From positions 92,736-156,735 of the forward strand of contig CAZVJB010000001.1 of assembly GCA_964627625.1 (NCBI GenBank): a stretch of 64,000 nt of DNA. The letters run 5' to 3'. The notes below the pieces were generated by a model, which saw nothing but the letters and a program-made list of their open reading frames with translations, searched no databases and was not told the DNA's origin. The position numbers and the translations under genes are program-made. Source of the stretch: an uncultured Halobacteriales archaeon. Lineage in GTDB: Archaea; Thermoplasmatota; E2; JACPAO01; JAHFTW01. Positions 1-64,000 of this stretch are shown here, piece after piece; positions within the stretch are counted from its first letter, which is position 1, and each line of letters opens with the position of its first letter.

Positions 1-835
1 TCGAGGCCGTCGGAGCATTCGGGTGGTGCGTTGTACTCGTCGTTGTCGCCGGCGTTTGAGCATCCGGGGTCAGCCGGGTAGTCGGTCTTCCCATCGCCGT
101 CGTTGTCGGTGCCGTCACCGCAGGCGGCTGGAGGCGGAGCATTGTATTCGTCGTTGTCTGCCGCGCTGGAGCACCCTGGGTCACTTGGGTAGTCGGTCTT
201 CCCGTCGCCGTCGTTGTCCGCACCGTCTGCGCACGCCGCCGGAGGAGCGTTGTACTCGTCATTGTCTGAGGTGTTGCTGCAGCCCGGGTCCGCGGGGTGG
301 TCGGTCTTCCCGTCGCCGTCGTTGTCGAACCCGTCCGAGCACGCGGCGACGTAGTACTCGTAGTTGTCCGCGGCGTTGAAGCAATCCGGGTCGGCGGGAT
401 AGTCGATCTTGCCATCGCCCTCGTTATCGAGGCCGTCCGAGCAGCCGGCCAGCTCGTTATTGTCCGTGGAACTAACGCAGCCGGCATCGGCCTGGTAGTC
501 GACAGCTCCGTCGCCATCGTTGTCGGTGCCGTCGTCGCAGGCGGCCGTGCCAAGTTCGCTGGTGTCTGTCGCGGACGAGCAGCCGGGGTCGTTGGGGTAG
601 TCGGTCTTCCCGTCGCTGTCGTTATCGGTGCCATCGTTGCACGCAACCGTAGCCGGGTTGGATTCGTCTTTGTCACCGTTGCCGGTGCATCCCGTGTCCG
701 CCGGGTAGTCCGTCTTGCCGTCGCCATCATTGTCGATGCCATCGTTGCAGGCGGGCTTGGCAGCCGCCGCGGCGGGCAATGCCGCGACAACCAAGGCCAG
801 GGCAACGAATGCGCACAGTGTACGGTACGTGACCA
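1..835 (-). CDS. secreted Cys-bracketed DxDxDG repeat protein (thrombospondin-type-3-like), 3' end beyond window start
   Basis: Absent from the ORF track because it runs off the edge. Reverse-strand ATG at 835-833 gives MVTYRTLCAFVALALVVAALPAAAAAKPAC (signal-peptide-like). Seven or more units of C-x-DG-x-DNDGDGKTDYPxDPGC follow. A GGTGGGGTGA Shine-Dalgarno-like string lies just upstream. Confidence 0.75.
78..735 (-). repeat. in-frame tandem coding repeat, 7 units of 96-111 nt
   Basis: Core gtagtcggtcttcccgtcgccgtcgttgtc (+ strand) and variants start at 78, 189, 297, 399, 495, 597 and 705. All spacings are multiples of 3. Confidence 0.9.
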
Positions 836-840
836 TGAAG

Positions 841-1629
841 TCACCCCACCGTGGCGGTGATGGATTGCAGACGGCCCGCGAAGTGGGCTTCGGCGACACA
901 GTCTGGGCGCGGGAAGCCGCCGCAAGGAACCCAGGTGCCCCCGCCGCCCGCAGCCGCGGGAAGGGGTTGCCAGAGGCCGCCGTAGGTCTGCGATTCTATG
1001 CGGTTCCACACTTGGTACTGGCCGTTGGGGAGGCCATTAGGATTGCTCAGGGTGACGGTCAACGTTAGGGTGGCGGGGGGCTGGTACTCGGAGGCCGAAG
1101 TCGGCCAGGCGGAGATGCGGGACATGGTCGTGGACGTGCCCGCGTTGCATCCCGTGCAGGGAGGGTTGACGCCGAGGAACGCCTTCGTGTCCGCCCACGG
1201 GAAATTGTCAGGCGTCAGATACGTGACGGCTTGGTAGGAATCTGCGTCGAAGGTCCAGGTGGCGGTGTAGGTGATGCTCGTGGGGTTCCCGCTCACAGAG
1301 GAGAACCCATGGAAATGAGCCCGCGTCAAGAGGTAGCCTTCGTTGGTCACGACGTTGTCATAGGAGAAGTCGCCCGTCTGGCGGTCAACTGATCCCTGTG
1401 CAGAGCCGCAGGTGCCGTCGTTGGCTGGCCTCTGGCAGCTGGCGTAATAGGATGCCGTGAAGGGCGCGCTTACACCAGTGGCCGCCGGGGCAGGTGGAGG
1501 GGTTCCGCCGCCACTGCCTCCACTTCCACTTCCATGGCCGGCGTTGTGGTGGGCCACACCCGTCGGGAGAATCAGGGACAGGGCAAGCAAGCCCAGGAGC
1601 ATTGCCTTCATGGTGGCGTGGGTCGACAT
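841..1629 (-). CDS. secreted hypothetical protein
   Basis: MSTHATMKAMLLGLLALSLILPTGVA signal-like N-terminus, then a Gly/Ser/Pro linker and a Cys-containing domain. The stop is 5 nt upstream of the repeat-protein start. Alternative start at 1611. Confidence 0.6.
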   Translation of the reverse strand: MSTHATMKAMLLGLLALSLILPTGVAHHNAGHGSGSGGSGGGTPPPAPAATGVSAPFTASYYASCQRPANDGTCGSAQGSVDRQTGDFSYDNVVTNEGYLLTRAHFHGFSSVSGNPTSITYTATWTFDADSYQAVTYLTPDNFPWADTKAFLGVNPPCTGCNAGTSTTMSRISAWPTSASEYQPPATLTLTVTLSNPNGLPNGQYQVWNRIESQTYGGLWQPLPAAAGGGGTWVPCGGFPRPDCVAEAHFAGRLQSITATVG

Positions 1630-1894
1630 GGAATTCAGCCTGCGTGGCGAGGGCGTTTGGCCGCCCTTGCGCAAAGGTGCCGAAATGGCTAGCGACTATA
1701 ACGAGGTTGGAAACGTTGCTTTCAGATGGCGAGGGCCTGCCCCTAGTGGAGTCCAAGGCCTTCCCCGGCGGCGGTGTCCACCTCGCCTACGACAACGTCG
1801 GAAAACCCGAGTACGGCGATGTGTTGCTGCCTTCGCCCTCCTAAGCGTTCATGACTAGCGTGGCCGGCGTCTTCGCCGCGACGGCAACGAACGC

Positions 1895-2440
1895 TTACTT
1901 CTTCCCGTCGGCCGCGCGGTCCAACGCCCGGATGTCGAGTTTCTTCATATCCATCATGGCCGCGTACGCACGTGAGGCCCGCTTGGGGTCCGGGTCGGCG
2001 AGGAGCTCGAACATGCGCGTCGGCACGATTTGCCAGGAAGCCCCGAACTTGTCCTTGAGCCACCCGCATTGTTCGGATGCGGGCACGGCGGACAGCGCCT
2101 TCCAGTACAGGTCCACTTCGGCTTGGTTCTTGCAGGGTACTACGAACGAAACCGCCTCGTTCAACTTGAAGTAAGGCCCGCCGTTCAAGGCCATAAACTG
2201 GCGTCCCATGAGCGTGAACTCGACGACGACGGTATCGCCCTTCTTTCCGGCGGGATAGTCGGTGGGCGAAGGAACGACGCGGTCAAGAGTGGAGTCGGGG
2301 AAAATCGAGACGTAGAACCGTGCCGCCTTCTCCGCGTTCCCGTCGAACCACAGACACGGGGTAATGGTATCCATGGTCGAGGATTCCGGCTTGCTGGATG
2401 TAGTGGTCTTGGCGGGCGCGCGGGTCTTGACGGAAGCCAT
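1895..2440 (-). CDS. VOC / PhnB-like protein (3-demethylubiquinone-9 3-methyltransferase-domain family)
   Basis: ITPCLWFDGNAEKAARFYVSIFP ... CGWLKDKFGASWQIVP are typical of the family. Alternative start at M23 (2374). Confidence 0.8.
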   Translation of the reverse strand: MASVKTRAPAKTTTSSKPESSTMDTITPCLWFDGNAEKAARFYVSIFPDSTLDRVVPSPTDYPAGKKGDTVVVEFTLMGRQFMALNGGPYFKLNEAVSFVVPCKNQAEVDLYWKALSAVPASEQCGWLKDKFGASWQIVPTRMFELLADPDPKRASRAYAAMMDMKKLDIRALDRAADGKK

Positions 2441-2678
2441 GGTTGAACCTCGGTCGGCCCAAGCTTGGCGACCGTCTTAATCATGGAGGCCCAGGCCACC
2501 TAGGGCACGCGCGCGGGGACCCTAGAGCCCGGGCAGGCCTTACCAAAGCCCCGCCCAAGATTCGCACCGCGCAAGAATACCCCGTCGGTGCGTTTGCCCG
2601 TACCTCGGAGCACCCAATGCGTTTGGAAGGGCAACATTCTTCCAATGATGCCTGGTGCCTATGAAATAGAGGTCTGTG

Positions 2679-2924
2679 ATGCCGCGATTCATGGATGTGC
2701 ATGCGATGCCAGGTGTGAAGAAGGCCGACGTGGAAAAGGCGCACGCGAAGGATCTTGCGATCCAAACCAAGCACGGCGTCAAGTTCCTCTCGTACTGGGT
2801 CGATGAGCAGAAGGGCAAGGTGTTCTGCCTTTCGGAGGCCCCCAACGCCAAGGCTGCGCAGGCCTGCCACAAGGAAGCAGGCCATCCCACCGAGGAAATC
2901 TACCAGGTCCACGAAGGGCATTAG
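2679..2924 (+). CDS. DUF4242 / SCO4226-like small protein
   Basis: MPRFMDVH...KHGVKFLSYWVDEQKGKVFCLSEAPNAKAA...HKEAGHP matches the family pattern as I recall it. Confidence 0.8.
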   Translation: MPRFMDVHAMPGVKKADVEKAHAKDLAIQTKHGVKFLSYWVDEQKGKVFCLSEAPNAKAAQACHKEAGHPTEEIYQVHEGH

Positions 2925-3293
2925 GACACGGGCTGCTCGGCAGGATTCGTAGCAGTCCCGCTGCGGCCGGTCGGGCAGAGCGGTTAGGCATCGGCATGGA
3001 AACGGACCACAGTCCACAGCCGACCCATTTCCAAGGAATCAGAAGTAACCGACCGGCAGACCTAGAGCTGGCGCCGGAACTCTTCTCTCTTGAGGCCAGC
3101 TTCCGCAGGGCTCATCCGATTGACTTTTCGAGCCAACGTATCGTGGAAGGCAGCCGCAAAATGCACCCGGCGGCGCTTTTTCAGGGGCGCCGATTACAAG
3201 CAATCCTCACGAATCAACGAGCGCAACCGTGATACGGCCGCCTGCCGGCACTACACCGTGTGCGCGGAGTGCACGGCATTCTCACCGTGCCAG

Positions 3294-4016
3294 CTACCTG
3301 ACCTTGTAGTACGTCGCGTTCAATTTGCTTTCGTACTTTGGCCTGTGCCGCTGGAAGAACCAGTACGCCAGGAAGGCGCAGAGGGCTGTCTGGTGCGCGC
3401 TCAAGATGCCTAGCCAATTGATGAGGTCGCCCGGATCGGGCGTGACTTGACTTTCGAAGAGCCAATGGATGTGGCCGTGCAGGGGCTGGACTTCGTAAGC
3501 AAAAATGATGTCCGCGATTCCTACGACTGACATCCACCAAATGAAGGCCAGCCCTAAGACTCCCATGGAGACGTTGAGGGGCGATTCGATGGGTCGGCGT
3601 GCTTTGCCTTTGCCGATGAAGGGCACGACCATGAGGGCCACGAAGGCGACGTTGACGAGGATGGTGCCGAGGAAGACGGTGTTGATGAGCGGGTCTGGCA
3701 GGAAGGGGATGCCGGGGTTTGGGATGGCCCATTTGGCGAGGAAAATTGGGCCAAGCGACCATAACAAGTACCAGTCCGGTTTGACGTATTTTGGCGGTTG
3801 TGTCATGTCGTACGCGGGGTGCAACGGCGGCGGCACGATGGAGATGAGGAGGAAGATGGCGGCGCAGAGGAATGCGATGATGGCGCCGTCACGGATGAGT
3901 TCGTCACCGAGGCTGGTGCCTTCGACGCCCTTCTGGCGCTTCGGCGGTCCGCGGGCCGCTTCCATGCGGGCCTTTGTGGTGACGTAGAGGTTTGTGAGCT
4001 CTCGCATGCGTCCCAT
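3294..4016 (-). CDS. cytochrome b C-terminal half / subunit IV-like (petD-type)
   Basis: KPDWYLLW (PEWY-type Qo-site motif), about 3 TM helices, directly downstream of the cytochrome b N-half. Confidence 0.8.
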   Translation of the reverse strand: MGRMRELTNLYVTTKARMEAARGPPKRQKGVEGTSLGDELIRDGAIIAFLCAAIFLLISIVPPPLHPAYDMTQPPKYVKPDWYLLWSLGPIFLAKWAIPNPGIPFLPDPLINTVFLGTILVNVAFVALMVVPFIGKGKARRPIESPLNVSMGVLGLAFIWWMSVVGIADIIFAYEVQPLHGHIHWLFESQVTPDPGDLINWLGILSAHQTALCAFLAYWFFQRHRPKYESKLNATYYKVR

Positions 4017-4030
4017 AGTTCACCTCGCAA

Positions 4031-4915
4031 TCAATGCGGTTCAGCCATCCCTTGCAGCCAGACGATGAACATGTGCAGGACCATGAGGCCGAAGAGGATG
4101 AACGGCAGGACCCACACGTGCAGGATGTACATGCGCGGAATCAAGTTCGAGTTGATGTCGGTGCCGCCAAACATGAGGCGCGCTGCGTATTCGCCAATGA
4201 CCGGAATCGAGCCAAACATGTTCTGACCGATTGTTGCCGCTGCAATCGAGAGTTGGTCAGCCGGCAAGAGGTAACCCGAGTACGCGAAGAAGAAGGTGAT
4301 GCCAAGTAGCGTTACGCCCAGGACCCAGTTGAGTTCGCGGGGTTTCTTGTAGGCGCCGACGAAGTAGACGCGCATCATGTGGAGGAACACGCACGCGACC
4401 ATGAGGTGGGCGCCCCAATGGTGGACGCCGCGCAGGATGTACCCGAGCGTGACCTTCTCCATGATGAACTGGACCGATTCTCTTGCTTCAAACGCCTCTT
4501 GCGGGACGTAGTTGGGCACGTAATAGAGGCCTAGAACCACGCCGCTGATGGTGAGGATGATGAACGAAATGAACGCGAGGCCGCCGAGGCAGTACAGGGG
4601 ATACCAGTACCATATGGTGCGTAACTTGTAGCGTTCCGTGTGGCTGCGCGGCAGTTGCCGCTGGATTGACAGGGCTGCGGCCTTGGCGGCATCGACGTGG
4701 TTGCGAATCCGAATCGAGTCGTCCAGGTACGCGAGCGTCATGAGGTAGAAGCGGGCGATGAAACCCAAGCGCTTCTCTTTTGCCAGTTTCTCGTAAGCGC
4801 GCTTGCCTTGCTTGTGGGCGCGATGCGGGTCGGCCGAAGAGCCAGGGATGGGCTCTACGGGGGGCGCGGGTGTTGGACTCGTGGCCGGAGCTGCGGCCGG
4901 GGCGGCGTCGCTCAT
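4031..4915 (-). CDS. cytochrome b6-type subunit (cytochrome b N-terminal domain)
   Basis: His-ligand contexts RGVHHWGAHLMV, FLHMMRVYF and ILHVWVLPF..VLHMF. The start was chosen at the ATGA overlap with the Rieske stop (track start is 4930). Confidence 0.9.
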   Translation of the reverse strand: MSDAAPAAAPATSPTPAPPVEPIPGSSADPHRAHKQGKRAYEKLAKEKRLGFIARFYLMTLAYLDDSIRIRNHVDAAKAAALSIQRQLPRSHTERYKLRTIWYWYPLYCLGGLAFISFIILTISGVVLGLYYVPNYVPQEAFEARESVQFIMEKVTLGYILRGVHHWGAHLMVACVFLHMMRVYFVGAYKKPRELNWVLGVTLLGITFFFAYSGYLLPADQLSIAAATIGQNMFGSIPVIGEYAARLMFGGTDINSNLIPRMYILHVWVLPFILFGLMVLHMFIVWLQGMAEPH

Positions 4916-5712
4916 CGCGCGCTCTCCCATGAGTAGTCCTTTGGTTTGACAGGGGCGTCTTTCGTCGTTCGCAGCTTGAACGCGGATCCGTCGCCCGCAC
5001 GGTCGGCTGCACGGTACTTTGTCTGCACGATGGTCTCGACGCCGATCAGTGCTGGCGCCTTGGCGGCGGGAATGTCTGCCTCCTCATCCCCGCCGTAGGA
5101 GGAATCTATGTTGAATCGGATGACGTTGAGCGGCGCCGGCGGCGGCGTGCCGGGTTGGTTAAGGGCCAAATCGTAGATGTCGTATTGGCCCTGGTGGCAA
5201 GGGCACAGGATGCGGCCGTCATTGATGCCGTCGCCGTCGTAATCATCGACGTCCTTGGCTCCGCCCAGGCCGGAGTTCCAGGCGACGGTGCAGCCGAGGT
5301 GTTTGCACTTGCCGACGTAGGCGAGGATGGCGTACTTGTTGTCGCCGGGGAACTCGACGGCGTGCTGCGCCGTGTTGTAGCCGCGCTTGGCGGACGACGC
5401 CTTGAGCGTGTCTACCTTGACCTTGTAGACCTTCGCAGGCAGGAAGGAGTACTCGGCCTTGGGCCCATCGCCGGGGACCAAGTCGTCGATGGTAAGGGGG
5501 ACTTTGGCGTTCTTGGCGTCGCGCGCGATAATAGGGCCTGGGCCGCCGCCGGAGAGCGCAGAGGGCGCAACGGAAGGCAGAAGTTGTGTGAGAAGGCCAG
5601 GAATGACGGCTCCCGCCACGGCAAAACGGACGGTGTTGCGGATGAATTCACGGCGCGACAGGATGGATTCCTTCCTCGGTGCAAGCGGCGGCGTACCGGG
5701 AACGTCAGTCAT
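4912..5712 (-). CDS. Rieske [2Fe-2S] protein
   Basis: CKHLGC ... CPCHQGQYD Rieske boxes. Tat-like SRREFIRNTVRFAVAGA N-terminus. Confidence 0.9.
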   Translation of the reverse strand: MTDVPGTPPLAPRKESILSRREFIRNTVRFAVAGAVIPGLLTQLLPSVAPSALSGGGPGPIIARDAKNAKVPLTIDDLVPGDGPKAEYSFLPAKVYKVKVDTLKASSAKRGYNTAQHAVEFPGDNKYAILAYVGKCKHLGCTVAWNSGLGGAKDVDDYDGDGINDGRILCPCHQGQYDIYDLALNQPGTPPPAPLNVIRFNIDSSYGGDEEADIPAAKAPALIGVETIVQTKYRAADRAGDGSAFKLRTTKDAPVKPKDYSWESAR

Positions 5713-6127
5713 GCAGTTGGACCCCCTCGTCTTCCCACTTGCGGAAGCGCTTCTTCACGATCGTGACGTGGTCCTTGAAGTAGCGCTGGTAGAGGAAAAT
5801 CATGCCAAAGAGGCAGAAGAAGGTCATCGAAATCCAGTAGGAGATGATTGTCTGTTCGCTCGTGAAGGGCTCGAAGCCACCCAGGTAGGAACCGGACCAT
5901 TCGCTGATGGCGGGATCATAGCCCGCGGCACTGTTGGCCCCCGGCTTGGTCGGGTCCGTTGGGTCCTCGATGGCGTCCTGGTAGAGGGCCATCGCGATGA
6001 GGGCAAAGTACACCATTTGGATGAGAAACAGCGCGAGAATCATGGCGCCTACAGCGGCGGGCCGAGGCGCCGGCGTGCGGCGGACTTCGGTGCCGGGCGT
6101 CTTTCCCGTCTGGATCTCAAGTCCCAT
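5705..6127 (-). CDS. small membrane protein of the Rieske/cyt b operon
   Basis: Hydrophobic segments ILALFLIQMVYFALIAMALY and ISMTFFCLFGMIFLY. Overlaps the Rieske start by 8 nt. Confidence 0.5.
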   Translation of the reverse strand: MGLEIQTGKTPGTEVRRTPAPRPAAVGAMILALFLIQMVYFALIAMALYQDAIEDPTDPTKPGANSAAGYDPAISEWSGSYLGGFEPFTSEQTIISYWISMTFFCLFGMIFLYQRYFKDHVTIVKKRFRKWEDEGVQLHD

Positions 6128-6135
6128 CCTTCACG

Positions 6136-6918
6136 TCACCGGTCCTTCTGGTCAGTGTTGTGCGGAGTCACGTAGCGTAAGTAGACGTAGCCGGCGACAA
6201 TGACGAAGATCATGCCGGCGAGTCCGATGAGGCCAATCCAGTACTGCTGAAGCGTGATGCCGAAGTGGTGCTCTTCCTTGGCGGGAGCGGCCCCGAGCGC
6301 GGCGCCCGTGGAGTCGGTGAGGCCGAAGAAAACTTGGCGGGGAACGTCACCGATGCTGTTGAGGCCGTCGGCATCCACGTCGTTGACGAACAGCTGGAAC
6401 CCGACGGCGCCGGAGGCGGGCGGGGCCCAGGTGACGTTCCAGTTGGTTCGGCTGGGGTCTACATGCGTCGCCTGGCTGCCGGCGTCGTTGGCCTGGGATT
6501 GGCCGGCGACACCGGCGAGCTTCCCGGCTGTGGCGCGCAGGTTGAAGCCCGCGTGGTGGGGCAGCTCGTTGCCCGTCACCGGCGGATTGATCGCGACCTG
6601 CTCGATGAAGTTGATGTGGATGGTGTAGGTGGCCTTGGGGTCGTAGGGCCCGTTCAGGAAGTTGCCGTCCGCGTCACGGATTTGCCAGGTCACGACTGAG
6701 TTGTCGACGGCGGCGAATTTCTTGCTGTCGCCGTGGCACGAAACGCAGCCGATCTGATCGAACTCCCCCGGAGGCGCGGCGGCGGCGCCTGGGCAGCCCG
6801 CGCAGATGCCTCCAGAGAAGCCCAGTCCAGTTGGCGCCACAAGCAGGATTGCGGCGGCGGCAAACAGGCCCAAGACAACCAAGGGACCTGCCCGGTGGGC
6901 ACCAGGAGAAACGCTCAC
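6136..6918 (-). CDS. membrane-anchored putative monoheme c-type cytochrome
   Basis: Single CxxCH (IGCVSCHG) soon after a signal-like segment. Then a beta-rich domain of roughly 200 aa and a C-terminal TM (YWIGLIGLAGMIFVIVAGYVYL). GTG start 6918 was chosen because the TATA-like cttatat lies about 27 nt upstream. Confidence 0.6.
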   Translation of the reverse strand: MSVSPGAHRAGPLVVLGLFAAAAILLVAPTGLGFSGGICAGCPGAAAAPPGEFDQIGCVSCHGDSKKFAAVDNSVVTWQIRDADGNFLNGPYDPKATYTIHINFIEQVAINPPVTGNELPHHAGFNLRATAGKLAGVAGQSQANDAGSQATHVDPSRTNWNVTWAPPASGAVGFQLFVNDVDADGLNSIGDVPRQVFFGLTDSTGAALGAAPAKEEHHFGITLQQYWIGLIGLAGMIFVIVAGYVYLRYVTPHNTDQKDR

Positions 6919-6941
6919 GGGCGCGCCCAAAGCCGGCTCGG

Positions 6942-6948
6942 ATATAAG
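6942..6948 (-). promoter_or_regulatory. TATA-like box for the cytochrome operon
   Basis: atataag (cttatat on the - strand), centred about 27 nt upstream of GTG 6918. An isolated AT-rich patch in GC-rich DNA. Confidence 0.45.
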
Positions 6949-7037
6949 CGGTGCGACCAGGAGTGAACCGGGGCCGCACCCGCCGCCAGGCGCGGCGTGA
7001 AAAGCGCTAAGAGAGCCGCCTGTCTCGCCGGCTTGCC

Positions 7038-7301
7038 ATGGCAGAAACAGAGCGTCGGTCGAAGCCCCGGAAAATCGAGCCCAAGGAAGACGAGAGCAAG
7101 AACCCCAAGGGCCACGGCTTGGTCCTTCTGGGTTATTTCGTCGCCGCAATCGCCATTGTCATGCTCATGTTCGTGATTGCGACGTTCCTTGCCAAGCCGG
7201 ACTCGCTCGACACCACCACTCTCTACCTTGCCGGTGGGACGGCCGTCCTGGCCGGCATCCTGTTTACCGCCGGAAAATTGGCGGGCCGCAAGCAAGGATG
7301 A
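7038..7301 (+). CDS. small two-TM membrane protein
   Basis: Charged N-terminus followed by two hydrophobic helices. ATGA overlap with the following PqqD-like gene. Confidence 0.5.
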   Translation: MAETERRSKPRKIEPKEDESKNPKGHGLVLLGYFVAAIAIVMLMFVIATFLAKPDSLDTTTLYLAGGTAVLAGILFTAGKLAGRKQG

Positions 7302-7630
7302 CCTCAGACCGAATCCCCGACATCTCGCGGATGGTCCCGCGTCGGGCCGTTGTCGAATCAAGCGAGGAAGCAGGCCGCATTACGGTCTTGCAGCGGCGTA
7401 AAGGCGTGCTACGGCCTCGCATCCTGCGCCTTTTCGGCATCCCACCGTTTCTGAAGATTCACCTCGACCCCTTGGGCTCGGAGGTCTGGCGCCTTGTGGA
7501 TGGCGTGCGCAGTGTGGCCGACATCAAGATTGCCCTGGAGGCCAAGTTCCCCGACGAAACCCAGGTGGCTGCCCGCCTTGGTCACTTCTTCGGCCTTATG
7601 GTGTCCAAAGGGCTGGTCACGTTGGCCTAA
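7298..7630 (+). CDS. PqqD-family (RRE-type peptide chaperone-like) protein
   Basis: LDPLGSEVWRLVDGVRSVADIKIALEAKFP...VAARLGHFFGLMVSKGLV matches the PqqD pattern. Confidence 0.65.
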   Translation: MTSDRIPDISRMVPRRAVVESSEEAGRITVLQRRKGVLRPRILRLFGIPPFLKIHLDPLGSEVWRLVDGVRSVADIKIALEAKFPDETQVAARLGHFFGLMVSKGLVTLA

Positions 7631-8247
7631 AATGAGCAGACGCGATAGTGCCGCTGCAGCTGTGCCTGAATATTGGCGGTGCTGATTGTGCTTTCATCCC
7701 CATCCAGGTTCGTTGTCCACGCGAATTCCATGTACAGCGGTGTGGGCGTCGGCACCTCTGGGGGTTGTGTCAGGCGCACCGCCAAGAGTCGATGCGTTAC
7801 GCCTGGCTCGAATTTCCAGTGGTACTGGCCATCATTGTGAACGCCTGGCGCACCGACCGCCATGTCGTAGGCTAGTAACGGCGAATGATCATCCTCGCGG
7901 AAGAACGTAATTTCGAGTCGGCTGTCGAGGAGTTCGATTCCGAGAGGTTTACTCTTGTTGCCGTCCCTGAAACCGCTGAAGTGGACGTAATAGATGTCAA
8001 GCGGAAATCCGCCATCAAAGAGCTGGGCGGTTGGTGGGTACGTTTCGTTTGTCGGGTTGTTGGCGAGGCGGTCGTCCAGGCGCCAATCGATGTTGCCATA
8101 CCCAATCCCGACACGCCACGCGGGGCATTTCTGGCTCGACGAAGAACTGGTGTCGGCCGGGCCGCTGCAGCCCGCCAGACTGAATACGATGAGGCAAACG
8201 ATGGCGGTGCGCCAGACCATGGGCATGCACACCTCGCGCTGGCTCAT
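7627..8247 (-). CDS. lipobox lipoprotein, paralog of 8300-8845
   Basis: MVWRTAIVCLIVFSLAGCSG lipobox. CPAW near the N-terminus and YRVC near the C-terminus. Alternative starts at 8226 and 8220. The track N-terminal extension is Arg/Pro-rich and was rejected. Confidence 0.65.
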   Translation of the reverse strand: MSQREVCMPMVWRTAIVCLIVFSLAGCSGPADTSSSSSQKCPAWRVGIGYGNIDWRLDDRLANNPTNETYPPTAQLFDGGFPLDIYYVHFSGFRDGNKSKPLGIELLDSRLEITFFREDDHSPLLAYDMAVGAPGVHNDGQYHWKFEPGVTHRLLAVRLTQPPEVPTPTPLYMEFAWTTNLDGDESTISTANIQAQLQRHYRVCSF

Positions 8248-8299
8248 TTGGCTTTCGCCGGAGGTTACCGGAAAAACGGCCGCCCGCCGCGTCGCCTGC

Positions 8300-8845
8300 C
8301 TACGGGTTGGAGAAGGCGGCGCCGCACACCTTGTAGTGGAACGTCGCGGTGTACGAAACGGTCGCAGCACCCATGCCGTCAAGGCGCCACGTGAGGTGGA
8401 CTGGCCCGGGCCGCGGGGGATCGTCCTGGGAAACGGATGTGAGGTAGGTCTCGAAAATGTGGCCCGTCTCGTCCCCCGAGGCAAAGACGATTACTGCAGC
8501 CACCTGGGGCACTTGCGGCCGGAAGTCGCGCCAGATCAAGGCAGACCCGTTCGCGTTGGCGGAGCTGAGGCGTACATCACCTCCGGAATGTTCGAGGCTG
8601 TCGATGCGGACGCGCACCATGTCAAATGGCAGGCTCCGCTTTTGCATCTCGCCTGGGGCAAGAATCTGGGTCGCGTCCCGAACCGTCGCGTTGAGCACGA
8701 CCGTCCCGGCCTGCTGCAGGTCACCGGCCTCCCATTGCGGGCACAGGCCGAACAGGGGATTTGCCGGTGGCGCCTCCTCCGCAATGCAACCCGACAGCGA
8801 CAGGATGACGAGGGCAGCCATGGCCACGAGGACGGCGAACCGCAC
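8300..8845 (-). CDS. lipobox lipoprotein, paralog of 7627-8247
   Basis: MRFAVLVAMAALVILSLSGCIA lipobox. CPQW near the N-terminus and YKVC near the C-terminus. Confidence 0.7.
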   Translation of the reverse strand: MRFAVLVAMAALVILSLSGCIAEEAPPANPLFGLCPQWEAGDLQQAGTVVLNATVRDATQILAPGEMQKRSLPFDMVRVRIDSLEHSGGDVRLSSANANGSALIWRDFRPQVPQVAAVIVFASGDETGHIFETYLTSVSQDDPPRPGPVHLTWRLDGMGAATVSYTATFHYKVCGAAFSNP

Positions 8846-8892
8846 AGGGATGCGACAGGTCCGCCCTGCAAAGCCGTTGTGGCTCGTACAGG

Positions 8893-8898
8893 CTTAAG
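8893..8898 (+). promoter_or_regulatory. TATA-like CTTAAG box upstream of purP
   Basis: cttaag centred about 27 nt upstream of ATG 8923. Confidence 0.4.
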
Positions 8899-8922
8899 CC
8901 GGCCGGCACGGTCGGAGGTACG

Positions 8923-10089
8923 ATGATGGACAGGCGTCGCATGCAGGAGACGGCCGAAGGATACGACGCCAAGGCGCTGGCCCTGTCCTGCGTCGCGAGC
9001 CACTCGGGCCTCGACGTGTACGATGGTGCCGCGGACGAGGGCTTCACCTCGATCGCTGTTGCGCAAAAGGGGCGCCACGAGGTCTACGCCCGTTACTTCA
9101 AGACCATGCGTGACGGCAAAGGCCGGCGGCTGCGCGGCTGCGTCGACGAGACTTGGACCTACCCGAAGTACGACGGAATCATGGCGCCCAAGCAGCAGGA
9201 AAAACTCCGCGGCCGCAATGCCTTCTGGGTCCCGAATCGTGCTTGGACCAGTTACTGCAAAATGGACGCCGTCGAGGACGAGTTTTCCGTCCCGATTTTG
9301 GGTTCGCGCAGCATGTTGCGCTCGGAGACCCGCGGCGAGAAACGCGACTATTACTGGCTTCTCAAAAAGGGCGGCCTACCGTTTCCGAAACGCATCAACG
9401 AGCCGGCCGACATCGATCGACTCGCAATTGTCAAACTGCACCATGCGAAGAAGAAATTGGAGCGCGGTTTCTTTACGTGCGCAAGCCCGAAGGAGTTCAA
9501 TGCCAAGGCCACGACGCTGCTCAAGCAGGGCGTTATCGACAAGGATTCGCTAGCCACCGCGCATATCGAAGAGTACGTCATCGGCCCCGTCTTCAACCTG
9601 AACTTCTTTTACAGCCCCGTATCGAAGAAGCTGCGCGACGCAGAACCGCTCGAACTTCTCGGAATCGATTGGCGGTTTGAATCAAGCCTCGACGGCCACG
9701 TCCGCATTCCGGCCCCCCAGCAGATGACGCTGCCGCCCAGCCAACTTGTGCCCGAAATGACGGTTGTCGGCCACAACACGGCCACGGTTCGCGAGTCTTT
9801 GCTTGGCAAAGTCTTCGAGCTCGGCGAAAAATGGGTCAAAGCCGCGCGCGAGCATTACAACCCCGGAATCATCGGACCGTTCTGCCTTCAGACCTGCGTG
9901 GATAAGGACATGAATTTCCACATTTACGATGTAGCCCCGAGAATTGGTGGGGGGACGAATGTGCATGTCGCGACTGGCCACCCGTATGGCAACGCGTTGT
10001 GGCGGACCAACATGAGCACCGGCCGACGCGTGGCTCTGGAAGTCAAACGCGCGGTCGAAGCCGACATGCTGGGAGGGATTGTCACATGA
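8923..10089 (+). CDS. purP: 5-formaminoimidazole-4-carboxamide ribonucleotide (FAICAR) synthetase PurP
   Basis: SHSGLDV..GA..EGF, GIDWRFESSLDG, TVRESLL, IIGPFCLQ and a GGTN-type motif are typical of archaeal PurP. Confidence 0.85.
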   Translation: MMDRRRMQETAEGYDAKALALSCVASHSGLDVYDGAADEGFTSIAVAQKGRHEVYARYFKTMRDGKGRRLRGCVDETWTYPKYDGIMAPKQQEKLRGRNAFWVPNRAWTSYCKMDAVEDEFSVPILGSRSMLRSETRGEKRDYYWLLKKGGLPFPKRINEPADIDRLAIVKLHHAKKKLERGFFTCASPKEFNAKATTLLKQGVIDKDSLATAHIEEYVIGPVFNLNFFYSPVSKKLRDAEPLELLGIDWRFESSLDGHVRIPAPQQMTLPPSQLVPEMTVVGHNTATVRESLLGKVFELGEKWVKAAREHYNPGIIGPFCLQTCVDKDMNFHIYDVAPRIGGGTNVHVATGHPYGNALWRTNMSTGRRVALEVKRAVEADMLGGIVT

Positions 10090-10141
10090 CGCTGGTCAAC
10101 CAAACCGCCAAGGAATCCCCCGTTGGTCGGGATGCAATGAC

Positions 10142-10618
10142 ATGAAGTCTTTGCTCGATGGGCTCACGCCATGCGTCCTTGAATCAGCCCGCTACCAAGT
10201 CGAACTCCTGCTCGTCGTCGCGCAACTTCACAAGGGGAAACCGGAACCGCGGACCCTGAGCAGGAACGAAGTCGATGCGCTAGAGCCGGCGGAGCGCATT
10301 CGTTACGAGCTTCGGACAGAAACGGTTCCGACCTATGTCGACGCGGCGTCTCCACGCGCCGTCGTCCGCTTCAGACACGTCATAGCGTGGCAAGTCGTTG
10401 ATGAATCCTTCACGGTGCTTGAGAAGGACGCACAACGCGACAGCATGGATGTCATCCGGGTCATCGGCAAGTCACGTTATCTCGACTACCTTGTGGCGAA
10501 CCATGGGTGGTATGACTTCATGAGACAGCCGGCGAAGTTGTACGAAGTGGTCACCCTCAGCGAAATAATCTTCGTTCTATCATCCGAGCCGCCCGAGGTT
10601 GAGCGCCTGCCATCGTGA
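10142..10618 (+). CDS. hypothetical protein (G/C third-position bias weaker than neighbours)
   Basis: 159-codon ORF with no motif I recognise. Codon third positions are visibly less G/C-rich than in neighbouring genes. Confidence 0.5.
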   Translation: MKSLLDGLTPCVLESARYQVELLLVVAQLHKGKPEPRTLSRNEVDALEPAERIRYELRTETVPTYVDAASPRAVVRFRHVIAWQVVDESFTVLEKDAQRDSMDVIRVIGKSRYLDYLVANHGWYDFMRQPAKLYEVVTLSEIIFVLSSEPPEVERLPS

Positions 10619-10623
10619 CCTAA

Positions 10624-10953
10624 ATGCAAGCCGAAAGCGCGCGACTCGACAACCTGTTTGCAGGCCCTGAATTTCCCAGCGGGTTCGCGTACCCGGCGGC
10701 CTTCTTGGCGCTCGTGAAGAACGCCACCAGCAACCTTGCTCCTTGGCACGTGGGCGGTGGCGCCGAGATGCGCGAACTGCGGGCGGGATTGAGGCAGCGC
10801 TATCCAAGCCGCGACTACCTGCCCTTTGCCTATCGCCAAGACAACGAGGGGCGCGCCTGCTGGGACCTTGCAGACGGCTTGATTGTCCATGTCCATGATT
10901 CGGCGGCGCCGGGACGGGAGAGACGGGCCGAGTTCGAGTTTTTCGAGGATTGA
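10624..10953 (+). CDS. SMI1/KNR4 (SUKH)-like immunity-type protein
   Basis: FPSGFAYPAAFLALVKN ... YLPFAYRQDNEGRACWDLADGLIVHVHD resembles the SUKH pattern (lP.dy..fl ... PFa.dg.Gd..cfd). Confidence 0.55.
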   Translation: MQAESARLDNLFAGPEFPSGFAYPAAFLALVKNATSNLAPWHVGGGAEMRELRAGLRQRYPSRDYLPFAYRQDNEGRACWDLADGLIVHVHDSAAPGRERRAEFEFFED

Positions 10954-11081
10954 CTTGAGGACGCGTTGCAGGACCTCCTGGAATCCCTGCCGACCGGATG
11001 ATCCTGGCCCCGAAAGTGAAACCACACAGGCCCTGGTGTGGGCGTTACCATCCACAAACCTCAATGCTATGTGTATCCCAT

Positions 11082-11342
11082 ATGGAACCCCATAACATGC
11101 CGCTCACGACAATCCAACTCGAGTCGCGGACCCGACGAAAATTGGCCGGCCTCAAGGCGCACCGCCGAGAATCCTACGATGAGTTGCTGAACAAGCTCAT
11201 GCAATTGATCCCGGAAGGCGATGATGAAGGCAAGTTCACCCCGGAGTTCCGCGCCCGCCTGCTCCAAGCGCGCATCGAAAGCATCGAAGGAAAATCCATC
11301 CCCCACGCCAAGGCCATGCGCCTCGTGGGGTTGGAATCTTGA
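11082..11342 (+). CDS. antitoxin (RelB/VapB DUF217-like)
   Basis: TIQLESRTRRKLAGLKAHRRESYDELLNKL matches the archaeal antitoxin pattern. 4-nt overlap with the RelE gene. Alternative start at 11097. Confidence 0.65.
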   Translation: MEPHNMPLTTIQLESRTRRKLAGLKAHRRESYDELLNKLMQLIPEGDDEGKFTPEFRARLLQARIESIEGKSIPHAKAMRLVGLES

Positions 11343-11593
11343 CCTGGACACTCACCTGGTCGGAGGCGGCCCTACGAGACCTCAAACGCTTGGACAGGCC
11401 CATCCAGCTTCGAGTCAAGGCGAAACTCGAGGCCGTCATGGACAATCCGGTGCGCTTCTTTTCTCAGCTCCAGGGAGACGAAATGCTGTGGAAAATCCGC
11501 GTGGGCGACCACCGATTGATTGCCCTTGTCGTTATCCGGGAGCATGCCGTCGACGTCCAGGCGATTGAGCACCGCTCTGTGGCCTACCGATGA
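11339..11593 (+). CDS. relE: RelE/ParE-family toxin
   Basis: LRDLKRLD ... WKIRVGDHRLIALVVIREHAVDVQAIEHRSVAY is a typical RelE/StbE signature. TTG start. Confidence 0.8.
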   Translation: MTWTLTWSEAALRDLKRLDRPIQLRVKAKLEAVMDNPVRFFSQLQGDEMLWKIRVGDHRLIALVVIREHAVDVQAIEHRSVAYR

Positions 11594-11789
11594 CCGGACC
11601 CGCGGCTAGGCTTTGCTTTCTTTCAAGTGCCACGTCAGCGCGTCCATCGTCGTTCTGAGGTTCTTCTTCATCTTGGGCTTCATGAACGGCGTTATGAGCT
11701 TCATCTCATCGTGTGGTTCCGTCACAATCTGCTAGGCCTTGTGCGCCGGCATCGCTCAGGATGCCACGTCGCGTGCCCTGACCCCACGC

Positions 11790-11796
11790 AATAAAT
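11790..11796 (+). promoter_or_regulatory. TATA-like box
   Basis: aataaat centred about 28 nt upstream of ATG 11821. Confidence 0.45.
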
Positions 11797-11820
11797 CCGA
11801 CCTCGGGATAGCAGCGCTCC

Positions 11821-12495
11821 ATGCGAGTCGGAATTCTCGGCAGCGGCGGCGTAGCACAAAACCTGGCGCACGGCTTCGTGGAATTGGGCCACGACGTAGT
11901 GGTCGGGACACGGGATCCCAAGGCAACCCTTGCAAAATCTAGTCCTGACGCAATGGGCACGCCCCCTCTGTCGGCCTGGCTCATGCAACACCCGAAGGTC
12001 AGGGTGACCACGATGGCCGAGGCGGCGGCCCACGGCGAAGTCCTGGTTCTGGCCGTGCACGGCGCCAACGTCGAAGACGCGGTCAAGGCGGCGCAGCCAA
12101 ACAATCTCGCAGGAAAACTTGTCCTCGACACGACCAATCCGCTCGCGTTTGGCCCAAACGGCGCACACTTGCCGCCGAACATCAAGGACTCCTGCCTGCA
12201 GACCGCGCAGCGCGCTGCGCCGCAGGCCAACTTCGTCAAGGCCTGGAACTGTACGCCCGGCATGTCCATGGTGAGCCCAAAGCAGCCCGGCGGCGGCGAC
12301 CAATTCATCTGCGGCAACGACGCAAAAGCGAAGGAACACGCGACCAAAATCCTGCAGGAATTCGGATGGGGTGTTGCCGACGTCGGTGATGCGACGATGG
12401 CACCGTACGTCGAAGGAATGGCTCTTGCCGCAATCAACTGGGCGGCCAAGACCAACGACTGGGGTTGGGTCATCAAGGCCAACGGCCGCAAGTGA
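11821..12495 (+). CDS. NADP oxidoreductase, coenzyme F420-dependent family (NpdG-like)
   Basis: MRVGILGSGGVAQNLAHGFVELGHDVVVGTRDP Rossmann N-terminus. Family-typical length. Confidence 0.7.
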   Translation: MRVGILGSGGVAQNLAHGFVELGHDVVVGTRDPKATLAKSSPDAMGTPPLSAWLMQHPKVRVTTMAEAAAHGEVLVLAVHGANVEDAVKAAQPNNLAGKLVLDTTNPLAFGPNGAHLPPNIKDSCLQTAQRAAPQANFVKAWNCTPGMSMVSPKQPGGGDQFICGNDAKAKEHATKILQEFGWGVADVGDATMAPYVEGMALAAINWAAKTNDWGWVIKANGRK

Positions 12496-12537
12496 CTCGG
12501 CGTAAGGGCCAAAAAGCGCGGCCTCAGTGCCCTCCCT

Positions 12538-13893
12538 ATGCGCCTGATTGCCCTCGTCGCTTTCGTCATGCTTGCCGCTGGCTGCGCGGCACCTGAACTT
12601 TCCCAAACATCGGCGAGCACGACGCAATCAACCAGCACGAACGCCTCGGCAAATCCAGTCCTCGGGACGCTCTGGCTGCACGCCGATGGCCAGCGCACCT
12701 GGATGGACCAGAACGCTGGCGGCGGCACTGTCGATACGCCCATGGCAAGTTTGGCAATGCAAGCCGCAACCCTTCTCTTCCCGCTGACTCCGGCTCCAAC
12801 AATGACGTTTGCGACCTCGGGGGTTGCCTACGTCCACATCGCGTCGGCATCGCCCAGCTCCGTTGGCCCTGCAACCATCAAGGTCACACTCCTGATTGCG
12901 GGTCAGCCGTTTGCTACTTCAACGCAGCAAGGACAGATGACCGACCATGTTCTTGCCGCGCCGACCAGCATCGTTGCGGGTCAGGTCGTGGCCATCGAGG
13001 TTTGCCTCTGTGACGCAGCGGCCCAAACGTACGTGCTGGACACGACGGGCATGTCCACGGCGACGATTCCTGGCCCGTCTGGGCCACCGACCGCGACACC
13101 TACTGGCGCCTTGCCGGCCGGCCCGGCAACCACGCGCCCAGAAGGCGATGGCTGGATTGCCGAACGCACGGATACGGCGGCCGTCCAAGTTCCAAGCGGC
13201 AAGGGCAAGGTGCGACTCGTCAGCGTGAACGGAAACGTTGTGCAGGCGACCGGGACGCCGGGATTCGAGGCGCATTTGTCCGCTCGCGGCGCTACCGAGC
13301 AAGAGGCGCGTGACCGGCTTAGCACCCTGTACGTGTCATTCCGTCTTGACACGTCAAATGGCCTCGACCTCGACGCCGAGGTCAAGACCACGGACGCATC
13401 GGCAAATTCCTGGTCCAACAAGGGCGGCGACCTCGAACTGATGCTTCCCAGTGACCTCGTGTTGGCGACGGCAACGCTGGAATCCACGAACGGTGACATC
13501 GCGTCGCAGGACTTGGCAGTCGACGTCCTATCCATGACAACCACGAATGGTGATATTGACGGGATGGGAATGTTCTCGTCATGGACCGGACGGACGACAA
13601 ATGGCGCCATTACAGGGGAGACCGAACTGCCGGCCGCCACCGGGACGTTTGAACTTTCATCAACCAACGGCGACATCGATGTGCTGGTGGCACAGGATGC
13701 TAGCCACGGGGTTGACGCGACGGCGGGCACGACCAACGGCGAAGCGACGCTAGATTTCGCTAACAGCGAGCCCGTCGGATCCCAATCCGCCACGTCGGCC
13801 CATGTACGCACAATCGGCTACGACGGCAAGGCGGTCCGTACGGTAATCAACATGTCAAGCACGAACGGCGACGTCGCCGGTGCGGATTCTTAG
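12538..13893 (+). CDS. lipoprotein with DUF4097-like (TNGD repeat) C-terminal domain
   Basis: FVMLAAGCAA lipobox. Repeated STNGDI/TTNGDI/TTNGAI/TTNGEA/STNGDV strands. Confidence 0.6.
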   Translation: MRLIALVAFVMLAAGCAAPELSQTSASTTQSTSTNASANPVLGTLWLHADGQRTWMDQNAGGGTVDTPMASLAMQAATLLFPLTPAPTMTFATSGVAYVHIASASPSSVGPATIKVTLLIAGQPFATSTQQGQMTDHVLAAPTSIVAGQVVAIEVCLCDAAAQTYVLDTTGMSTATIPGPSGPPTATPTGALPAGPATTRPEGDGWIAERTDTAAVQVPSGKGKVRLVSVNGNVVQATGTPGFEAHLSARGATEQEARDRLSTLYVSFRLDTSNGLDLDAEVKTTDASANSWSNKGGDLELMLPSDLVLATATLESTNGDIASQDLAVDVLSMTTTNGDIDGMGMFSSWTGRTTNGAITGETELPAATGTFELSSTNGDIDVLVAQDASHGVDATAGTTNGEATLDFANSEPVGSQSATSAHVRTIGYDGKAVRTVINMSSTNGDVAGADS

Positions 13894-14747
13894 GCCTGCG
13901 CTGGAATCTGCCCGAAGCGACCCGCTTGGAAGTCCTGCACGGCCTGCAGGATTTCTTCGCGATTCGTCATGACGAACGGGCCGTATTGGAAAACGGGTTC
14001 GCCAAGCGGAACGCCGGACACAAGAAGCAGCACCAGCCCGTCGGGTCCTGCCGTGACATCGAGATCGCCCGAGCCGCCTAGGATGCCCATGTGACGCGCC
14101 GCGAGGGTCTTGCCTCCGACCGTCCCGGAGCCCGTCGGCGCGTAGACGAAGCCTTGGTGGCCCGCGGGGACTGGAAGCGTCACCGTTGCGCCTGCATCGA
14201 GTTGGGCGTGCAAATACTGGATTGGCGTCCGCGTGTCAATGACGGCCGACTTGCCGCCGAATTGTCCCGCGATGATGCGAACCTTGCCATTGGGCAGCAC
14301 GACTTCTGGAATGCTTGCGGCCGGCATCTCCTGGTAGCGTGGCCGCATCATCTTGTCGCGCTTGGGTAGGTTGACCCACAACTGGAATCCGTGCATCGGT
14401 CCGCCCCTCTCTCGCAGCGCCTTGGCTGGCATCTCAGAATGCACGACGCCGGCGCCAGCGGTCATCCATTGCACGTCCCCCGGCCCGATGCGCCCGGCGT
14501 GGCCATGCGAATCGCGGTGCTCCAGTTCCCCCGCAAGGACATAGGTCACGGTCTCGAAGCCGCGGTGCGGGTGGTCGGGGAATCCCGCATTTGAGCCCGG
14601 CGATACTTGGTGCGGGCCCATCTCGTCGAAAAGCAGAAACGGGTCCAGGCGACCGATGGCCTGACTTGGAAAGGAGCGGCGCACGAGCATTCCGTCCCCT
14701 TCGGGAGTTTCGACCCCGGCAACGACGCGGGAGAGAGTGGTCTGCAC
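13890..14747 (-). CDS. pirin family protein
   Basis: FPDHPHRGFETVTYVLAGELEHRDSHG...VQWMTAGAGVVHSE. GTG start inferred (track start 14936 would overlap the upstream gene). Confidence 0.85.
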   Translation of the reverse strand: MQTTLSRVVAGVETPEGDGMLVRRSFPSQAIGRLDPFLLFDEMGPHQVSPGSNAGFPDHPHRGFETVTYVLAGELEHRDSHGHAGRIGPGDVQWMTAGAGVVHSEMPAKALRERGGPMHGFQLWVNLPKRDKMMRPRYQEMPAASIPEVVLPNGKVRIIAGQFGGKSAVIDTRTPIQYLHAQLDAGATVTLPVPAGHQGFVYAPTGSGTVGGKTLAARHMGILGGSGDLDVTAGPDGLVLLLVSGVPLGEPVFQYGPFVMTNREEILQAVQDFQAGRFGQIPAQA

Positions 14748-14796
14748 AGGTTTGCCACGCGCCTCGGCATCAAAAAGCGGCGCAAGTGGGCGAACG

Positions 14797-15696
14797 TCAG
14801 GTTGGCGGGCCGAACAGGTCCGACATGTCGGCGTCGGGATCAGCCAGGCTGCACGTTCCAACTGAGAACGGCAAGTCATCCATGGCTTGGCCAAGCGCCT
14901 CTTCGCTAATCGCATGTGCGCGCCACGCAAGTTCACTGTCGAAGGCGAAGGCGTCCGCGGCCGTTTCGTTGAGGCAGGCTAAAATCGCTGCTTCGTCAAA
15001 GTCCGGGCCGAGGACTTGGTGGAGCCGCAGTGTCGCGGCCAGGTTGACAAAGCCCAACGGATTTTGGTGCTCGGGCACGAGGATTGGGTGGTGCAGGCCG
15101 GCCGTCGCCTTGAGCGGGACCTTGTTTGCGGCGACTTGCACGACCAGCGGGGCGAGGCTTTCGTTGGAGATGGCAAGCGGTCCAGCGCCGCGGACCTTCA
15201 GACCGACTGGCGCCCCGGCTTCCCGGAGGCGCCCCAACATGGCAACGAGTGCGGCCCCCGAGGCGGCCCAACTCCGGTCGGGGATTTGCGGTTCAACGAA
15301 GAGGCGGACATCACGTAGGGAATCCGCCGCCGCTTGCAATTGCGGGCCGGCAAAACTCTTTCCGTGGATTTCCAAGGATACGATGCGCGCGACGCCCGCG
15401 TTTTTGTCGTTGAATTTTTGGACGCGAGGAATGGTCCTCTTGAGCGCGGCTTCGTCGATGCCGACCAATGCAATGGAACATTGGGTGTCGCCGAACCCTG
15501 CCACATCGAGCGCCTTGGGAGTGACAAAGCGTAGGTCGGGGCTCGCCACCACGATGTCGATGCCAAGGATGCCGGGTCGCGAGAGGAGGGGAGCGCGTGC
15601 CGACTCGGCAAGCGCCTGCTTGAATGGCAGAGACGCTGGCGGAAACGTGCCGGCGTAGTCGAAAAGGCGCGCGGTCAGAAGGTCAAGGGCGTTCAT
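14797..15696 (-). CDS. conserved-looking hypothetical protein
   Basis: 299-aa ORF with strong G/C third-position bias, lying between the FAH and pirin genes. No motif recognised. Confidence 0.6.
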   Translation of the reverse strand: MNALDLLTARLFDYAGTFPPASLPFKQALAESARAPLLSRPGILGIDIVVASPDLRFVTPKALDVAGFGDTQCSIALVGIDEAALKRTIPRVQKFNDKNAGVARIVSLEIHGKSFAGPQLQAAADSLRDVRLFVEPQIPDRSWAASGAALVAMLGRLREAGAPVGLKVRGAGPLAISNESLAPLVVQVAANKVPLKATAGLHHPILVPEHQNPLGFVNLAATLRLHQVLGPDFDEAAILACLNETAADAFAFDSELAWRAHAISEEALGQAMDDLPFSVGTCSLADPDADMSDLFGPPT

Positions 15697-15763
15697 GCCG
15701 CATCAGGTCCCGCTCCAGCACCGGGGCCGCTAGCCAATACGCTTTCTATTCATGGCGGACGAC

Positions 15764-16756
15764 TCAATGACCGGTCGTTGCGGCTGGGGCGACCTTTTGG
15801 TCGATGGCCCCGAAGACTGACTGGCCGCCGCTTAGGACCTCGATGCGTACCCTGTCGCCGTAGCGCAGAAACGGCGTTGCGGGCGTGCCGGTTGCGATGG
15901 TTTCGCGTGTTCGCACTTCGGCCAGGCAGGCAGCACCGCGGGCCGGGTCTTCGTTCGACACCGTGCCTGAGCCTAGAATTGTGCCGGCCGGCAGGGGCCG
16001 CGTCTTGGCGGCGTGCTCGATGAGATCGAAAAACGAGAAGTGCATTGCCGAGCAATCCGGGTTGCCGAGTCGGGCGCCGTTGACGTCGACGACGATGTCC
16101 AGATGCAGGCGTCCGTCGTGCCACGCGTGGCCAAGTTCGTCAGGGGTCACGGCGTACGGTCCGAGGCTAGAGGGCGGCTTGCCGTGAAAGAATCCGAAAC
16201 CGGCGGCAAGTTCGCGGGGAATGAGATTGCGCAGGCTGACGTCGTTCATGAGAACGAGCAGTTTGACGTGTTTTGCGGCCTGCGCGGCGGTGGTTCCAAT
16301 TGGTGTGTCGTCGAGAACGACGGCGACTTCGGCCTCCAAGTCGATGCCGTCCGCTTCCGAACGGGCTTGGATGTCATGGTTGGGGCCGTGGATTGGATCG
16401 CCGACGCCTTGGTACATGAGCGGAACCGTCCGCAGGTCGGCTGGCGGCTCGGCGTTACGGGCTTTGCGCACCAGGAGAATGTGCTGAATGTAGGCGGAGC
16501 CGTCGAGCCAGGATGTCGTGCGCGGCAGGGGGGCCATGAAGGTGCAGCCGGCCAGCGGCCGTTGCTCTGGCCAGCGGTTGTCGCGCAGCTGCCGGTCAAT
16601 GCGGCGCAATTCTGGTTCGACTCGGCTCCAATCCTCCAAGGCCATGCGCAGATTCGCCGCGACGTTGGCCGGAACCTTTGCGACGCGGCCGCCTCGGTCG
16701 TCCACCACGCACAGACGTCCATCACGAGAACCGTCCGGGATGGTCGCAAGCTTCAC
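15764..16756 (-). CDS. fumarylacetoacetate hydrolase (FAH) family protein
   Basis: N-terminal MKLATIPDGSRDGRLCVV plus a C-terminal FAH fold pattern (GTGTP...GD.v.iev). Confidence 0.8.
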   Translation of the reverse strand: MKLATIPDGSRDGRLCVVDDRGGRVAKVPANVAANLRMALEDWSRVEPELRRIDRQLRDNRWPEQRPLAGCTFMAPLPRTTSWLDGSAYIQHILLVRKARNAEPPADLRTVPLMYQGVGDPIHGPNHDIQARSEADGIDLEAEVAVVLDDTPIGTTAAQAAKHVKLLVLMNDVSLRNLIPRELAAGFGFFHGKPPSSLGPYAVTPDELGHAWHDGRLHLDIVVDVNGARLGNPDCSAMHFSFFDLIEHAAKTRPLPAGTILGSGTVSNEDPARGAACLAEVRTRETIATGTPATPFLRYGDRVRIEVLSGGQSVFGAIDQKVAPAATTGH

Positions 16757-16842
16757 GCGCGTCCCAGCGACCGGCTCAAGATAACGCTGGCGACGGACAG
16801 CCTCAAGACCAACGTGGGCGTGGCCGCGCCGTGAAAGGGTTC

Positions 16843-17265
16843 ATGCGCACGCTACAGGTCGATGCTCCGGCGACGAAGGTGTTCGACGCCCTGACGGACA
16901 TCGACAACGCACCCAAATGGATGCCCAACATCCAGAAAATAGAGTGGCGCAAGGGCGACAAGGTCGCGCTCGGCGCCGTATGGAAGGAGACGCGCGTCGA
17001 GGGCAAGCGGACCGTGACGGCCGACATTGAAGTCAAGCAACTGGTGCCCAACAAGAAGCTCGACCTCCACGTGACTGCGGGCGCGTTCGAAATGGACTTG
17101 GTCTTCCGCCTCACGGCGCGCGGCAAAGCGACGACGTTGGACTACGACTGCCACGGGCACGGCAAGGGGCTCATGGGTCTAATGACCGGGATAATCATGA
17201 AGCACGTCGAGAAAAATGACGATGATTTCCTGCGCCGCTTCAAGGCCCACGTCGAGGAGAAGTAG
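16843..17265 (+). CDS. SRPBCC (polyketide cyclase/dehydrase-like) family protein
   Basis: VDAPATKVFDALTDIDNAPKWMPNIQKIEW is a typical N-terminal motif. Confidence 0.7.
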   Translation: MRTLQVDAPATKVFDALTDIDNAPKWMPNIQKIEWRKGDKVALGAVWKETRVEGKRTVTADIEVKQLVPNKKLDLHVTAGAFEMDLVFRLTARGKATTLDYDCHGHGKGLMGLMTGIIMKHVEKNDDDFLRRFKAHVEEK

Positions 17266-17288
17266 GGTCAGCCGCCACGGGAGGCTTC

Positions 17289-17843
17289 ATGGCCACGCAA
17301 CGTCGAACTGTTCCAGTGCAGCGCCCGCCCCAGATTCGTCCCGACTTCGCAGGCGTCGTCGTGGCGCTTTCCAAGGTGCACGGCCGCGGGCTCTACGCGG
17401 CACGCGATTTCAAGCGCGGCGAGCACGTGATGGAATACGGCGGGGTCAAGGTCCCAAAAAAGGAAGGCAACAGGCGCACGGACCTACAATGGGCCAAAGG
17501 GCGCGTCTACACCTTTGAATTGTCACGGCGGTTCGACATCGACGGCTCGCCAAGATGGAACGTCGCACGGCTTGCGAACCAATCCTGCGATGCCAACTGC
17601 GAGTCGCATAACGTTGGCGGCCGGCACGTCTGGATCGTGGCGCTGCGGCCCATTAAGAAGGGCGAGGAAATTACCTACGATTACAACTTCCCCATGACGG
17701 AACCGCCGCCCCGGTGCCGCTGCGGATCGCCCAAGTGCCGAGGGTACATTGTTGGAGAAGCGCACGTTGCTGACCTCAAGGCGTGGCTGAAGAAGATGGG
17801 CAAACATGGTGGGCCTGGGCTGCAACGCGGGAAAGCCCAGTAG
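17289..17843 (+). CDS. SET-domain protein-lysine methyltransferase
   Basis: GRGLYAARDFKRGE, NQSCDANC (NHSCxPN-type), EITYDY, and post-SET CRCGSPKCRGY. Confidence 0.85.
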   Translation: MATQRRTVPVQRPPQIRPDFAGVVVALSKVHGRGLYAARDFKRGEHVMEYGGVKVPKKEGNRRTDLQWAKGRVYTFELSRRFDIDGSPRWNVARLANQSCDANCESHNVGGRHVWIVALRPIKKGEEITYDYNFPMTEPPPRCRCGSPKCRGYIVGEAHVADLKAWLKKMGKHGGPGLQRGKAQ

Positions 17844-17906
17844 CCGTAGCGCCGGTTGGTCGGGCCGTACCGCCGTTGCAAATGACGTGTCGTGCCGGGG
17901 CCGGAC

Positions 17907-18374
17907 CTACTTCTTCTTCGCTTCTTGCGCCTTGGCGAACGCCGCGTCCACGGCGCGTTCCAACACTTCCAAGTCGCCCTGCATTGGATCCAGGCGGACC
18001 CACCCGAACAGCCGAAAAACCGCGCCCTCCGGGTCCTGCAACGTGAAGCCTGCCTCGCGCAGCAGTGCCTTAGTTGGTGCGTCGATGAGCAGCTCTACTA
18101 CGCCGGGGGCGGCGCCGCCGCGAAACAGGCGCGTAAATTGGTTGCAGCCGACAATGAGGCCGACGTGGTCCTTGCCAAACTCGGCCTGCAGATCAGCCCC
18201 GGCGCTGTTTGCCGCGGTTTGTGCCCGCCGCACCAGGGCAAACAGGCGCTCGCGGTGCGCGTCGGGCACTGGAGTCCGTTCGAGGATGCGGATGGGCCGG
18301 TCGTCGGTGGCCGATGTCGCCGGCGTGTGGTCCACGTCCCCTGGTGAGGGTGGACCCGCTTGAGGCTTCCCCAA
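17907..18374 (-). CDS. hypothetical protein
   Basis: 155-aa ORF with good third-position G/C bias. No motif recognised. Confidence 0.5.
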   Translation of the reverse strand: MGKPQAGPPSPGDVDHTPATSATDDRPIRILERTPVPDAHRERLFALVRRAQTAANSAGADLQAEFGKDHVGLIVGCNQFTRLFRGGAAPGVVELLIDAPTKALLREAGFTLQDPEGAVFRLFGWVRLDPMQGDLEVLERAVDAAFAKAQEAKKK

Positions 18375-18530
18375 GCGGTTGTAGGACGAGCCTTGGCCTG
18401 TCCGTTAGGCTCTTATCACTTGGAGCCACGCAGATAAATCCGTCCGGACATCCGTTGGTGTTGGTCCCGCGAGACTTGTGCCGCCAGGCGAAACCTTGAG
18501 GTCCGGCGTGACATCACTCCAAGCAAGGCG

Positions 18531-18986
18531 GTGAACCCGGTGCAATTGACCTCAAGCGCATTCCGGCACGGCCAACCGATTCCAGCAGAGTACACCTGCA
18601 AGGGTCGTGACGCGAGTCCGCCCCTGTCTTGGACGGGCCTTCCCGATGGCGCCGGCGCCCTCGCGCTCATCCTAGACGACCCCGATGCGCCGGGCGGGAC
18701 ATGGACGCACTGGACTTTGTGGAACCTCCCGGCGACTGCGACGGGCCTTGCGGAGGGGGCGGACGTTTCGCGACTCGGGGCGGTGCTTGGAACGACGTCG
18801 GCCAAGACGGAAGGCTACCATGGACCGTGCCCGCCGAGCGGGACGCACCGCTACTTCTTCACCATCTACGCTCTCGACGGCATGCTTGGCCTGCCACGCG
18901 GCGCCAAGGTCGAGGACCTGCGGGCCGCCATCAAAGACCGCGCCCTCGGTAAGGGCCAGTTGATGGGAACCTACACCAAGGTCTGA
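18531..18986 (+). CDS. YbhB/YbcL-family PEBP (Raf kinase inhibitor-like) protein
   Basis: DASPPLSW, LILDDPDAP, WTHW and GPCPPSGTHRYFFTIYALD. Confidence 0.9.
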   Translation: MNPVQLTSSAFRHGQPIPAEYTCKGRDASPPLSWTGLPDGAGALALILDDPDAPGGTWTHWTLWNLPATATGLAEGADVSRLGAVLGTTSAKTEGYHGPCPPSGTHRYFFTIYALDGMLGLPRGAKVEDLRAAIKDRALGKGQLMGTYTKV

Positions 18987-19199
18987 TTACGGGGCCATCG
19001 GCGGCAGGCGCTTGCGAGATGTGCGCGGCCGATCGGCCCACGTCTCCCACAGTTCGGAGTCGTCGCCGTCGAGGGCAAACGCGTCGATGCCCATTTGCCG
19101 GCGGATGACCGTCTGCATCGGATTGTGACCTGGGGCGGGCGCATGGGCCGGCGTGGTCCGGGGCTGGGCGGGGGCGGTAGGTGTCTGCATCCGGTTCAC
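18987..19199 (-). CDS. small hypothetical protein
   Basis: The frame has mostly G/C third positions. The TATA-like gatttatc lies about 35-45 nt upstream. The N-terminus is low-complexity. Confidence 0.4.
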   Translation of the reverse strand: MNRMQTPTAPAQPRTTPAHAPAPGHNPMQTVIRRQMGIDAFALDGDDSELWETWADRPRTSRKRLPPMAP

Positions 19200-19321
19200 C
19201 GAGGGAAAGAAACAACCGGTTGAGAGGGCGATAAATCATTCGGCGGTGCCATCGGCAAGCAGCGAAGTTGCAGGCCCAGTAATTCGACGTAGGCCGTCCA
19301 TATCAGAAAGACTCGAACCTG

Positions 19322-19891
19322 TTAATGGTCCAGAAGTCGTTTTGCTCGGCAAGTCCAGACATCCCTGACTGTGGCGTCATGTGCCTCCCACGGCACTTTT
19401 TCCACGAATTGACAATCGAATCCGACGCCCCACGATGCCGCCATGGACGGCACGATGGCATCGTAGTAGCCGCCCCCGCGCCCCAACCGGTGTCCGGCCG
19501 CGTCGAACGCCAAGCCGGGAATGATGGCAACGTCCGCCAGCTCCGGCTCCACAACAGGCCCATTTGCAGGTTCACGGATGCCGAACGCCCCTGGGCGCAA
19601 CTCCGTCCAAGTCCGCACTTCGAGCAATTCCAGTTGGCGCGATGCGACCACACGGGGGAACAACGTGCGCTTCCCGTCGCGCCAAGCGGCTAGGGTCAGG
19701 CCGACGACTGAGAATTCCGGTGGCCGCGCGTGGTAGAGAAGCACCGTGCCCGCCTTGCTCCATCGGGCATCGGCCTGGATGGCACCCTGCACGGCCTCCT
19801 CCTCCAGCGCACGGCGGGCAGGTGCCAGGGCCGCCAAGGCGTCGCGCATGGCGTCGCGCATGCGCGCCTTTTCGGCCGCAACATCGTGCAC
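19322..19891 (-). CDS. 5-formyltetrahydrofolate cyclo-ligase
   Basis: IIPGLAFDAAGHRLGRGGGYYD motif. GTG 19891 was chosen with cttaag about 25 nt upstream. ATG 19861 is an alternative. Confidence 0.8.
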   Translation of the reverse strand: MHDVAAEKARMRDAMRDALAALAPARRALEEEAVQGAIQADARWSKAGTVLLYHARPPEFSVVGLTLAAWRDGKRTLFPRVVASRQLELLEVRTWTELRPGAFGIREPANGPVVEPELADVAIIPGLAFDAAGHRLGRGGGYYDAIVPSMAASWGVGFDCQFVEKVPWEAHDATVRDVWTCRAKRLLDH

Positions 19892-19912
19892 GCAACCGCG
19901 ACGCTTTGGCTG

Positions 19913-19918
19913 CTTAAG
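19913..19918 (-). promoter_or_regulatory. TATA-like CTTAAG box
   Basis: The palindromic cttaag is centred about 25 nt upstream of GTG 19891 (- strand). A second box, cctaagag (19946-19953), lies about 26 nt upstream of ATG 19976 (+). Confidence 0.4.
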
Positions 19919-19975
19919 GGGTGCGCGAACCAGGTTGCCGCCAAGCCTAAGAGGCGGGCCCATGTGGGAATGCAC

Positions 19976-20518
19976 ATGGCCCGCGTCCTTGGTGTTATCA
20001 CGCTCCTACTCATGATTCTGCTGGCCGGCTGCTCGGGCTCCAATCCGTCGGCGGGGGAAACGTCCGGGCCGGCAAATGGAACGGACGGTTCCGGATCCGC
20101 GGTCCCCGGCGGCAGCCAATCTGACAACCGCACGGGGCCGACCCCTGCACCTATCAGCATCGCCGAGGGCGCCGACATGACGCAGGCCGGATCGAAGGAC
20201 ATCACGTGGGACGCTGAGGCAGACTTCCAGACATTCACCGTGACGTTGACGCTCTCTGGCGTCGCGGATGCCCCGAACTATGAGGTCAACAATCTCGGCT
20301 ACTCTCTAATCGGTGGCGCCGACACCACGCTCTACGCCGAACAGACCAGCAGCGCCACGGGCGCCAACGTCGCCGTCGGAACGAGCGGCGCCGTCGTGCT
20401 GCAGTTCGACGCCGCGACTGCAACCCCCAAAGGCGACATGGCCGGCGCGTGGCGACTCCACCTCGATTGGCAGGCAAGCCCAGCGCACTACGACGTGCAC
20501 GTGGTCGTCCGCTACTAA
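19976..20518 (+). CDS. lipobox lipoprotein
   Basis: MARVLGVITLLLMILLAGCSG. Confidence 0.65.
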   Translation: MARVLGVITLLLMILLAGCSGSNPSAGETSGPANGTDGSGSAVPGGSQSDNRTGPTPAPISIAEGADMTQAGSKDITWDAEADFQTFTVTLTLSGVADAPNYEVNNLGYSLIGGADTTLYAEQTSSATGANVAVGTSGAVVLQFDAATATPKGDMAGAWRLHLDWQASPAHYDVHVVVRY

Positions 20519-20580
20519 CCTCTAACGGCCGACGCCCCGGCATCCGGAATCCCTTTGAGGGCCGTCCACCTCGCTCTGCC

Positions 20581-21723
20581 ATGGGAAAGGCAACCGCGGG
20601 CCCGTTTCTGGACGGCTACGACGCGAAGGACCTCACAATCGCGACTGCGGTGAGCCATTCGAGCCTGCAGATTTTTCACGGCGCCAAACTTGAGGGCTTC
20701 AAGACGATTGCAATCGCCGCAGGCGACCGCGATGTGCGCTACTACGACGCCTTCCCGAAAGCCAAACCAGACCGCATCCTGCAACTAAGGCGATACCACG
20801 ATCTCTTGGGGCTTGCCGAGGAGTTGCGCGAGGAAAATGTCGTCCTCATTCCGCACGGCAGCCTGGTCGAGTACCTCGGCCCCGAGAATTACATCAAAAT
20901 CGAGTTGCCCATCTACGGGAACCGGAACGTCCTGCATTGGGAATCGGACCGCGACAAGCAACGCGAATGGCTCGAAGCAGCCGGCGTCAAGATGCCGCGC
21001 AAGATTGCCGACCCAAAGGACATTGTTGAGCCCGTCATCGTGAAGTATCACGGCGCCAAGGGCGGCCGCGGATTCTTTATCGCAAAGTCCTACCACGACT
21101 TCAAGCGCCACATCCAGGAAAACGAGGCGTACACCATCCAGGAGTTCGTGCTAGGGACGCGCTACTACCTGCACTACTTTTTCTCGCCCATCGCCGAGGG
21201 CGGCTATCGTGTGGAATTGAGCGACTCAAAGGTACCGACGGCCGCTTTGCGGCCGCCGGTAAAGCGATCCACCGCTCGCCCTGCTCGCGGCGGCTCGCTC
21301 CAAATGCTTTCCATCGACCGACGCGACGAGTCCAACATCGACGAGATGAATCGACTAGGGTCGCTCAAGGACATGGATGAAATTGGCATCCCGCCGACGT
21401 TCGTCGTCACAGGCAACATCCCGATGGTCATCCGCGAATCACTCCTGCCCGAGGTTTTCCGGATGGGCGAGGCCGTCGTCCAGGAGGCGCACAAGCGCTT
21501 TGGCGGGCTGTGGGGACCTTTCTGCCTCGAAACCGTCGTGACAGACAAGTTGGAGTTCCGCGTCTTCGAGATTTCCGCGCGCATCGTCGCGGGGACTAAC
21601 CCCTTCATCGGTGGCAGTCCTTATTCCGAAATGATTGAACCCGGCCTCTCCACGGGCAGGCGCATCGCCAAGGAGATCAAGATGGCGGCGGCAACCGGAC
21701 GACTTCCCGAAATCCTCACTTAG
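20581..21723 (+). CDS. purP: PurP paralog (FAICAR synthetase family) with internal insertion
   Basis: SHSSLQIFHGAKLEGF, SIDRRDESNID, VIRESLL, GPFCLE and a GTNPF-type motif. Extra segment of about 30 aa at 21201-21300. Confidence 0.8.
   Translation: MGKATAGPFLDGYDAKDLTIATAVSHSSLQIFHGAKLEGFKTIAIAAGDRDVRYYDAFPKAKPDRILQLRRYHDLLGLAEELREENVVLIPHGSLVEYLGPENYIKIELPIYGNRNVLHWESDRDKQREWLEAAGVKMPRKIADPKDIVEPVIVKYHGAKGGRGFFIAKSYHDFKRHIQENEAYTIQEFVLGTRYYLHYFFSPIAEGGYRVELSDSKVPTAALRPPVKRSTARPARGGSLQMLSIDRRDESNIDEMNRLGSLKDMDEIGIPPTFVVTGNIPMVIRESLLPEVFRMGEAVVQEAHKRFGGLWGPFCLETVVTDKLEFRVFEISARIVAGTNPFIGGSPYSEMIEPGLSTGRRIAKEIKMAAATGRLPEILT
21234..21260. repeat. 12-bp inverted repeat with 3-nt loop inside the purP2 insertion
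   Basis: accgacggccgc-ttt-gcggccgccggt (one mismatch). Confidence 0.8.
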
Positions 21724-21780
21724 AAATCATTTCATAGCCTCCTGTGGGCCGAACCTATTTTCCCGTGGCCCGGCGCATGG

Positions 21781-21843
21781 CGGCCGCAGATGACGCAGAT
21801 TGCACAGATTTACCCGAAGGGAATCTGCGAAATCTGCGGCTGC
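21781..21843. repeat. palindromic element built from 9-bp CGCAGATNN units (both ends adjacent)
   Basis: Left arm ccgcagatg-acgcagatt-gcacagatt. Right arm gaatctgcga-aatctgcgg. 21783-21801 pairs with 21822-21840 (17 of 19). The 22 nt at 21822-21843 are identical to 55605-55626. Confidence 0.85.
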
Positions 21844-21911
21844 GCTCCGGGGGCCTCAGCCCGGGAAAACCCTGGCCAACCAGACGGATTTCTGAAACAG
21901 CCTCAAGAGTC

Positions 21912-23057
21912 TCAGGCCGTCACATCTATTTCGCCATCCATGCCGGCATGCAGCAGGCACTTCATGTGGTAGATTCCAATCGTCGTGAGGGTGACGCCGA
22001 TGGGGAAGTGGTAGGTGTTGCCCGCCGTGATCGTCCCCGAGCTGTAGGAGGGCGAAATGTTGGCCCCGGCCGCGTCCGTGATGTGGAATTCGTGGCCGGC
22101 CGAATCCTTGTTCGTGATGTCGAAAACCAACGGGTCATTGACCTTGACTTCCAACGGACCGGCAATAGTCGATCCCGGAGTGAACGAATTCACGCCGCCG
22201 GCACCCGGCGCCGCAGCCGCCGCTCCGTTGTTGATATCGACATGCTGGACCGTCGCGGTCTTCTGCTGGAAAATCGGCGATGCGGCCGTCCCACAGGGGC
22301 TGCTGAGGAAAATCTTGTAGTTGTACGTCTGACCTGCCGTAAGGCCGCTCAGGATGGCAGTCTTGGCTCCGGTGCCCAACTCTTCGGGGGCGGTCGCACC
22401 GAGGGCAGCGGTGAGGCCGTACTCTACATGCGATTTAGCGTCGACCGGGCCGGCAACCGTCCATTGCACGGTGAAGCGGGTGTCGATGATGCTGCTTGCC
22501 GGCACCGAGACGCCCGTTGCGCCAAGAGCCGGGCCCGCCGTGGTCGTGAAGGGAATCGGACTCGTGCGCGCCGTGACCCCAGCCACACTGGCTGCGATGC
22601 GTACCTTGTAGCTGTTGCATGAGCTCAAGCCGGAAATCGTCGTGGACTGCGGGCCGAGGCCGGGTTGCGCGGGGCCTTGCAGGGTTAGGTTCGCTTGCGA
22701 CGCGAAAGCATACTCGGCCTGGCTGGTCACCGTGTCGCCGCCGGCTGTGACCTCCCAGACGACGACCGCGGAATTGCTGCCCGGCGTTACCGTGACGTTG
22801 CTGATGTCCGGCGTCGGGCCCGGCGTCGCCGTCTCGCCCGAGGATGTCGCCGTCTTTGTGGTCGTCGTTGTCACGGTCGTTACGGTCCCTGAAATCGTGG
22901 TCGTGCTGTAAAGCGTGATGATGTCGTTGGTCGTCGGAGCCGAAGAAGAAGTGGATGTGCTTGAGGACGGACTGGGCTCCTCTTCGCCGCCAGAACATCC
23001 GGCGAGGGCGGTTCCAGCGATGACCAGGAGTGCCAACAGGGGAGTGCGCATTTGCAT
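21912..23057 (-). CDS. lipoprotein with Ser/Thr linker, two FN3-like domains and C-terminal cupredoxin (halocyanin/plastocyanin-like)
   Basis: LLALLVIAGTALAGCSG lipobox. Copper-ligand pattern GHEFH ... YHMKCLLHAGMDG. Confidence 0.75.
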   Translation of the reverse strand: MQMRTPLLALLVIAGTALAGCSGGEEEPSPSSSTSTSSSAPTTNDIITLYSTTTISGTVTTVTTTTTKTATSSGETATPGPTPDISNVTVTPGSNSAVVVWEVTAGGDTVTSQAEYAFASQANLTLQGPAQPGLGPQSTTISGLSSCNSYKVRIAASVAGVTARTSPIPFTTTAGPALGATGVSVPASSIIDTRFTVQWTVAGPVDAKSHVEYGLTAALGATAPEELGTGAKTAILSGLTAGQTYNYKIFLSSPCGTAASPIFQQKTATVQHVDINNGAAAAAPGAGGVNSFTPGSTIAGPLEVKVNDPLVFDITNKDSAGHEFHITDAAGANISPSYSSGTITAGNTYHFPIGVTLTTIGIYHMKCLLHAGMDGEIDVTA

Positions 23058-23140
23058 GGGGTGAACGTGGACTTTCTCCTTCATGAACCTGTTGGAAACG
23101 ACGGGCCGAAGGATGAATGGGTTCGAGTGCGTCGGAAGCC

Positions 23141-23563
23141 CTACCAGCCCAGTAGAAGCCAGCAGCCCATCAAGGCGAAACCCGAAAGCGTGCATGCGCA
23201 TGCGGCAATCCAAGCAATTCCGTACGCCCTGCTTAAGCCACGCATCGCCCAAAGGCGGCCAACCATGTAGCCCGCGATGGCCGTGCCGCCAGTCAGGGCA
23301 CTAAAAGCGACCGGATGCGGCGTCCACTTGCGCGCCATCAGGTATACGATGAATGCGAACCCGAATGCCGTGTACGCGAAGACCAAGGGGTTCACCCATT
23401 GCAAGACCAGCACGCGGCGGGCCCCCGACGGCGTCGTTGCCTGCGGTGCCTCCTGGGCAGGCCGGTTGGGATCGAACTTACTGAAAGGCAACGTCGATTG
23501 CGACGCGGCCCGGGGCAAAAACTTGCCTGCCGCATCGTTGATAGCGCCGACTGCAGTCGGCAC
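23141..23563 (-). CDS. membrane protein, hypothetical
   Basis: 3-4 hydrophobic helices. Start uncertain. Confidence 0.5.
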   Translation of the reverse strand: MPTAVGAINDAAGKFLPRAASQSTLPFSKFDPNRPAQEAPQATTPSGARRVLVLQWVNPLVFAYTAFGFAFIVYLMARKWTPHPVAFSALTGGTAIAGYMVGRLWAMRGLSRAYGIAWIAACACTLSGFALMGCWLLLGW

Positions 23564-23568
23564 AATCT

Positions 23569-24240
23569 GTGTTGAGCATCATCCTCGCGGACGCCGAACT
23601 CGAACTCGCGCCGCCGGAGGTGGCTGGCCATCCTGCCGTTAAGGCGACGGCGCGAGCACAGGAACGCAAGCCGGGGGAGGTCCTGTTGGACCAGAACGCG
23701 CATGGCGCCGCCACATCGAGGCTCGTCGATGGCAAGCGCCGCGGTCGGCCCGACATCGTGCATTACTGCCTTCTTACCCTCTTGGAGAGTCCGTTGTGCA
23801 AGGGCGGCGGGCTGCAAGTCTGCATCCACACGCGGCACGGCCAACTCATCCGCATCAAGCCAGACACCCGGTTGCCGCGCGGCGAGGCGCGTTTCCAAGG
23901 CTTGATGGGCCGGGTCCTGCGCGAAGGCCGCAGCCAGGACAAGGACCCCTTGATTTGGGGCGCTGGAACGCGGACACCGGCCGAGGTCCTTGCTCAAGTC
24001 GGTGTCGGCCCCGTGCTGCGACTTGACGAGGGCGGTGCGGCTGCGAAGCCGGCCGAGCTCGCGGCGCGCGCGCAGGGCGGCAACCTTACGGTCGTTCTCG
24101 GCGCCTTTCCATCGGGAGCGTTTTCGCCGGCTTGGCTTGCCGCCGCGCCCGACGCGGTCTCCTTGTGGCCGGAACCCCTCAACGCGTGGGCAATCGCCGC
24201 CGAAGTCGTTGCGGCCCACCGTGCCCAATGGGGCCCGTAA
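23569..24240 (+). CDS. nep1: ribosome biogenesis methyltransferase Nep1 (EMG1)
   Basis: ILADAELEL ... RGRPDIVHYCLLTLLESPL ... IKPDTRLPR. Confidence 0.85.
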   Translation: MLSIILADAELELAPPEVAGHPAVKATARAQERKPGEVLLDQNAHGAATSRLVDGKRRGRPDIVHYCLLTLLESPLCKGGGLQVCIHTRHGQLIRIKPDTRLPRGEARFQGLMGRVLREGRSQDKDPLIWGAGTRTPAEVLAQVGVGPVLRLDEGGAAAKPAELAARAQGGNLTVVLGAFPSGAFSPAWLAAAPDAVSLWPEPLNAWAIAAEVVAAHRAQWGP

Positions 24241-24243
24241 GGC

Positions 24244-24969
24244 TTAGCCCGTGGATGTCGACGAGGTTTTCGCCGCCGTCGTCTGGACGAGCCACCGGAC
24301 GCGCCAGCCAACCATGAGCATCCAGTAGACGAGGAAAACCGCGACGGCGCGCTGTGCGACGGCGCCGAATTCCCATCCGGGTGCGGGCAGAATGTCAAGG
24401 AAACCCCAACCGATGCTGAGCACGGTGGCGACGGCGGCCCACGCCGGCGAACTTCCAACTACTTGTTGCCATGCCGGGTTTCGGCTGCCCGACTCCGAGA
24501 GTAGGACCATTGCCGCACATTGCAGTGTCAACGACGCGATGGCCGCAATGTCGTGCAACGCGCCGAACATGGTCGTGGGCATCGGCGTTGCGTCTGTCGG
24601 AAAAATGTCCAGGATGAGAATGAAAGCGCCCGCCTCAGCAAGAAGCCAGCAGGCGGCCCGGCTGTTCTTTGCTTGCGGCAACAGGCGCATGAGGCCGAGG
24701 GCGAAGGCAACCATGCCGATGCCGAGGCAGAAGACTCCGCCGTACCAGATCCAATCGCCGTGGCCAAGCGCGTAGGCGCTGATATGGCGCGGTTGGCCAA
24801 ACGCGTGCGCCCCGGGTTCGCTTGACGCCGGCGGCCAAGCCAGGTTGACGAAGTGCAAGGCCACGAGGGCGACAACGAAGGCGACCATGCCCGCCAATCC
24901 TAGAGTGAGCCAGCGTTGGGCTCGGACATGTGGCGTTTCCATGGTGGCTGTTTCCCCTATGGCCGGCAC
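24244..24969 (-). CDS. DUF998-like membrane protein
   Basis: Six hydrophobic segments. FPTD and HD.AA motifs are shared with 25608-26435. Confidence 0.55.
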   Translation of the reverse strand: MPAIGETATMETPHVRAQRWLTLGLAGMVAFVVALVALHFVNLAWPPASSEPGAHAFGQPRHISAYALGHGDWIWYGGVFCLGIGMVAFALGLMRLLPQAKNSRAACWLLAEAGAFILILDIFPTDATPMPTTMFGALHDIAAIASLTLQCAAMVLLSESGSRNPAWQQVVGSSPAWAAVATVLSIGWGFLDILPAPGWEFGAVAQRAVAVFLVYWMLMVGWRVRWLVQTTAAKTSSTSTG

Positions 24970-24975
24970 GCCTTT

Positions 24976-25554
24976 CTAAGCTTTGGCGGCGACGGCGGGG
25001 GATGTCGATTGGTCGCCATTTCCAGGATTGCCGGCGTTGCAGAGGAACGACAGCGATTCCGGCGACTCATAGTACAGGCCGTAGTTGAAATGCAGCACGA
25101 CGCCGGCTGCGACCGGGTCGGCGATGCCCGTCCATTCCCAGTCCCCGGCGGCGGGGTCGTCAAAGCGCAGCCGAACCGGGTTGTCCTGCCCGGCCGTCGC
25201 GTGGGAATCGGAGGCCGCACCTGCACCGTTGGGGCCTGTTGCTATCGACCGGATTGCCGTTGCGGCACCGTTTTCCCACCACAAATCGAGAATGATGGTC
25301 GTTGCATCCTCGGGAACGCCGAGTTTGGCGCCATTGGCAAACACGGAGAAGGATTTGGTCGGCTGGTTTGGCGGCTGGACTGCAACGCCGGCAAGATCAG
25401 CGTCACCAACGAAGCCGATGCAGGGTTGGCTAGTGTCAACGTTGACTGGACGCGGGATTGTGTTGTACATGCGTTCCTCCGGCGCGGCGGGGGGGCTCGA
25501 GCAGCCTGCGAGGGCAAGCGGCGCGACCACGAGCAGGGCGACCAGGGCACGCAT
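24976..25554 (-). CDS. lipobox lipoprotein
   Basis: MRALVALLVVAPLALAGCSS. Confidence 0.65.
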   Translation of the reverse strand: MRALVALLVVAPLALAGCSSPPAAPEERMYNTIPRPVNVDTSQPCIGFVGDADLAGVAVQPPNQPTKSFSVFANGAKLGVPEDATTIILDLWWENGAATAIRSIATGPNGAGAASDSHATAGQDNPVRLRFDDPAAGDWEWTGIADPVAAGVVLHFNYGLYYESPESLSFLCNAGNPGNGDQSTSPAVAAKA

Positions 25555-25607
25555 GCAGGGAAACCCCTTCGGCGGCTGGTTAAGCATTGTGGGCTGGACG
25601 ACGAAAC

Positions 25608-26435
25608 TCACTGCTTGGCGATGGCCCGCAGCGACGCCTCGACTTTGCTCTTGGACAAAGCGCTGGCCCCGCGGCCGGACGGAGACGCCTGCGCGGCCCC
25701 TGGGGCGTGCGGCCGGATGGCTAGCAGGTTGAGGGCGAGAAGGATGAACCAGCATGCAATCAGCGCGACAATGAGGCGTTGGACAATCGCAACCTGCGCC
25801 ATGCCGTTGGTGTCGGTGAGATAGTAGGCGATTCCGCCAGCAGCCACAAGAAGCCCAAACACCACGGAGGCGTCGGCAAACGGCCGCCAAGACCGGCGAC
25901 CCCGCAGGACCGGCCCTATCACGACCATGGCGATCCCAAGAAATATGAAGGTCGGCCACACGGCGTCGTTGTGGATGGCTCCGGATAGCGTGATAGCCTG
26001 CGGTGTCGGATCGGTAGGAAACGTCGCGATAAGGACGGCGCCAAGAGTGGAGAGCCAGAGCAGCACGAGGGCGGAGCGTGCGAGCAGCGACCCGGGCAGG
26101 TGCGACTGGAGCGCCAAGGTGAGGGCGACTCCGGCGACGGCGAAACTGTACGCGCCGGCAATCCAGAGCCAGGCATGGCGACTGCGCGCGAAATCGCTCA
26201 AGTGCCAAGGCTGGCTGTCAAGCGACGTTGCATGGAGGGCCAAGACCGCAAGGACGAACTCGACGATGCCGGCAATGCCCAGCCAGGCGAGGAACTTCGT
26301 GCGGCGCGAGATGGGCAGCCATTCGGGGGCCGCGACGAGTTGGGCGAGGATGGGCGCCTCCGGCACGTCGGACGACGGTGCGTTGCCGCTCACGTCAGGT
26401 TCGTGCGTTGGCGGCGCTGCCATTACAGCATCCAT
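25608..26435 (-). CDS. DUF998-like membrane protein (paralog of 24244-24969)
   Basis: LALHATS...IATFPTDPTP...GAIHNDAV parallels LHFVN...DIFPTDATP...GALHDIAA. Start chosen at MDAVMAAP. Confidence 0.55.
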   Translation of the reverse strand: MDAVMAAPPTHEPDVSGNAPSSDVPEAPILAQLVAAPEWLPISRRTKFLAWLGIAGIVEFVLAVLALHATSLDSQPWHLSDFARSRHAWLWIAGAYSFAVAGVALTLALQSHLPGSLLARSALVLLWLSTLGAVLIATFPTDPTPQAITLSGAIHNDAVWPTFIFLGIAMVVIGPVLRGRRSWRPFADASVVFGLLVAAGGIAYYLTDTNGMAQVAIVQRLIVALIACWFILLALNLLAIRPHAPGAAQASPSGRGASALSKSKVEASLRAIAKQ

Positions 26436-26541
26436 GGTTGGTTGGGGGAACGATGTAGAAGCGCACATTCTCTCATCAGAGAAACACCTGCGTCCGCAGC
26501 ACTCCTTAACCGTTCTCGCCGGGGCATCAAAGGGAGGCGAG

Positions 26542-26578
26542 AAAAACGCGTGCGACCCCGACCGCAAAACGTTTTTTT
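26542..26578 (-). terminator. oligo-T tracts downstream of atpD (- strand)
   Basis: The - strand reads cgttttgcgg ... gcgtttttctcgcc. The + strand has the palindrome aaaacgtttt followed by a T7 run. Confidence 0.3.
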
Positions 26579-26650
26579 CGCGGCGGACAAGACAGGTCTG
26601 GGTCACGCGACGCGACGCATGGTCCTATCAATGGCTGTCGCAACCAGGGC

Positions 26651-27292
26651 TCAGGCCGAGGCCTTCGTCTTGGATTTCGCCTTGATCCGCTTCATACTGA
26701 AGAGGCCCTCGCGTTCCATTTCTTCAAGGCGGAAGGCGATGAACTTCTTGATTTCGTCGAGCTCCGGCAGGACCTTGAATTCGAGGGCGTTTACGCGGCG
26801 CTTGGTCTTCTCGACTTCGTCCAAAAGGCGCTTGATGGCGGTCTCCAATTCGGCGGCCAGGATGAGCTGTTCCACTAGGGCTTCGTAGGCGCCGACGGCG
26901 TCGTCGATGGCGGGACTCGTGCCGACCAGACCGTAGCCGCGCTCAGACAGGGTGTGGCGGACCGCTGTCGCCCGGATTTTTGGGACGCGGACCCCCATGA
27001 TGTTGTGCTCCTGCAGCGAAATACTTGGGGGATTGGCGGCGGTATATGCAACGCTGCGGACTGCAATGGCACCTTCGATGGCGGCGGCGACCTGGATGGC
27101 TTCCTGGGCTAGGCCGTAGCGCCGTACGAGGTCAGTGCGAATTGACTTCACCTTCGGCAGGATGGCGAAGATTTCGTACATGAGGCCGTCCCGCTTCTTC
27201 TTCAAGAGGTTATAGCCCGACTTGGAGAGCGCAATCTTGCGCTTGACGTTGATGAGCTCGCTCCGCGTCGGGGTGACGTTCTGGGCGGCCAT
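26651..27292 (-). CDS. atpD: A/V-type ATP synthase subunit D
   Basis: MAAQNVTPTRSELINVKRKIALSKSGYNLLKKKRDGL ... RRVNALE. Start trimmed from the track extension. Confidence 0.9.
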   Translation of the reverse strand: MAAQNVTPTRSELINVKRKIALSKSGYNLLKKKRDGLMYEIFAILPKVKSIRTDLVRRYGLAQEAIQVAAAIEGAIAVRSVAYTAANPPSISLQEHNIMGVRVPKIRATAVRHTLSERGYGLVGTSPAIDDAVGAYEALVEQLILAAELETAIKRLLDEVEKTKRRVNALEFKVLPELDEIKKFIAFRLEEMEREGLFSMKRIKAKSKTKASA

Positions 27293-27344
27293 GGACTGGC
27301 GGCCGACAGAGGGGTGCGGGATAAACCTTGAGACCACCTCAGGG

Positions 27345-29339
27345 TCACACTTTGGCGTGGAAGCGGACCCCATACTCGGCGTGCGACCGGTCCCGCGCGA
27401 AGAAGTAGAACGGCCCGTCCGTCGTGCAGGTGACGGTGTCCCCGATTGCGACGTTCCCCGTCGTCGGCCACTGGCATTCAGCGCCTTGCTGGACTGACAC
27501 GGAGGTCGACCGGTCGCCCGTGCGGACCGCGATCCCCTGCCACGGATATGGACCCTGGAGAACCGAGACGACCTGCATTGTCCCGCCCGGGGCATTGACA
27601 CTGTCATGCCCGCAGAAAGCGATGTTGGCGGACCCATCGTACTGGAACAGCGCAGGACGACATGCCCGCACGGTTAGAGCAAGGGAATAAGACGGCATTC
27701 CCGAAGTGGCGACCACGCGGACGTAGAACGTGCCCTGCTCGAGCTTCATGTTGGCTGCGTCCGGCGCGCCGCTTTGGGTCTCAGGCGGACTTAATCCCTT
27801 GAGGAGCCAGCCAAGCTCGTCACGCAGGACCTTAAAGGCCACGGCGCCGCCCGATGCACTTGCGGTGAGCGAAACGTGGGATGGCCCCACAAGCGCGAAG
27901 GCGAACCAGTCCTCGTCGTGGATTCCATCAATGATGTATGGGCCGTTTTGGCCCGTTGCCAGCGTCGTGGCTTGGTTCCATCGATTGTCATAGTCGGCAT
28001 AGTACGCAGCCGGGTCGCGCCTCTCCAGGTCAATGCTGTAGGGCCCCGTTGACGCACCGTTGCCAATGCGGATGAAGTAAGAGCCCGGGTCGAGAAGCTG
28101 GCTGGAGTTGCCGGGTGATTCGCCAGGCACGGGCTGCAGGCGAAGGGGCAGTCCAGCCGCGTCCTGAAGATCCCAGGGCGCCGGGTTCACGCCATGGAAC
28201 CGCACGACTACGACCCTCAGGGCGTCCAGGTCGAAGCGGTACCAATCCGTGTCGCGTGAAGGCTTGAGTTCGAACGGGCCGTTGGCGCCGTCGTGAAGCA
28301 TTGTGGCGTTATCCTTCGCGTCGTTGCCATCCGGCCGCCACTGCGGAAGGTCGCATACGAGCGGTGCCCCGAGGCGCCCGGCAAGCCGACCCGCGACCGC
28401 GTCCACGAGCGCGGGCCGGGCCCCCGTCGTTTCGCGTCTTTGGGCCAGTTGGACCGTGATGAAGACTTCGTCCTTCCACATCACTGACGCCACGTTGCAC
28501 TGCTCGCCTCCCGCTTCTGCGCGATGGTGCTTGTACGTGTCACCCAAGCGCGCGACTACGACGACGGCCGAGGCGGAGTCACCGGCCGGCCAAAACATCG
28601 AAGCATACGATGGGTTGCCGGCGTGGGCCCGGTCGACGGATCCCGGCGACGAAGCCAATCCCCAAGCCGCGAGGAGGTCGTGCCCGGAGCCCTCGTTGGG
28701 CACGGCCGTCCAACCCGGCGGCATATCATCGAGGGTCGCGACGTACGACGCCAGCGCCTGCGTGTCGGCCCGTGGCACCGTGCAGGCATCGACGGCGCCC
28801 GTGGCTGCCTTAATCTGCTCGACCACCGACGCTACGTCGGCAACGAATCGATCCAGCACCTGGCCGGAAGGCAACGGCCCCATGATGGTGAAGAATCCCT
28901 GCGTGGTCAGGAACCGGCCATGCACGAGCGTCGTGGAAAGGCCGGCGGACGTGGCACAGTAGCGTGAACCGCCGTCTTCATTCGCACGGTACAACTCGAG
29001 CGCCGCCGCCGTCGGGAACTCCATGACGATACTGGTGATGCGCGGTTGTCCATCCGGATTGACGTATGTGCCCAGGTAGATGTTCGGCGCGTTCCCGGCG
29101 AGATACCCCTTGGTGTCGTTTGCGGACATGAGTATCAGCCCCGGGTTTTCTGCGGATAATCCTGGCTGGTTCGATCGTAGGCCGGGATCTTCGGCGACGT
29201 AGCCCTGGGGGAGCGAATACGAGCCGGCCATGTAGGCCTTCCAGGCCGTAGTTCCAGAATCATCTCCCGGCGCGACGCAGCCCGCCAACATGGCTGCGCC
29301 GACGGCAAGAAGCGCCAGCGCCGCGGCCATCTTTCCCAT
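27345..29339 (-). CDS. large lipoprotein with two pre-peptidase-C-terminal-like (D.DW[YF].F) domains
   Basis: LLAVGAAMLAGCVA lipobox. DTDWYRFDL and DEDWFAFAL motifs. Confidence 0.6.
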   Translation of the reverse strand: MGKMAAALALLAVGAAMLAGCVAPGDDSGTTAWKAYMAGSYSLPQGYVAEDPGLRSNQPGLSAENPGLILMSANDTKGYLAGNAPNIYLGTYVNPDGQPRITSIVMEFPTAAALELYRANEDGGSRYCATSAGLSTTLVHGRFLTTQGFFTIMGPLPSGQVLDRFVADVASVVEQIKAATGAVDACTVPRADTQALASYVATLDDMPPGWTAVPNEGSGHDLLAAWGLASSPGSVDRAHAGNPSYASMFWPAGDSASAVVVVARLGDTYKHHRAEAGGEQCNVASVMWKDEVFITVQLAQRRETTGARPALVDAVAGRLAGRLGAPLVCDLPQWRPDGNDAKDNATMLHDGANGPFELKPSRDTDWYRFDLDALRVVVVRFHGVNPAPWDLQDAAGLPLRLQPVPGESPGNSSQLLDPGSYFIRIGNGASTGPYSIDLERRDPAAYYADYDNRWNQATTLATGQNGPYIIDGIHDEDWFAFALVGPSHVSLTASASGGAVAFKVLRDELGWLLKGLSPPETQSGAPDAANMKLEQGTFYVRVVATSGMPSYSLALTVRACRPALFQYDGSANIAFCGHDSVNAPGGTMQVVSVLQGPYPWQGIAVRTGDRSTSVSVQQGAECQWPTTGNVAIGDTVTCTTDGPFYFFARDRSHAEYGVRFHAKV

Positions 29340-29363
29340 GGCGTCCCGCTCACGAAGGGGAGC

Positions 29364-29369
29364 CTTAAG
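29364..29369 (-). promoter_or_regulatory. TATA-like CTTAAG box
   Basis: cttaag centred about 27 nt upstream of ATG 29339 (- strand). Confidence 0.4.
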
Positions 29370-29636
29370 CCTTGGGTCGGGGAAGGACCAAGGCCGCTTT
29401 CGTTGGAAAGCACAGAGATGCAAGCGCCCGCTTCAACCAATCATGCGTTTGGCGCCAATTCTGAACCATTGCCCACACGGGTGACATCCATAAACCTTGA
29501 GGCATCTTCCAAGGATATGGAAGTCCACGGACGGCCATCGGGCACGTTGCTTCTTCAGGAGAAGACGGCGTCGCTCTCGGCAGGCAAGGACCTGTCCGCA
29601 ATGCTTTCAAGCACCCCCCGGTCTCGCCGGCCTGCA

Positions 29637-30197
29637 ATGTTCCTATACGAACTGAACCGCAAAGAAACCAAGGGCGAAGCCGACTTCCCTGTTGTCGGCG
29701 TCCAGGCGAAAGTCGCCGTCTCCCTTGATTTCGGCATGGTGGACGTTCCACCCAAGGCCCGCCGCCGGCTGGCCGCACAAGCCCTTCGCGACATGATTGC
29801 GAGCCTCGACGAGGAGGAACTGGTCGCGGCGACGCCTGGCTTCCTAACGCCCGAGCCCACGGCCGCCCTCCAGCAGGACCAGACTCCCCGCCGGCACGAC
29901 ACCTGGGTGCAGCCGTCGGGACTCGATTTGCGCATCGTCAAGTCAGCGCACCGCATCATCGCAGAAGTCGCAGAGAAGGGCGTCTCCGGCCGCATCGTTC
30001 TGGCCGCCGAACTCGTCGGTTCGATTGGCCTTTCCGCGCCGACGATTGGCCGCCTTCTGCGCGATGGCGAACCCGCAAACGACTACCTGAAGCAATACGT
30101 CATCATCACGCCCAACGGCCGCACGAAGGCCGTCGACCTCACCCCGGCTGGCCGCCTGCTTGCAAGCAAGATTCGCGCTGGCTCTGTGCCGATGTAG
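29637..30197 (+). CDS. hypothetical protein with C-terminal winged-helix-like segment
   Basis: LSAPTIGRLLRDGEPANDYLKQYVIITPNGRTKAVDLTPAGR looks HTH/wHTH-like. Start set where third-position G/C bias rises (the track ORF starts at 29403). Confidence 0.45.
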   Translation: MFLYELNRKETKGEADFPVVGVQAKVAVSLDFGMVDVPPKARRRLAAQALRDMIASLDEEELVAATPGFLTPEPTAALQQDQTPRRHDTWVQPSGLDLRIVKSAHRIIAEVAEKGVSGRIVLAAELVGSIGLSAPTIGRLLRDGEPANDYLKQYVIITPNGRTKAVDLTPAGRLLASKIRAGSVPM

Positions 30198-30226
30198 AAC
30201 AGGTCGTGGGCACGCAACGTGAAACC

Positions 30227-30649
30227 ATGAAGAACAAGCTCTCCGCCGCAGGGGTTGTTGGCATCTCTCTTGCGTTGGTCGCGGTCATGTCGGCCGGCTG
30301 CTCGTCGAGCGTACAGGGCGTCGTACCAGAACAGGATGCGCTCGGCCGCTACGTCATCCACATGACGAACAACTTGACGTTCAGCCCGGCCGAGGCAAAG
30401 GTGCCGCCTGGCGCCCGCGTGGTCTGGATCAACGACGCGACCGTTGAGCACGATGTCAACGGCTACGCCGGCGACCCTGCAGGAGAACGGACCGAGTTCA
30501 GTTCATCGCTCGTGCCGCCCCACGGCGACGGACGCATCCTCGGCCCCGGCGCCGAATATGAGCACGTTTTCCCCGCGGCCGGCACTTGGACAATCTGGTG
30601 TCACGCCCACCACGAAGAGCGCATGAAGGGACTCGTGCACGTGGGGTAG
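30227..30649 (+). CDS. lipobox blue copper protein (amicyanin/halocyanin-like cupredoxin)
   Basis: ALVAVMSAGCSS lipobox. Ligand pattern VEHDV ... WCHAHHEERMKG. Confidence 0.8.
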   Translation: MKNKLSAAGVVGISLALVAVMSAGCSSSVQGVVPEQDALGRYVIHMTNNLTFSPAEAKVPPGARVVWINDATVEHDVNGYAGDPAGERTEFSSSLVPPHGDGRILGPGAEYEHVFPAAGTWTIWCHAHHEERMKGLVHVG

Positions 30650-30809
30650 GGGCCGCCTGGCGCGTCCCAAAACCCACGACCGGCCATTACTGCCGGCAAG
30701 CGCGACCGGTAAACCGGCAAGCCATCAGACCGCCTCCCAACCGCATCCCTCGCCTAGCAAGGCCTTACAACCCCCTGCCCCAGTCCTCCTTTGGACGCAC
30801 GACCGTCCT

Positions 30810-31376
30810 TTGGTGAACTTGATGCCCCAGAACAAGCGAACGACCCTGATTGTGCTCTCCGGCCTCGCAGCCGGCTTCCTGCTACTTGCCCAATTCATCA
30901 ATTGGTTCGAGACGAGCGCCGGCAGCGCGTTCGGCTCCGTCTCGGCCGGCTTCAACGCATGGACGGTGAACTTCAGTGCCGGCGGATTCGGGTCGACCTC
31001 GGAAAGCTTCATCGGCAACATCGGAAGCGACGGGTCCACGTGGACATCGAACCTCATGGGCTTGACGGGGCTCCTCGTGCTTGCGGCGACGGTCCTGGCG
31101 GGCATCGCCATCCTGCCCCTTGTCCAGGGAAAGCCGGCACTTGCTGGTCGCCTTGGCATTATCGCGGGCGCCTGCGCTGCCACGGCCTTCCTGTTCGGAT
31201 TCATGTACAACTACGTCGGCGACAGCAAACCCAACCTTGACTTGTATTTCGGCATCGTTTTCCCACTCGCCGGAACAGTCCTGGCCTTTACGGCTGCGAC
31301 GATGACGAAGGCGTACGGGACGGGCAATGTCCCGGGCCCGACGACGCCACAGACAGCCGGCCGCCCCCGCCAGTAG
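30810..31376 (+). CDS. membrane protein, hypothetical
   Basis: Four hydrophobic segments. Alternative ATG at 30822. Confidence 0.55.
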   Translation: MVNLMPQNKRTTLIVLSGLAAGFLLLAQFINWFETSAGSAFGSVSAGFNAWTVNFSAGGFGSTSESFIGNIGSDGSTWTSNLMGLTGLLVLAATVLAGIAILPLVQGKPALAGRLGIIAGACAATAFLFGFMYNYVGDSKPNLDLYFGIVFPLAGTVLAFTAATMTKAYGTGNVPGPTTPQTAGRPRQ

Positions 31377-31551
31377 GGCGCCAAGCCCCGTGCGGCAGAC
31401 CGAGCACCATGCGTTCCGCGCTGCGCCACATCCGCGGATTCCGTCCCGACGTAGTGCAACGCAGCAGCGAGGCAATCGGCGGCAGGCTGCACGGCGGCCG
31501 GCGCGGCCAAGACTTTTGTAGCGTGCCCCGGCTCCGACCCGTGGCGCCTTG

Positions 31552-31815
31552 ATGCGCTTCAAACTGCTTGCCGCCGCTCTGCTTCTGACCGGCCTCTGCC
31601 TGGCCTTCGCCCCGACCGCCCAAGCCGGCCCGGTCGAGAAGGTGTATGATTCCCTGGCACCCGGCGAGGCGTGCTTCGCCTCGACCACGCTCGTCACGGG
31701 AAAACCGACATGCGTCGACCTCTCGCCCTTCTGGCCCGGCTGGGTCGACGAAGCCTGCTTCGCCGCCACCGTCCTCGTGACCGGCGAGCCGATGTGCATT
31801 GGCAACCCGTTGTAG
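31552..31815 (+). CDS. small secreted protein with duplicated C-x14-C motif
   Basis: Signal MRFKLLAAALLLTGLCLAFAPTAQA, then EACFASTTLVTGKPTCVD and EACFAATVLVTGEPMCIG. Confidence 0.55.
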   Translation: MRFKLLAAALLLTGLCLAFAPTAQAGPVEKVYDSLAPGEACFASTTLVTGKPTCVDLSPFWPGWVDEACFAATVLVTGEPMCIGNPL

Positions 31816-31980
31816 GGCAGCGCCGGGTGAAAAAGGAGCCACTCAATTGTAATCGAAGGTCGTGCGCCTCTCCTGGAAAGCATTGCCCTTGACCGCCCGT
31901 TGAAATATTCGACGGCGTTCCAATCTTGCTCCCGTTTCGCCCGAACAGCAGCGGAGATCCGGGGGGAAGGAGAAAAAATC

Positions 31981-32424
31981 ATGCCTGAAAAAACTCTGTA
32001 CGAACGGCTCGGTGGCGTGTTTGCCATCGCTGCGGTAGTGGACCACTTCAGCGACCAGATCGTCAAGAATGCCCAGGTGGGCGCGAAGTCTAAGAACCCT
32101 CAACTCCAGGAATGGCACACAGAGAAGTTGGACCGCCTGCCGGGCCTGAAATTCATGCGCACCTTATGGGTGTGCAAGGTCAGCGGCGGACCCTTCGAGT
32201 TCTCGGCGACCAAGCCCGGTCGCAACGAAGTGAGCCTTGAGGAAGCCCACCGCGGGTTCAAGATTTCCCCGGAGGAGTTCGATGAAGTCGCCGCGGAACT
32301 CGCTCGAAGCTTGGACCACTTCAAGGTTCCCAAGAAGGAGAAGCAGGAGGTCCTGGACGCCTTCGGGGCGCACAAGTCCGAGGTCAACGAGGGCTACACC
32401 CACGCTGTGGCCCCGAGTCGCTGA
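31981..32424 (+). CDS. group 1-like truncated hemoglobin
   Basis: LYERLGGVFAIAAVVDHF ... EEAHRGFKISPEEFDEV (proximal-His context). GAAGGAG Shine-Dalgarno-like string upstream. Confidence 0.7.
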   Translation: MPEKTLYERLGGVFAIAAVVDHFSDQIVKNAQVGAKSKNPQLQEWHTEKLDRLPGLKFMRTLWVCKVSGGPFEFSATKPGRNEVSLEEAHRGFKISPEEFDEVAAELARSLDHFKVPKKEKQEVLDAFGAHKSEVNEGYTHAVAPSR

Positions 32425-32635
32425 ACCCGAACCTGTTTCCCTCGTGCGCGCTTCGCGGTGAAGCTCCTTGCCGGTATCGCAGGAACCCTGTCGAACGTCA
32501 CCACCCGCCATCACCCTCAAATATCCCTCGACGTCAGCAGAGATTGCCCTCCATCCCTGTGCGCCCGGCGGCTTCGGCCTTCCGGACGACTAACAGGAGA
32601 CCGCGCAAGCGGGAAACGGGTCGGAGCAAACACAC

Positions 32636-33109
32636 ATGGCACAAACCATCGAGACCGTCGTCGACGGCGGCAAGGCAAACGCAGGACCTCTCGGCCCAGT
32701 CCTGGGCCCCGCGGGAGTCAACATGGGCAAGGTCGTCGCTGAGATCAACCTCAAGACGAAGGACTACGCCGGCATGAAAGTCCCGGTGAAGATCATAATC
32801 GACGACAAGAAGAACTTCGTCGTCGAGGTCGGCACACCGCCGGTCAGCCAACTCATCCTCTCGAAGACCAAAATCGAGAAGGGATCCGGCACGCCCAACA
32901 AGTCCGTCGCGGGCAACTTGACGTTCAAGCAGGCGATCGAGATCACCAGCATGAAGGGCAAGAAGATGCTCGGCGGCAGCCTCAAGGCGCGCGTCAAGGA
33001 AGTCGTCGGCACCTGCGTCTCCATGGGCGTCACCGTCGAGGGCCGCAACGCCAAGGAAATGTCCAAGGCCATCGCCGCCGGCGAGTACGACGCGCAGCTC
33101 AAGGACTGA
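32636..33109 (+). CDS. rpl11: 50S ribosomal protein L11 (uL11)
   Basis: GGKANAGPLGPVLGPAGVNMGKVV...KIEKGSG... Confidence 0.95.
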   Translation: MAQTIETVVDGGKANAGPLGPVLGPAGVNMGKVVAEINLKTKDYAGMKVPVKIIIDDKKNFVVEVGTPPVSQLILSKTKIEKGSGTPNKSVAGNLTFKQAIEITSMKGKKMLGGSLKARVKEVVGTCVSMGVTVEGRNAKEMSKAIAAGEYDAQLKD

Positions 33110-33161
33110 GCGTACGCAAGCCGCCTCGGATTCTGCGCCCGCAGCCAATCCTGCGGGAGTC

Positions 33162-33365
33162 GTGCCAGGCGTACGCGTCATCTTCTGGCTCTTCGTAGCG
33201 CTCGCGGCCGCAACAGCTGCGGGATTGACGCTGTTCGTCTTCACGGACGCAGGATGGCCCTACCGCCGGACCGTCTTCATCGCCATGGCCGTGGACTTGT
33301 CGATGCCCGTCGTTGCTTGGTTCATCATGAAGGCCATTACCAAGCGCCGCGCTGCTGCGTCGTAG
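33162..33365 (+). CDS. small two-TM membrane protein
   Basis: 67 codons, two hydrophobic helices, basic C-terminus. Confidence 0.4.
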   Translation: MPGVRVIFWLFVALAAATAAGLTLFVFTDAGWPYRRTVFIAMAVDLSMPVVAWFIMKAITKRRAAAS

Positions 33366-33455
33366 TCGGCAAGCAAGGCTTTCTGCCGCCTAACATTGGG
33401 CAACCGCGCGTATCACTCACGTACCACGCCAACCGGCCCGGCTCGCTGGTGAGTC

Positions 33456-33464
33456 AAGTTTAAC
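33456..33464 (+). promoter_or_regulatory. TATA-like box
   Basis: aagtttaac centred about 29 nt upstream of ATG 33489. Confidence 0.45.
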
Positions 33465-33488
33465 GGCGACGGCGAACTGTCTTGCCAC

Positions 33489-35042
33489 ATGAAGGCGGTT
33501 CCACTTATCCTGGTGCTGCTTCTATTTGCGAGCAGCGGCGCAGCCCTGCCTCTCGACGGAATAGCTGGCCGCGGGATTTACGTCCGTGCAGGGGAGCAAC
33601 TAGAATTCTCTATGTCGTGCGAAGCTCGTCTTGACCAGACGGGCGCCATCCATGTCGAGGGAACCCTCGTGTTGCGACCCCCGGCAGAGTGTGCGGGCAG
33701 TCACGCAAGACAGGTCGTAATCCGAGCCCCGCTGTTCGATATTGGGCCGCACGGAATGGTAGTGGTGCCAAACGGGCGTGATGGACCAAGTCTCGTCGTG
33801 GGCGGCACGGCGGATAGCGGGTTTCGGGCGGCCGATGGTGCTCCTGGCTGGGGTCTGGTAATTCACGCGAGCGAAGCAAGGCTTTGGGGCACCATCGTGC
33901 TGGGCTCGGGCGGGAACGGCGCAAGCGCATGGGCTTCCGGCGGCCAGGACATTCTAGCGGTGGCCGGAGACGGTGCACCGGGTGGCCGACTCAATGTGGT
34001 TGCTCCAATCGTCCAGGGCCATCCTACCTTACGGGGTGGGCAAGGCGGCAATGGGGGCGACGCACAGGTCACCGTCACGCGCGCTCTCGGGCTACCGCCA
34101 GACGAGTACCAGCAAGGACAGAATGGTACAGCCATCCTTGACCCAGATGGAGGAGACGCCAACGCTGATGCAAGTGCGAACAGTACCTCCGCGGGGGCCC
34201 ATGGAGGCAACGCTACGGCGATAGGGGGGAGTGGAGCCCCTGGTTCCCCGGGCGGGCACGGAGGGAATGCCACGGCGATTGCCGGAGACGGCGGTTCCGC
34301 AATTGAGAAGTCCGCTGGAGATGCCCGTTCTGGAGGACACGGTGGCCATGCCATTGCGCTGGCTGGAAACGGCGCCTCAGGAGAAATTGGTGGACGCGGC
34401 GGCCGGGCAACCGCGCAAGGCGGCAGCGGCGGCGAAGGCGGAACCAGCATTCGCCCCGGCGGCGAAGGCGGCGAAGGTGGGGCTGGGGGCAATGCCACGG
34501 CTACAAGCGGGAATGGCGGCATTGGCCTTGCAGGTGGCGCGGGCGATGCGGAAAATGCAACGGCCATCTCTGGTCCCGGCGGTCCCGGCGGGGATGGAAT
34601 TGGCGACCAAGGAAAGGGAGGTTGGGGTGGCTCCTCCGGGCAGGCCCTGGCGGTGTCGGGCTCCGGCGGCGATGCAACGTCAGGAAATGGCGGAGACGGG
34701 GGGCCCGCCTACGCCCGAGTACCATTCTCTGGAAATGGTGGAAACGGCACGATGGAACCCGGGCGGCCTGGGCGGTTTCTCAACGCCGAGGCCTTGTCGG
34801 GCGGGGGAGGCTTTGGCTTCAACGGCGGGAACGCAGGTTCGGCCGTGGCGATTCAAGATGGGTCGGGCGCGTTTGGCAACCTGATTCATCCAACGGTGAC
34901 GACGGATGCTCAGCCGAGCCCGCCACAGGCAGCCCCTACGCTCTTGATGGCCCTTCTGACGGCTGCCAGCCTGCTTCGAGGCACCAAGGCAAGGCGCCAT
35001 CCATCGCGGGCTGCGCCCGTTCTTGACGCTAGCACGAGCTGA
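33489..35042 (+). CDS. secreted Gly-rich repeat (GG-x-GG-x-A-x-A) surface protein with C-terminal hydrophobic anchor
   Basis: Signal MKAVPLILVLLLFASSGAA. Repeats GGNGGDA, HGGNATAIGG, HGGNATAIAG, GGHGGHAIALAG, GGRGGRATAQGG and AGGNATATSG. C-terminal PTLLMALLTAASLLRGTKARR. Confidence 0.7.
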   Translation: MKAVPLILVLLLFASSGAALPLDGIAGRGIYVRAGEQLEFSMSCEARLDQTGAIHVEGTLVLRPPAECAGSHARQVVIRAPLFDIGPHGMVVVPNGRDGPSLVVGGTADSGFRAADGAPGWGLVIHASEARLWGTIVLGSGGNGASAWASGGQDILAVAGDGAPGGRLNVVAPIVQGHPTLRGGQGGNGGDAQVTVTRALGLPPDEYQQGQNGTAILDPDGGDANADASANSTSAGAHGGNATAIGGSGAPGSPGGHGGNATAIAGDGGSAIEKSAGDARSGGHGGHAIALAGNGASGEIGGRGGRATAQGGSGGEGGTSIRPGGEGGEGGAGGNATATSGNGGIGLAGGAGDAENATAISGPGGPGGDGIGDQGKGGWGGSSGQALAVSGSGGDATSGNGGDGGPAYARVPFSGNGGNGTMEPGRPGRFLNAEALSGGGGFGFNGGNAGSAVAIQDGSGAFGNLIHPTVTTDAQPSPPQAAPTLLMALLTAASLLRGTKARRHPSRAAPVLDASTS

Positions 35043-35174
35043 TGCGGAAACCGCGCAGCGCCAGCCTGTGATGGCGTGGCACGCACGCGCGACGCGAAGC
35101 GAGCGCAGGCGGGGGCCGCCGGGGCAGCGGACGAAAGCAGGCTATCAGTCCTTTTCCTCGCCACGGGCGTGCAG

Positions 35175-35975
35175 TCACGCGGCAATCGGGGGCCAAGGCG
35201 GCGTCCTGGCCGCAACTGGCAGCCAGCCGTCCGCCAGGGGCCACGTGCCTTCAGTGAGGACCCAATAGCGCCATGACCCGCGCGTTCCGCAGGCTCCCGG
35301 TGTGAACTGGGGGTCTGTATCGTACGCGGCAGCGGCCCCAATGGTATGACTCGACTGGACGAAAGCTATCATCCGTTTCGTCTCGTTTTCGTGGGTTCCC
35401 CGCAAGACACCGGGATCCGAGATTGGCCCGTTCGCTTGCCATGGCTCCATCCGACAAGTCACTTGCACCTTGAACCACCATCGCTCGCCGGACCAGTCCT
35501 TCCAACCGAGGCCAGGGTCCGGGTTTTGCGCGGCGACTGCCCAGTACACCACGCCGTTGGGGCGACCGCATTGCCCGTCGCTGCCACCATCGGAATGGAA
35601 GTAGCTCCCGGACTGGGTGAGCGAAACGTTGCGCGCGGAGTAGTACGCATCCATTTCAGGCGCCGTACCATTTCCCCCTCTAGCCGGAAGGGGATAAATT
35701 GGCTTCGCGGTTTGCTCCCATGGGAGGTCAAGGCAAATGGCGTCCTGAATCAACCATAACGAGGTCGCGCCGTATTCAGAGGGCGATCCGGAGCTCGTTC
35801 TGGTCGCGCTAGTGGTGGACGGTCGTGTGGATTCCGAGCCGGTCTCGCTAGCGAAGGGACTCGCGGGCTGGACGCAGCCTGACAGCGCCGCCGCGGCCAC
35901 CATGCTCGCGATGAACATGATTGGCGGCAACCGGCCTGGCGCCCCCCTGATCCGGCCCAATTGGTGTGCTGCCAT
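35175..35975 (-). CDS. lipobox lipoprotein
   Basis: IMFIASMVAAAALSGCVQ. Alternative start at 35918. Confidence 0.6.
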   Translation of the reverse strand: MAAHQLGRIRGAPGRLPPIMFIASMVAAAALSGCVQPASPFASETGSESTRPSTTSATRTSSGSPSEYGATSLWLIQDAICLDLPWEQTAKPIYPLPARGGNGTAPEMDAYYSARNVSLTQSGSYFHSDGGSDGQCGRPNGVVYWAVAAQNPDPGLGWKDWSGERWWFKVQVTCRMEPWQANGPISDPGVLRGTHENETKRMIAFVQSSHTIGAAAAYDTDPQFTPGACGTRGSWRYWVLTEGTWPLADGWLPVAARTPPWPPIAA

Positions 35976-36104
35976 GTTCCCTCGATAACCGCTGAGCCTA
36001 CGGTCTGCTAAGGAGCTTTCCTACGCGGGCCGGATCGATGCTCGGACACGCGGCCGGCACCTCACGCCAATGGCAGGGGTGTCCGGAGGACGGGCGTCAG
36101 GCCT

Positions 36105-36245
36105 GGGCGGTCGCGTTGCGACCGCCCCGTCCGCCAGGGGGTCTTAGGGGGCGCGCAGCGCCCCCTAGTGTCCATTGGAGCACCGAAACGGGTTCGAGCG
36201 GGCGCGCCTGGCCGAAGGCCGCGCCCGCGAAGAAGCCCGTTTCGG
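36105..36245 (-). terminator. three consecutive perfect GC-rich hairpins directly after the DHH gene stop
   Basis: (1) gggcggtcgc-gtt-gcgaccgccc at 36105-36127. (2) tagggggcgc-gca-gcgcccccta at 36145-36167. (3) A compound hairpin at 36183-36245 with outer arms ccgaaacggg/cccgtttcgg and inner arms gcgggcgcg/cgcgcccgc. Function (terminator or structured RNA) not established. Confidence 0.4.
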
Positions 36246-37238
36246 TCAGGCGAAGCAGTAAACTTCGCGCAGGAAATCCGGCACCGCGCGCGTTGGAATC
36301 TTGGCTCCGGCCGAGTGTGGGTGGCCGCCGCCGACGATGCCGTGGTGGGCCGTGAAATCTGAAACGAAGGCACCGAGGTTGAGTGCCTCAGGGTCTTCGT
36401 CGTACCGGGTGCGGCGCAGACTCAGGCTGGAAAGTGTGTTGCGGCGGTTGAGGAGAACGGCCACGGATGCGCCCAGGTCGCGGGCGACGTGGGCAAGGGC
36501 GCGCGAGCCGAAGCCGTAGAGGCTTGGCTTGTGGCGGCCAAAACGCAACAGCGCGACATTGTGTTTCAGTTCGATGCGCTCCCGGACGCGGTCGAGCGCC
36601 TTGTCCCACCGGTGTTCGTTGACCATTTGGAGGTAGCGAGACTTGATTTCGGGCACTTCACTTGGCCAGCGGCCCGTGGCAAGGCGACGCGCGGCTTGGG
36701 CGCGGAAGCGGTCGTCGTCCACGCGGAAGCGCCAGGCGAAGTCGAGCATGCGGGCCTCCTCCTCCATGCGGTCGCTGCCGACGTCGGATTCGACATCCGC
36801 AAGAAGTGGTGTGGGACAGTATTCCACGAGGTCGGCAAGTGCCACGAGGTGGCGGTGCATGCCGTTGAGGCCGAGGTAGTCGTAGGCAACGCCCGCCGCA
36901 GAGACGCCTTGGCGCACGACCCCTTCCAGGTCACTATCCAGGGAGCCCAACTGCAGCCCAGACTGCTCGTGGTGATCGAGGTAATGCACCCTCTGGCGCG
37001 TCTTGGCCTTGTCATTCATGGTTTTGATGAGCCGCGGCGTCAAGCCAAGGTCCACCAAGTAGAATTCCTGGCTGGAGATGTCCTTGCGCAGGACGTCGAC
37101 GGCGAGGTCCCCGCTGGCCACGAATGTGACCTTCGTCGCAGGATCCTTCGCGAGGAACAAGGCGGCGGAGATGATGCCGTCCACGTTGCCGCGTGTCAGA
37201 AGATGGGTCTTCCTGTCGTCCCGCTCGCGTAGTTCCAT
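36246..37238 (-). CDS. DHH/DHHA1-family phosphoesterase
   Basis: YLDHH (DHH motif) and GGGHPHSAGA (DHHA1 motif). Confidence 0.8.
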   Translation of the reverse strand: MELRERDDRKTHLLTRGNVDGIISAALFLAKDPATKVTFVASGDLAVDVLRKDISSQEFYLVDLGLTPRLIKTMNDKAKTRQRVHYLDHHEQSGLQLGSLDSDLEGVVRQGVSAAGVAYDYLGLNGMHRHLVALADLVEYCPTPLLADVESDVGSDRMEEEARMLDFAWRFRVDDDRFRAQAARRLATGRWPSEVPEIKSRYLQMVNEHRWDKALDRVRERIELKHNVALLRFGRHKPSLYGFGSRALAHVARDLGASVAVLLNRRNTLSSLSLRRTRYDEDPEALNLGAFVSDFTAHHGIVGGGHPHSAGAKIPTRAVPDFLREVYCFA

Positions 37239-37285
37239 CGCGGTGCAGTCCCTGCTCTTCCAATCCCACTCCCCCGCTAAGAGTC

Positions 37286-37642
37286 TTACGTTTTCTTCTC
37301 CTGGGAGGATGGCCGTTGTTTCCTCTGGAGTCTACGTAGTTTCCGGCGTTCTCGGGCCGCCGCGACGCCGCAGAAGGGGCAGGGCCCGCGCTTGGGCGCC
37401 GGTCGGCCGCAGCGCGAGCACCAGCGCTGGCCGGTGCGGGGCCGCTTGATCAAATCCTGCATGGGCGGGAATTTGGGTGAAAGGCGGCGCCAGAATGCGA
37501 AGCGGCTTGCCCACACGGCAACACCGGCCAAGAGGAAGCTGGCCGACACCATGTACCACGGCTCGCCGGCGCCCGCTGCCAAGAACGCGAGCGCCAACGC
37601 GACCACAACGCACCCGAGAGCAACCCAGGTGCGCCACGTCAC
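37286..37642 (-). CDS. two-TM membrane protein with C-terminal zinc ribbon
   Basis: CSRCG..x10..CPFCG followed by a basic tail. GTG start chosen downstream of the dph5 stop. Confidence 0.45.
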   Translation of the reverse strand: MTWRTWVALGCVVVALALAFLAAGAGEPWYMVSASFLLAGVAVWASRFAFWRRLSPKFPPMQDLIKRPRTGQRWCSRCGRPAPKRGPCPFCGVAAARERRKLRRLQRKQRPSSQEKKT

Positions 37643-37664
37643 ACGCAGGCATGGCGGCGGCCGC

Positions 37665-38444
37665 TCAAGAAGGCAACGTGTGCGCGAAGATGCGCCAGGC
37701 CGCGGCTTCAACGTCGTGCAGTTCACCAGGGACGATGATGCAGTGGAGCGGCGGGCCGAAATCGAGCCGGGCAAGGTCCCCGACCGGCCCGGTGACGCGC
37801 CGCGGGTCGTCCGCTCCGGCGCGCGCAACCACGCCGACTGGAGTCTTCGCCGTAAACCACTTGTTGCCGGTGCGCTCGGCAAGGTCCAAGAGAAGGGCCA
37901 GCGCCTGGTTTGCCGTCATGAAGTAGGATTCATCCGCCTTGATGTCGAGAAGAACTAGCGTGTGCAGGCCGCGGGCGTGGTTTTCCACCAGGGCGTCGAA
38001 TGGCGAGGTTGGTGACCAGTTGCGTTCGGGCCGCACGAGAGTCGTGGTCCTGCCGAACTTGTAATGCTGCAAGCCCAAGAGGCCGGGAGCCGCAGAATAG
38101 ATGGAAGGTGCGTGGACGACGTGGCAGACGACGCCGGCTTCGTGGGCCCGCACCATGAGGTCCGTATGAGTCGTCGCCGTGAGGGGATCGCCGGCGGTGA
38201 GCAGAACGACCTCTTGCCTACGCGCCTGCGCCACGAGGTCGTCGCCTCCAACTTCGACGCCGAGCCGGTCGAGGACCTTCACCTTCGTTTTCAGGAAGGC
38301 CTCCAGTTCGTCGTGCGTGGTTCCCGCGAGGATGGCGGTGTAGAATTCCGCGTAAACGACGTCGGCGGCCCGAACGCGTTCCAGCCCCTTCACCGTGATG
38401 TCCTTGACGTCGTGGAGGCCGAGGCCGACGAGGTGCAACGACAC
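37665..38444 (-). CDS. dph5: diphthine synthase
   Basis: SLHLVGLGLHDVKDITVKGL ... LTAGDPL.ATTH ... HAPSI. GTG start inferred. Confidence 0.9.
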   Translation of the reverse strand: MSLHLVGLGLHDVKDITVKGLERVRAADVVYAEFYTAILAGTTHDELEAFLKTKVKVLDRLGVEVGGDDLVAQARRQEVVLLTAGDPLTATTHTDLMVRAHEAGVVCHVVHAPSIYSAAPGLLGLQHYKFGRTTTLVRPERNWSPTSPFDALVENHARGLHTLVLLDIKADESYFMTANQALALLLDLAERTGNKWFTAKTPVGVVARAGADDPRRVTGPVGDLARLDFGPPLHCIIVPGELHDVEAAAWRIFAHTLPS

Positions 38445-38528
38445 AAGCCCGCCAGGGGAAAGGGGTTCATGAGGTTCCGGGCGGCCTGCGTCGCTGAGCT
38501 TATCGCCCACGGCGCTGTGGCGCAACAC

Positions 38529-39530
38529 GTGCAGTCCCTCGGCGTCCGCGTGCCCAAGTCCGACGCCGAGTCCACCCGCAAGCGGCTCCAGGACCTCGGC
38601 GTCCTGCGCATCGACCTCGAAGTCGGCAAACACGAGGATGACGTCGTTTTCCCAGTAAGTGCGTCGTGTGGGCCGACTCTTCCGACCGCGCTGTTCGATT
38701 TCAAGGCCCGCCTCGTGCGCCCCGCCGGCTACCAAGACCTACTCACATGGCCGAAAGACATGTTGGCCCTCGCCCCCCGCGCATTCGAGCAGATCGGCGA
38801 CATCGTCGTCGTCAAGGTTCCACCGCGGTTGGCCCCCCGCGCCGCCGAACTTGGCACTGCTCTTCGTAAGTTTGCTCGGGCCCGCGCCGTGTTCTCCGAT
38901 GACGGCGTGAAAGAGGAATTCCGCGTCCGTGACTTGGAACGCATCTCCGGCATCGGCGAGCCGCTTACCCAGGTGCAGGAAAACGGCATCAAACTCTGGG
39001 TCGATTTGTCGAAAGCGTACTTTTCGCCGCGGCTTGCGACGGAACGCGAGCGCGTCGCCGCTCTCGTGCAACCCGGAGAACACCTTGTCGACCTTTTCGG
39101 AGGTGTCGCGCCCTTTGGCATCCAGGCAGCCCTCAAGGGAGCGCGCGTCGACTCCGTCGACCTCAATCCGGCGGCAATCGAGTTGGCCAAACGCAACGTC
39201 GCGGAAAACAAGGTCGAGGACAAAGTCAAGCTGCACTTGGCCGATGCCAAACTCATCGGCAAACGCCTATTGGCCGCCGACCGCATTATCATGAACCTCC
39301 CGCATGGCGCCAAACTCTTCCTGGACATCGCAGCTCAACTCGCAAAGCCAGGCGCCACAATCCACTACCACGAGATTCTGACGCCAGCCGCCGTGCCGCC
39401 GCGTGGGCAAGCCGTTCTTGCTGAACTTGCCCGACACGGCAAAACCGCGACCGTGACCGCAACCCGCATCGTGCGCAATTATTCGCCTTCGGAAGCGCAC
39501 GTCGTCTTTGACCTGAAGGTCGCAACGTGA
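38529..39530 (+). CDS. trm5: tRNA (guanine37-N1)-methyltransferase Trm5
   Basis: YFSPRLATERERV, LVDLFGGVAPFGIQAA and IIMNLPH. GTG 38529 was chosen with cttatc about 26 nt upstream. ATG 38469 is an alternative. Confidence 0.8.
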   Translation: MQSLGVRVPKSDAESTRKRLQDLGVLRIDLEVGKHEDDVVFPVSASCGPTLPTALFDFKARLVRPAGYQDLLTWPKDMLALAPRAFEQIGDIVVVKVPPRLAPRAAELGTALRKFARARAVFSDDGVKEEFRVRDLERISGIGEPLTQVQENGIKLWVDLSKAYFSPRLATERERVAALVQPGEHLVDLFGGVAPFGIQAALKGARVDSVDLNPAAIELAKRNVAENKVEDKVKLHLADAKLIGKRLLAADRIIMNLPHGAKLFLDIAAQLAKPGATIHYHEILTPAAVPPRGQAVLAELARHGKTATVTATRIVRNYSPSEAHVVFDLKVAT

Positions 39531-40186
39531 GCCACATGCCGCCGCGCGTCGAGTCGCGCTTTGACATGGTGACCCTGGACCTCGATGGGACGCTGCTTCC
39601 GCACGACATGGCATTCGCCGTCATCCTGCGCGACAACGGGCATGCCGCACTTGCAGATGAGGCAACGCGCAAATTCCGGTCCGGGGAATGGAGCCTGCCG
39701 GAAACGTATGCCGCTCAATGGGCAGAAGTCCAAAAGCTCAGCCTCGCGGATGTGCATCGCGCCCTTCGTGACGCGGCCTGGCTGCCCGGCATCGCTGAAG
39801 GAGTACGGCGTCTACAGGCGGCGGGGTTGCGCGTCTGCGTGCTCACGGACGTCGCTTCGACGGTAACGGATTTCCTCGGGCGCTGGGGCCTCGTCGGAGC
39901 CATCTGCAGCCCGGTCACCGTCAAGGACGGCCGGCAAGTCGCGATCGAAACGCGTTTCGACAAGCGGGCGAACCTGGAAGAACGGCTGACGGACGGCCAC
40001 GTCAATGACAAGCGGGTCTGCCACGTCGGCAATGGCGCGAACGACATTCCGGTGTTCGATGCCGTCGGCGCAGGTGTTGCGGTTTTCCCGGACGAAGGCG
40101 TGGCGGAGGCAGCGACCGTCACGCTGCGCGCCCCCAAAGATTTCGCGGCCATCGTCGATGTTGTACTGAAGCTCAACGATAGTTAG
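39527..40186 (+). CDS. HAD-superfamily hydrolase (subfamily IB-like)
   Basis: VTLDLDGTLL (motif I) and GNGANDIPVFDAVG (motif III). GTGA overlap with the trm5 stop. Confidence 0.75.
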   Translation: MSHMPPRVESRFDMVTLDLDGTLLPHDMAFAVILRDNGHAALADEATRKFRSGEWSLPETYAAQWAEVQKLSLADVHRALRDAAWLPGIAEGVRRLQAAGLRVCVLTDVASTVTDFLGRWGLVGAICSPVTVKDGRQVAIETRFDKRANLEERLTDGHVNDKRVCHVGNGANDIPVFDAVGAGVAVFPDEGVAEAATVTLRAPKDFAAIVDVVLKLNDS

Positions 40187-40229
40187 CGCCAAGTTGGGTT
40201 GAGTCGCAGCCACGCTTCGGGGAAACCAA

Positions 40230-40309
40230 ATGAACCCGATACTGCGCATGAACCCGATTTCTCCCTGGCCATTCATTCCATCGGGCTCATGCTTTGGCAT
40301 CGGGTTCAT
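40230..40309. repeat. nested inverted repeat of an 11-mer (2 direct + 2 inverted copies)
   Basis: atgaacccgat at 40230 and 40248. atcgggctcat at 40280 and atcgggttcat at 40299. The symmetry centre is near 40269. Confidence 0.85.
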
Positions 40310-40356
40310 GGTAATCCCCTTGGGTTAGCCAGCCTTCCGGATGCTTGGCTGGTTGC

Positions 40357-43281
40357 TCAGCGCTTCCAGAAAGCATTCGTACGCGCAAAATTCAGTTCCG
40401 CAAGCAGGATTTCCCGCCAGAATGCCGGCGCCTCCGGGTCCGAGACCTTTTGCAGGATGCGACCCGCCGTGTCGGGGCCGACGCCTCGGCCCACGAGCGC
40501 CCGGCACGCGGTGGCGCCAAAATTCGAAACCAAATCGCCGCTGCGGATGATGCGTGTTCGCGTCGCAAGTTTGGCCGGATCCAATTTCGCCTTGCTGCGC
40601 AGGAGGGGAACCTGGTCCTCATTCCAGGGCCGCAAACAGGCGACCTGGTGGCTCTGGCAGCGGCGGCAAGCCGGACGCTTCGGCAGTAGGTGGACCAGAC
40701 TCTGCCACGCGTTGCCGCAGGCGCAGCAGGCCAGTAGTACATCGGAGTCTTCGATGCGCTTGCGTACAGCGGCAAGAAGTGCCTCGTCGGTTCGCGGCGG
40801 CGCCATGAGTCGCCGCGTCTCGTCCTGGCCCAGAAAAGTCAGGGGCCCCTGCGCCTGGATGGCAAAGGTGGTCTTGCCGGCTGCCATGGCTGCGACGAAG
40901 GATTGCACCGCGCCCACGTCCATGCGGTCGTGAATGAGGCGCGACAATGTTTCTTCCTGCAACGCAAGGTGATCGAGGAGTGCCTCGAGTTTCCCTCGGG
41001 TAGCGAAATTTGGGTCCAGGTCCTTGGGGAGCGCGCCAAAATGTTTTGCGACGTGGACGAGGTGGTGACGCACGAGTGGGGAGTCGCGCAGGCAGAGCGA
41101 CAGCAGCAGGCCGAGGCTACCGGCATCAAGGGATTTCCAGACATCGATCAGGACTTGCGCCGGTTGTTGCGTTGGGAGCGTGAAGTGGATGCGATACGCG
41201 TCGGACTCCATCCCGACAGGTGCACCTAGGCGCTGCGCAAGGAGCGCTTGCGTGATGCGGCCGAGAGCCTCGTTGCCGCGCGTGCCGAGACTTATGCCAA
41301 CGATGATCAGGCGCCGATTCATGTCAAGCGTCACAACGCGGTCGGTCGGAACTTGCAGACCCTGCGCCAAGTGGTCCAAGATGGGTTTTGCAGCCGACGC
41401 CCGGACCGTGGCTGACAGGCCATACGGCTTCAGGCCCGATTCATCGGATTCGGTAAGGAGCCGGCGCAGCCGCGCGACTTCCTGCGCCACATCAAAACTC
41501 ACCGGGAGTTGCGCGCCGGTCCACTGCGGAACCGGGCCCAGTTCCCGCACGGGGGCCACGCGGACACGAGCTTGTTCGACTTCGATTTCGAGGACCCGCC
41601 AGCTGCGCCCAGCCATGACAACCAGCGCGCCCGGCGCCATTGCGGCCGCAACGAAGGCGTCGTCCACGGTGCCTATCGAACGCTTGGACGATTCGTCAAT
41701 GACCTTGTAGCTGCGTTCATCCGGAATGAGCGAGATGTGGTCGAGGAAGTGCTTTCGGGCTCGACTGCCGCGGGCAATTCGGTCTTCTTTCCCGTCATCG
41801 GGAAAAAGGGTCCGCACATCTTGCAGGCACTGCCAGACCGCGTCGAACAAATCCTCATCGAGGTCGACAAAAGGCCCGGCGCGGCCAACGACGGCGCGGC
41901 ACCACTCCTTCTGCAATCCGGAATATTCGTTGGTCATTGCGATGAGTTGGTTGGCAAGCACCACGAGGGGTGCGTCGCGCAATTCCAGTGTCTCAAGTCG
42001 TCCCTCTACGGCGCGACGGGCAACGGCGGCGCACTCCATGATGTCCTCCGGTCCGGCGGCAATCAGGGTGCCGGCGCTCACACCGCCGACATGGTGGCCA
42101 CTGCGGCCGAGGCGTTGCACAAGTCGTGCGACGGAGCGCGGGCTTTGCACCTGGACGACATGGTCGATGGCGCCGACGTCAATGCCAAGTTCGAGACTCG
42201 AGGTCGCAACAAGCGCCCGCAATTGGCCGTTCTTGAATCGTTCCTCCACGTCGGTACGGTGCTCGGCGGAGAGGCTGCCGTGGTGCAACCCCAGGCCGAC
42301 CTTGGCTTCCCCCGGCTCGTCGTCGAGCATGCCGCTTCGGCTCACAAGGAGTTCGGCCCCATCGCGCGTGTTGTGGAAAACCAGAACCCGGTTGTGCTCC
42401 ATAGCAATCTTCCGCACCGTTCGCACTTGTGCCACGACGGGCGGCGTCAGGGTCAGCTTGGCCGCGAGTTCGCCGTCGCCGGGGTGCGGCAGTGATTCAA
42501 CGACCGTGAGCCGAATCTCCTTGAGGGTCTCGACGACAAGGACGTCGGTCGGCCGGGGCGCGCCGTCTGGTCCGACGCCTGCCATGAAGCGCGCCACGCG
42601 TTGCGGGTCGGCGACGGTGGCGGACAGGCCGATGCGTTGGAAGCCGCCGGCGGCGCGGGCATCCGGTTTTGCGGGGCACGGTCGGTCGTTGGCCTTCGCC
42701 ATGCGCAGCACGTCGGGCTGGCCGACGACTTCTTCGACGCGTTCCAGAGCAACCATGAGTTGGGCGCCGCGTTCCGACGCTGCAAGGTCATGCACTTCGT
42801 CTAACACCACGAATCGGACGGTAGCAAGGTGCTGGCGGAGGGTGTCGCCATACAGGAGAAGTTGCAACGTTTCTGGCGTTGTAATCAGAAGGTCGGGCGG
42901 GGAGCGCGATTGCTTCGTGCGCTCGCTTCGCGTCGTGTCGCCATGGCGGACACCCATCGAGATGCCGAGGGCTTTGGACCACGACACAAGGCGGCGCTGC
43001 AAGTCCCGGTTGAGGGCACGAAGCGGTGTCACGTACAGGAGTTTGAACCCCGCGGGCCAGGGTTTCTTCTTCGCAACGAGGGCTTCGCGTTCGAAAAGGA
43101 GGCGGCTGAGGCATGGGAGTAGAGCGGCCTCCGTCTTGCCGTGGCCTGTGGGGGCGACAAGAAGTACGTGCTTTCCGGCAGCAAGAGGGCCGTGGGCGAC
43201 GGTCTGGGCTTCCGTAAGGCCCTCCCAACCCTGGCTGCGAAGCAACGCGACGAGATCTGCGTGCAGGCCGGACTCTTCCAT
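40357..43281 (-). CDS. lhr: Lhr-type ATP-dependent DEAD/DEAH-box helicase
   Basis: APTGHGKT, DEVH, helicase C motifs, and a C-terminal CCACG...CRRC zinc ribbon. Confidence 0.85.
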   Translation of the reverse strand: MEESGLHADLVALLRSQGWEGLTEAQTVAHGPLAAGKHVLLVAPTGHGKTEAALLPCLSRLLFEREALVAKKKPWPAGFKLLYVTPLRALNRDLQRRLVSWSKALGISMGVRHGDTTRSERTKQSRSPPDLLITTPETLQLLLYGDTLRQHLATVRFVVLDEVHDLAASERGAQLMVALERVEEVVGQPDVLRMAKANDRPCPAKPDARAAGGFQRIGLSATVADPQRVARFMAGVGPDGAPRPTDVLVVETLKEIRLTVVESLPHPGDGELAAKLTLTPPVVAQVRTVRKIAMEHNRVLVFHNTRDGAELLVSRSGMLDDEPGEAKVGLGLHHGSLSAEHRTDVEERFKNGQLRALVATSSLELGIDVGAIDHVVQVQSPRSVARLVQRLGRSGHHVGGVSAGTLIAAGPEDIMECAAVARRAVEGRLETLELRDAPLVVLANQLIAMTNEYSGLQKEWCRAVVGRAGPFVDLDEDLFDAVWQCLQDVRTLFPDDGKEDRIARGSRARKHFLDHISLIPDERSYKVIDESSKRSIGTVDDAFVAAAMAPGALVVMAGRSWRVLEIEVEQARVRVAPVRELGPVPQWTGAQLPVSFDVAQEVARLRRLLTESDESGLKPYGLSATVRASAAKPILDHLAQGLQVPTDRVVTLDMNRRLIIVGISLGTRGNEALGRITQALLAQRLGAPVGMESDAYRIHFTLPTQQPAQVLIDVWKSLDAGSLGLLLSLCLRDSPLVRHHLVHVAKHFGALPKDLDPNFATRGKLEALLDHLALQEETLSRLIHDRMDVGAVQSFVAAMAAGKTTFAIQAQGPLTFLGQDETRRLMAPPRTDEALLAAVRKRIEDSDVLLACCACGNAWQSLVHLLPKRPACRRCQSHQVACLRPWNEDQVPLLRSKAKLDPAKLATRTRIIRSGDLVSNFGATACRALVGRGVGPDTAGRILQKVSDPEAPAFWREILLAELNFARTNAFWKR

Positions 43282-43285
43282 GCAA

Positions 43286-44797
43286 TCAGAACTGCCGCAG
43301 CACGACGTCGAAGTAGCTCAAGAGTAACGTTGCGCCAATCAGGAACCCGAGGAGCGTCGCCGTTGGCCCGGACAGGCCCATGAAGTTGCCCTGTTTGCCG
43401 ATGCGAAGTCCGTTCTTCAGGAGGATGCGAAGGGGGGTCACGACGGCGAAGAACACGATGCCCATTGGCAACAGTTCGAGGGCGAGAACCTTCAGCAGAG
43501 CCGCGCCGTTGGCACCCGAGAGCAGGCTGACACCGAGCACCGAATGGACCTCGTTGTCCCAGAGGAGGAAAAAGATCAGGAAAGCGACTGGGCCGGCAAC
43601 CCATCCAATCCACTTCAAGCGGTCCCAGCGCTCATTCTGCTTTGGGGCCTTCTCGCTGCCCAAAACGAGACGCGTGACGAAGGCGGCGATGGCAAGCGCC
43701 CAGAGGGCGTAACTCCACCATGGCAGTTGAAACATCGAGAAGCCAAATAGTTCCGGCGCGTTCTGAACGCGGCCGCCCTGGATGTGCAGCGGGCCCGTGC
43801 CCGACGCCGCCACCGTCTCCCCGCCCGTCGCGGTGAGGGAGTCGAAACGGATGAGAGTGAGGCCGCGCACGATGACGGCCACATCATCCTCGTTTGTCAT
43901 GGTTGTGAGCAGCGCGCCATTCATGAGGGGGACTTCCAGGCCCTGTAGTTGCTCAAGCACGGCGTTGATACTCCCAGTCGGGAAACCTGCGTCCTGATCC
44001 CCCGTGGCGACCCGGATGCGATTCTCCATGCCGGCCACGCGCGCCATGTCGATTCCTTGCGCCGCGGCGGCAGAGTCTGCTTTCCCCATGGTCAACCCGC
44101 CGGCCGAGAACGGCACTACCCAGCCCTCCGCCTCGAGGGCCGCAATTACGGGCTTGCCCTGGAACGTCATCGCGTCGTGTGCTTGCGTGAAACGGACTGG
44201 TGAACCGCTGCCGGTCACCGTCAGCACGGTCTGGTCGTCCAGCGCCACCACGCCCGCGGCGTTGTTGTTGCCGAGGTCCTGGATGAGCGTGTCCGGGATG
44301 GCTGGAATGGCATCAAAGGCGAATTCGCCACCGACGGTGCCGGCCCCCATCATGCGGCCAAAGGTCAGGTCAACGCCGCCGAAATTGATTGTTTGCTTCA
44401 TGTCAACGAAGAAAACGAGCGCATGCGCCGCTGTTGCAGATCCGGAGACTGGTGACGGGAACTTCAGGCCGACGGACGAACCGGCCTGCCAACTCACGGA
44501 GATGCCTCCGCTTGCCGACTCTCGGCAGTCGGGCAGTGGCGCGTTCCAGCAGACTTTCGTCAGGCCCGTGATGCCGCCTTGGGTGACGTTGAAGAACAGC
44601 ATCGGGTCCGAGGTGGGGGCGACTGTTGCAGCCAGCGACCCAGAGAGCACGGTGATCTCGCCCGTGTAGTCAGTGGCCAAGTCAGCGCGGTACGGCAGTT
44701 CGACGGCAAAGTCGTGGTCGCCATTGAGGGCGGCTTGGCCCGTCGGGGCAAGAATCAGGGCGCCAAAGAGCGCGGCAGCAAACGCCCAAGGGCGCAT
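43286..44797 (-). CDS. membrane protein with large extracytoplasmic N-domain
   Basis: Signal MRPWAFAAALFGALILAPTGQA and about 5 C-terminal TM helices. The stop is 4 nt upstream of the lhr start. Confidence 0.6.
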   Translation of the reverse strand: MRPWAFAAALFGALILAPTGQAALNGDHDFAVELPYRADLATDYTGEITVLSGSLAATVAPTSDPMLFFNVTQGGITGLTKVCWNAPLPDCRESASGGISVSWQAGSSVGLKFPSPVSGSATAAHALVFFVDMKQTINFGGVDLTFGRMMGAGTVGGEFAFDAIPAIPDTLIQDLGNNNAAGVVALDDQTVLTVTGSGSPVRFTQAHDAMTFQGKPVIAALEAEGWVVPFSAGGLTMGKADSAAAAQGIDMARVAGMENRIRVATGDQDAGFPTGSINAVLEQLQGLEVPLMNGALLTTMTNEDDVAVIVRGLTLIRFDSLTATGGETVAASGTGPLHIQGGRVQNAPELFGFSMFQLPWWSYALWALAIAAFVTRLVLGSEKAPKQNERWDRLKWIGWVAGPVAFLIFFLLWDNEVHSVLGVSLLSGANGAALLKVLALELLPMGIVFFAVVTPLRILLKNGLRIGKQGNFMGLSGPTATLLGFLIGATLLLSYFDVVLRQF

Positions 44798-44820
44798 GCT
44801 TCGACGATGGGTGGCCGTCC

Positions 44821-46197
44821 TTATCCTTTGTTGCGATGGGGCCGCGCGACCTCTTCTGGGGCAACAGGGAGTCGGGCCGTCATGTTGCGGCGCCCGCCCT
44901 CGGTCACGGCGACGTCATCCTCGATACGGATACCAATTCCGGCGGTTCCTGGCGGGCACGCAGCGAAATCCGGATTGAAGTAGAGGCCCGGCTCAATTGT
45001 CAAGACCATTCCCTCCTTCAGTAGTCGAGGCTTTCCATCGGGGCCGAGCGGACTGCCTGCGTCGTGCACATCAAGGCCGAGCCAGTGGCTGGTTCCATGC
45101 ATGAAGAATTGGCGGTAGGTCTGCTCTTTGATGATGGCCTCGACGGAACCTGCAAGCAGGCCGAGATCGAGGAGACCCGCCGAAATGACCTCAACGGCCT
45201 TTTCATGCGGCTGGCGAAACGGGACGCCGGGTCGCACTTCGCGTAGGGCCGCCTGATGCGCCGCGAGAACTAACTCGTACAGTTCCAGTTGCCGCCGGGA
45301 GAACTCGCCGCCGACGGGGTACGTCCGCGTGATGTCGGATGTGTAGTAGCCCCACTCACAGCCGGCATCAATGAGAAACAGTTCCCCGCGCCGCAAGGCG
45401 TCAAGGTTGGAGACATAATGCAGCACGGCGGCGTTTGGCCCGCAGCCGCAAATGGAGGGATAGCCGACGCCGGTGGAACCGTGGTGGCGCGCGTGATGGA
45501 CGAAGTCCGCTTCGACTTGGAACTCTTTGCCGCCTCCGACGATGCCGGGTGCCGCAGCCATGTGCGCTGCAACGCCAAGATCGCAGGCCTTCTGCAACAT
45601 TTTTAGTTCGGCCGGCCCCTTTACGAGGCGCATCTCGTGCAGAAGTTCCCGGCCGTGTGACGGTGCGCGGCGTTCGCGCTTGGCGCCCTTGGGCGGGCCG
45701 CCCGGCCGCGCCGCCGGCTGCCGGTCTTCGACCCAACGGCGGCCGGCAGCGCGTGCGACGCGGCGGCGGACGGCGGGATCGTGGTCGGCAATTGCGTGGA
45801 TCTTTGACCTGCCAAGGACCTTGGGCAGGCGCTCGGAGAATTCGGCGACGTCGTACGCGTGGTCCATGTCGAGGATTCCCGCACGTTCGACACCCAGGCG
45901 CCGGCCTGTCCAGACTTCGGCTTCCGGCTTGCGATCCCGCAAAAACAGGGTGCATGTGCCGGAGCCCCCCCCTAGAACGACCACGCAGCCGGGTTCGTTG
46001 AATCCCGTGAGATACCAAAAGTCACTGTGCGGGCGGAACACGTAGTCCACGTCGTGGCTGTACTGGTGGAGCGGATGGGTTGCAACGACCAACGAATTGC
46101 CATCGCCGAGTTGCTTGGCCAGGCGAGCCCGCCGCTTAGTGTAGGCCTCAAGCGGAAGCTGTGGAGCCGGGCCAGGAGCAAGGTCGGAGAAGTTCAA
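44821..46197 (-). CDS. Xaa-Pro aminopeptidase (M24B)
   Basis: HGTSHWLGLDVHD, IEPGLY and IRIEDDV. AMP_N-like N-terminal domain. TTG start. Confidence 0.85.
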   Translation of the reverse strand: MNFSDLAPGPAPQLPLEAYTKRRARLAKQLGDGNSLVVATHPLHQYSHDVDYVFRPHSDFWYLTGFNEPGCVVVLGGGSGTCTLFLRDRKPEAEVWTGRRLGVERAGILDMDHAYDVAEFSERLPKVLGRSKIHAIADHDPAVRRRVARAAGRRWVEDRQPAARPGGPPKGAKRERRAPSHGRELLHEMRLVKGPAELKMLQKACDLGVAAHMAAAPGIVGGGKEFQVEADFVHHARHHGSTGVGYPSICGCGPNAAVLHYVSNLDALRRGELFLIDAGCEWGYYTSDITRTYPVGGEFSRRQLELYELVLAAHQAALREVRPGVPFRQPHEKAVEVISAGLLDLGLLAGSVEAIIKEQTYRQFFMHGTSHWLGLDVHDAGSPLGPDGKPRLLKEGMVLTIEPGLYFNPDFAACPPGTAGIGIRIEDDVAVTEGGRRNMTARLPVAPEEVARPHRNKG

Positions 46198-46316
46198 CGG
46201 GGGAACAATGCAACCCGGCTACAAAGCGCTTGCAAATGCCGCGTCGCGCGAGAAGTTCTCGGGATTTCTACCCGGGGACCAAGTTCCTGAAATACCCGCT
46301 TTGCCGGTGGATTGCT

Positions 46317-47060
46317 ATGCTCAGACTTGCCTGCGTCCTAGTTGTGACCCTGTTGGCTGGATGTGGCAGCCGCCTTCCCGCCGAGACGGACATCTCGGAT
46401 GCCGATACCACACTAGCGATGACCACGGACAGCCCTGTAACGGACAATCCGACGCCCACGAAGGGGGCCACAGCGCCGCCAGCTGTTGCTCCGGCGGCCA
46501 ACACAACCGAGTCGCCCAACACTATGACGCCAATCAATCCTCAAAAGTTCACCTGGACCATCAAGTACGATTACAATGGAACGGTCCAAGCTGACGCCGG
46601 CATCCGGCAAGGTGGGATATTCGCTTCCGTCCACGGAACCGATTACTTCAATCCCGTGCTTGGGCAAGTGGTGGTCCTCAAGACTTCGGTCGACCTAAGC
46701 TGGACACCAGCCGCGCCGGCCTGCCAGGAATTGAGTCTAGCCATGAACTACGTCGTCACGGACCCCGACAAGACGCAACGGCTTCTGCCCATTCTTCGGA
46801 TGTCTGGCCCATCACGGCTTGAAGGGACCGTGGACCAAATCTTGCCCGCAAACGCCACGGCGGAAATCACCTTCCATGTGTACCCCAAATATGTTCAGCA
46901 AGCGGCCGGAACGTCGACCGCCGTGCAACCGCGCGATCAACCATACTGGCTACACGCGGAATTCCTTGTCCGGGCATGGAATGAGACGGACGCAGAAATT
47001 GTCGAAGCCACGCAAGACCAAGAGAGTCCCGCCGCGAACCCCAGCCCGGGGCCTTGCTGA
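46317..47060 (+). CDS. lipobox lipoprotein
   Basis: MLRLACVLVVTLLAGCGS. Confidence 0.65.
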   Translation: MLRLACVLVVTLLAGCGSRLPAETDISDADTTLAMTTDSPVTDNPTPTKGATAPPAVAPAANTTESPNTMTPINPQKFTWTIKYDYNGTVQADAGIRQGGIFASVHGTDYFNPVLGQVVVLKTSVDLSWTPAAPACQELSLAMNYVVTDPDKTQRLLPILRMSGPSRLEGTVDQILPANATAEITFHVYPKYVQQAAGTSTAVQPRDQPYWLHAEFLVRAWNETDAEIVEATQDQESPAANPSPGPC

Positions 47061-47187
47061 TTGTTTCGACGCCGGCGCCGGCCGATAGCCTTCGTAAAGG
47101 GTAGCAAGAGCCAACGAGTGCACGAATTCACTCGCCTCTTGGGCAACACCAAACCTGCCCGAGCCGTCCGACCCATGGCGACAGCAT

Positions 47188-47208
47188 GATAAACACCGTT
47201 TACGTAAA
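47188..47208 (+). promoter_or_regulatory. TATA-like box plus perfect 10-bp palindrome upstream of vapB
   Basis: gataaaca (47188-47195), then tttacgtaaa (47199-47208), ending 10 nt before ATG 47219. Confidence 0.5.
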
Positions 47209-47218
47209 GATACTACAC

Positions 47219-47449
47219 ATGACGAAGATGGTCCAACTGTCGACGGCGGCCTACGAGCGATTGAAGAACGCAAAGAGGTCGAAGGAGTCATTCAGCGACG
47301 TTGTCCTGCGGTTGACAGCGACGGGAACCATCAAGGACCCGCTGGCCGGCCTGGCCGGGCTCATGACGTGGGAGGAGGGCGAGCGGGCCCTCGGGAACAT
47401 ACGAAAGAATCGCGATCTCGACCGCCGCAACGCATGGGATCTCCCATGA
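47219..47449 (+). CDS. vapB: VapB-type antitoxin (DUF217-like)
   Basis: MTKMVQLSTAAYERLKNAKRSKESFSDVVLRL. ATGA overlap with vapC. Confidence 0.75.
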   Translation: MTKMVQLSTAAYERLKNAKRSKESFSDVVLRLTATGTIKDPLAGLAGLMTWEEGERALGNIRKNRDLDRRNAWDLP

Positions 47450-47826
47450 CGGTGCTGGACACGACCGTGCTGGTCGACCGGACTCGCAAGCATCCCGGCG
47501 CCATTGCCAAGGTGGTCGGCCTGCAGCGCCAGGGATCCATCCTGCGGATTCCTGCAATGGTCTGGGTCGAGTTTCTCTCGCCGCTTGCACCCCATGCACG
47601 CGCGATTGCGACCAAGCAGCTCGAGGGGGCCGCCCGCTTCGAGGATTTCGACCGCACACTAGCGGACGAGGCGGCCCGGCTGCAGCACGAAATGGACCGG
47701 GCGGGCCTTCGCCTGGCTTGGACGGACTTGCAGATTGCCACCACGGCCTTGCACTACAACGAACCGCTCATCTCAAACGACAAGGGATTCGACAAGGTTC
47801 CCGGATTGTTGAGGGAAGGGTACTGA
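47446..47826 (+). CDS. vapC: PIN-domain toxin VapC
   Basis: MTVLDTTVLVD ... DLQIATTALHYNEPLISNDKGF. Confidence 0.85.
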   Translation: MTVLDTTVLVDRTRKHPGAIAKVVGLQRQGSILRIPAMVWVEFLSPLAPHARAIATKQLEGAARFEDFDRTLADEAARLQHEMDRAGLRLAWTDLQIATTALHYNEPLISNDKGFDKVPGLLREGY

Positions 47827-47842
47827 CGCCGATTTCGTTTAG

Positions 47843-48337
47843 TCAGTTGCGGCCCTGCGCAACCGGTTTCACAGGGGGGCGATTGGCATGGCCGCGGGTT
47901 TTTGGTTTGAGGACGAACGCGATAAACTGCCATGCGAGGGCCGCGATCGACATGGCGATGCCTGCCAGCATAACCCAGCCCCCCCATAGGGGCTTTACGT
48001 CCTCTGCGAACATCTTGCTTGATCCCGAAAACCAAAAGTGCATGGTAAAAAGCCAAATCGCAGGAATCAGCGCGAGCGGGCCCAACAAGCGGATTGGACT
48101 TGAGCGGGGGACAATGAATCCCAGCGCGGCGATTACGAGGACGCCGAAGGTGATTGCGGACTCTGGGCCAGTCCAGAACCAGGAGACGCTGGGCGCATCG
48201 GCACAGCTGCCGAAAATCCCGCAAGGAACCCAGGACATCCACGGCCCGGCGGTCGAGACGGCGAGCGTGATGCACGCGCCAAGGGCAAAAATTCTGGGCG
48301 TCATGCGGAAGCCGACCATCCACGCAGGCATTGCCAT
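47843..48337 (-). CDS. membrane protein, hypothetical
   Basis: Four or five hydrophobic segments. Start placed downstream of the thrS stop. Confidence 0.5.
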   Translation of the reverse strand: MAMPAWMVGFRMTPRIFALGACITLAVSTAGPWMSWVPCGIFGSCADAPSVSWFWTGPESAITFGVLVIAALGFIVPRSSPIRLLGPLALIPAIWLFTMHFWFSGSSKMFAEDVKPLWGGWVMLAGIAMSIAALAWQFIAFVLKPKTRGHANRPPVKPVAQGRN

Positions 48338-48375
48338 GCGGGCGCCACGTAAGTTACTCCAGATAGATGTGTCGT

Positions 48376-50361
48376 CTATCCCCTGAAAATCGGCCTCTGA
48401 CTCAACAACACGGGCAGCGGCAGCGGGGCGCGAGGCTCGGTCCCGACATTCATGTCGCAGACTTTTACCAAGTCTTCCAGCGTGGCTGGCGTGTCGGCGC
48501 CAAGTCCTGCGGCGGCAAGCCAGTCTGCCTTGCGTGACCGGGGCAGGAATTTGCCGGACTGCTTCTCCTTCTCGCCGACAACGACGATAAGCGGTACCCA
48601 ATCGGTTTCGGCCAGGGCGATTTTCTTGCCAACACCGTTCGAGGAGTCGTCCACATCGGCGCGGAAGCCAGCCTCGTTGAGTTTGCCCGCAAGGCGGACG
48701 CACTCGTCGAGGAACGAATCGTTCAGGGGCAGGAAACGAATCTGCGTCGGACTCAGCCAGAACGGCAGGCTCGGCTTCTTGCCGGCCTTGGCCTCCATGC
48801 TTTGCTGTTCAAGAATGGCGCAGAGGTTGCGATCGATTGCACCGCTCAGGCTTGCGTGGAGAAGATACGGGTTCTTGCGTGACCCGTCCGCCGCCGTGTA
48901 CTCGATACCGAAATTCTGCGGGTTCTGCGTGTCGATTTGGACGGTACTTAGTGCGAATGCCTTGTTGACTGTGTCGTTGAAGTTGAACTCGAACTTCATG
49001 ACGAAGTAGAAACTCTGCGTCTCCCACATCTCGACGAGGACCGGCTTATTGACGGTCTTTGCCAGGCTGGTTGCGAACTCCTTGTTCTCCTCATAGAAGC
49101 CCTTGACGAAGCGGACTGCGGTTTCGTACGGGATTTCGAGGGCGTCCATCCAGGCCTTGCTACGGTCGAATTGGCGCTTGAATTCCTCGCGCGCCTGCTG
49201 CAGATCCGCGACGAGCGTGTGCATGTCGGGCATGGTAAAGCAGCGCAACCGCTTGATGCCGGCCGTCTCACCGGACTGCTCCCTGCGGAAACTGTAGTGC
49301 GTCAACTCGTAGATGCGCGCCGGCAGGTGTCGGTAACTCAGACTCGCGCGACCCATCGAGAGGTACATGCCGAAACAGGCGGCAAAACGCAGGAACAATT
49401 CCTTCTCATCCGACTTGATGCGATACTGCCGGGCCGGGAATTTGTTGAGGTACTTGTTCAGGGCCGGATGATTGACATCGTACATGATGGGCGTCTCAAT
49501 TTGCAGCCCCCCCGCGTCGCGGCAGATCCGGTTGATTTTCTCCTCGAGCAGGCGCTTGATGAGTTGCCCCTTGGGGAACCAGCGCATGTTTCCCGTGTCT
49601 GAGCCTGGCTCGTAGTCGACGAGTTCCATCTGCTGCATGAGTGCAATGTGCGCCGGCTCCTGGTCCGCCTTGCGGCTTCCGCCATGTTCGTAGGCCCAGA
49701 ATTTTGCCAGCCCGGGCCACGGCTTGTAATCAAACGTATCGGCCGGGACGAGGCTGCCATCCGGTGAAAGGACGAACCACTGCGATTTCAAGCCCTTTTC
49801 TGCCTTGAGGGCCAGGTTTTGCTCGTCCGATTGCGCGGACCCGTCTGCGGATGCGCCAGCCGGAGCGCTGGGAAGTCCCTTCGCGCTCTCTTTGGCCTGC
49901 ATCTGAGCGGCCAGCACCGTCGTCGACGCCGCGGCGCCGTCTGGCAAAACGTGCTTGGAGAGCTCCGAAAGCGGGTGGCCCTTGCAGCTCAGGGTGAAGG
50001 CCTTGTACCAACCGAAGGGGCTGCGTGCCACCTCGAAGTCCTGGGGGAGCGCCGCAGCAAGCAGCGGAAGGGCCTGCATCGCCACCGGCGGCGGGGCGAG
50101 GTCGTTGGAAATGTGCGCGTAGGGATACAGCATGACGCGCTTCGTCTTCACTTGGTCGGCGACCTTGACAATCTCCGCAACGGCCTTCGCCACGGAACTG
50201 GCCATGTTCGCTTCGTCCGGCTTCTCGACCGCAACGAATGCGCACAAACACTCCTCCATGCGGCCGGCCTTCTCGGCATCGGTCAGGTCCGGCGCCGACT
50301 TCAGGGCCTTCTTTGTGGCCCGGTACTCGATGAAGTCGGAGTGGACCAAGAGGAGTTTCAT
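48376..50361 (-). CDS. thrS: threonine--tRNA ligase, archaeal type with N-terminal editing domain
   Basis: MKLLLVHSDFIEYRATKKALK (archaeal DTD-like editing domain), class II core and anticodon-binding domain. Confidence 0.9.
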   Translation of the reverse strand: MKLLLVHSDFIEYRATKKALKSAPDLTDAEKAGRMEECLCAFVAVEKPDEANMASSVAKAVAEIVKVADQVKTKRVMLYPYAHISNDLAPPPVAMQALPLLAAALPQDFEVARSPFGWYKAFTLSCKGHPLSELSKHVLPDGAAASTTVLAAQMQAKESAKGLPSAPAGASADGSAQSDEQNLALKAEKGLKSQWFVLSPDGSLVPADTFDYKPWPGLAKFWAYEHGGSRKADQEPAHIALMQQMELVDYEPGSDTGNMRWFPKGQLIKRLLEEKINRICRDAGGLQIETPIMYDVNHPALNKYLNKFPARQYRIKSDEKELFLRFAACFGMYLSMGRASLSYRHLPARIYELTHYSFRREQSGETAGIKRLRCFTMPDMHTLVADLQQAREEFKRQFDRSKAWMDALEIPYETAVRFVKGFYEENKEFATSLAKTVNKPVLVEMWETQSFYFVMKFEFNFNDTVNKAFALSTVQIDTQNPQNFGIEYTAADGSRKNPYLLHASLSGAIDRNLCAILEQQSMEAKAGKKPSLPFWLSPTQIRFLPLNDSFLDECVRLAGKLNEAGFRADVDDSSNGVGKKIALAETDWVPLIVVVGEKEKQSGKFLPRSRKADWLAAAGLGADTPATLEDLVKVCDMNVGTEPRAPLPLPVLLSQRPIFRG

Positions 50362-50466
50362 GACGAAGCGGGGACAAGCCTCGCCGTGAAAAGGGTTGCA
50401 GCCGGGCTCGATGCCCAGCCACCAGGAGGGCAAAGCGCGTTCTTCTCTGTTGGCTCGGCGGCCACC

Positions 50467-50477
50467 TTTTCATATAG
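50467..50477 (+). promoter_or_regulatory. TATA-like box
   Basis: ttttcatatag centred about 25 nt upstream of GTG 50496. Confidence 0.45.
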
Positions 50478-50495
50478 CCGGTCGTCTGCGCCAAC

Positions 50496-51152
50496 GTGAA
50501 GGTTGCCCTGGTCCTCAACGGCGAAGAGCCGGGCAGCGACGAACTGAAACTGCTGGACGCCTGCGACGCCATCGTGTGCGCCGACGGTGCCGCCCAGTCG
50601 CTTCTGAAGACCGATCATGTCCCAACCTTCATTGTTGGTGATTTGGACTCCCTGAAGCCGGACACCTACAAGTGGGCCGAAGCCCTTGACGTCCCAATCG
50701 AGCGCCACGCCACGGGCAAAGACGCAATCGACGGCGATTTGGCCCTGGACAAGGCCCTCGCGCTCGGCGCCAAATCTGTCCTCATCCTCGGCGCCCACGG
50801 CGGTCGCACCGCGATGTTTCTTGCAAACCTCAAGATTCTCCGCCGTGTCCACGACCTTGGCCTCGACGGCTCCATGGTGGGAAAGGGCGAGTCCCTACGC
50901 TACCTGTCGGCGGGCGGAGAACTGTCGCTTGTGGGGCGAACGGGCGCGACCCTCAACATCGTCTCGGTTGACGCCGACGCCGTCGTCAGCCTTTCTGGAA
51001 CGCAGTTTGACGGCACTGACATCGTTCTGGAGCGCAAACGCGCCCGCGGTGTTTCCAACAAGATCATGTCGGATGGCGCCAAGATTACTGTCCGCTCCGG
51101 CGTGGTGCTCGCCATCGTCGAACGCAAGCGGCAAGAATACCACGTCACGTAG
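50496..51152 (+). CDS. thiamine pyrophosphokinase
   Basis: GDLDS, KDAIDGDLAL and ILGAHGGRTAMFLANL. Confidence 0.7.
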   Translation: MKVALVLNGEEPGSDELKLLDACDAIVCADGAAQSLLKTDHVPTFIVGDLDSLKPDTYKWAEALDVPIERHATGKDAIDGDLALDKALALGAKSVLILGAHGGRTAMFLANLKILRRVHDLGLDGSMVGKGESLRYLSAGGELSLVGRTGATLNIVSVDADAVVSLSGTQFDGTDIVLERKRARGVSNKIMSDGAKITVRSGVVLAIVERKRQEYHVT

Positions 51153-51295
51153 CAAGCGATATGGGCAACGGTTGCCTGGAATGTCTGGCATCGCGCGGGT
51201 GCTACAATAGAGCCATGCCTCGGGCGGTCGATGCGAGGCGATTCGATGGCACGATTTGCTTGGCCGTTTGGCCGATGCAGCCGAGCAACACGCGG

Positions 51296-52753
51296 CTAGT
51301 GCTTCGCGCGCCGGCCCGCCTTTTTCCCGCCGGTCTTGCCTTTCGCAGCCTTTCCACTCTTCGTCGTGGATTTCTCCCGCAGCCACGGCGGCGGAATCCC
51401 GTGATCCGGTGTTGCAAGTTTTTCGGCGTTGATGCGGACCTTGTGCATCTTGACGGCGCGGCGTTGCCACTTGGCCACGCGCTTTGCGGTCACGGGCTGC
51501 CCGACGACCTTGGTCTCCAGGGAATCCAGGTACTTCGTGACCTGCTTCGCGATGTTCTTCGCGGGTTTGCCCTTGAGCCCTTCGATGCCCTTGATGCCGG
51601 CGCGGGCCATCGCTTCGGCGTACTGCGGGCCGACGCCTTTGACCTTGAGGAGGTCCGCCTGCGCCTGCCAGCCCTTCACGGTCTTGGCGGGTGCCTTCAC
51701 CTTCGAGGCGATGCGGCCGCTCTTGGCAACAGCAAGTTGACCGGTCGTGGCGATGCCGGCCTTCTCCAGGCGCTTGGCATAGATGGGGCCGATGCCTTCG
51801 ATGTCGATGATTGGGTGGTTGTCGCCTGGGTAAGCAAGGATTCCCGTTGGTTTCCGGCTCGCCTTGCGGACCTTCGCTTTGCGCGGCTTCGGTTTGGGCG
51901 CTTTTCGGGTGACCTTCTTGCGCTGCGGAAGCGCGATTGTCCGAGTCTCCTGACGAATCGCCGCACGAGCAGGCACGATGGTTTCTTCGAACACAACGGT
52001 CGTTTGTCCCGGATCCCAGGCAACGTCGGCGACCGTGGCGCGCTGCACGAGGCCTGCGTCCGGCTCTGGTTCGCCAACAACGGCGGGCTGGTAGACGTGG
52101 GTGACAGACGGGTCGCCTTTTCCATCCGCGTGAAACTCAGGTTTCGGCGCCTTTCGTCCGAAAAAACCGAAACGGCGGCGCGGCCTGTCCTCCGTTTTCT
52201 CGGTCGTCGGCTGGACGTCGATGATTTGGGGTTCGGTCGTCTCGGGAAGTTCGGTACGGCCGACAACCTGGTCGACCATGGAACTGCGGAACGGGACCTC
52301 CTCGCCGCCGCTCGTTGTCATCGTGAGAGTGCGGCGGGAGCCGGACTCGTAGGAGCGCACTTCGCCCCCTGATTCAGTGCGGAAAACCGTGCGGCTGCGA
52401 TACGCGATGGGCCCGAGGTTGGCGCGCGACGGGCGACCGAGGAAGGTTGGGTCAGGGCCCAGGGCATCGACGCCGGCGTGGATGGAGTACAAGCCGTCGG
52501 GTGGGCGGTTCGTGGTGCCGGATCGGTTCGTGCTTGGGGCGGGGTCGGGGAAATGTTCCTCGAAGACGACGTCACCGTTGGCGGCGGCGGTGTCATGGAA
52601 CACGATGACCTTCTTTGGGCCCGGGTCGGTGACGAGTTCGAGTGCGGCGGGTTCGTCGACAGCTTCGAGAGGGGCTTCGTGCTCCTCGAAGGGGATTTCC
52701 TGTTCAGCGATAACTTCGGCTGTCTGGCCCTTGTCGAGGACTTTTCTGGCCAT
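51296..52753 (-). CDS. DUF4332 / helix-hairpin-helix protein with Lys-rich tail
   Basis: IEGIGPIYAKRLEKAGI and VKGVGPQYAEAMARAGI HhH pairs. The C-terminus is KSGKAAKGKTGGKKAGRRAKH. Confidence 0.6.
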   Translation of the reverse strand: MARKVLDKGQTAEVIAEQEIPFEEHEAPLEAVDEPAALELVTDPGPKKVIVFHDTAAANGDVVFEEHFPDPAPSTNRSGTTNRPPDGLYSIHAGVDALGPDPTFLGRPSRANLGPIAYRSRTVFRTESGGEVRSYESGSRRTLTMTTSGGEEVPFRSSMVDQVVGRTELPETTEPQIIDVQPTTEKTEDRPRRRFGFFGRKAPKPEFHADGKGDPSVTHVYQPAVVGEPEPDAGLVQRATVADVAWDPGQTTVVFEETIVPARAAIRQETRTIALPQRKKVTRKAPKPKPRKAKVRKASRKPTGILAYPGDNHPIIDIEGIGPIYAKRLEKAGIATTGQLAVAKSGRIASKVKAPAKTVKGWQAQADLLKVKGVGPQYAEAMARAGIKGIEGLKGKPAKNIAKQVTKYLDSLETKVVGQPVTAKRVAKWQRRAVKMHKVRINAEKLATPDHGIPPPWLREKSTTKSGKAAKGKTGGKKAGRRAKH

Positions 52754-52774
52754 GCCGCGCCATGAGGCGCCCCG

Positions 52775-52780
52775 TTTAAA
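52775..52780 (-). promoter_or_regulatory. TATA-like box
   Basis: tttaaa centred about 25 nt upstream of ATG 52753 (- strand). Confidence 0.45.
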
Positions 52781-52852
52781 GTGTGTCCGGCGGCCGTGAC
52801 CCTTGCCGACAGGAGGCGCATGCGCCCGCAAGGCAGCGCGGCCCGGCATCAC

Positions 52853-52860
52853 GTTTTACC
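52853..52860 (+). promoter_or_regulatory. TATA-like box
   Basis: gttttacc centred about 26 nt upstream of GTG 52883. Confidence 0.4.
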
Positions 52861-52882
52861 AACCGGCGGTCTGCCGCCCTCG

Positions 52883-53716
52883 GTGCGAGTTCTTGTCTGC
52901 AGCCGCGCGGATACCGCGAGCGTCAACCTGCGTGACCGCATCCTAGAACTCGGCGACTGGGAGCGCACGAACCGGACGTTTCGCGGCCACGAGGTCTGGT
53001 CACAAAGTGAGGCCATCATGGTCGAGGTCGAGGGCCCCAGCATCCACGACGAGGCGCTCGACGGCGACCTCAAAGCGTTAGGCCTCCCACTACGCGACGT
53101 CTGGTTTCTGTCCAAGCACCGGGCGGAATCAGGCCAGCCGAGTTTCACCGTGCATCCAATCGGCAACCACGGCGAAGCGCGCTTCGGCGGCAAGCCGCAG
53201 AGGCCAAGCCCGGCAGCGGCACGCGACATGGGGGCCTTGCTGCGACGACTGCGTTTCCACCGCGACGCCGCAGGATTGCCGCACCAGGTGACGTACGAAG
53301 CCACGCACCATGGGCCGTTCATGTCGATCCCGACCTTGTTTGTTGAGATTGGCTCCGATGAGTTATGGTACGCCGACAAGTCCGGCGCGCAGGTGGTTGC
53401 GCGTGCCGTACAAGAAGTTCTACGAGGCGAAGGGCGTTCGGCGGGACCTGTTCTAGTGGGCGTCGGCGGCGGCCATTATGCTCCTCGGCAGACGGATATC
53501 GCGGTGTCAGGGAAAGCGGATTTTGGTCATTTGATTCCGGCGCACGCGGTCGCGCTGGCGGACGGACCCGCAGTCCTGCAACGAGCGGTCGATGCCACTG
53601 AAGGCTGCGCTGGGGTTCATGTCCACAAGAAAGGCTTGAAGGGTCCAGAGCGGCAGCGCGTGATGGCCTGGTGCGAAGAAATCGGAATCAAGGTTTGGGA
53701 TGGGGCGTCGGACTGA
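52883..53716 (+). CDS. dtdA: D-aminoacyl-tRNA deacylase, archaeal type
   Basis: YEATHHGP...FVEIGS ... GVGGGHYAPRQT ... FGHLIP. Confidence 0.85.
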   Translation: MRVLVCSRADTASVNLRDRILELGDWERTNRTFRGHEVWSQSEAIMVEVEGPSIHDEALDGDLKALGLPLRDVWFLSKHRAESGQPSFTVHPIGNHGEARFGGKPQRPSPAAARDMGALLRRLRFHRDAAGLPHQVTYEATHHGPFMSIPTLFVEIGSDELWYADKSGAQVVARAVQEVLRGEGRSAGPVLVGVGGGHYAPRQTDIAVSGKADFGHLIPAHAVALADGPAVLQRAVDATEGCAGVHVHKKGLKGPERQRVMAWCEEIGIKVWDGASD

Positions 53717-53891
53717 CGGCGCCGGCCCAGCCGCAGAATTCGCCGATTCGACAAACAACGTCTCTGCGATTCCTGCGGCCGCCTCGCCGCATAGGCCGAA
53801 CGTGCGCGCCTTGGCCTGTCCGAGCCGGGTTATCCGAGATCCTCGCCATGACCGCAAGGGATAAGGCATGGATATACCGATATGGATAACC

Positions 53892-54131
53892 ATGGGTTCA
53901 ATCCGCCTGCAACGCAAGGTCGTAAGGTGGGGCCACGCCTACGGCATCCGTGTGACGAAGGCCGAGATGGGGCGACTGGGACTCCGCGAGAACGACACCG
54001 CAACCGTGGACGTCCGGGCGGAACCGCAACCCGTCGACCTCGGGCACCTCACGCTGCTGCGGTTGGGCCGCAACGCCGCCGAAAACCACGACGACATCAT
54101 CGGGGCAGGACTCGACGATGCCCGTCGTTGA
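53892..54131 (+). CDS. vapB: AbrB/MazE-fold antitoxin VapB
   Basis: MGSIRLQRKVVRWGHAYGIRVTKAEMGRLGLRENDTATVDV. Overlaps vapC by 14 nt. Track start 53868 is an alternative. Confidence 0.7.
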   Translation: MGSIRLQRKVVRWGHAYGIRVTKAEMGRLGLRENDTATVDVRAEPQPVDLGHLTLLRLGRNAAENHDDIIGAGLDDARR

Positions 54132-54519
54132 CACCTCTTTCCTGGTCGCCCTGTTCAACGTCGAGGACGCGCACCACGCCAAGGCGACCAAGCAAGCCGC
54201 GGCAGCGGCAACCCTGATCGTACCGTCCCCGGTGCTGGTCGAGTTCCTGCAGGTCGTATACTACCAGTCACGGCGCGCGCATGGCGAGGCGGATGCGGCG
54301 GGATTGAGTCGCCGCGCCTGCCGGCAACTCGTTGCAATCGCTAGCGTACGGGTCGAGGTGGATTACGGCCACGACAAGGCCCAGGCCATCTTCCTGGCAA
54401 ACAAGAAGCTGACATTCGTTGATGCCGCCGGCTTGCATCTTGCCCGCGCAATGCGGGACGAACTGTACTCGTTTGACAAAGAGCAGTTGGCGGTCTGGAA
54501 GGCGCCAGCTTTTCCGTGA
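54118..54519 (+). CDS. vapC: PIN-domain toxin VapC
   Basis: MPVVDTSFLVALFNVEDAHH ... LTFVDAAGLHLA. Confidence 0.85.
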   Translation: MPVVDTSFLVALFNVEDAHHAKATKQAAAAATLIVPSPVLVEFLQVVYYQSRRAHGEADAAGLSRRACRQLVAIASVRVEVDYGHDKAQAIFLANKKLTFVDAAGLHLARAMRDELYSFDKEQLAVWKAPAFP

Positions 54520-54534
54520 AAGTGCAGCCTAGCA

Positions 54535-54560
54535 GGAGCCGCAGATTTCGCCGATGACGC
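54535..54560. repeat. left-end 9-mer array (CGCAGAT orientation)
   Basis: ggagccgcagatttcgccgatgacgc. 54537-54551 is the exact reverse complement of 55610-55624. Confidence 0.85.
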
Positions 54561-54597
54561 CGGTGCGTGTTCTTGGCGATTCGGCTTACAATCTATG

Positions 54598-55458
54598 CTA
54601 CCTGCCGGGCGGCGGTTTTCGAACCACGGCGCGAAGGCGCGCGAGCATTCGCTCCGCAGACTCCCGCGTGAGCGGGCCTTGCAGGACCGGGTTGGCCAGG
54701 TCGTGGAGGACGGCCTTCACCAATGGGCCTTGGGCGGGCATGAAGCCGATATCGTCGCGTCCCTCAATCGCATTCGCCCATTCCTCCAATTCGGCGGCCG
54801 TGCGCAGGCCATTGAGGAAGTTGTGCAATTGCGCGCCGAGGTGGTCCTTGGAGAATGTGACCATTTCCGTTTCCGAGTCCCAGCCAAACTGAGCGAGATC
54901 CTTCGCAACGCGCGCCGTTCGAGATGGTTCTTCGACCAATTGTACCAGGAGCCGCCACCTGGCGTTTGTCGGGTCGCGCTCGTTCCAAACCGTCCATTCG
55001 CCGGCCTTGTGTTCGAGAAACGGCCGGTCATGTCCGCCCTCTAAGGCCAGATGAACGGGCTTCCCGGTCGCCTTGCCGACCAGCCGGCCAAAGTCAAGCA
55101 AGCATTGGAAAGCCAGGGGCGAGTCCAGCTCGCGCGCGTCGGCGTCGAAATCCAATTCCGCGTCAGTGAAGAAGTAGGAGTTGAGGTGAAGCGGCCCAGC
55201 CGCTATTTGCATCGTCATGCCCGCTTCGGCTCGTCGCGCAAACAGAGCGTTCATCCCGGGCGGCGGCACATCCGTCCCCGTGTCGTCCGTGAATCGCGCG
55301 GGGTAGGACGCCACAACCCGGTCCACAACGAGTTGCCAATCTTGCGCCGAGGTCCCGCGCACCACGACGTCCACGAGCGGGCCGCCCCCGTCCACGCTTT
55401 CGCGGAAGATGGGTTCGCATTCCGCCCAGAACGCATCGGCTTCGGTCAACGGGGTCAC
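54598..55458 (-). CDS. hypothetical protein (cargo of the repeat-bounded segment)
   Basis: 287-codon ORF from GTG 55458 with good third-position G/C bias. No motif recognised. Confidence 0.55.
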   Translation of the reverse strand: MTPLTEADAFWAECEPIFRESVDGGGPLVDVVVRGTSAQDWQLVVDRVVASYPARFTDDTGTDVPPPGMNALFARRAEAGMTMQIAAGPLHLNSYFFTDAELDFDADARELDSPLAFQCLLDFGRLVGKATGKPVHLALEGGHDRPFLEHKAGEWTVWNERDPTNARWRLLVQLVEEPSRTARVAKDLAQFGWDSETEMVTFSKDHLGAQLHNFLNGLRTAAELEEWANAIEGRDDIGFMPAQGPLVKAVLHDLANPVLQGPLTRESAERMLARLRAVVRKPPPGR

Positions 55459-55595
55459 TAGGCGGCTTGTACATAGGGACTTTTGGGGCCGGGAAAAAGA
55501 AGGAAAAGTAGGGCCTCGTAGGCCCCTCAGGCTCAAGGTCGCGAAGCAACATGGCCAAAATCGGGCTTCTCTCGCGTCGCACCAAAAGGGTTGGG

Positions 55596-55626
55596 TATCT
55601 GCGCAATCTGCGAAATCTGCGGCTGC
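55596..55626. repeat. right-end array: three tandem 9-mers
   Basis: tatctgcgc-aatctgcga-aatctgcgg-ctgc. Confidence 0.9.
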
Positions 55627-55707
55627 CCTCGTCGGCGTGGCGGTTCCACGTAATCGCACCTGTCCCAAGTCGGTTTCATCCGTTGCCGTAGACTCCCCGC
55701 GTCGACG

Positions 55708-56643
55708 ATGGGCACCTCCACCCTGAAGGCGAACACCATCAAGGTCGCCTTGGCCCTCGCTGCAATCTACATCATTTGGGGAACGACGTACTACGGCATC
55801 AAGGTGGCAATCGAGACCATTCCGCCACTTCTCATGGCGGGTTTTCGCTGGCTCATTCCTGGCCTTTTCCTGTTCGGGTGGACGATTGCGCGCGGAAACG
55901 GCATGCCAACGGCCGCCTCCTGGCGCCGTGCCGCCATCCTTGGCTTCTTCCTCATGGCAATCGGCAACGGCGCCGTCACCTTCGCCGAAAAGCGCATGCC
56001 GTCAGGGGTCGCAGCTCTCATCGTGGCGACGGTTCCGCTCTGGGCCTCGCTGCTTGAGTGGACGATGGAGGGCAAGCGGCCAGGGCCTATCGTCGGCGCT
56101 GGGCTGGGGCTTGGCTTGGCCGGTGTTGCAATTCTGTCGCAGGAAGGCGGCGGATGGGTTGGCGGTGTGGACCTGCGCTATCTTGCCTTGCCGTTTTTCG
56201 GTTCGCTTGGTTGGGCCTACGGTTCGCTTCTGTCAAGGCGTGGCGTCAAACCACAATGGCCGTGGCAGGACCTGGCATTGCAGATGCTCCTTGGCGGTTT
56301 GTACTTCGTCCTGGGCGGCGCAGCCATCGGTGAATTTCGCGGCTGGAACCCGCTTGAGGTCTCGACCGGCTCGTTATGGGCTGTGCTCTACCTGAGTGTC
56401 GTGGGTTCCGTCGTCGCCATGGGTTGTTACTTGTGGCTACTTCGAGCTACGAGTCCCGCCGTCGCAACAACGTATGCGTTTGTGAATCCCGCCGTCGCCG
56501 TCGCCGTCGGGGTGTGGCTTGCAGACGAGGTCGTCACGGTCCTGACCCTCGCGGCAACAGGACTCATCGTTGCGGCCGTTGCGCTCATCATCTGGTCAAA
56601 GGCGCGACGGCAATCCGTTGTGGACGCCGCCCCGGAAGCGTAG
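55708..56643 (+). CDS. EamA/DMT-family transporter
   Basis: Ten TM segments. AAIYIIWGTTYYGIKVAIETIPPLLMAGFRW is a typical EamA N-terminus. Confidence 0.85.
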   Translation: MGTSTLKANTIKVALALAAIYIIWGTTYYGIKVAIETIPPLLMAGFRWLIPGLFLFGWTIARGNGMPTAASWRRAAILGFFLMAIGNGAVTFAEKRMPSGVAALIVATVPLWASLLEWTMEGKRPGPIVGAGLGLGLAGVAILSQEGGGWVGGVDLRYLALPFFGSLGWAYGSLLSRRGVKPQWPWQDLALQMLLGGLYFVLGGAAIGEFRGWNPLEVSTGSLWAVLYLSVVGSVVAMGCYLWLLRATSPAVATTYAFVNPAVAVAVGVWLADEVVTVLTLAATGLIVAAVALIIWSKARRQSVVDAAPEA

Positions 56644-56731
56644 GTGGATTGCTGGTGACGGCAAGAATGGCGCCCAGCGCGACTCCGCGCAACCCTGGAC
56701 TGGCATCGCCCGTCGCGAGGGCGGGGCCTTG

Positions 56732-56992
56732 ATGCGCACGCTGCCTGGTTCGACGGCCCTGCTGTTGACATTCGCCTGCGCGGCCGCCCCACCGGGAGCG
56801 TCGGCCGCGTCGCCCCTGCTGCCGCGTGTCGTTGCCGACCCCGAGCACGGAACCGTGTGCGTCATCGAGACGCCGGGTTCCGACTTCGGTGTCGCGGCCT
56901 GCGTGCAGGCCTACGACCCGGATTGCCTGGTCCTGGCGGCCTACGCCACGATCGCCGGTCCGTACTATTTCTGCCTGGTGCCGCGGCCGTAG
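56732..56992 (+). CDS. small secreted Cys-rich protein
   Basis: Signal MRTLPGSTALLLTFACAAAPPGASA. Four Cys in the mature part. Confidence 0.45.
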   Translation: MRTLPGSTALLLTFACAAAPPGASAASPLLPRVVADPEHGTVCVIETPGSDFGVAACVQAYDPDCLVLAAYATIAGPYYFCLVPRP

Positions 56993-57019
56993 AAGATTCA
57001 CCACCCCCTTGGATACCGT

Positions 57020-57040
57020 TTTGTATACAAAGCGTATACA
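57020..57040 (+). promoter_or_regulatory. AT-rich TATA-like box embedded in the inverted repeat TGTATAC-N5-GTATACA
   Basis: tgtatac (57022-57028), aaagc, gtataca (57034-57040). Ends 7 nt before GTG 57048. Confidence 0.5.
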
Positions 57041-57047
57041 TCCTGTT

Positions 57048-57269
57048 GTGGACAAAATCCAGTTCCGCGAGGACCCCGCCCTCCTGGACTTCGTGCAGGG
57101 CCGCGGCCTGAACCCTAACGAGGTTGCAAAGCGCGCGTTCGAGGCGGAAGTGCAGCGCATGAAGAGTGACGACTGGTTTGCCAAGATGCGCGAGTTGCAG
57201 AAACACATGAAGCCCATCTCCAAAGAGGACCTCGTTCGGGCCGTGCGCGAGTCGAGGGACGAACATTGA
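57048..57269 (+). CDS. putative antitoxin of the third vapBC pair
   Basis: 74-codon ORF ending in a TTGA overlap with the PIN gene start. GTG start inferred. Confidence 0.55.
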   Translation: MDKIQFREDPALLDFVQGRGLNPNEVAKRAFEAEVQRMKSDDWFAKMRELQKHMKPISKEDLVRAVRESRDEH

Positions 57270-57712
57270 AGTGGGTCGTCGACGCCAGCGCCTTGCTTTG
57301 GACAGGCCAACTCGAGGGCGAGGCGGCCATGACCCTGCAGCGAGCCCGCCGGATTGGACAGGTGGTCGCACCCATGATCCTGGCTTCGGAATGCGGCAAT
57401 GTGGTCCATCGCAAGCATCCCCAAGAGTATGGCCCGAGCGTCGAGTCCCGTGCAGCCGCGCTGGAGCTCATGCTTCGGCAGGCTTCGTTGTTGCCAGCTG
57501 GAGAGGAGATGCGAAGCCTCGCCGGTGCGCTTGTTGCGAAGCACGGGCTTTCTTTCTACGATGCCGAGTACTTGGCTGCGGCCATCTCGCAAGAGGCGAC
57601 TCTGATCACGGAAGACGGCCGACTGCGAACGGTGGCAAGCCACGTCATAGGCTCGACGCGCGCTCTCGACTGGGACGCGGCCCGTCGCAGCCTGCCATCG
57701 ACGGCCGCCTGA
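57266..57712 (+). CDS. vapC: PIN-domain toxin VapC
   Basis: MKWVVDASALL ... SFYDAEYLAAAISQEATLITEDGRL. Confidence 0.8.
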   Translation: MKWVVDASALLWTGQLEGEAAMTLQRARRIGQVVAPMILASECGNVVHRKHPQEYGPSVESRAAALELMLRQASLLPAGEEMRSLAGALVAKHGLSFYDAEYLAAAISQEATLITEDGRLRTVASHVIGSTRALDWDAARRSLPSTAA

Positions 57713-57775
57713 TTCCACAGGAAGTCGCGCACCAGGAATCACCATTGTTATCCCCCCGTCACCACTCCTGGAATC

Positions 57776-59689
57776 GTGCCTGAGACCCTGGTCCCCGATA
57801 CGTCCGTCCTCGTGGATGGTCGCATCACGGAACTCATCGAATCGGGAGAATTTGCCAAAGCGAAGGTGCTCGTTCCGCTTGCCGCCCTTGCCGAACTCGA
57901 AGCCCAAGCCAATCGCGGCCTCGAAACCGGCGTCGCCGGCATGGACGAACTTGCCAATCTGCAAAAGCTCGCCGCCGCTGGACAGATTTCCATCGAGTTT
58001 GTGGGTGAGCGACCGCATCGCGACGAAATTGGCCAAGCCCGAAGTGGCGCAATCGATGCCAAAATCCGTGACACGGCCGTCGCGCACAAGGCTCTGTTCG
58101 TCACGAGCGACCGCATCCAAGCACACGCCGCCGCGGCGCAGGGCATCCGCCACCACTACATCCGCCCGGTCGTCAAGGACACGCCTGATTTGACGGGCCT
58201 CAAGCTCTGGGGTTTCTTCGATGCACAAACGATGAGTGTGCACCTCAAGTCAGATTGCAAACCCATGGTCAAGCGCGGCCAACCCGGCCAAGTGCGCTAC
58301 GAGCCGTTCTCGGCCGCCACACGGGATTCGGGGCACGCAGAACTGCGCGCCATGGCCCGCGAATGCATCGAATTCGCGAAACGTGATTATAACAGTTTTA
58401 TCGAGATGGAAAAGCACGGCTGCACGGTAATCCAACTTGGGCCGCTTCGGATCACCATCGCGCAGCCGCCGTTTTCCGACGGCCTCGAGATCACTGCAGT
58501 GCGCCCAATCACGAAGAAGCACATCAGCGACTACAAGCTAGAACGAGAGTTGATGGATCGCATCGAAGGCAAGAGCCGCGGCGTCTTCGTGGCAGGCCCG
58601 CCGGGTTCCGGAAAATCCACGTTTGCGGCCGCCGTCGCCGAGCACTTGCACGGAATGGCTCGCGTCGTCAAAACGATGGAGCAGCCACGCGACCTGCAAG
58701 TGCCCAAGGAAGTCACGCAATACGGCGCTCTTGACCGCGACATGAAGTGGACCGGCGACGTGATCCTTCTCGTGCGCCCGGACAACGTCATCTACGACGA
58801 GGTCCGCACGACGGAGGACTTCCGCGTCTTTGCCGACATGCGCCTTGCCGGCGTCGGGCTGATCGGTGTGACGCACGCCAACCGCGCAATCGATGCCGTG
58901 CAACGGCTCATCGGCCGCGTTGAACTCGGCATGATTCCGCAAGTGATTGACACGGTCCTGTTCGTGGACGCCGGGGCCATCACGCAGGTCCTCGAACTCG
59001 AATTCACGGTGAAGGTACCCGCCGGCATGCAGGATGCTGACCTTGCCCGTCCCGTCGTCGTCGTGAAGGACGTCATGAACGGCGGCCGCCCGGTCTACGA
59101 GTTATACACGTACGGCGAACAAGTCGTCGTTATGCCGCTTGAACAGGTCGGCCAGGCCAGCGATCCGGCAAGCGCACTCGCGGAGAAACAACTAGCGGGA
59201 ATGCTGCGCAAGTACGTGCAGGGCCCGATGGAAATCAAAGTACGCGGCAACCGTGCGACAATTATGGTAAGCGACTCCGAAGTCCCGGCCCTTATCGGCA
59301 AGGGCGGACGTACCGTTCAGATGCTGGAAAACAAACTCGGAATCGGACTGCAGATTCAAGCACTCGCGGACAAGCCGCGCCGCCGCGACCGGGACGACGA
59401 CCGTTTCCAAGGCGGCGCTGACGATGAGGGCGGCGGCCGGGGCGGGGGCAACCGCCGCGGCGCCGACACAGTCCCGCGCGTCCGCCTCAAGCGCACGAGC
59501 ACGAATGTATTCCTCCTCATTAACGGCGGGCAACCCGGAATGTACCGCGTCGAGGTAGAGGGAGCCATCGTCGGTGAGGCCACCGCATCGAAGGACGGCA
59601 AGTTGCGGTTCAAGACGGAATCGCCCGAGGGTCAGGCCCTGCTGATGGCGGACAAGCGGGGGCTTGAGATTTCGGTCGTGCCTTCGTAG
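57776..59689 (+). CDS. PIN-domain / P-loop ATPase / KH-domain protein (COG1855 type)
   Basis: LVPDTSVLVDGRI (PIN), GPPGSGKST (Walker A), and PALIGKGGRTVQMLE (KH GXXG). Confidence 0.85.
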   Translation: MPETLVPDTSVLVDGRITELIESGEFAKAKVLVPLAALAELEAQANRGLETGVAGMDELANLQKLAAAGQISIEFVGERPHRDEIGQARSGAIDAKIRDTAVAHKALFVTSDRIQAHAAAAQGIRHHYIRPVVKDTPDLTGLKLWGFFDAQTMSVHLKSDCKPMVKRGQPGQVRYEPFSAATRDSGHAELRAMARECIEFAKRDYNSFIEMEKHGCTVIQLGPLRITIAQPPFSDGLEITAVRPITKKHISDYKLERELMDRIEGKSRGVFVAGPPGSGKSTFAAAVAEHLHGMARVVKTMEQPRDLQVPKEVTQYGALDRDMKWTGDVILLVRPDNVIYDEVRTTEDFRVFADMRLAGVGLIGVTHANRAIDAVQRLIGRVELGMIPQVIDTVLFVDAGAITQVLELEFTVKVPAGMQDADLARPVVVVKDVMNGGRPVYELYTYGEQVVVMPLEQVGQASDPASALAEKQLAGMLRKYVQGPMEIKVRGNRATIMVSDSEVPALIGKGGRTVQMLENKLGIGLQIQALADKPRRRDRDDDRFQGGADDEGGGRGGGNRRGADTVPRVRLKRTSTNVFLLINGGQPGMYRVEVEGAIVGEATASKDGKLRFKTESPEGQALLMADKRGLEISVVPS

Positions 59690-59725
59690 GAACGCATATG
59701 CGATGGCCGCAACTGCGCTTCTTGC

Positions 59726-62293
59726 TTGCCGAAGGCCACCAAATCCAACCGCTTGCCCCGTGACGTGCGGCCTGTCCGCTACGACCTACATCTCTTTGCC
59801 GACCCGGCGAAGCAGGATTTCCGCGGTGAAGTCTCAATCGCGCTCGATGTCACGAAGCCGACGGCGGTCATCGTCTTCAACGCTAAGGGCCTCGTCGCGA
59901 CGCAGGCCTTCATTGAACAGAAGGGGAAGCGCATCGCGGCGGGTACGAAGGCCGACGCGAAGGCGGAACGGATGTCTTTCACGCTGGGCGCCCCCGTGGC
60001 AAAAGGCAAGGCCACGCTATTTGTCGCCTACAAAGGCAAGGTCGCGAAGGGAATGGCCGGCCTCTACCTCTCAAAGGACGGCAAGGAGGCCTGCCTCGCA
60101 ACCCAATGCGAAGCCACGGACGCCAGGACGATACTCCCCTGCTTCGACGAACCGGAATACAAAGCCATCTTTGCTTGGACCATAACCGCCCCCAAGAAAC
60201 ACCGCGTTCTGACGAATGGCGCCCTCTCGTCTCGCAAAGTCAAGGGCAATCTAGCGACGACCACGTTCAAGCCGACGGCACCGATGGCGAGCTACCTTGT
60301 CGCCTGTGTCATCGGGCCATTCAAGGCCACTAAGACGGTGCAGGCCAATGGTACGCCCTTTGCCGTCTGGGCCCTCGGCGGGAAGGAGAAGCTCGGCAAC
60401 CACGGCCGCGACCTTGCAGCCGAGATGCTTCCCTGGTACGAGGATTACTTCGGCCAGCCCTACGCCTTCGGCAAGTACGACCAAGTCGCCGTTCCCAGTT
60501 TCGCTTTCGGCGCAATGGAAAACGCCGGCCTAGTCACATTCCGGCCCAGCCTGCTCCTCGTTGACCCAACCATCGCATCCTGGGGCGACCGGCGCGACGT
60601 AGCCCTCGTCGTAGCGCACGAATTTGCGCACATGTGGTTCGGCGACCTCGTCACGATGGCATGGTGGGACGACCTGTGGCTGAACGAAGCCTTCGCAGAA
60701 TGGATGGCGCACAAAATCGTCGATGCGCAACACCCTGACCTCGACGTCTGGAACCGCTTCCGTTCGCGGGCCGCGGGTGCCTTGGCAACGGACACATTAG
60801 CAAGCACGCACGCAATTTACCACCCCATCAAGACGCCGGCAGAGGCGGCTGAGATGTTCGACGCCATCACATACGGCAAAGGCAGCGCCGTCATGCACAT
60901 GCTCGAGGCGTTTCTGGGCGAGGAGGCGTTTCGCAAAGGGCTGCGTTCCTACATGCGCGAGTTCCGCTTCAAGAACGCAAAAGGGGCGGATCTGTGGCGC
61001 CACCTCGGTACAGCAAGCAAGCAGGATGTCGGCGCCATCATGAAGGACTGGGTCCGCCAGCCCGGACACCCGGTTGTGTCCTGCGTATGGGACGGAGCGC
61101 TGCAGGTCACGCAATCCCGCGCCCGCTCGAGCCCCCTTGCAGCCGCCACCAAGCAGACATGGAGAGTGCCGCTCGTCATCCGCTACGAGGACGCAACAGG
61201 AATCCATACGCATCGCCACCTTCTCAAGAAACGCAGCGATACGATTCGCATTCCAGTCGAGGGCCGTCTCCACTGGCTGTGGCCCAACGAGGGCGACGTG
61301 GGATTTTACCAATGCAATCTCGACGCGACCCTGCTGCGGGGCGCCGTTGACCACGCAGGTCGCCTCAAACCGGAAGAGCGCATCGCCGTCGTGCGCGACT
61401 TGTGGTTCCAGGTCCGCGCCGGGGAACGCGACATTCGCGATTTCCTCGAAGCGTTTGGGCACCTCGTCGACGGCGAAGCGCGCTACGATGTCGTCCAGCA
61501 GACCGTCGGCTTGATGCGCGGCGCCGAACGCATCCTCGAAACCGCAGGCAAAACCGACGCCATCGCGCCGCTGCGCGGTTGGGTCGCGCACCGCCTGGGC
61601 GTCAGCTACCGCAAGCTCGGGCCCGAGCCGGCGCCCGGCGAGAACGACATGACCCGCGAACGGCGCGCGGCGCTCCTGCGGGCCATGGCCGGAATTGCTC
61701 GCGACCCGGCAGCCGTCGCCGACGCGCGTGCTGTTGCGGCAAAGGAGCGCAAGGCACCGGCGTCGGTCGATGCGACCGTCTCGGGCGTCGCCGTCGCGGT
61801 CGAGGCGGTCGTCGGCGACGCAACGACCCTTGCGGCCCACCTTGCAACCTACAAATCGCGGCGTGACAAGCACGCCTCGCCCCAGGACGTCGAACGTTAT
61901 CTGTACGTCTTGCCCGCTTTCCGCGACGCCGCCTTGGTGGACCAGGTTCTTGCGACCATCGCAAGCGGAGTAGTGGCGCCGCAGGCCGTCGGTCCAATTC
62001 TGCGCGCCATGTTGATGGAGCCGCACTCGCAACGTCAGTCGTGGATGTACGTCAAAAAGCACTGGACGGAGATCAAAACCAAACTCGGCGAGGCCTGGGT
62101 TGCCAACATCGTCGAGGCGTCCGGCGAGTTGCCCGGGGACCTTGCCATAGAGGTCGTGAAGTTCTACGACGCACGGCTTGGCGAGATGGCCGGCCAGGCC
62201 TATGGTCGGGCCAAGGAGCGGCTTGCGGAGAACGCGGAATTTATGCAGCGCGTCGTCCCCGGAATTGAGCGCTGGGCCAAGTCCTTGGCTTGA
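59726..62293 (+). CDS. M1-family aminopeptidase (aminopeptidase N-like)
   Basis: GAMEN, and HEFAHMWFGDLVT...WLNEAFAEW (HExxH-x18-E). TTG start. Confidence 0.9.
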   Translation: MPKATKSNRLPRDVRPVRYDLHLFADPAKQDFRGEVSIALDVTKPTAVIVFNAKGLVATQAFIEQKGKRIAAGTKADAKAERMSFTLGAPVAKGKATLFVAYKGKVAKGMAGLYLSKDGKEACLATQCEATDARTILPCFDEPEYKAIFAWTITAPKKHRVLTNGALSSRKVKGNLATTTFKPTAPMASYLVACVIGPFKATKTVQANGTPFAVWALGGKEKLGNHGRDLAAEMLPWYEDYFGQPYAFGKYDQVAVPSFAFGAMENAGLVTFRPSLLLVDPTIASWGDRRDVALVVAHEFAHMWFGDLVTMAWWDDLWLNEAFAEWMAHKIVDAQHPDLDVWNRFRSRAAGALATDTLASTHAIYHPIKTPAEAAEMFDAITYGKGSAVMHMLEAFLGEEAFRKGLRSYMREFRFKNAKGADLWRHLGTASKQDVGAIMKDWVRQPGHPVVSCVWDGALQVTQSRARSSPLAAATKQTWRVPLVIRYEDATGIHTHRHLLKKRSDTIRIPVEGRLHWLWPNEGDVGFYQCNLDATLLRGAVDHAGRLKPEERIAVVRDLWFQVRAGERDIRDFLEAFGHLVDGEARYDVVQQTVGLMRGAERILETAGKTDAIAPLRGWVAHRLGVSYRKLGPEPAPGENDMTRERRAALLRAMAGIARDPAAVADARAVAAKERKAPASVDATVSGVAVAVEAVVGDATTLAAHLATYKSRRDKHASPQDVERYLYVLPAFRDAALVDQVLATIASGVVAPQAVGPILRAMLMEPHSQRQSWMYVKKHWTEIKTKLGEAWVANIVEASGELPGDLAIEVVKFYDARLGEMAGQAYGRAKERLAENAEFMQRVVPGIERWAKSLA

Positions 62294-62337
62294 CCATCCG
62301 CCGCAAAGCCTATGCGCGGGCCCGGGACTGGTCGCGC

Positions 62338-63363
62338 ATGAACGTCATGAAAGCCGGCTCTGCGATCGTCGTCATGTGTGCGCTGCTTGCCGGTTGCGGC
62401 GGCCCGCCCGCCTTCCAGGACACGGCGCCCACTAGTCCGGGATTTGGACAGGAGCCCGCCAATGCGACAGTCGAATTCCTCAATTGGCGCGTCGGTGAAT
62501 CCTGGGTGCATCACTGGTACATTGGCGCAAACGACACGGATGAAATCCTCGTCAAAGTGGTCGTCGCAGAAGAACGTTCAGATGGCTGGCTACTTGCCGT
62601 GGCTGACAATGCGACGCACGCGGCGATGCATGGGGCATTTGTCTTCCCGACGCTTGGCTTGTTTGGCGCGACAAAGACGGCCGCCGACGTCGGCGACAAC
62701 CACTGGCCCTGGTACCAATTCCCCATGCAGAACGGGACATGGGCGGACACTTTGACGTCCCGCGATGACGCCGGGGCGTCCTACAACTATCCCGTCCAGA
62801 CGACAGTGACGGCCAAGCCGGGGACGCCGGGGGCATACGACCTTAAAATGCGCACGGGCGAATTCCTCGTCGCCAAATACGATTACTTGCCGGCGTCGCA
62901 CTGGTTCGGGGAGATGCGCATTTACGACTCGGCCAAAGTTTCGGCGCCCGACGACTGGGTAATTCGCATCGTGACGGAGCAGCACTCCTACGGCTTCCAA
63001 GGAACCTTTTACGAGGACAGCGGCGAACTCCTGCTTGCGTACCACAACATCCAGACGCCCGGCGCAACCCCGTCGCCATCCGCGAGCTTCACCATGACTG
63101 CAGAGCAAAACAAACTGTTCACGATTCGCGTGACCTTCGCGGCCGTGGGCGCGCAAGAAACCGCCCTCATTGACCCGAGCATGGACCCCGCGGCCAAGGC
63201 GGTTCATCATCAGGAAGCCTACGGCGCCGACGGTTCGACGGTGAACATTGATCTTTTTGATGGCATCCCTGGGACGTGGCAGGTGGTGGGCACAGGAATT
63301 GGCGTTGCGACCGGTTCCATCGTGTTCGCCTACGGCATCCACGAAAGAGTCGGGACCGTCTAA
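62338..63363 (+). CDS. lipobox lipoprotein
   Basis: MNVMKAGSAIVVMCALLAGCGG. Confidence 0.65.
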   Translation: MNVMKAGSAIVVMCALLAGCGGPPAFQDTAPTSPGFGQEPANATVEFLNWRVGESWVHHWYIGANDTDEILVKVVVAEERSDGWLLAVADNATHAAMHGAFVFPTLGLFGATKTAADVGDNHWPWYQFPMQNGTWADTLTSRDDAGASYNYPVQTTVTAKPGTPGAYDLKMRTGEFLVAKYDYLPASHWFGEMRIYDSAKVSAPDDWVIRIVTEQHSYGFQGTFYEDSGELLLAYHNIQTPGATPSPSASFTMTAEQNKLFTIRVTFAAVGAQETALIDPSMDPAAKAVHHQEAYGADGSTVNIDLFDGIPGTWQVVGTGIGVATGSIVFAYGIHERVGTV

Positions 63364-64000
63364 CGGGTTGCCGCCTTGGCCTGGTAGGATCCCTTCAACT
63401 GGTCCGTCGTGAAACCCGGCGCCGTCTCGCCCGTTACGGCAAAGCGGTACAATGCAGCCTTGTAGACACCCTGGACGACCGCCTGGAGCGCCATGAGAAC
63501 AAGCACAATGGTCACGGCGACTGCGATGATGGGCAGCGCGCTCATCCATTGGCGGGCCACAAGCATTGGCTGCACGATGACGGCCGTAATCATGACGATG
63601 CCCATCATGACGAGGCCGAAGACGAGGCCGACGCCGCCGTTGCCGATGACCTGTTCGCCCCACGTTTTCTTGAAGAGCGAGCCGGAGCGGCCGACGGAAC
63701 CCATGAGTGGAACGTTCTCGTACAGCAGGATGGGCACCATGAAGTACGTCGCAAGCGACCAAGCCATGTTGCCGAGGCCAGCGACAATCTGCCCGGCCAA
63801 GCCGCCACGCTCGCGCAGCAATTGCAAAATGACGTTGACCGTGGCAAGCACCGCAGACCATGCGAGGATGCGGCCGGCCTTCTTGCCCGCCGCGCGCAGT
63901 GCCGAGCCGAGGGTTGGGTCGCCGCCCCGCAAGCGCTCGGTCGCACCGGCCACAACGGCCGCCGCGAAGAAGGTCTGGATGAATGCAAGCGCCAAGTACA
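63360..64000 (-). CDS. DUF6159-like membrane protein, probably 5'-truncated by window end
   Basis: VPILLYENVPLMGSVGRSGSLFKKTWGEQVIGN plus flanking TM helices. The frame is open to the window edge. Confidence 0.5.
   Translation of the reverse strand, partial: YLALAFIQTFFAAAVVAGATERLRGGDPTLGSALRAAGKKAGRILAWSAVLATVNVILQLLRERGGLAGQIVAGLGNMAWSLATYFMVPILLYENVPLMGSVGRSGSLFKKTWGEQVIGNGGVGLVFGLVMMGIVMITAVIVQPMLVARQWMSALPIIAVAVTIVLVLMALQAVVQGVYKAALYRFAVTGETAPGFTTDQLKGSYQAKAATR

Follow-up and report, generated by a model that had tools for sequence, protein, structure and literature searches.

Repeat arrays in a 64-kb segment of archaeal DNA belong to a dispersed family of small palindromic elements linked to GxxExxY genes

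The CGCAGATNN arrays found in the 64-kb stretch of archaeal DNA analyzed here (the window) belong to a family of small palindromic elements that is present in many bacterial phyla and in some archaea. The full-length form of the element, about 0.45–0.6 kb long, encloses a single GxxExxY gene of about 125–145 amino acids (TIGR04256/PF13366). The window, from a probably Thermoplasmatota-like archaeon, has gene-less copies only: the hairpin at 21.8 kb is intact, those at 53.73 and 54.54 kb are decayed, and at 55.6 kb there is a pristine solo arm. On balance, we lean towards the view that these are members of a widespread set of GxxExxY-linked palindromic elements, that the GxxExxY nuclease moves or maintains the element, and that the 287-aa gene lying between two of the arrays, together with the nearby vapBC pair, is only a neighbour.

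Four copies or remnants of one repeat family are recognizable in the window, with arms of two to four (usually three) tandem 9-bp units that carry the core C[G/A]CAGAT and, where two arms face each other, read GCCGCAGATT…AATCTGCGGC. The left-then-right inverted order of arms is seen at 21783–21840, 53730–53779 and 54538…55624. The word CGCAGATT occurs nine times in the window against 2.55 expected, a count reached in none of 100 shuffles, and with an ungapped weight matrix trained on 103 arms from other genomes the arms in the window reach 42.0, 37.0, 31.3, 27.9 and 23.7 bits, compared with a null maximum of 17.8 bits. On the strength of the shuffles, the matrix scores and the cross-genome count of a 19-mer given below, a chance origin of the arrays is rejected. 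The original prediction had listed three copies, all of which are real; a fourth, degenerate one at 53730–53779 had been overlooked. As described there, the right end of the proposed unit (55596–55626) reads TATCTGCGC AATCTGCGA AATCTGCGG followed by CTGC, the left end (54535–54560) reads GGAGCCGCAGATTTCGCCGATGACGC, and 54537–54551 is the exact reverse complement of 55610–55624; gap-free extension of this inverted match covers 24 nt at 88%. The identity claimed between 21822–21843 and 55605–55626 holds as well, and the extended match comprises 26 nt at 96%.

The complete gene-less element, 58 nt in length (21783–21840), lies between a convergent PurP-like gene (20449–21723, plus strand) and an ORF on the minus strand (21912–23252). 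Its left arm, GCCGCAGAT GA CGCAGATT G CACAGATT, is followed by a loop of about 12 nt and the right arm, AATCTGCGA AATCTGCGGC; the arms score 37.0 and 27.9 bits, the whole is a strict GCC…GGC element, and it folds strongly (-46.9 kcal/mol, z = -4.2, none of 200 shuffles as stable). The degenerate short element at 53730–53779 (GCCGCAGAA TTCGCCGATT … CTCTGCGA TTCCTGCGGC; 23.7 bits) is situated between DtdA and vapB, beginning 13 nt past the DtdA stop codon (53714–53716), and its fold has z = -3.0 on the plus strand and -2.5 on the minus strand. The left-type arm at 54538–54564 (plus strand; GC CGCAGATTT CGCCGATGA CGCCGGT; 31.3 bits), 19 nt past the vapC stop, consists of three units that decay inward (CGCAGAT, CGCCGAT, CGCCGGT). 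A possible degenerate right-type partner at 54576–54598 (plus strand; GGCGATTCGGCTTAC AATCTATGC), which extends into the 287-aa gene's stop codon, goes undetected by the ungapped weight matrix; the region 54520–54610 folds on itself on the minus strand (-39.8 kcal/mol, z = -3.8, none of 200 shuffles as stable). If this partner is real, 54538–54598 is a separate decayed hairpin element. The right-type arm at 55597–55624 (minus strand; ATCTGCGC AATCTGCGA AATCTGCGGCT; 42.0 bits), the best preserved in the window, has no partner arm within 140 nt and forms no local hairpin (z about 0); the distance from it to the EamA start codon downstream is 84 nt, and a second sample contains the identical sequence. 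Of the two ends of the proposed unit, the left may belong to a degenerate hairpin of its own, and the right may be a solo arm. A window-wide scan with Rfam 15 at the gathering score gave no match and no rRNA, and the 21.8-kb hairpin region, searched at a permissive E-value, gave chance-level microRNA-like matches only. Intrinsic (Rho-independent) terminators were also considered and rejected, as the stems come without a U-tract: there is no run of T after the hairpins at 21840, 53779 or 54598, and a terminator scan does not call the arrays.

Three of the four copies reside in an accessory block of about 1.9 kb (53717–55656) that is absent from two related contigs, where only 58 and 69 nt separate the DtdA stop from the EamA start; because DtdA directly adjoins EamA in both, the block is an insertion. 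It consists, in order, of a hairpin, vapBC, a hairpin or arm, the 287-aa gene and an arm, so arranged that the left-type arm of the 53730 copy is leftmost and the right-type arm at 55597–55624 is rightmost, 32 nt before a conserved EamA-upstream block (CACCTGTSCCAAGTCGGWTTCATCC, 55657–55683). The comparison of the vapC-to-EamA interval proposed with the original prediction accordingly finds the segment with the arrays missing in two related genomes. The empty sites concern the whole 1.9-kb block, not single elements, and in the relatives the EamA orthologs have no array but retain a conserved upstream block of their own. Within the insertion, a vapBC-type toxin–antitoxin pair (53868–54519, plus strand; gene calls of 79 and 133 amino acids), absent from the two relatives, separates the first repeat copy from the second; it consists of a small antitoxin-like ORF and a VapC (54118–54519) whose PIN domain is recognized at E = 2e-9. 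VapC adjoins the left arm, in keeping with the vapBC module noted earlier beside the interval. An extra toxin–antitoxin block at 56643–57776 also entered the neighbourhood, without any arms. The genes within about 5 kb of the block (DUF4332, DtdA, vapBC, EamA, PIN proteins and an ATPase) include no integrase, and searches of the proteins in and around the window found no Y1 transposase. A tRNA scan of the window found none, and hence there is no tRNA-linked integration site. The flanks of the block share only GCCC, probably by chance, and in base composition the 1.09-kb segment does not stand out. Strain-level polymorphism was sought by exact matching of the EamA and VapC proteins, which yielded nothing beyond the same sequence, and a metagenome scan with the neighbouring PIN-ATPase returned one uninformative locus.

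The ORF of 286/287 amino acids at 54598–55458 (minus strand; gene calls give 286) is separated from the arms by 139 nt on its upstream side and by 35 nt on its downstream side. In it an N-terminal alpha/beta domain (residues ~10–155) is fused to a C-terminal helical domain (~163–285). Both domains are also common on their own, as small proteins; the C-terminal one has more than 1000 stand-alone homologs. The protein has no match in Pfam, NCBIfam, PADLOC or PHROG, its N-terminal domain matches no PDB sequence, and its single-sequence AlphaFold2 model is poor (pLDDT 55). Comparison with GxxExxY yields an hhalign probability of 0.1%, and the protein, its N-terminal domain included, is unrelated to that family. 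The sole full-length homolog (42% identity) lies in a locus free of arrays, and homologs are absent from the 118 repeat-bearing loci described below. The absence of a transposase-like protein remarked upon earlier is borne out by profile searches, which find no recognizable transposase or nuclease in this ORF, and it was rejected as the enzyme of the element (no profile match, an arm-less homolog, absence from 118 loci, an N-terminal domain unrelated to GxxExxY and without a PDB match). Because the arrays are gene-less copies and the full-length element carries one tiny nuclease gene, GxxExxY, the 287-aa gene is probably a bystander and not a transposase. The earlier reading of the arrays as element ends survives in that there is a dispersed family with full-length and miniature forms, but the 1.09-kb unit around the 287-aa gene is probably not its full version; the recurrent gene of the family is the GxxExxY nuclease, and the window has none.

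A wider motif search, suggested with the original prediction, shows that the motif recurs in other genomes: the 19-mer AATCTGCGAAATCTGCGGC was found in at least 118 loci and at least 132 sites in species-representative genomes, a sequence space of 596 Gb in which chance would yield about 4. The loci span more than 10 bacterial phyla and Thermoplasmatota, with matches in Acidobacteriota, Bacteroidota, Verrucomicrobiota, Planctomycetota, Gemmatimonadota, Chloroflexota, Bacillota, Gammaproteobacteria, Nitrospirota and others; most of the source genomes are metagenome bins, and among the first 80 matches listed several genomes have 3–7 loci each. The motif is also present in complete genomes, among them those of Solimonas marina C16B3, Salinisphaera sp. 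T5B8, Flavobacterium sp. Root186 and Gemmatirosa kalamazoonensis. An end of the element usually comprises three 9-bp units, each consisting of the 7-bp core plus 2 bp of spacer; GCCGCAGATT is the outermost unit, and the whole element reads GCCGCAGATT…AATCTGCGGC. Arrays of at least three units are present in 90 of the 118 loci and a left-then-right pair within 700 nt in 69, and neighbouring arrays less than 150 nt apart are arranged left-then-right in 66 cases versus right-then-left in 8. Most copies are gene-less, hairpin-like and 60–200 nt long, with 3–200 nt between the arms and loop sequences that differ even within one genome. Array length ranges from 2 to 8 units across loci, solo arms are common, arms can be unequal (8 units versus 2 in locus L040), and copies cluster in some loci (L008, L040, L056, L108, L123, L125). 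The 7-bp cores are nearly invariant and the spacer positions pair in only 23–39 of 79 elements, a pattern of sequence conservation that suggests sites rather than pure pairing. The 20 short elements that could be classified by gene orientation lie between tandem (15) or convergent (5) genes, never between divergent ones; copies are found mostly at gene 3' ends, and their neighbours are unrelated across the 118 loci. Among 83 arm pairs there is neither an IS-sized left-right pair nor any recurrent cargo besides GxxExxY. Spread by phages was rejected: a 16-base motif scan of viral contigs gave at least 120 stretches, the matches listed including six three-unit arrays, one left-right pair and no GxxExxY, and a scan of viral contigs with the GxxExxY profile found nothing. 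Plasmids gave no match to the hairpin DNA, and only 6 plasmid records encode GxxExxY.

The link to GxxExxY emerges from both directions. Starting from the arrays, interiors of 380–525 nt with a long ORF encode TIGR04256 GxxExxY in four of four cases (E = 1e-37 to 1e-44), and the 776 kb examined contain no GxxExxY gene besides these four. Starting from the gene, six distinct GxxExxY loci picked by protein homology alone (a small sample, 6 + 6 loci) have a three-unit array 30–120 nt upstream in every case and array units 2–50 nt downstream in five. Divergent GxxExxY genes (33–50% identity) carry divergent units (CGCGGAT, CACAGAGGA/CCTCTGTG, CACAGAGA, CACGGATTCG), and arms are identical at 19 of 19 positions between elements whose proteins share only 40–61% identity. 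The GC content of the GxxExxY gene follows that of the host: 0.32–0.33 in hosts of 0.39, and 0.52–0.61 in hosts of 0.59–0.65. The genes are co-directional inside operons, as in fabD-X-fabG, serC-X-serA and radA-X. One gene-less copy (L123) keeps the GxxExxY ribosome-binding and start context and, judged by these retained letters, is a deletion derivative. There is no GxxExxY gene or remnant in the 64-kb window, so its copies are gene-less forms or carry other DNA.

The AlphaFold2 model of GxxExxY (pLDDT 89) finds its best PDB matches in Cas4 SSO0001, RecE and the nuclease domains of AdnAB/AddAB, with tRNA-splicing endonucleases as distant matches (ranks 20, 35 and 37; E = 0.04–0.09). Three residues, E30, E81 and K83, show no variation and D70 hardly any; together they form the motif E…D…ExK, and the model identifies the protein as a predicted minimal RecB/Cas4-like PD-(D/E)XK nuclease. 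The GxxExxY/PDDEXK_3 family comprises more than 5000 clusters at 90% identity (one word-limited search) and, to our knowledge, has no known function and no solved structure. The literature searchable in full text contains only incidental mentions of GxxExxY, PF13366, TIGR04256 or PDDEXK, with the family named in just three papers, the exact repeat strings appear in no paper searchable in full text, and no prior description of the association between GxxExxY and the arrays was found in the searchable literature.

The arms probably serve the GxxExxY nuclease as cis sites. By the mechanism that we infer, the repeated 7-bp cores would be putative binding or cleavage sites for GxxExxY, with several protomers at each end, and the nuclease would move or maintain the element without making target duplications. 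Gene-less copies would be derivatives by internal deletion that rely on a GxxExxY encoded at another place in the genome and acting in trans; vapBC and the 287-aa gene would be accessory neighbours and not part of the machinery of the element. No target-site duplication had been seen at the outset, and no consistent one is present at the window flanks or across 52 elements (offsets 0–6, k = 3–6), where at most 3 of 52 have direct flank matches, which do not clearly or consistently exceed shuffled pairings; no defined insertion target is seen among these elements either. We know of no transposon based on a PD-(D/E)XK nuclease only, and GxxExxY could instead be a cargo gene or a gene of the homing or addiction type. 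A broader proposition, which we put forward tentatively and with less than even confidence, is that the arrays and GxxExxY constitute a new minimal class of selfish elements of Bacteria and Archaea, in which a nuclease of ~130 amino acids recognizes iterated 7-bp sites, moves or locally propagates the enclosed DNA without target duplication and leaves behind hundreds of gene-less palindromes, occasionally with other cargo such as the block of vapBC and the 287-aa gene.

It is possible, if doubtful, that the window instead contains a cargo-swapped or composite element, with 54538–55624 or the whole of 53730–55624 being mobile via its outer arms and another gene having replaced or joined GxxExxY. 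The arms of this unit have the canonical orientation and lie 139 nt upstream and 35 nt downstream of the gene, to be compared with 30–120 and 2–50 nt in GxxExxY elements; the block missing in the relatives is bounded by a left arm, 13 nt past the DtdA stop, and a right arm. A single unit would also occupy a tandem intergenic site, as other members do, whereas a solo arm would lie in a divergent promoter region, where none of the 20 members is found, which favours the composite. Yet the only full-length homolog of the 287-aa protein is without arms, GxxExxY is the sole recurrent cargo among 83 arm pairs, the left arm can plausibly be paired with a partner close by, family copies cluster anyway in the loci named above, and the toxin–antitoxin block at 56643–57776 arrived with no arms at all. 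An element acting at the RNA level appears unlikely. Here the arms would pair in the transcript as a stem around or after the cargo, either removed by RNase III in the manner of an intervening sequence or serving as a 3' stabilizer or terminator, and conservation would reflect an RNA-binding or processing factor; this would be compatible with mobility at the DNA level. It would account for the strong hairpins and for the location of copies after genes (15 in tandem, 5 in convergent and 0 in divergent arrangement), it agrees with the distant fold similarity to tRNA-splicing endonucleases, and a self-excising or insulating stem would limit the harm done by co-directional GxxExxY genes in operons. 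It fits poorly with the conservation across phyla of the stem sequence rather than mere pairing, with spacers that are often unpaired, with solo arms and unequal unit numbers (8 versus 2 in L040), and with window hairpins that lack a U-tract and match no Rfam family. The asymmetry between G·U and A·C is uninformative in this regard, since selecting loci with one perfect arm forces the mismatches into the other.

Hairpins that mark the junctions of acquired cassettes, on whose folded single strands a recombinase acts as on attC sites, would explain a repeat copy at every boundary (DtdA / hairpin / vapBC / hairpin / ORF / arm / EamA, 53.7–55.7 kb), and a toxin–antitoxin pair together with an ORFan is typical integron cassette content. 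We nevertheless hold this to be improbable: the hairpins contain no RYYYAAC/GTTRRRY core sites, there is no integrase within about 5 kb, the copies elsewhere are mostly single insertions between housekeeping genes, and the recurrent associated gene encodes a nuclease, not a recombinase. Least credible of all, and offered as an alternative in the original prediction, is a multi-site operator for a DNA-binding regulator of the host. Tandem direct and inverted short repeats do resemble iteron- or operator-type sites, and one copy lies 84 nt upstream of EamA, but the neighbours are unrelated across 118 loci, no fixed upstream distance is seen, the copies are mostly at 3' ends with 0 of 20 classifiable ones in a divergent promoter region, and the EamA orthologs of the relatives keep the conserved upstream block with no array.

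Elements linked to GxxExxY, the reading that we prefer, would have several implications. The arrays provide the GxxExxY family with a testable DNA substrate, the motif being the same letter for letter across more than 10 phyla and Archaea. If the nuclease acts on the arms, the elements would be mobile or self-maintaining units of a new type and of very small size, and a compact sequence-specific nuclease might be at hand. The family explains common unannotated intergenic palindromes in soil and sediment genomes, and its arrays provide a marker of gene flow between the domains. For annotation, a position between two such repeats is no reason to call a gene a transposase.

Among known systems, REP/REPIN sequences with their RAYT are dispersed short palindromes that form hairpins as inverted doublets (PMC3116915). 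They have in common with the GxxExxY elements many intergenic gene-less copies, one small repeat-flanked enzyme gene and no target-site duplication. The enzyme of the former is a Y1 HUH transposase and that of the latter a predicted PD-(D/E)XK (RecB/Cas4-like) nuclease; REPs are single imperfect palindromes with a GTAG-type head and are lineage-specific, whereas the GxxExxY arms are arrays of 9-bp units whose sequence is common to phyla and domains. Membership in the REP/REPIN-RAYT group was rejected, the flanked gene being GxxExxY and not Y1. The intervening sequences of 23S rRNA with an S23p ORF in Coxiella and Leptospira (PMC4990558) are likewise inserts bounded by stem-forming inverted repeats, and share with the GxxExxY elements the nature of a sporadic selfish insert of ~0.4–0.7 kb with one small ORF of unknown role. 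They sit in rRNA (helix 25 or 45) and encode the four-helix-bundle protein S23p (PF05635), in contrast to elements outside rRNA with a PD-(D/E)XK nuclease, and this assignment was set aside as well, the copies lying between protein-coding genes. Integron attC sites resemble the hairpins at 53.7–55.7 kb in being imperfect palindromes, foldable as single strands, at the boundaries of accessory cassettes. GxxExxY elements, unlike attC sites, are mostly solitary and conserved in sequence, not only in structure, and with no R''/R' cores and no IntI nearby an attC array was rejected. In PD-(D/E)XK homing endonucleases, free-standing or intron-borne (e.g. I-Ssp6803I), a tiny nuclease is the only gene of a selfish insert, and a very small PD-(D/E)XK nuclease in or between conserved genes is a feature common to both systems; homing endonuclease genes have no bounding inverted repeat arrays and no mass of gene-less palindromic copies. 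MITEs and IS-type transposons with terminal inverted repeats share with the GxxExxY elements those repeats, full-length and miniature versions and multiple copies per genome; absence from the orthologous site in relatives is seen here for the whole 1.9-kb block bounded by arms. The GxxExxY elements differ in having no target-site duplication and no known transposase, no autonomous partner with a recognized transposase and matching ends being present among the 83 pairs, and their miniatures, unlike those of a classical MITE burst, have heterogeneous interiors. Their ends also differ from MITE and IS-type ends in consisting of iterated sub-repeats, which recall the subterminal repeats of Ac/Ds or En/Spm in eukaryotes, or Tn7 and Mu with their multiple end sites.

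The repeats in the window form the termini of a pan-prokaryotic inverted-array element whose sole recurrent gene encodes a GxxExxY nuclease, and the window copies are gene-less copies and remnants of it. Each arm is built of tandem 9-bp units with the core C[G/A]CAGAT, left-type or right-type according to orientation. The original prediction placed three tandem 9-mers followed by CTGC at 55596–55626, and these are present, as are the exact reverse complementarity of 55610–55624 to 54537–54551 and the identity of 55605–55626 to 21822–21843, a match that extends to 26 nt at 96%. The longer inverted match also stood, except that its gap-free extent is 24 nt at 88% rather than 19 of 22. A chance origin was rejected, CGCAGATT occurring 9 times in the window against 2.55 expected, a count reached in 0 of 100 shuffles. 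The 21.8-kb copy forms a long hairpin (−46.9 kcal/mol, z = −4.2; none of 200 shuffles as stable). On a weight matrix trained on 103 arms from other genomes, five window arms exceed the null maximum of 17.8 bits: the solo (unpaired) right-type arm at 55595–55625 (minus strand, 42.0 bits), the left and right arms of the 21.8-kb hairpin (21781–21811, plus strand, 37.0 bits; 21812–21842, minus strand, 27.9 bits), the left-type arm after vapC (54536–54566, plus strand, 31.3 bits) and a new site at 53728–53758 (plus strand, 23.7 bits), part of a degenerate 50-nt hairpin (53730–53779) directly 3' of the DtdA stop codon. The segment 54520–54610 folds on itself using a decayed partner (minus strand z = −3.8); no local partner for the 55.6-kb arm was found in the window, and no GxxExxY gene or remnant lies within its 64 kb.

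The repeats are dispersed beyond the window. Exact matches to AATCTGCGAAATCTGCGGC were sought in 185,579 species-representative genomes and found at no fewer than 132 sites in at least 118 loci; about 4 sites would be expected by chance (596 Gb, both strands). Hosts among the matches listed include Acidobacteriota, Bacteroidota, Verrucomicrobiota, Planctomycetota, Gemmatimonadota, Chloroflexota, Bacillota, Gammaproteobacteria, Nitrospirota and others, with the cultured isolates Salinisphaera, Solimonas and Flavobacterium and one Thermoplasmatota archaeon (L029); single metagenome bins supply 3–7 each of the first 80 loci. Aligned matches consist of a left arm (consensus GCCGCAGATT-NCGCAGATT-NC[A/G]CAGATT), a variable interior and a right arm that is an inverted copy of the left. 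Among the matches listed, 90 of 118 loci carry an array of at least three units and 69 of 118 a left-then-right pair no more than 700 nt apart; in these loci, arrays range from 2 to 8 units, most commonly 3, and neighbours less than 150 nt apart are left-then-right in 66 cases versus right-then-left in 8. In the aligned elements the 7-bp cores hardly vary and the outer GC is kept, spacer positions pair in just 23–39 of 79 elements, and the palindrome tends to run on into the flanks (TTTA/GCC…GGC/TAAA). Direct target duplications, which the original prediction had also failed to see, were found at no boundary offset in elements from other genomes.

Variants of this anatomy were observed. Arm-bounded elements in L022, a Desulfuromonadaceae MAG (435–1278), and in locus L082 (2499–3732) lie head-to-tail with a 381-nt period and have interiors of about 300 nt without an ORF, a gene-less variant amplified in tandem. 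At 3348–3417 of locus L040 an eight-unit left-type array faces a two-unit right-type array, so that expansion in unit number can be one-sided.

Most of the 83 neighbouring left-right pairs in the loci listed are less than 150 nt apart and are therefore hairpin-like elements. Four long interiors, from Chitinophaga (L004), Acidobacteria (L028), Planctomycetaceae (L035) and Flavobacteriales (L036), each encode one protein of 130–145 aa, and all four match TIGR04256 'GxxExxY protein' (Pfam PF13366, PDDEXK_3; E = 1e-37 to 1e-44); the 776 kb of fetched loci contain no other GxxExxY gene. The original reading of a full and a miniature element is partly supported: the arrays are element ends, but the recurrent gene is GxxExxY, and the unit with the 287-aa gene was not supported as the full version. 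Since these four loci had been chosen through the motif, an independent sample was taken by protein search: one GxxExxY protein retrieved more than 5000 clusters, and the DNA of six members from long contigs was inspected. A three-unit C[G/A]CAGAT array lies 30–120 nt upstream of the start codon in all six, and ATCTG[C/T]G units lie 2–50 nt past the stop codon in five. Gene-less hairpins adjoin a gene-bearing copy in two loci (L123 and L125); the one in L123 (1300–1500), immediately upstream of the gene-bearing copy, retains the start context of the gene, 'tgagaggtNNNatg', after its left arm, which points to an origin by internal deletion.

Distant, plasmid-borne GxxExxY genes (33–50% identity; L135–L140) have different but analogous arms: CGCGGAT ×3 / ATCCGCG ×3 in Gemmatirosa, CACAGAGGA ×3 / CCTCTGTG ×3 in Bacteroides finegoldii, CACAGAGA-type units in Bernardetia and a single CACGGATTCG / CGAATCCGTG pair in Treponema, so that arm sequence co-varies with protein clade. 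These genes are co-directional with the housekeeping genes between which they lie (fabD-X-fabG, radA-X, ade-X), the elements being inserted inside housekeeping-gene operons. Within the CGCAGAT clade, arms are identical at 19 of 19 positions although the proteins are just 40–61% identical, and gene GC tracks that of the host (0.32–0.33 in hosts of 0.39; 0.52–0.61 in hosts of 0.59–0.65), which argues for elements that have long resided in each host under strong arm constraint, and against very recent transfer. In low-GC and high-GC hosts alike, gene GC is 3–11 points below the rest of the locus (L004, L028, L035, L036, L122–L131).

An AlphaFold2 model of GxxExxY from a 47-sequence alignment (pLDDT 89) has as its closest PDB matches Cas4 SSO0001 (E = 2e-4), RecE and the AdnAB and AddAB nuclease domains. 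E30 (within the GxxExxY motif), E81 and K83 are invariant in the alignment and D70 nearly so; together they make the predicted PD-(D/E)XK active site. No PDB chain matches by sequence, PADLOC gives no match and the PHROG match is marginal. A 2012 superfamily survey listed PDDEXK_3 as of unknown function, with multiple transfers between Bacteria and Archaea.

The window is probably archaeal: it also encodes a PurP-type DUF1246/DUF1297 protein, an archaeal-type DtdA (PF04414) and a PIN-ATPase-KH protein, and several EamA homologs are labelled Thermoplasmatota archaeon by their sources. At 22–759 there are seven tandem units of 96–111 nt (64–79% identity) that probably encode a repeat domain. The contigs of the two closest EamA homologs (75% and 69% identity) share the gene order DUF4332, DtdA, EamA, PIN-ATPase. 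Anchored on the conserved EamA-upstream block CACCTGTSCCAAGTCGGWTTCATCC (window 55657–55683), the comparison gives 58 and 69 nt from DtdA stop to EamA start in these relatives, with no arrays between, and the block around the window arms is therefore an insertion of about 1.9 kb. The segment proposed for comparison between vapC and EamA is absent from both relatives as part of this block. The insertion opens with a left-type arm 13 nt past the DtdA stop codon, closes with a right-type arm 32 nt before the conserved EamA-upstream block, and between these holds vapBC (VapC being, as predicted, a PIN-domain protein), a second arm or hairpin and the 287-aa gene. The comparison gives genuine presence/absence evidence that arm-bounded DNA entered at the DtdA–EamA site, in one or several events. 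A second extra block (56643–57776), with small ORFs and a PIN-domain gene (57266–57712) that are probably a second vapBC-like pair, is missing from the syntenic relative L261, in which 68 nt separate EamA from PIN-ATPase; the block is not bordered by CGCAGAT arms, so accessory genes also enter the neighbourhood without arms. Directly 3' of the PIN-ATPase gene, L261 has a zero-loop palindrome of variant 9-nt units (7268–7329; TCTCAGATG ACCCCGATG GACGAGATAC / GTATCTGGGG CATCTGCGT CATCTGGGA), which scores 13.8 and 8.2 bits on the CGCAGAT matrix, below the null, and so may be a diverged arm type. The first gene of L261 matches PKD_4 (weakly) and TSP_3.

The predicted gene between the arms (54598–55458, minus strand) is present, called at 286 rather than 287 aa; a hairpin resembling a terminator, GGGGCCTACGAGGCCCT with a T-rich tract after it (55510–55526, minus strand), lies between its start and the 55.6-kb arm. 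A full HMMER scan of its protein against 1.8 billion representatives gave 1472 matches, one of them full-length (P0002, 42% identity), and the P0002 locus has no arrays. The protein is a fusion of two domains, each mostly found as a separate small protein, and the homologs contain no Pfam domain in the matching part. The C-terminal helical domain of about 115 aa (GWDS…E.WANA.E.R.DI…LANP) is found on its own in more than 1000 homologs, and no Pfam model covers it in those scanned; the N-terminal domain of about 145 aa (…EIEFD.DPRE…) also has stand-alone homologs without a Pfam match; the two are uncharacterised domain families. The N-terminal domain is unrelated to GxxExxY (hhalign probability 0.1%).

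We propose that the iterated 7-bp cores are recognition sites of the GxxExxY nuclease, which would move or maintain the element, gene-less copies relying on nuclease given in trans. Site recognition is favoured over pure hairpin selection because sequence is conserved more strongly than pairing, spacers are often unpaired, the number of units varies and differs between arms, well-preserved solo arms occur and unit sequence co-varies with protein clade. The arms may instead act at the RNA level, like intervening-sequence stems, or be attC-like cassette junctions, the form in which the att-like site of the original prediction survives, although neither core sites nor an integrase were found, which weakens this reading; the other alternative of that prediction, an operator for a DNA-binding protein, was rejected. 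Against nuclease-driven mobility stand the absence of any single-element transposition event in the loci compared, the missing target duplication and the heterogeneous interiors of gene-less copies; to our knowledge, a transposon with a PD-(D/E)XK nuclease alone has no precedent, and the independently chosen GxxExxY sample behind the model is small. A further possibility is that the 1.09-kb or 1.9-kb unit is itself cargo-swapped or composite: the spacing of its parts fits the GxxExxY architecture, and on its own the solo arm would stand in a divergent region, a setting that holds 0 of 20 family members.

No Rfam family was found for the repeats, and the 8.3 million full texts searched contained neither the repeat strings nor a link of GxxExxY/PF13366 to flanking repeats, although those who curated the TIGR04256 model may be aware of them. 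There is a substantial chance that the inverted-array element is a new class. Among known systems, those most similar to it are REPIN/RAYT, miniature inverted-repeat elements together with the insertion sequences they derive from, and the intervening sequences of 23S rRNA that carry the S23p ORF (PMC4990558). Because it is likened to these yet departs from each in a defining feature, we rate the element as a small inverted-repeat selfish element with miniature derivatives.
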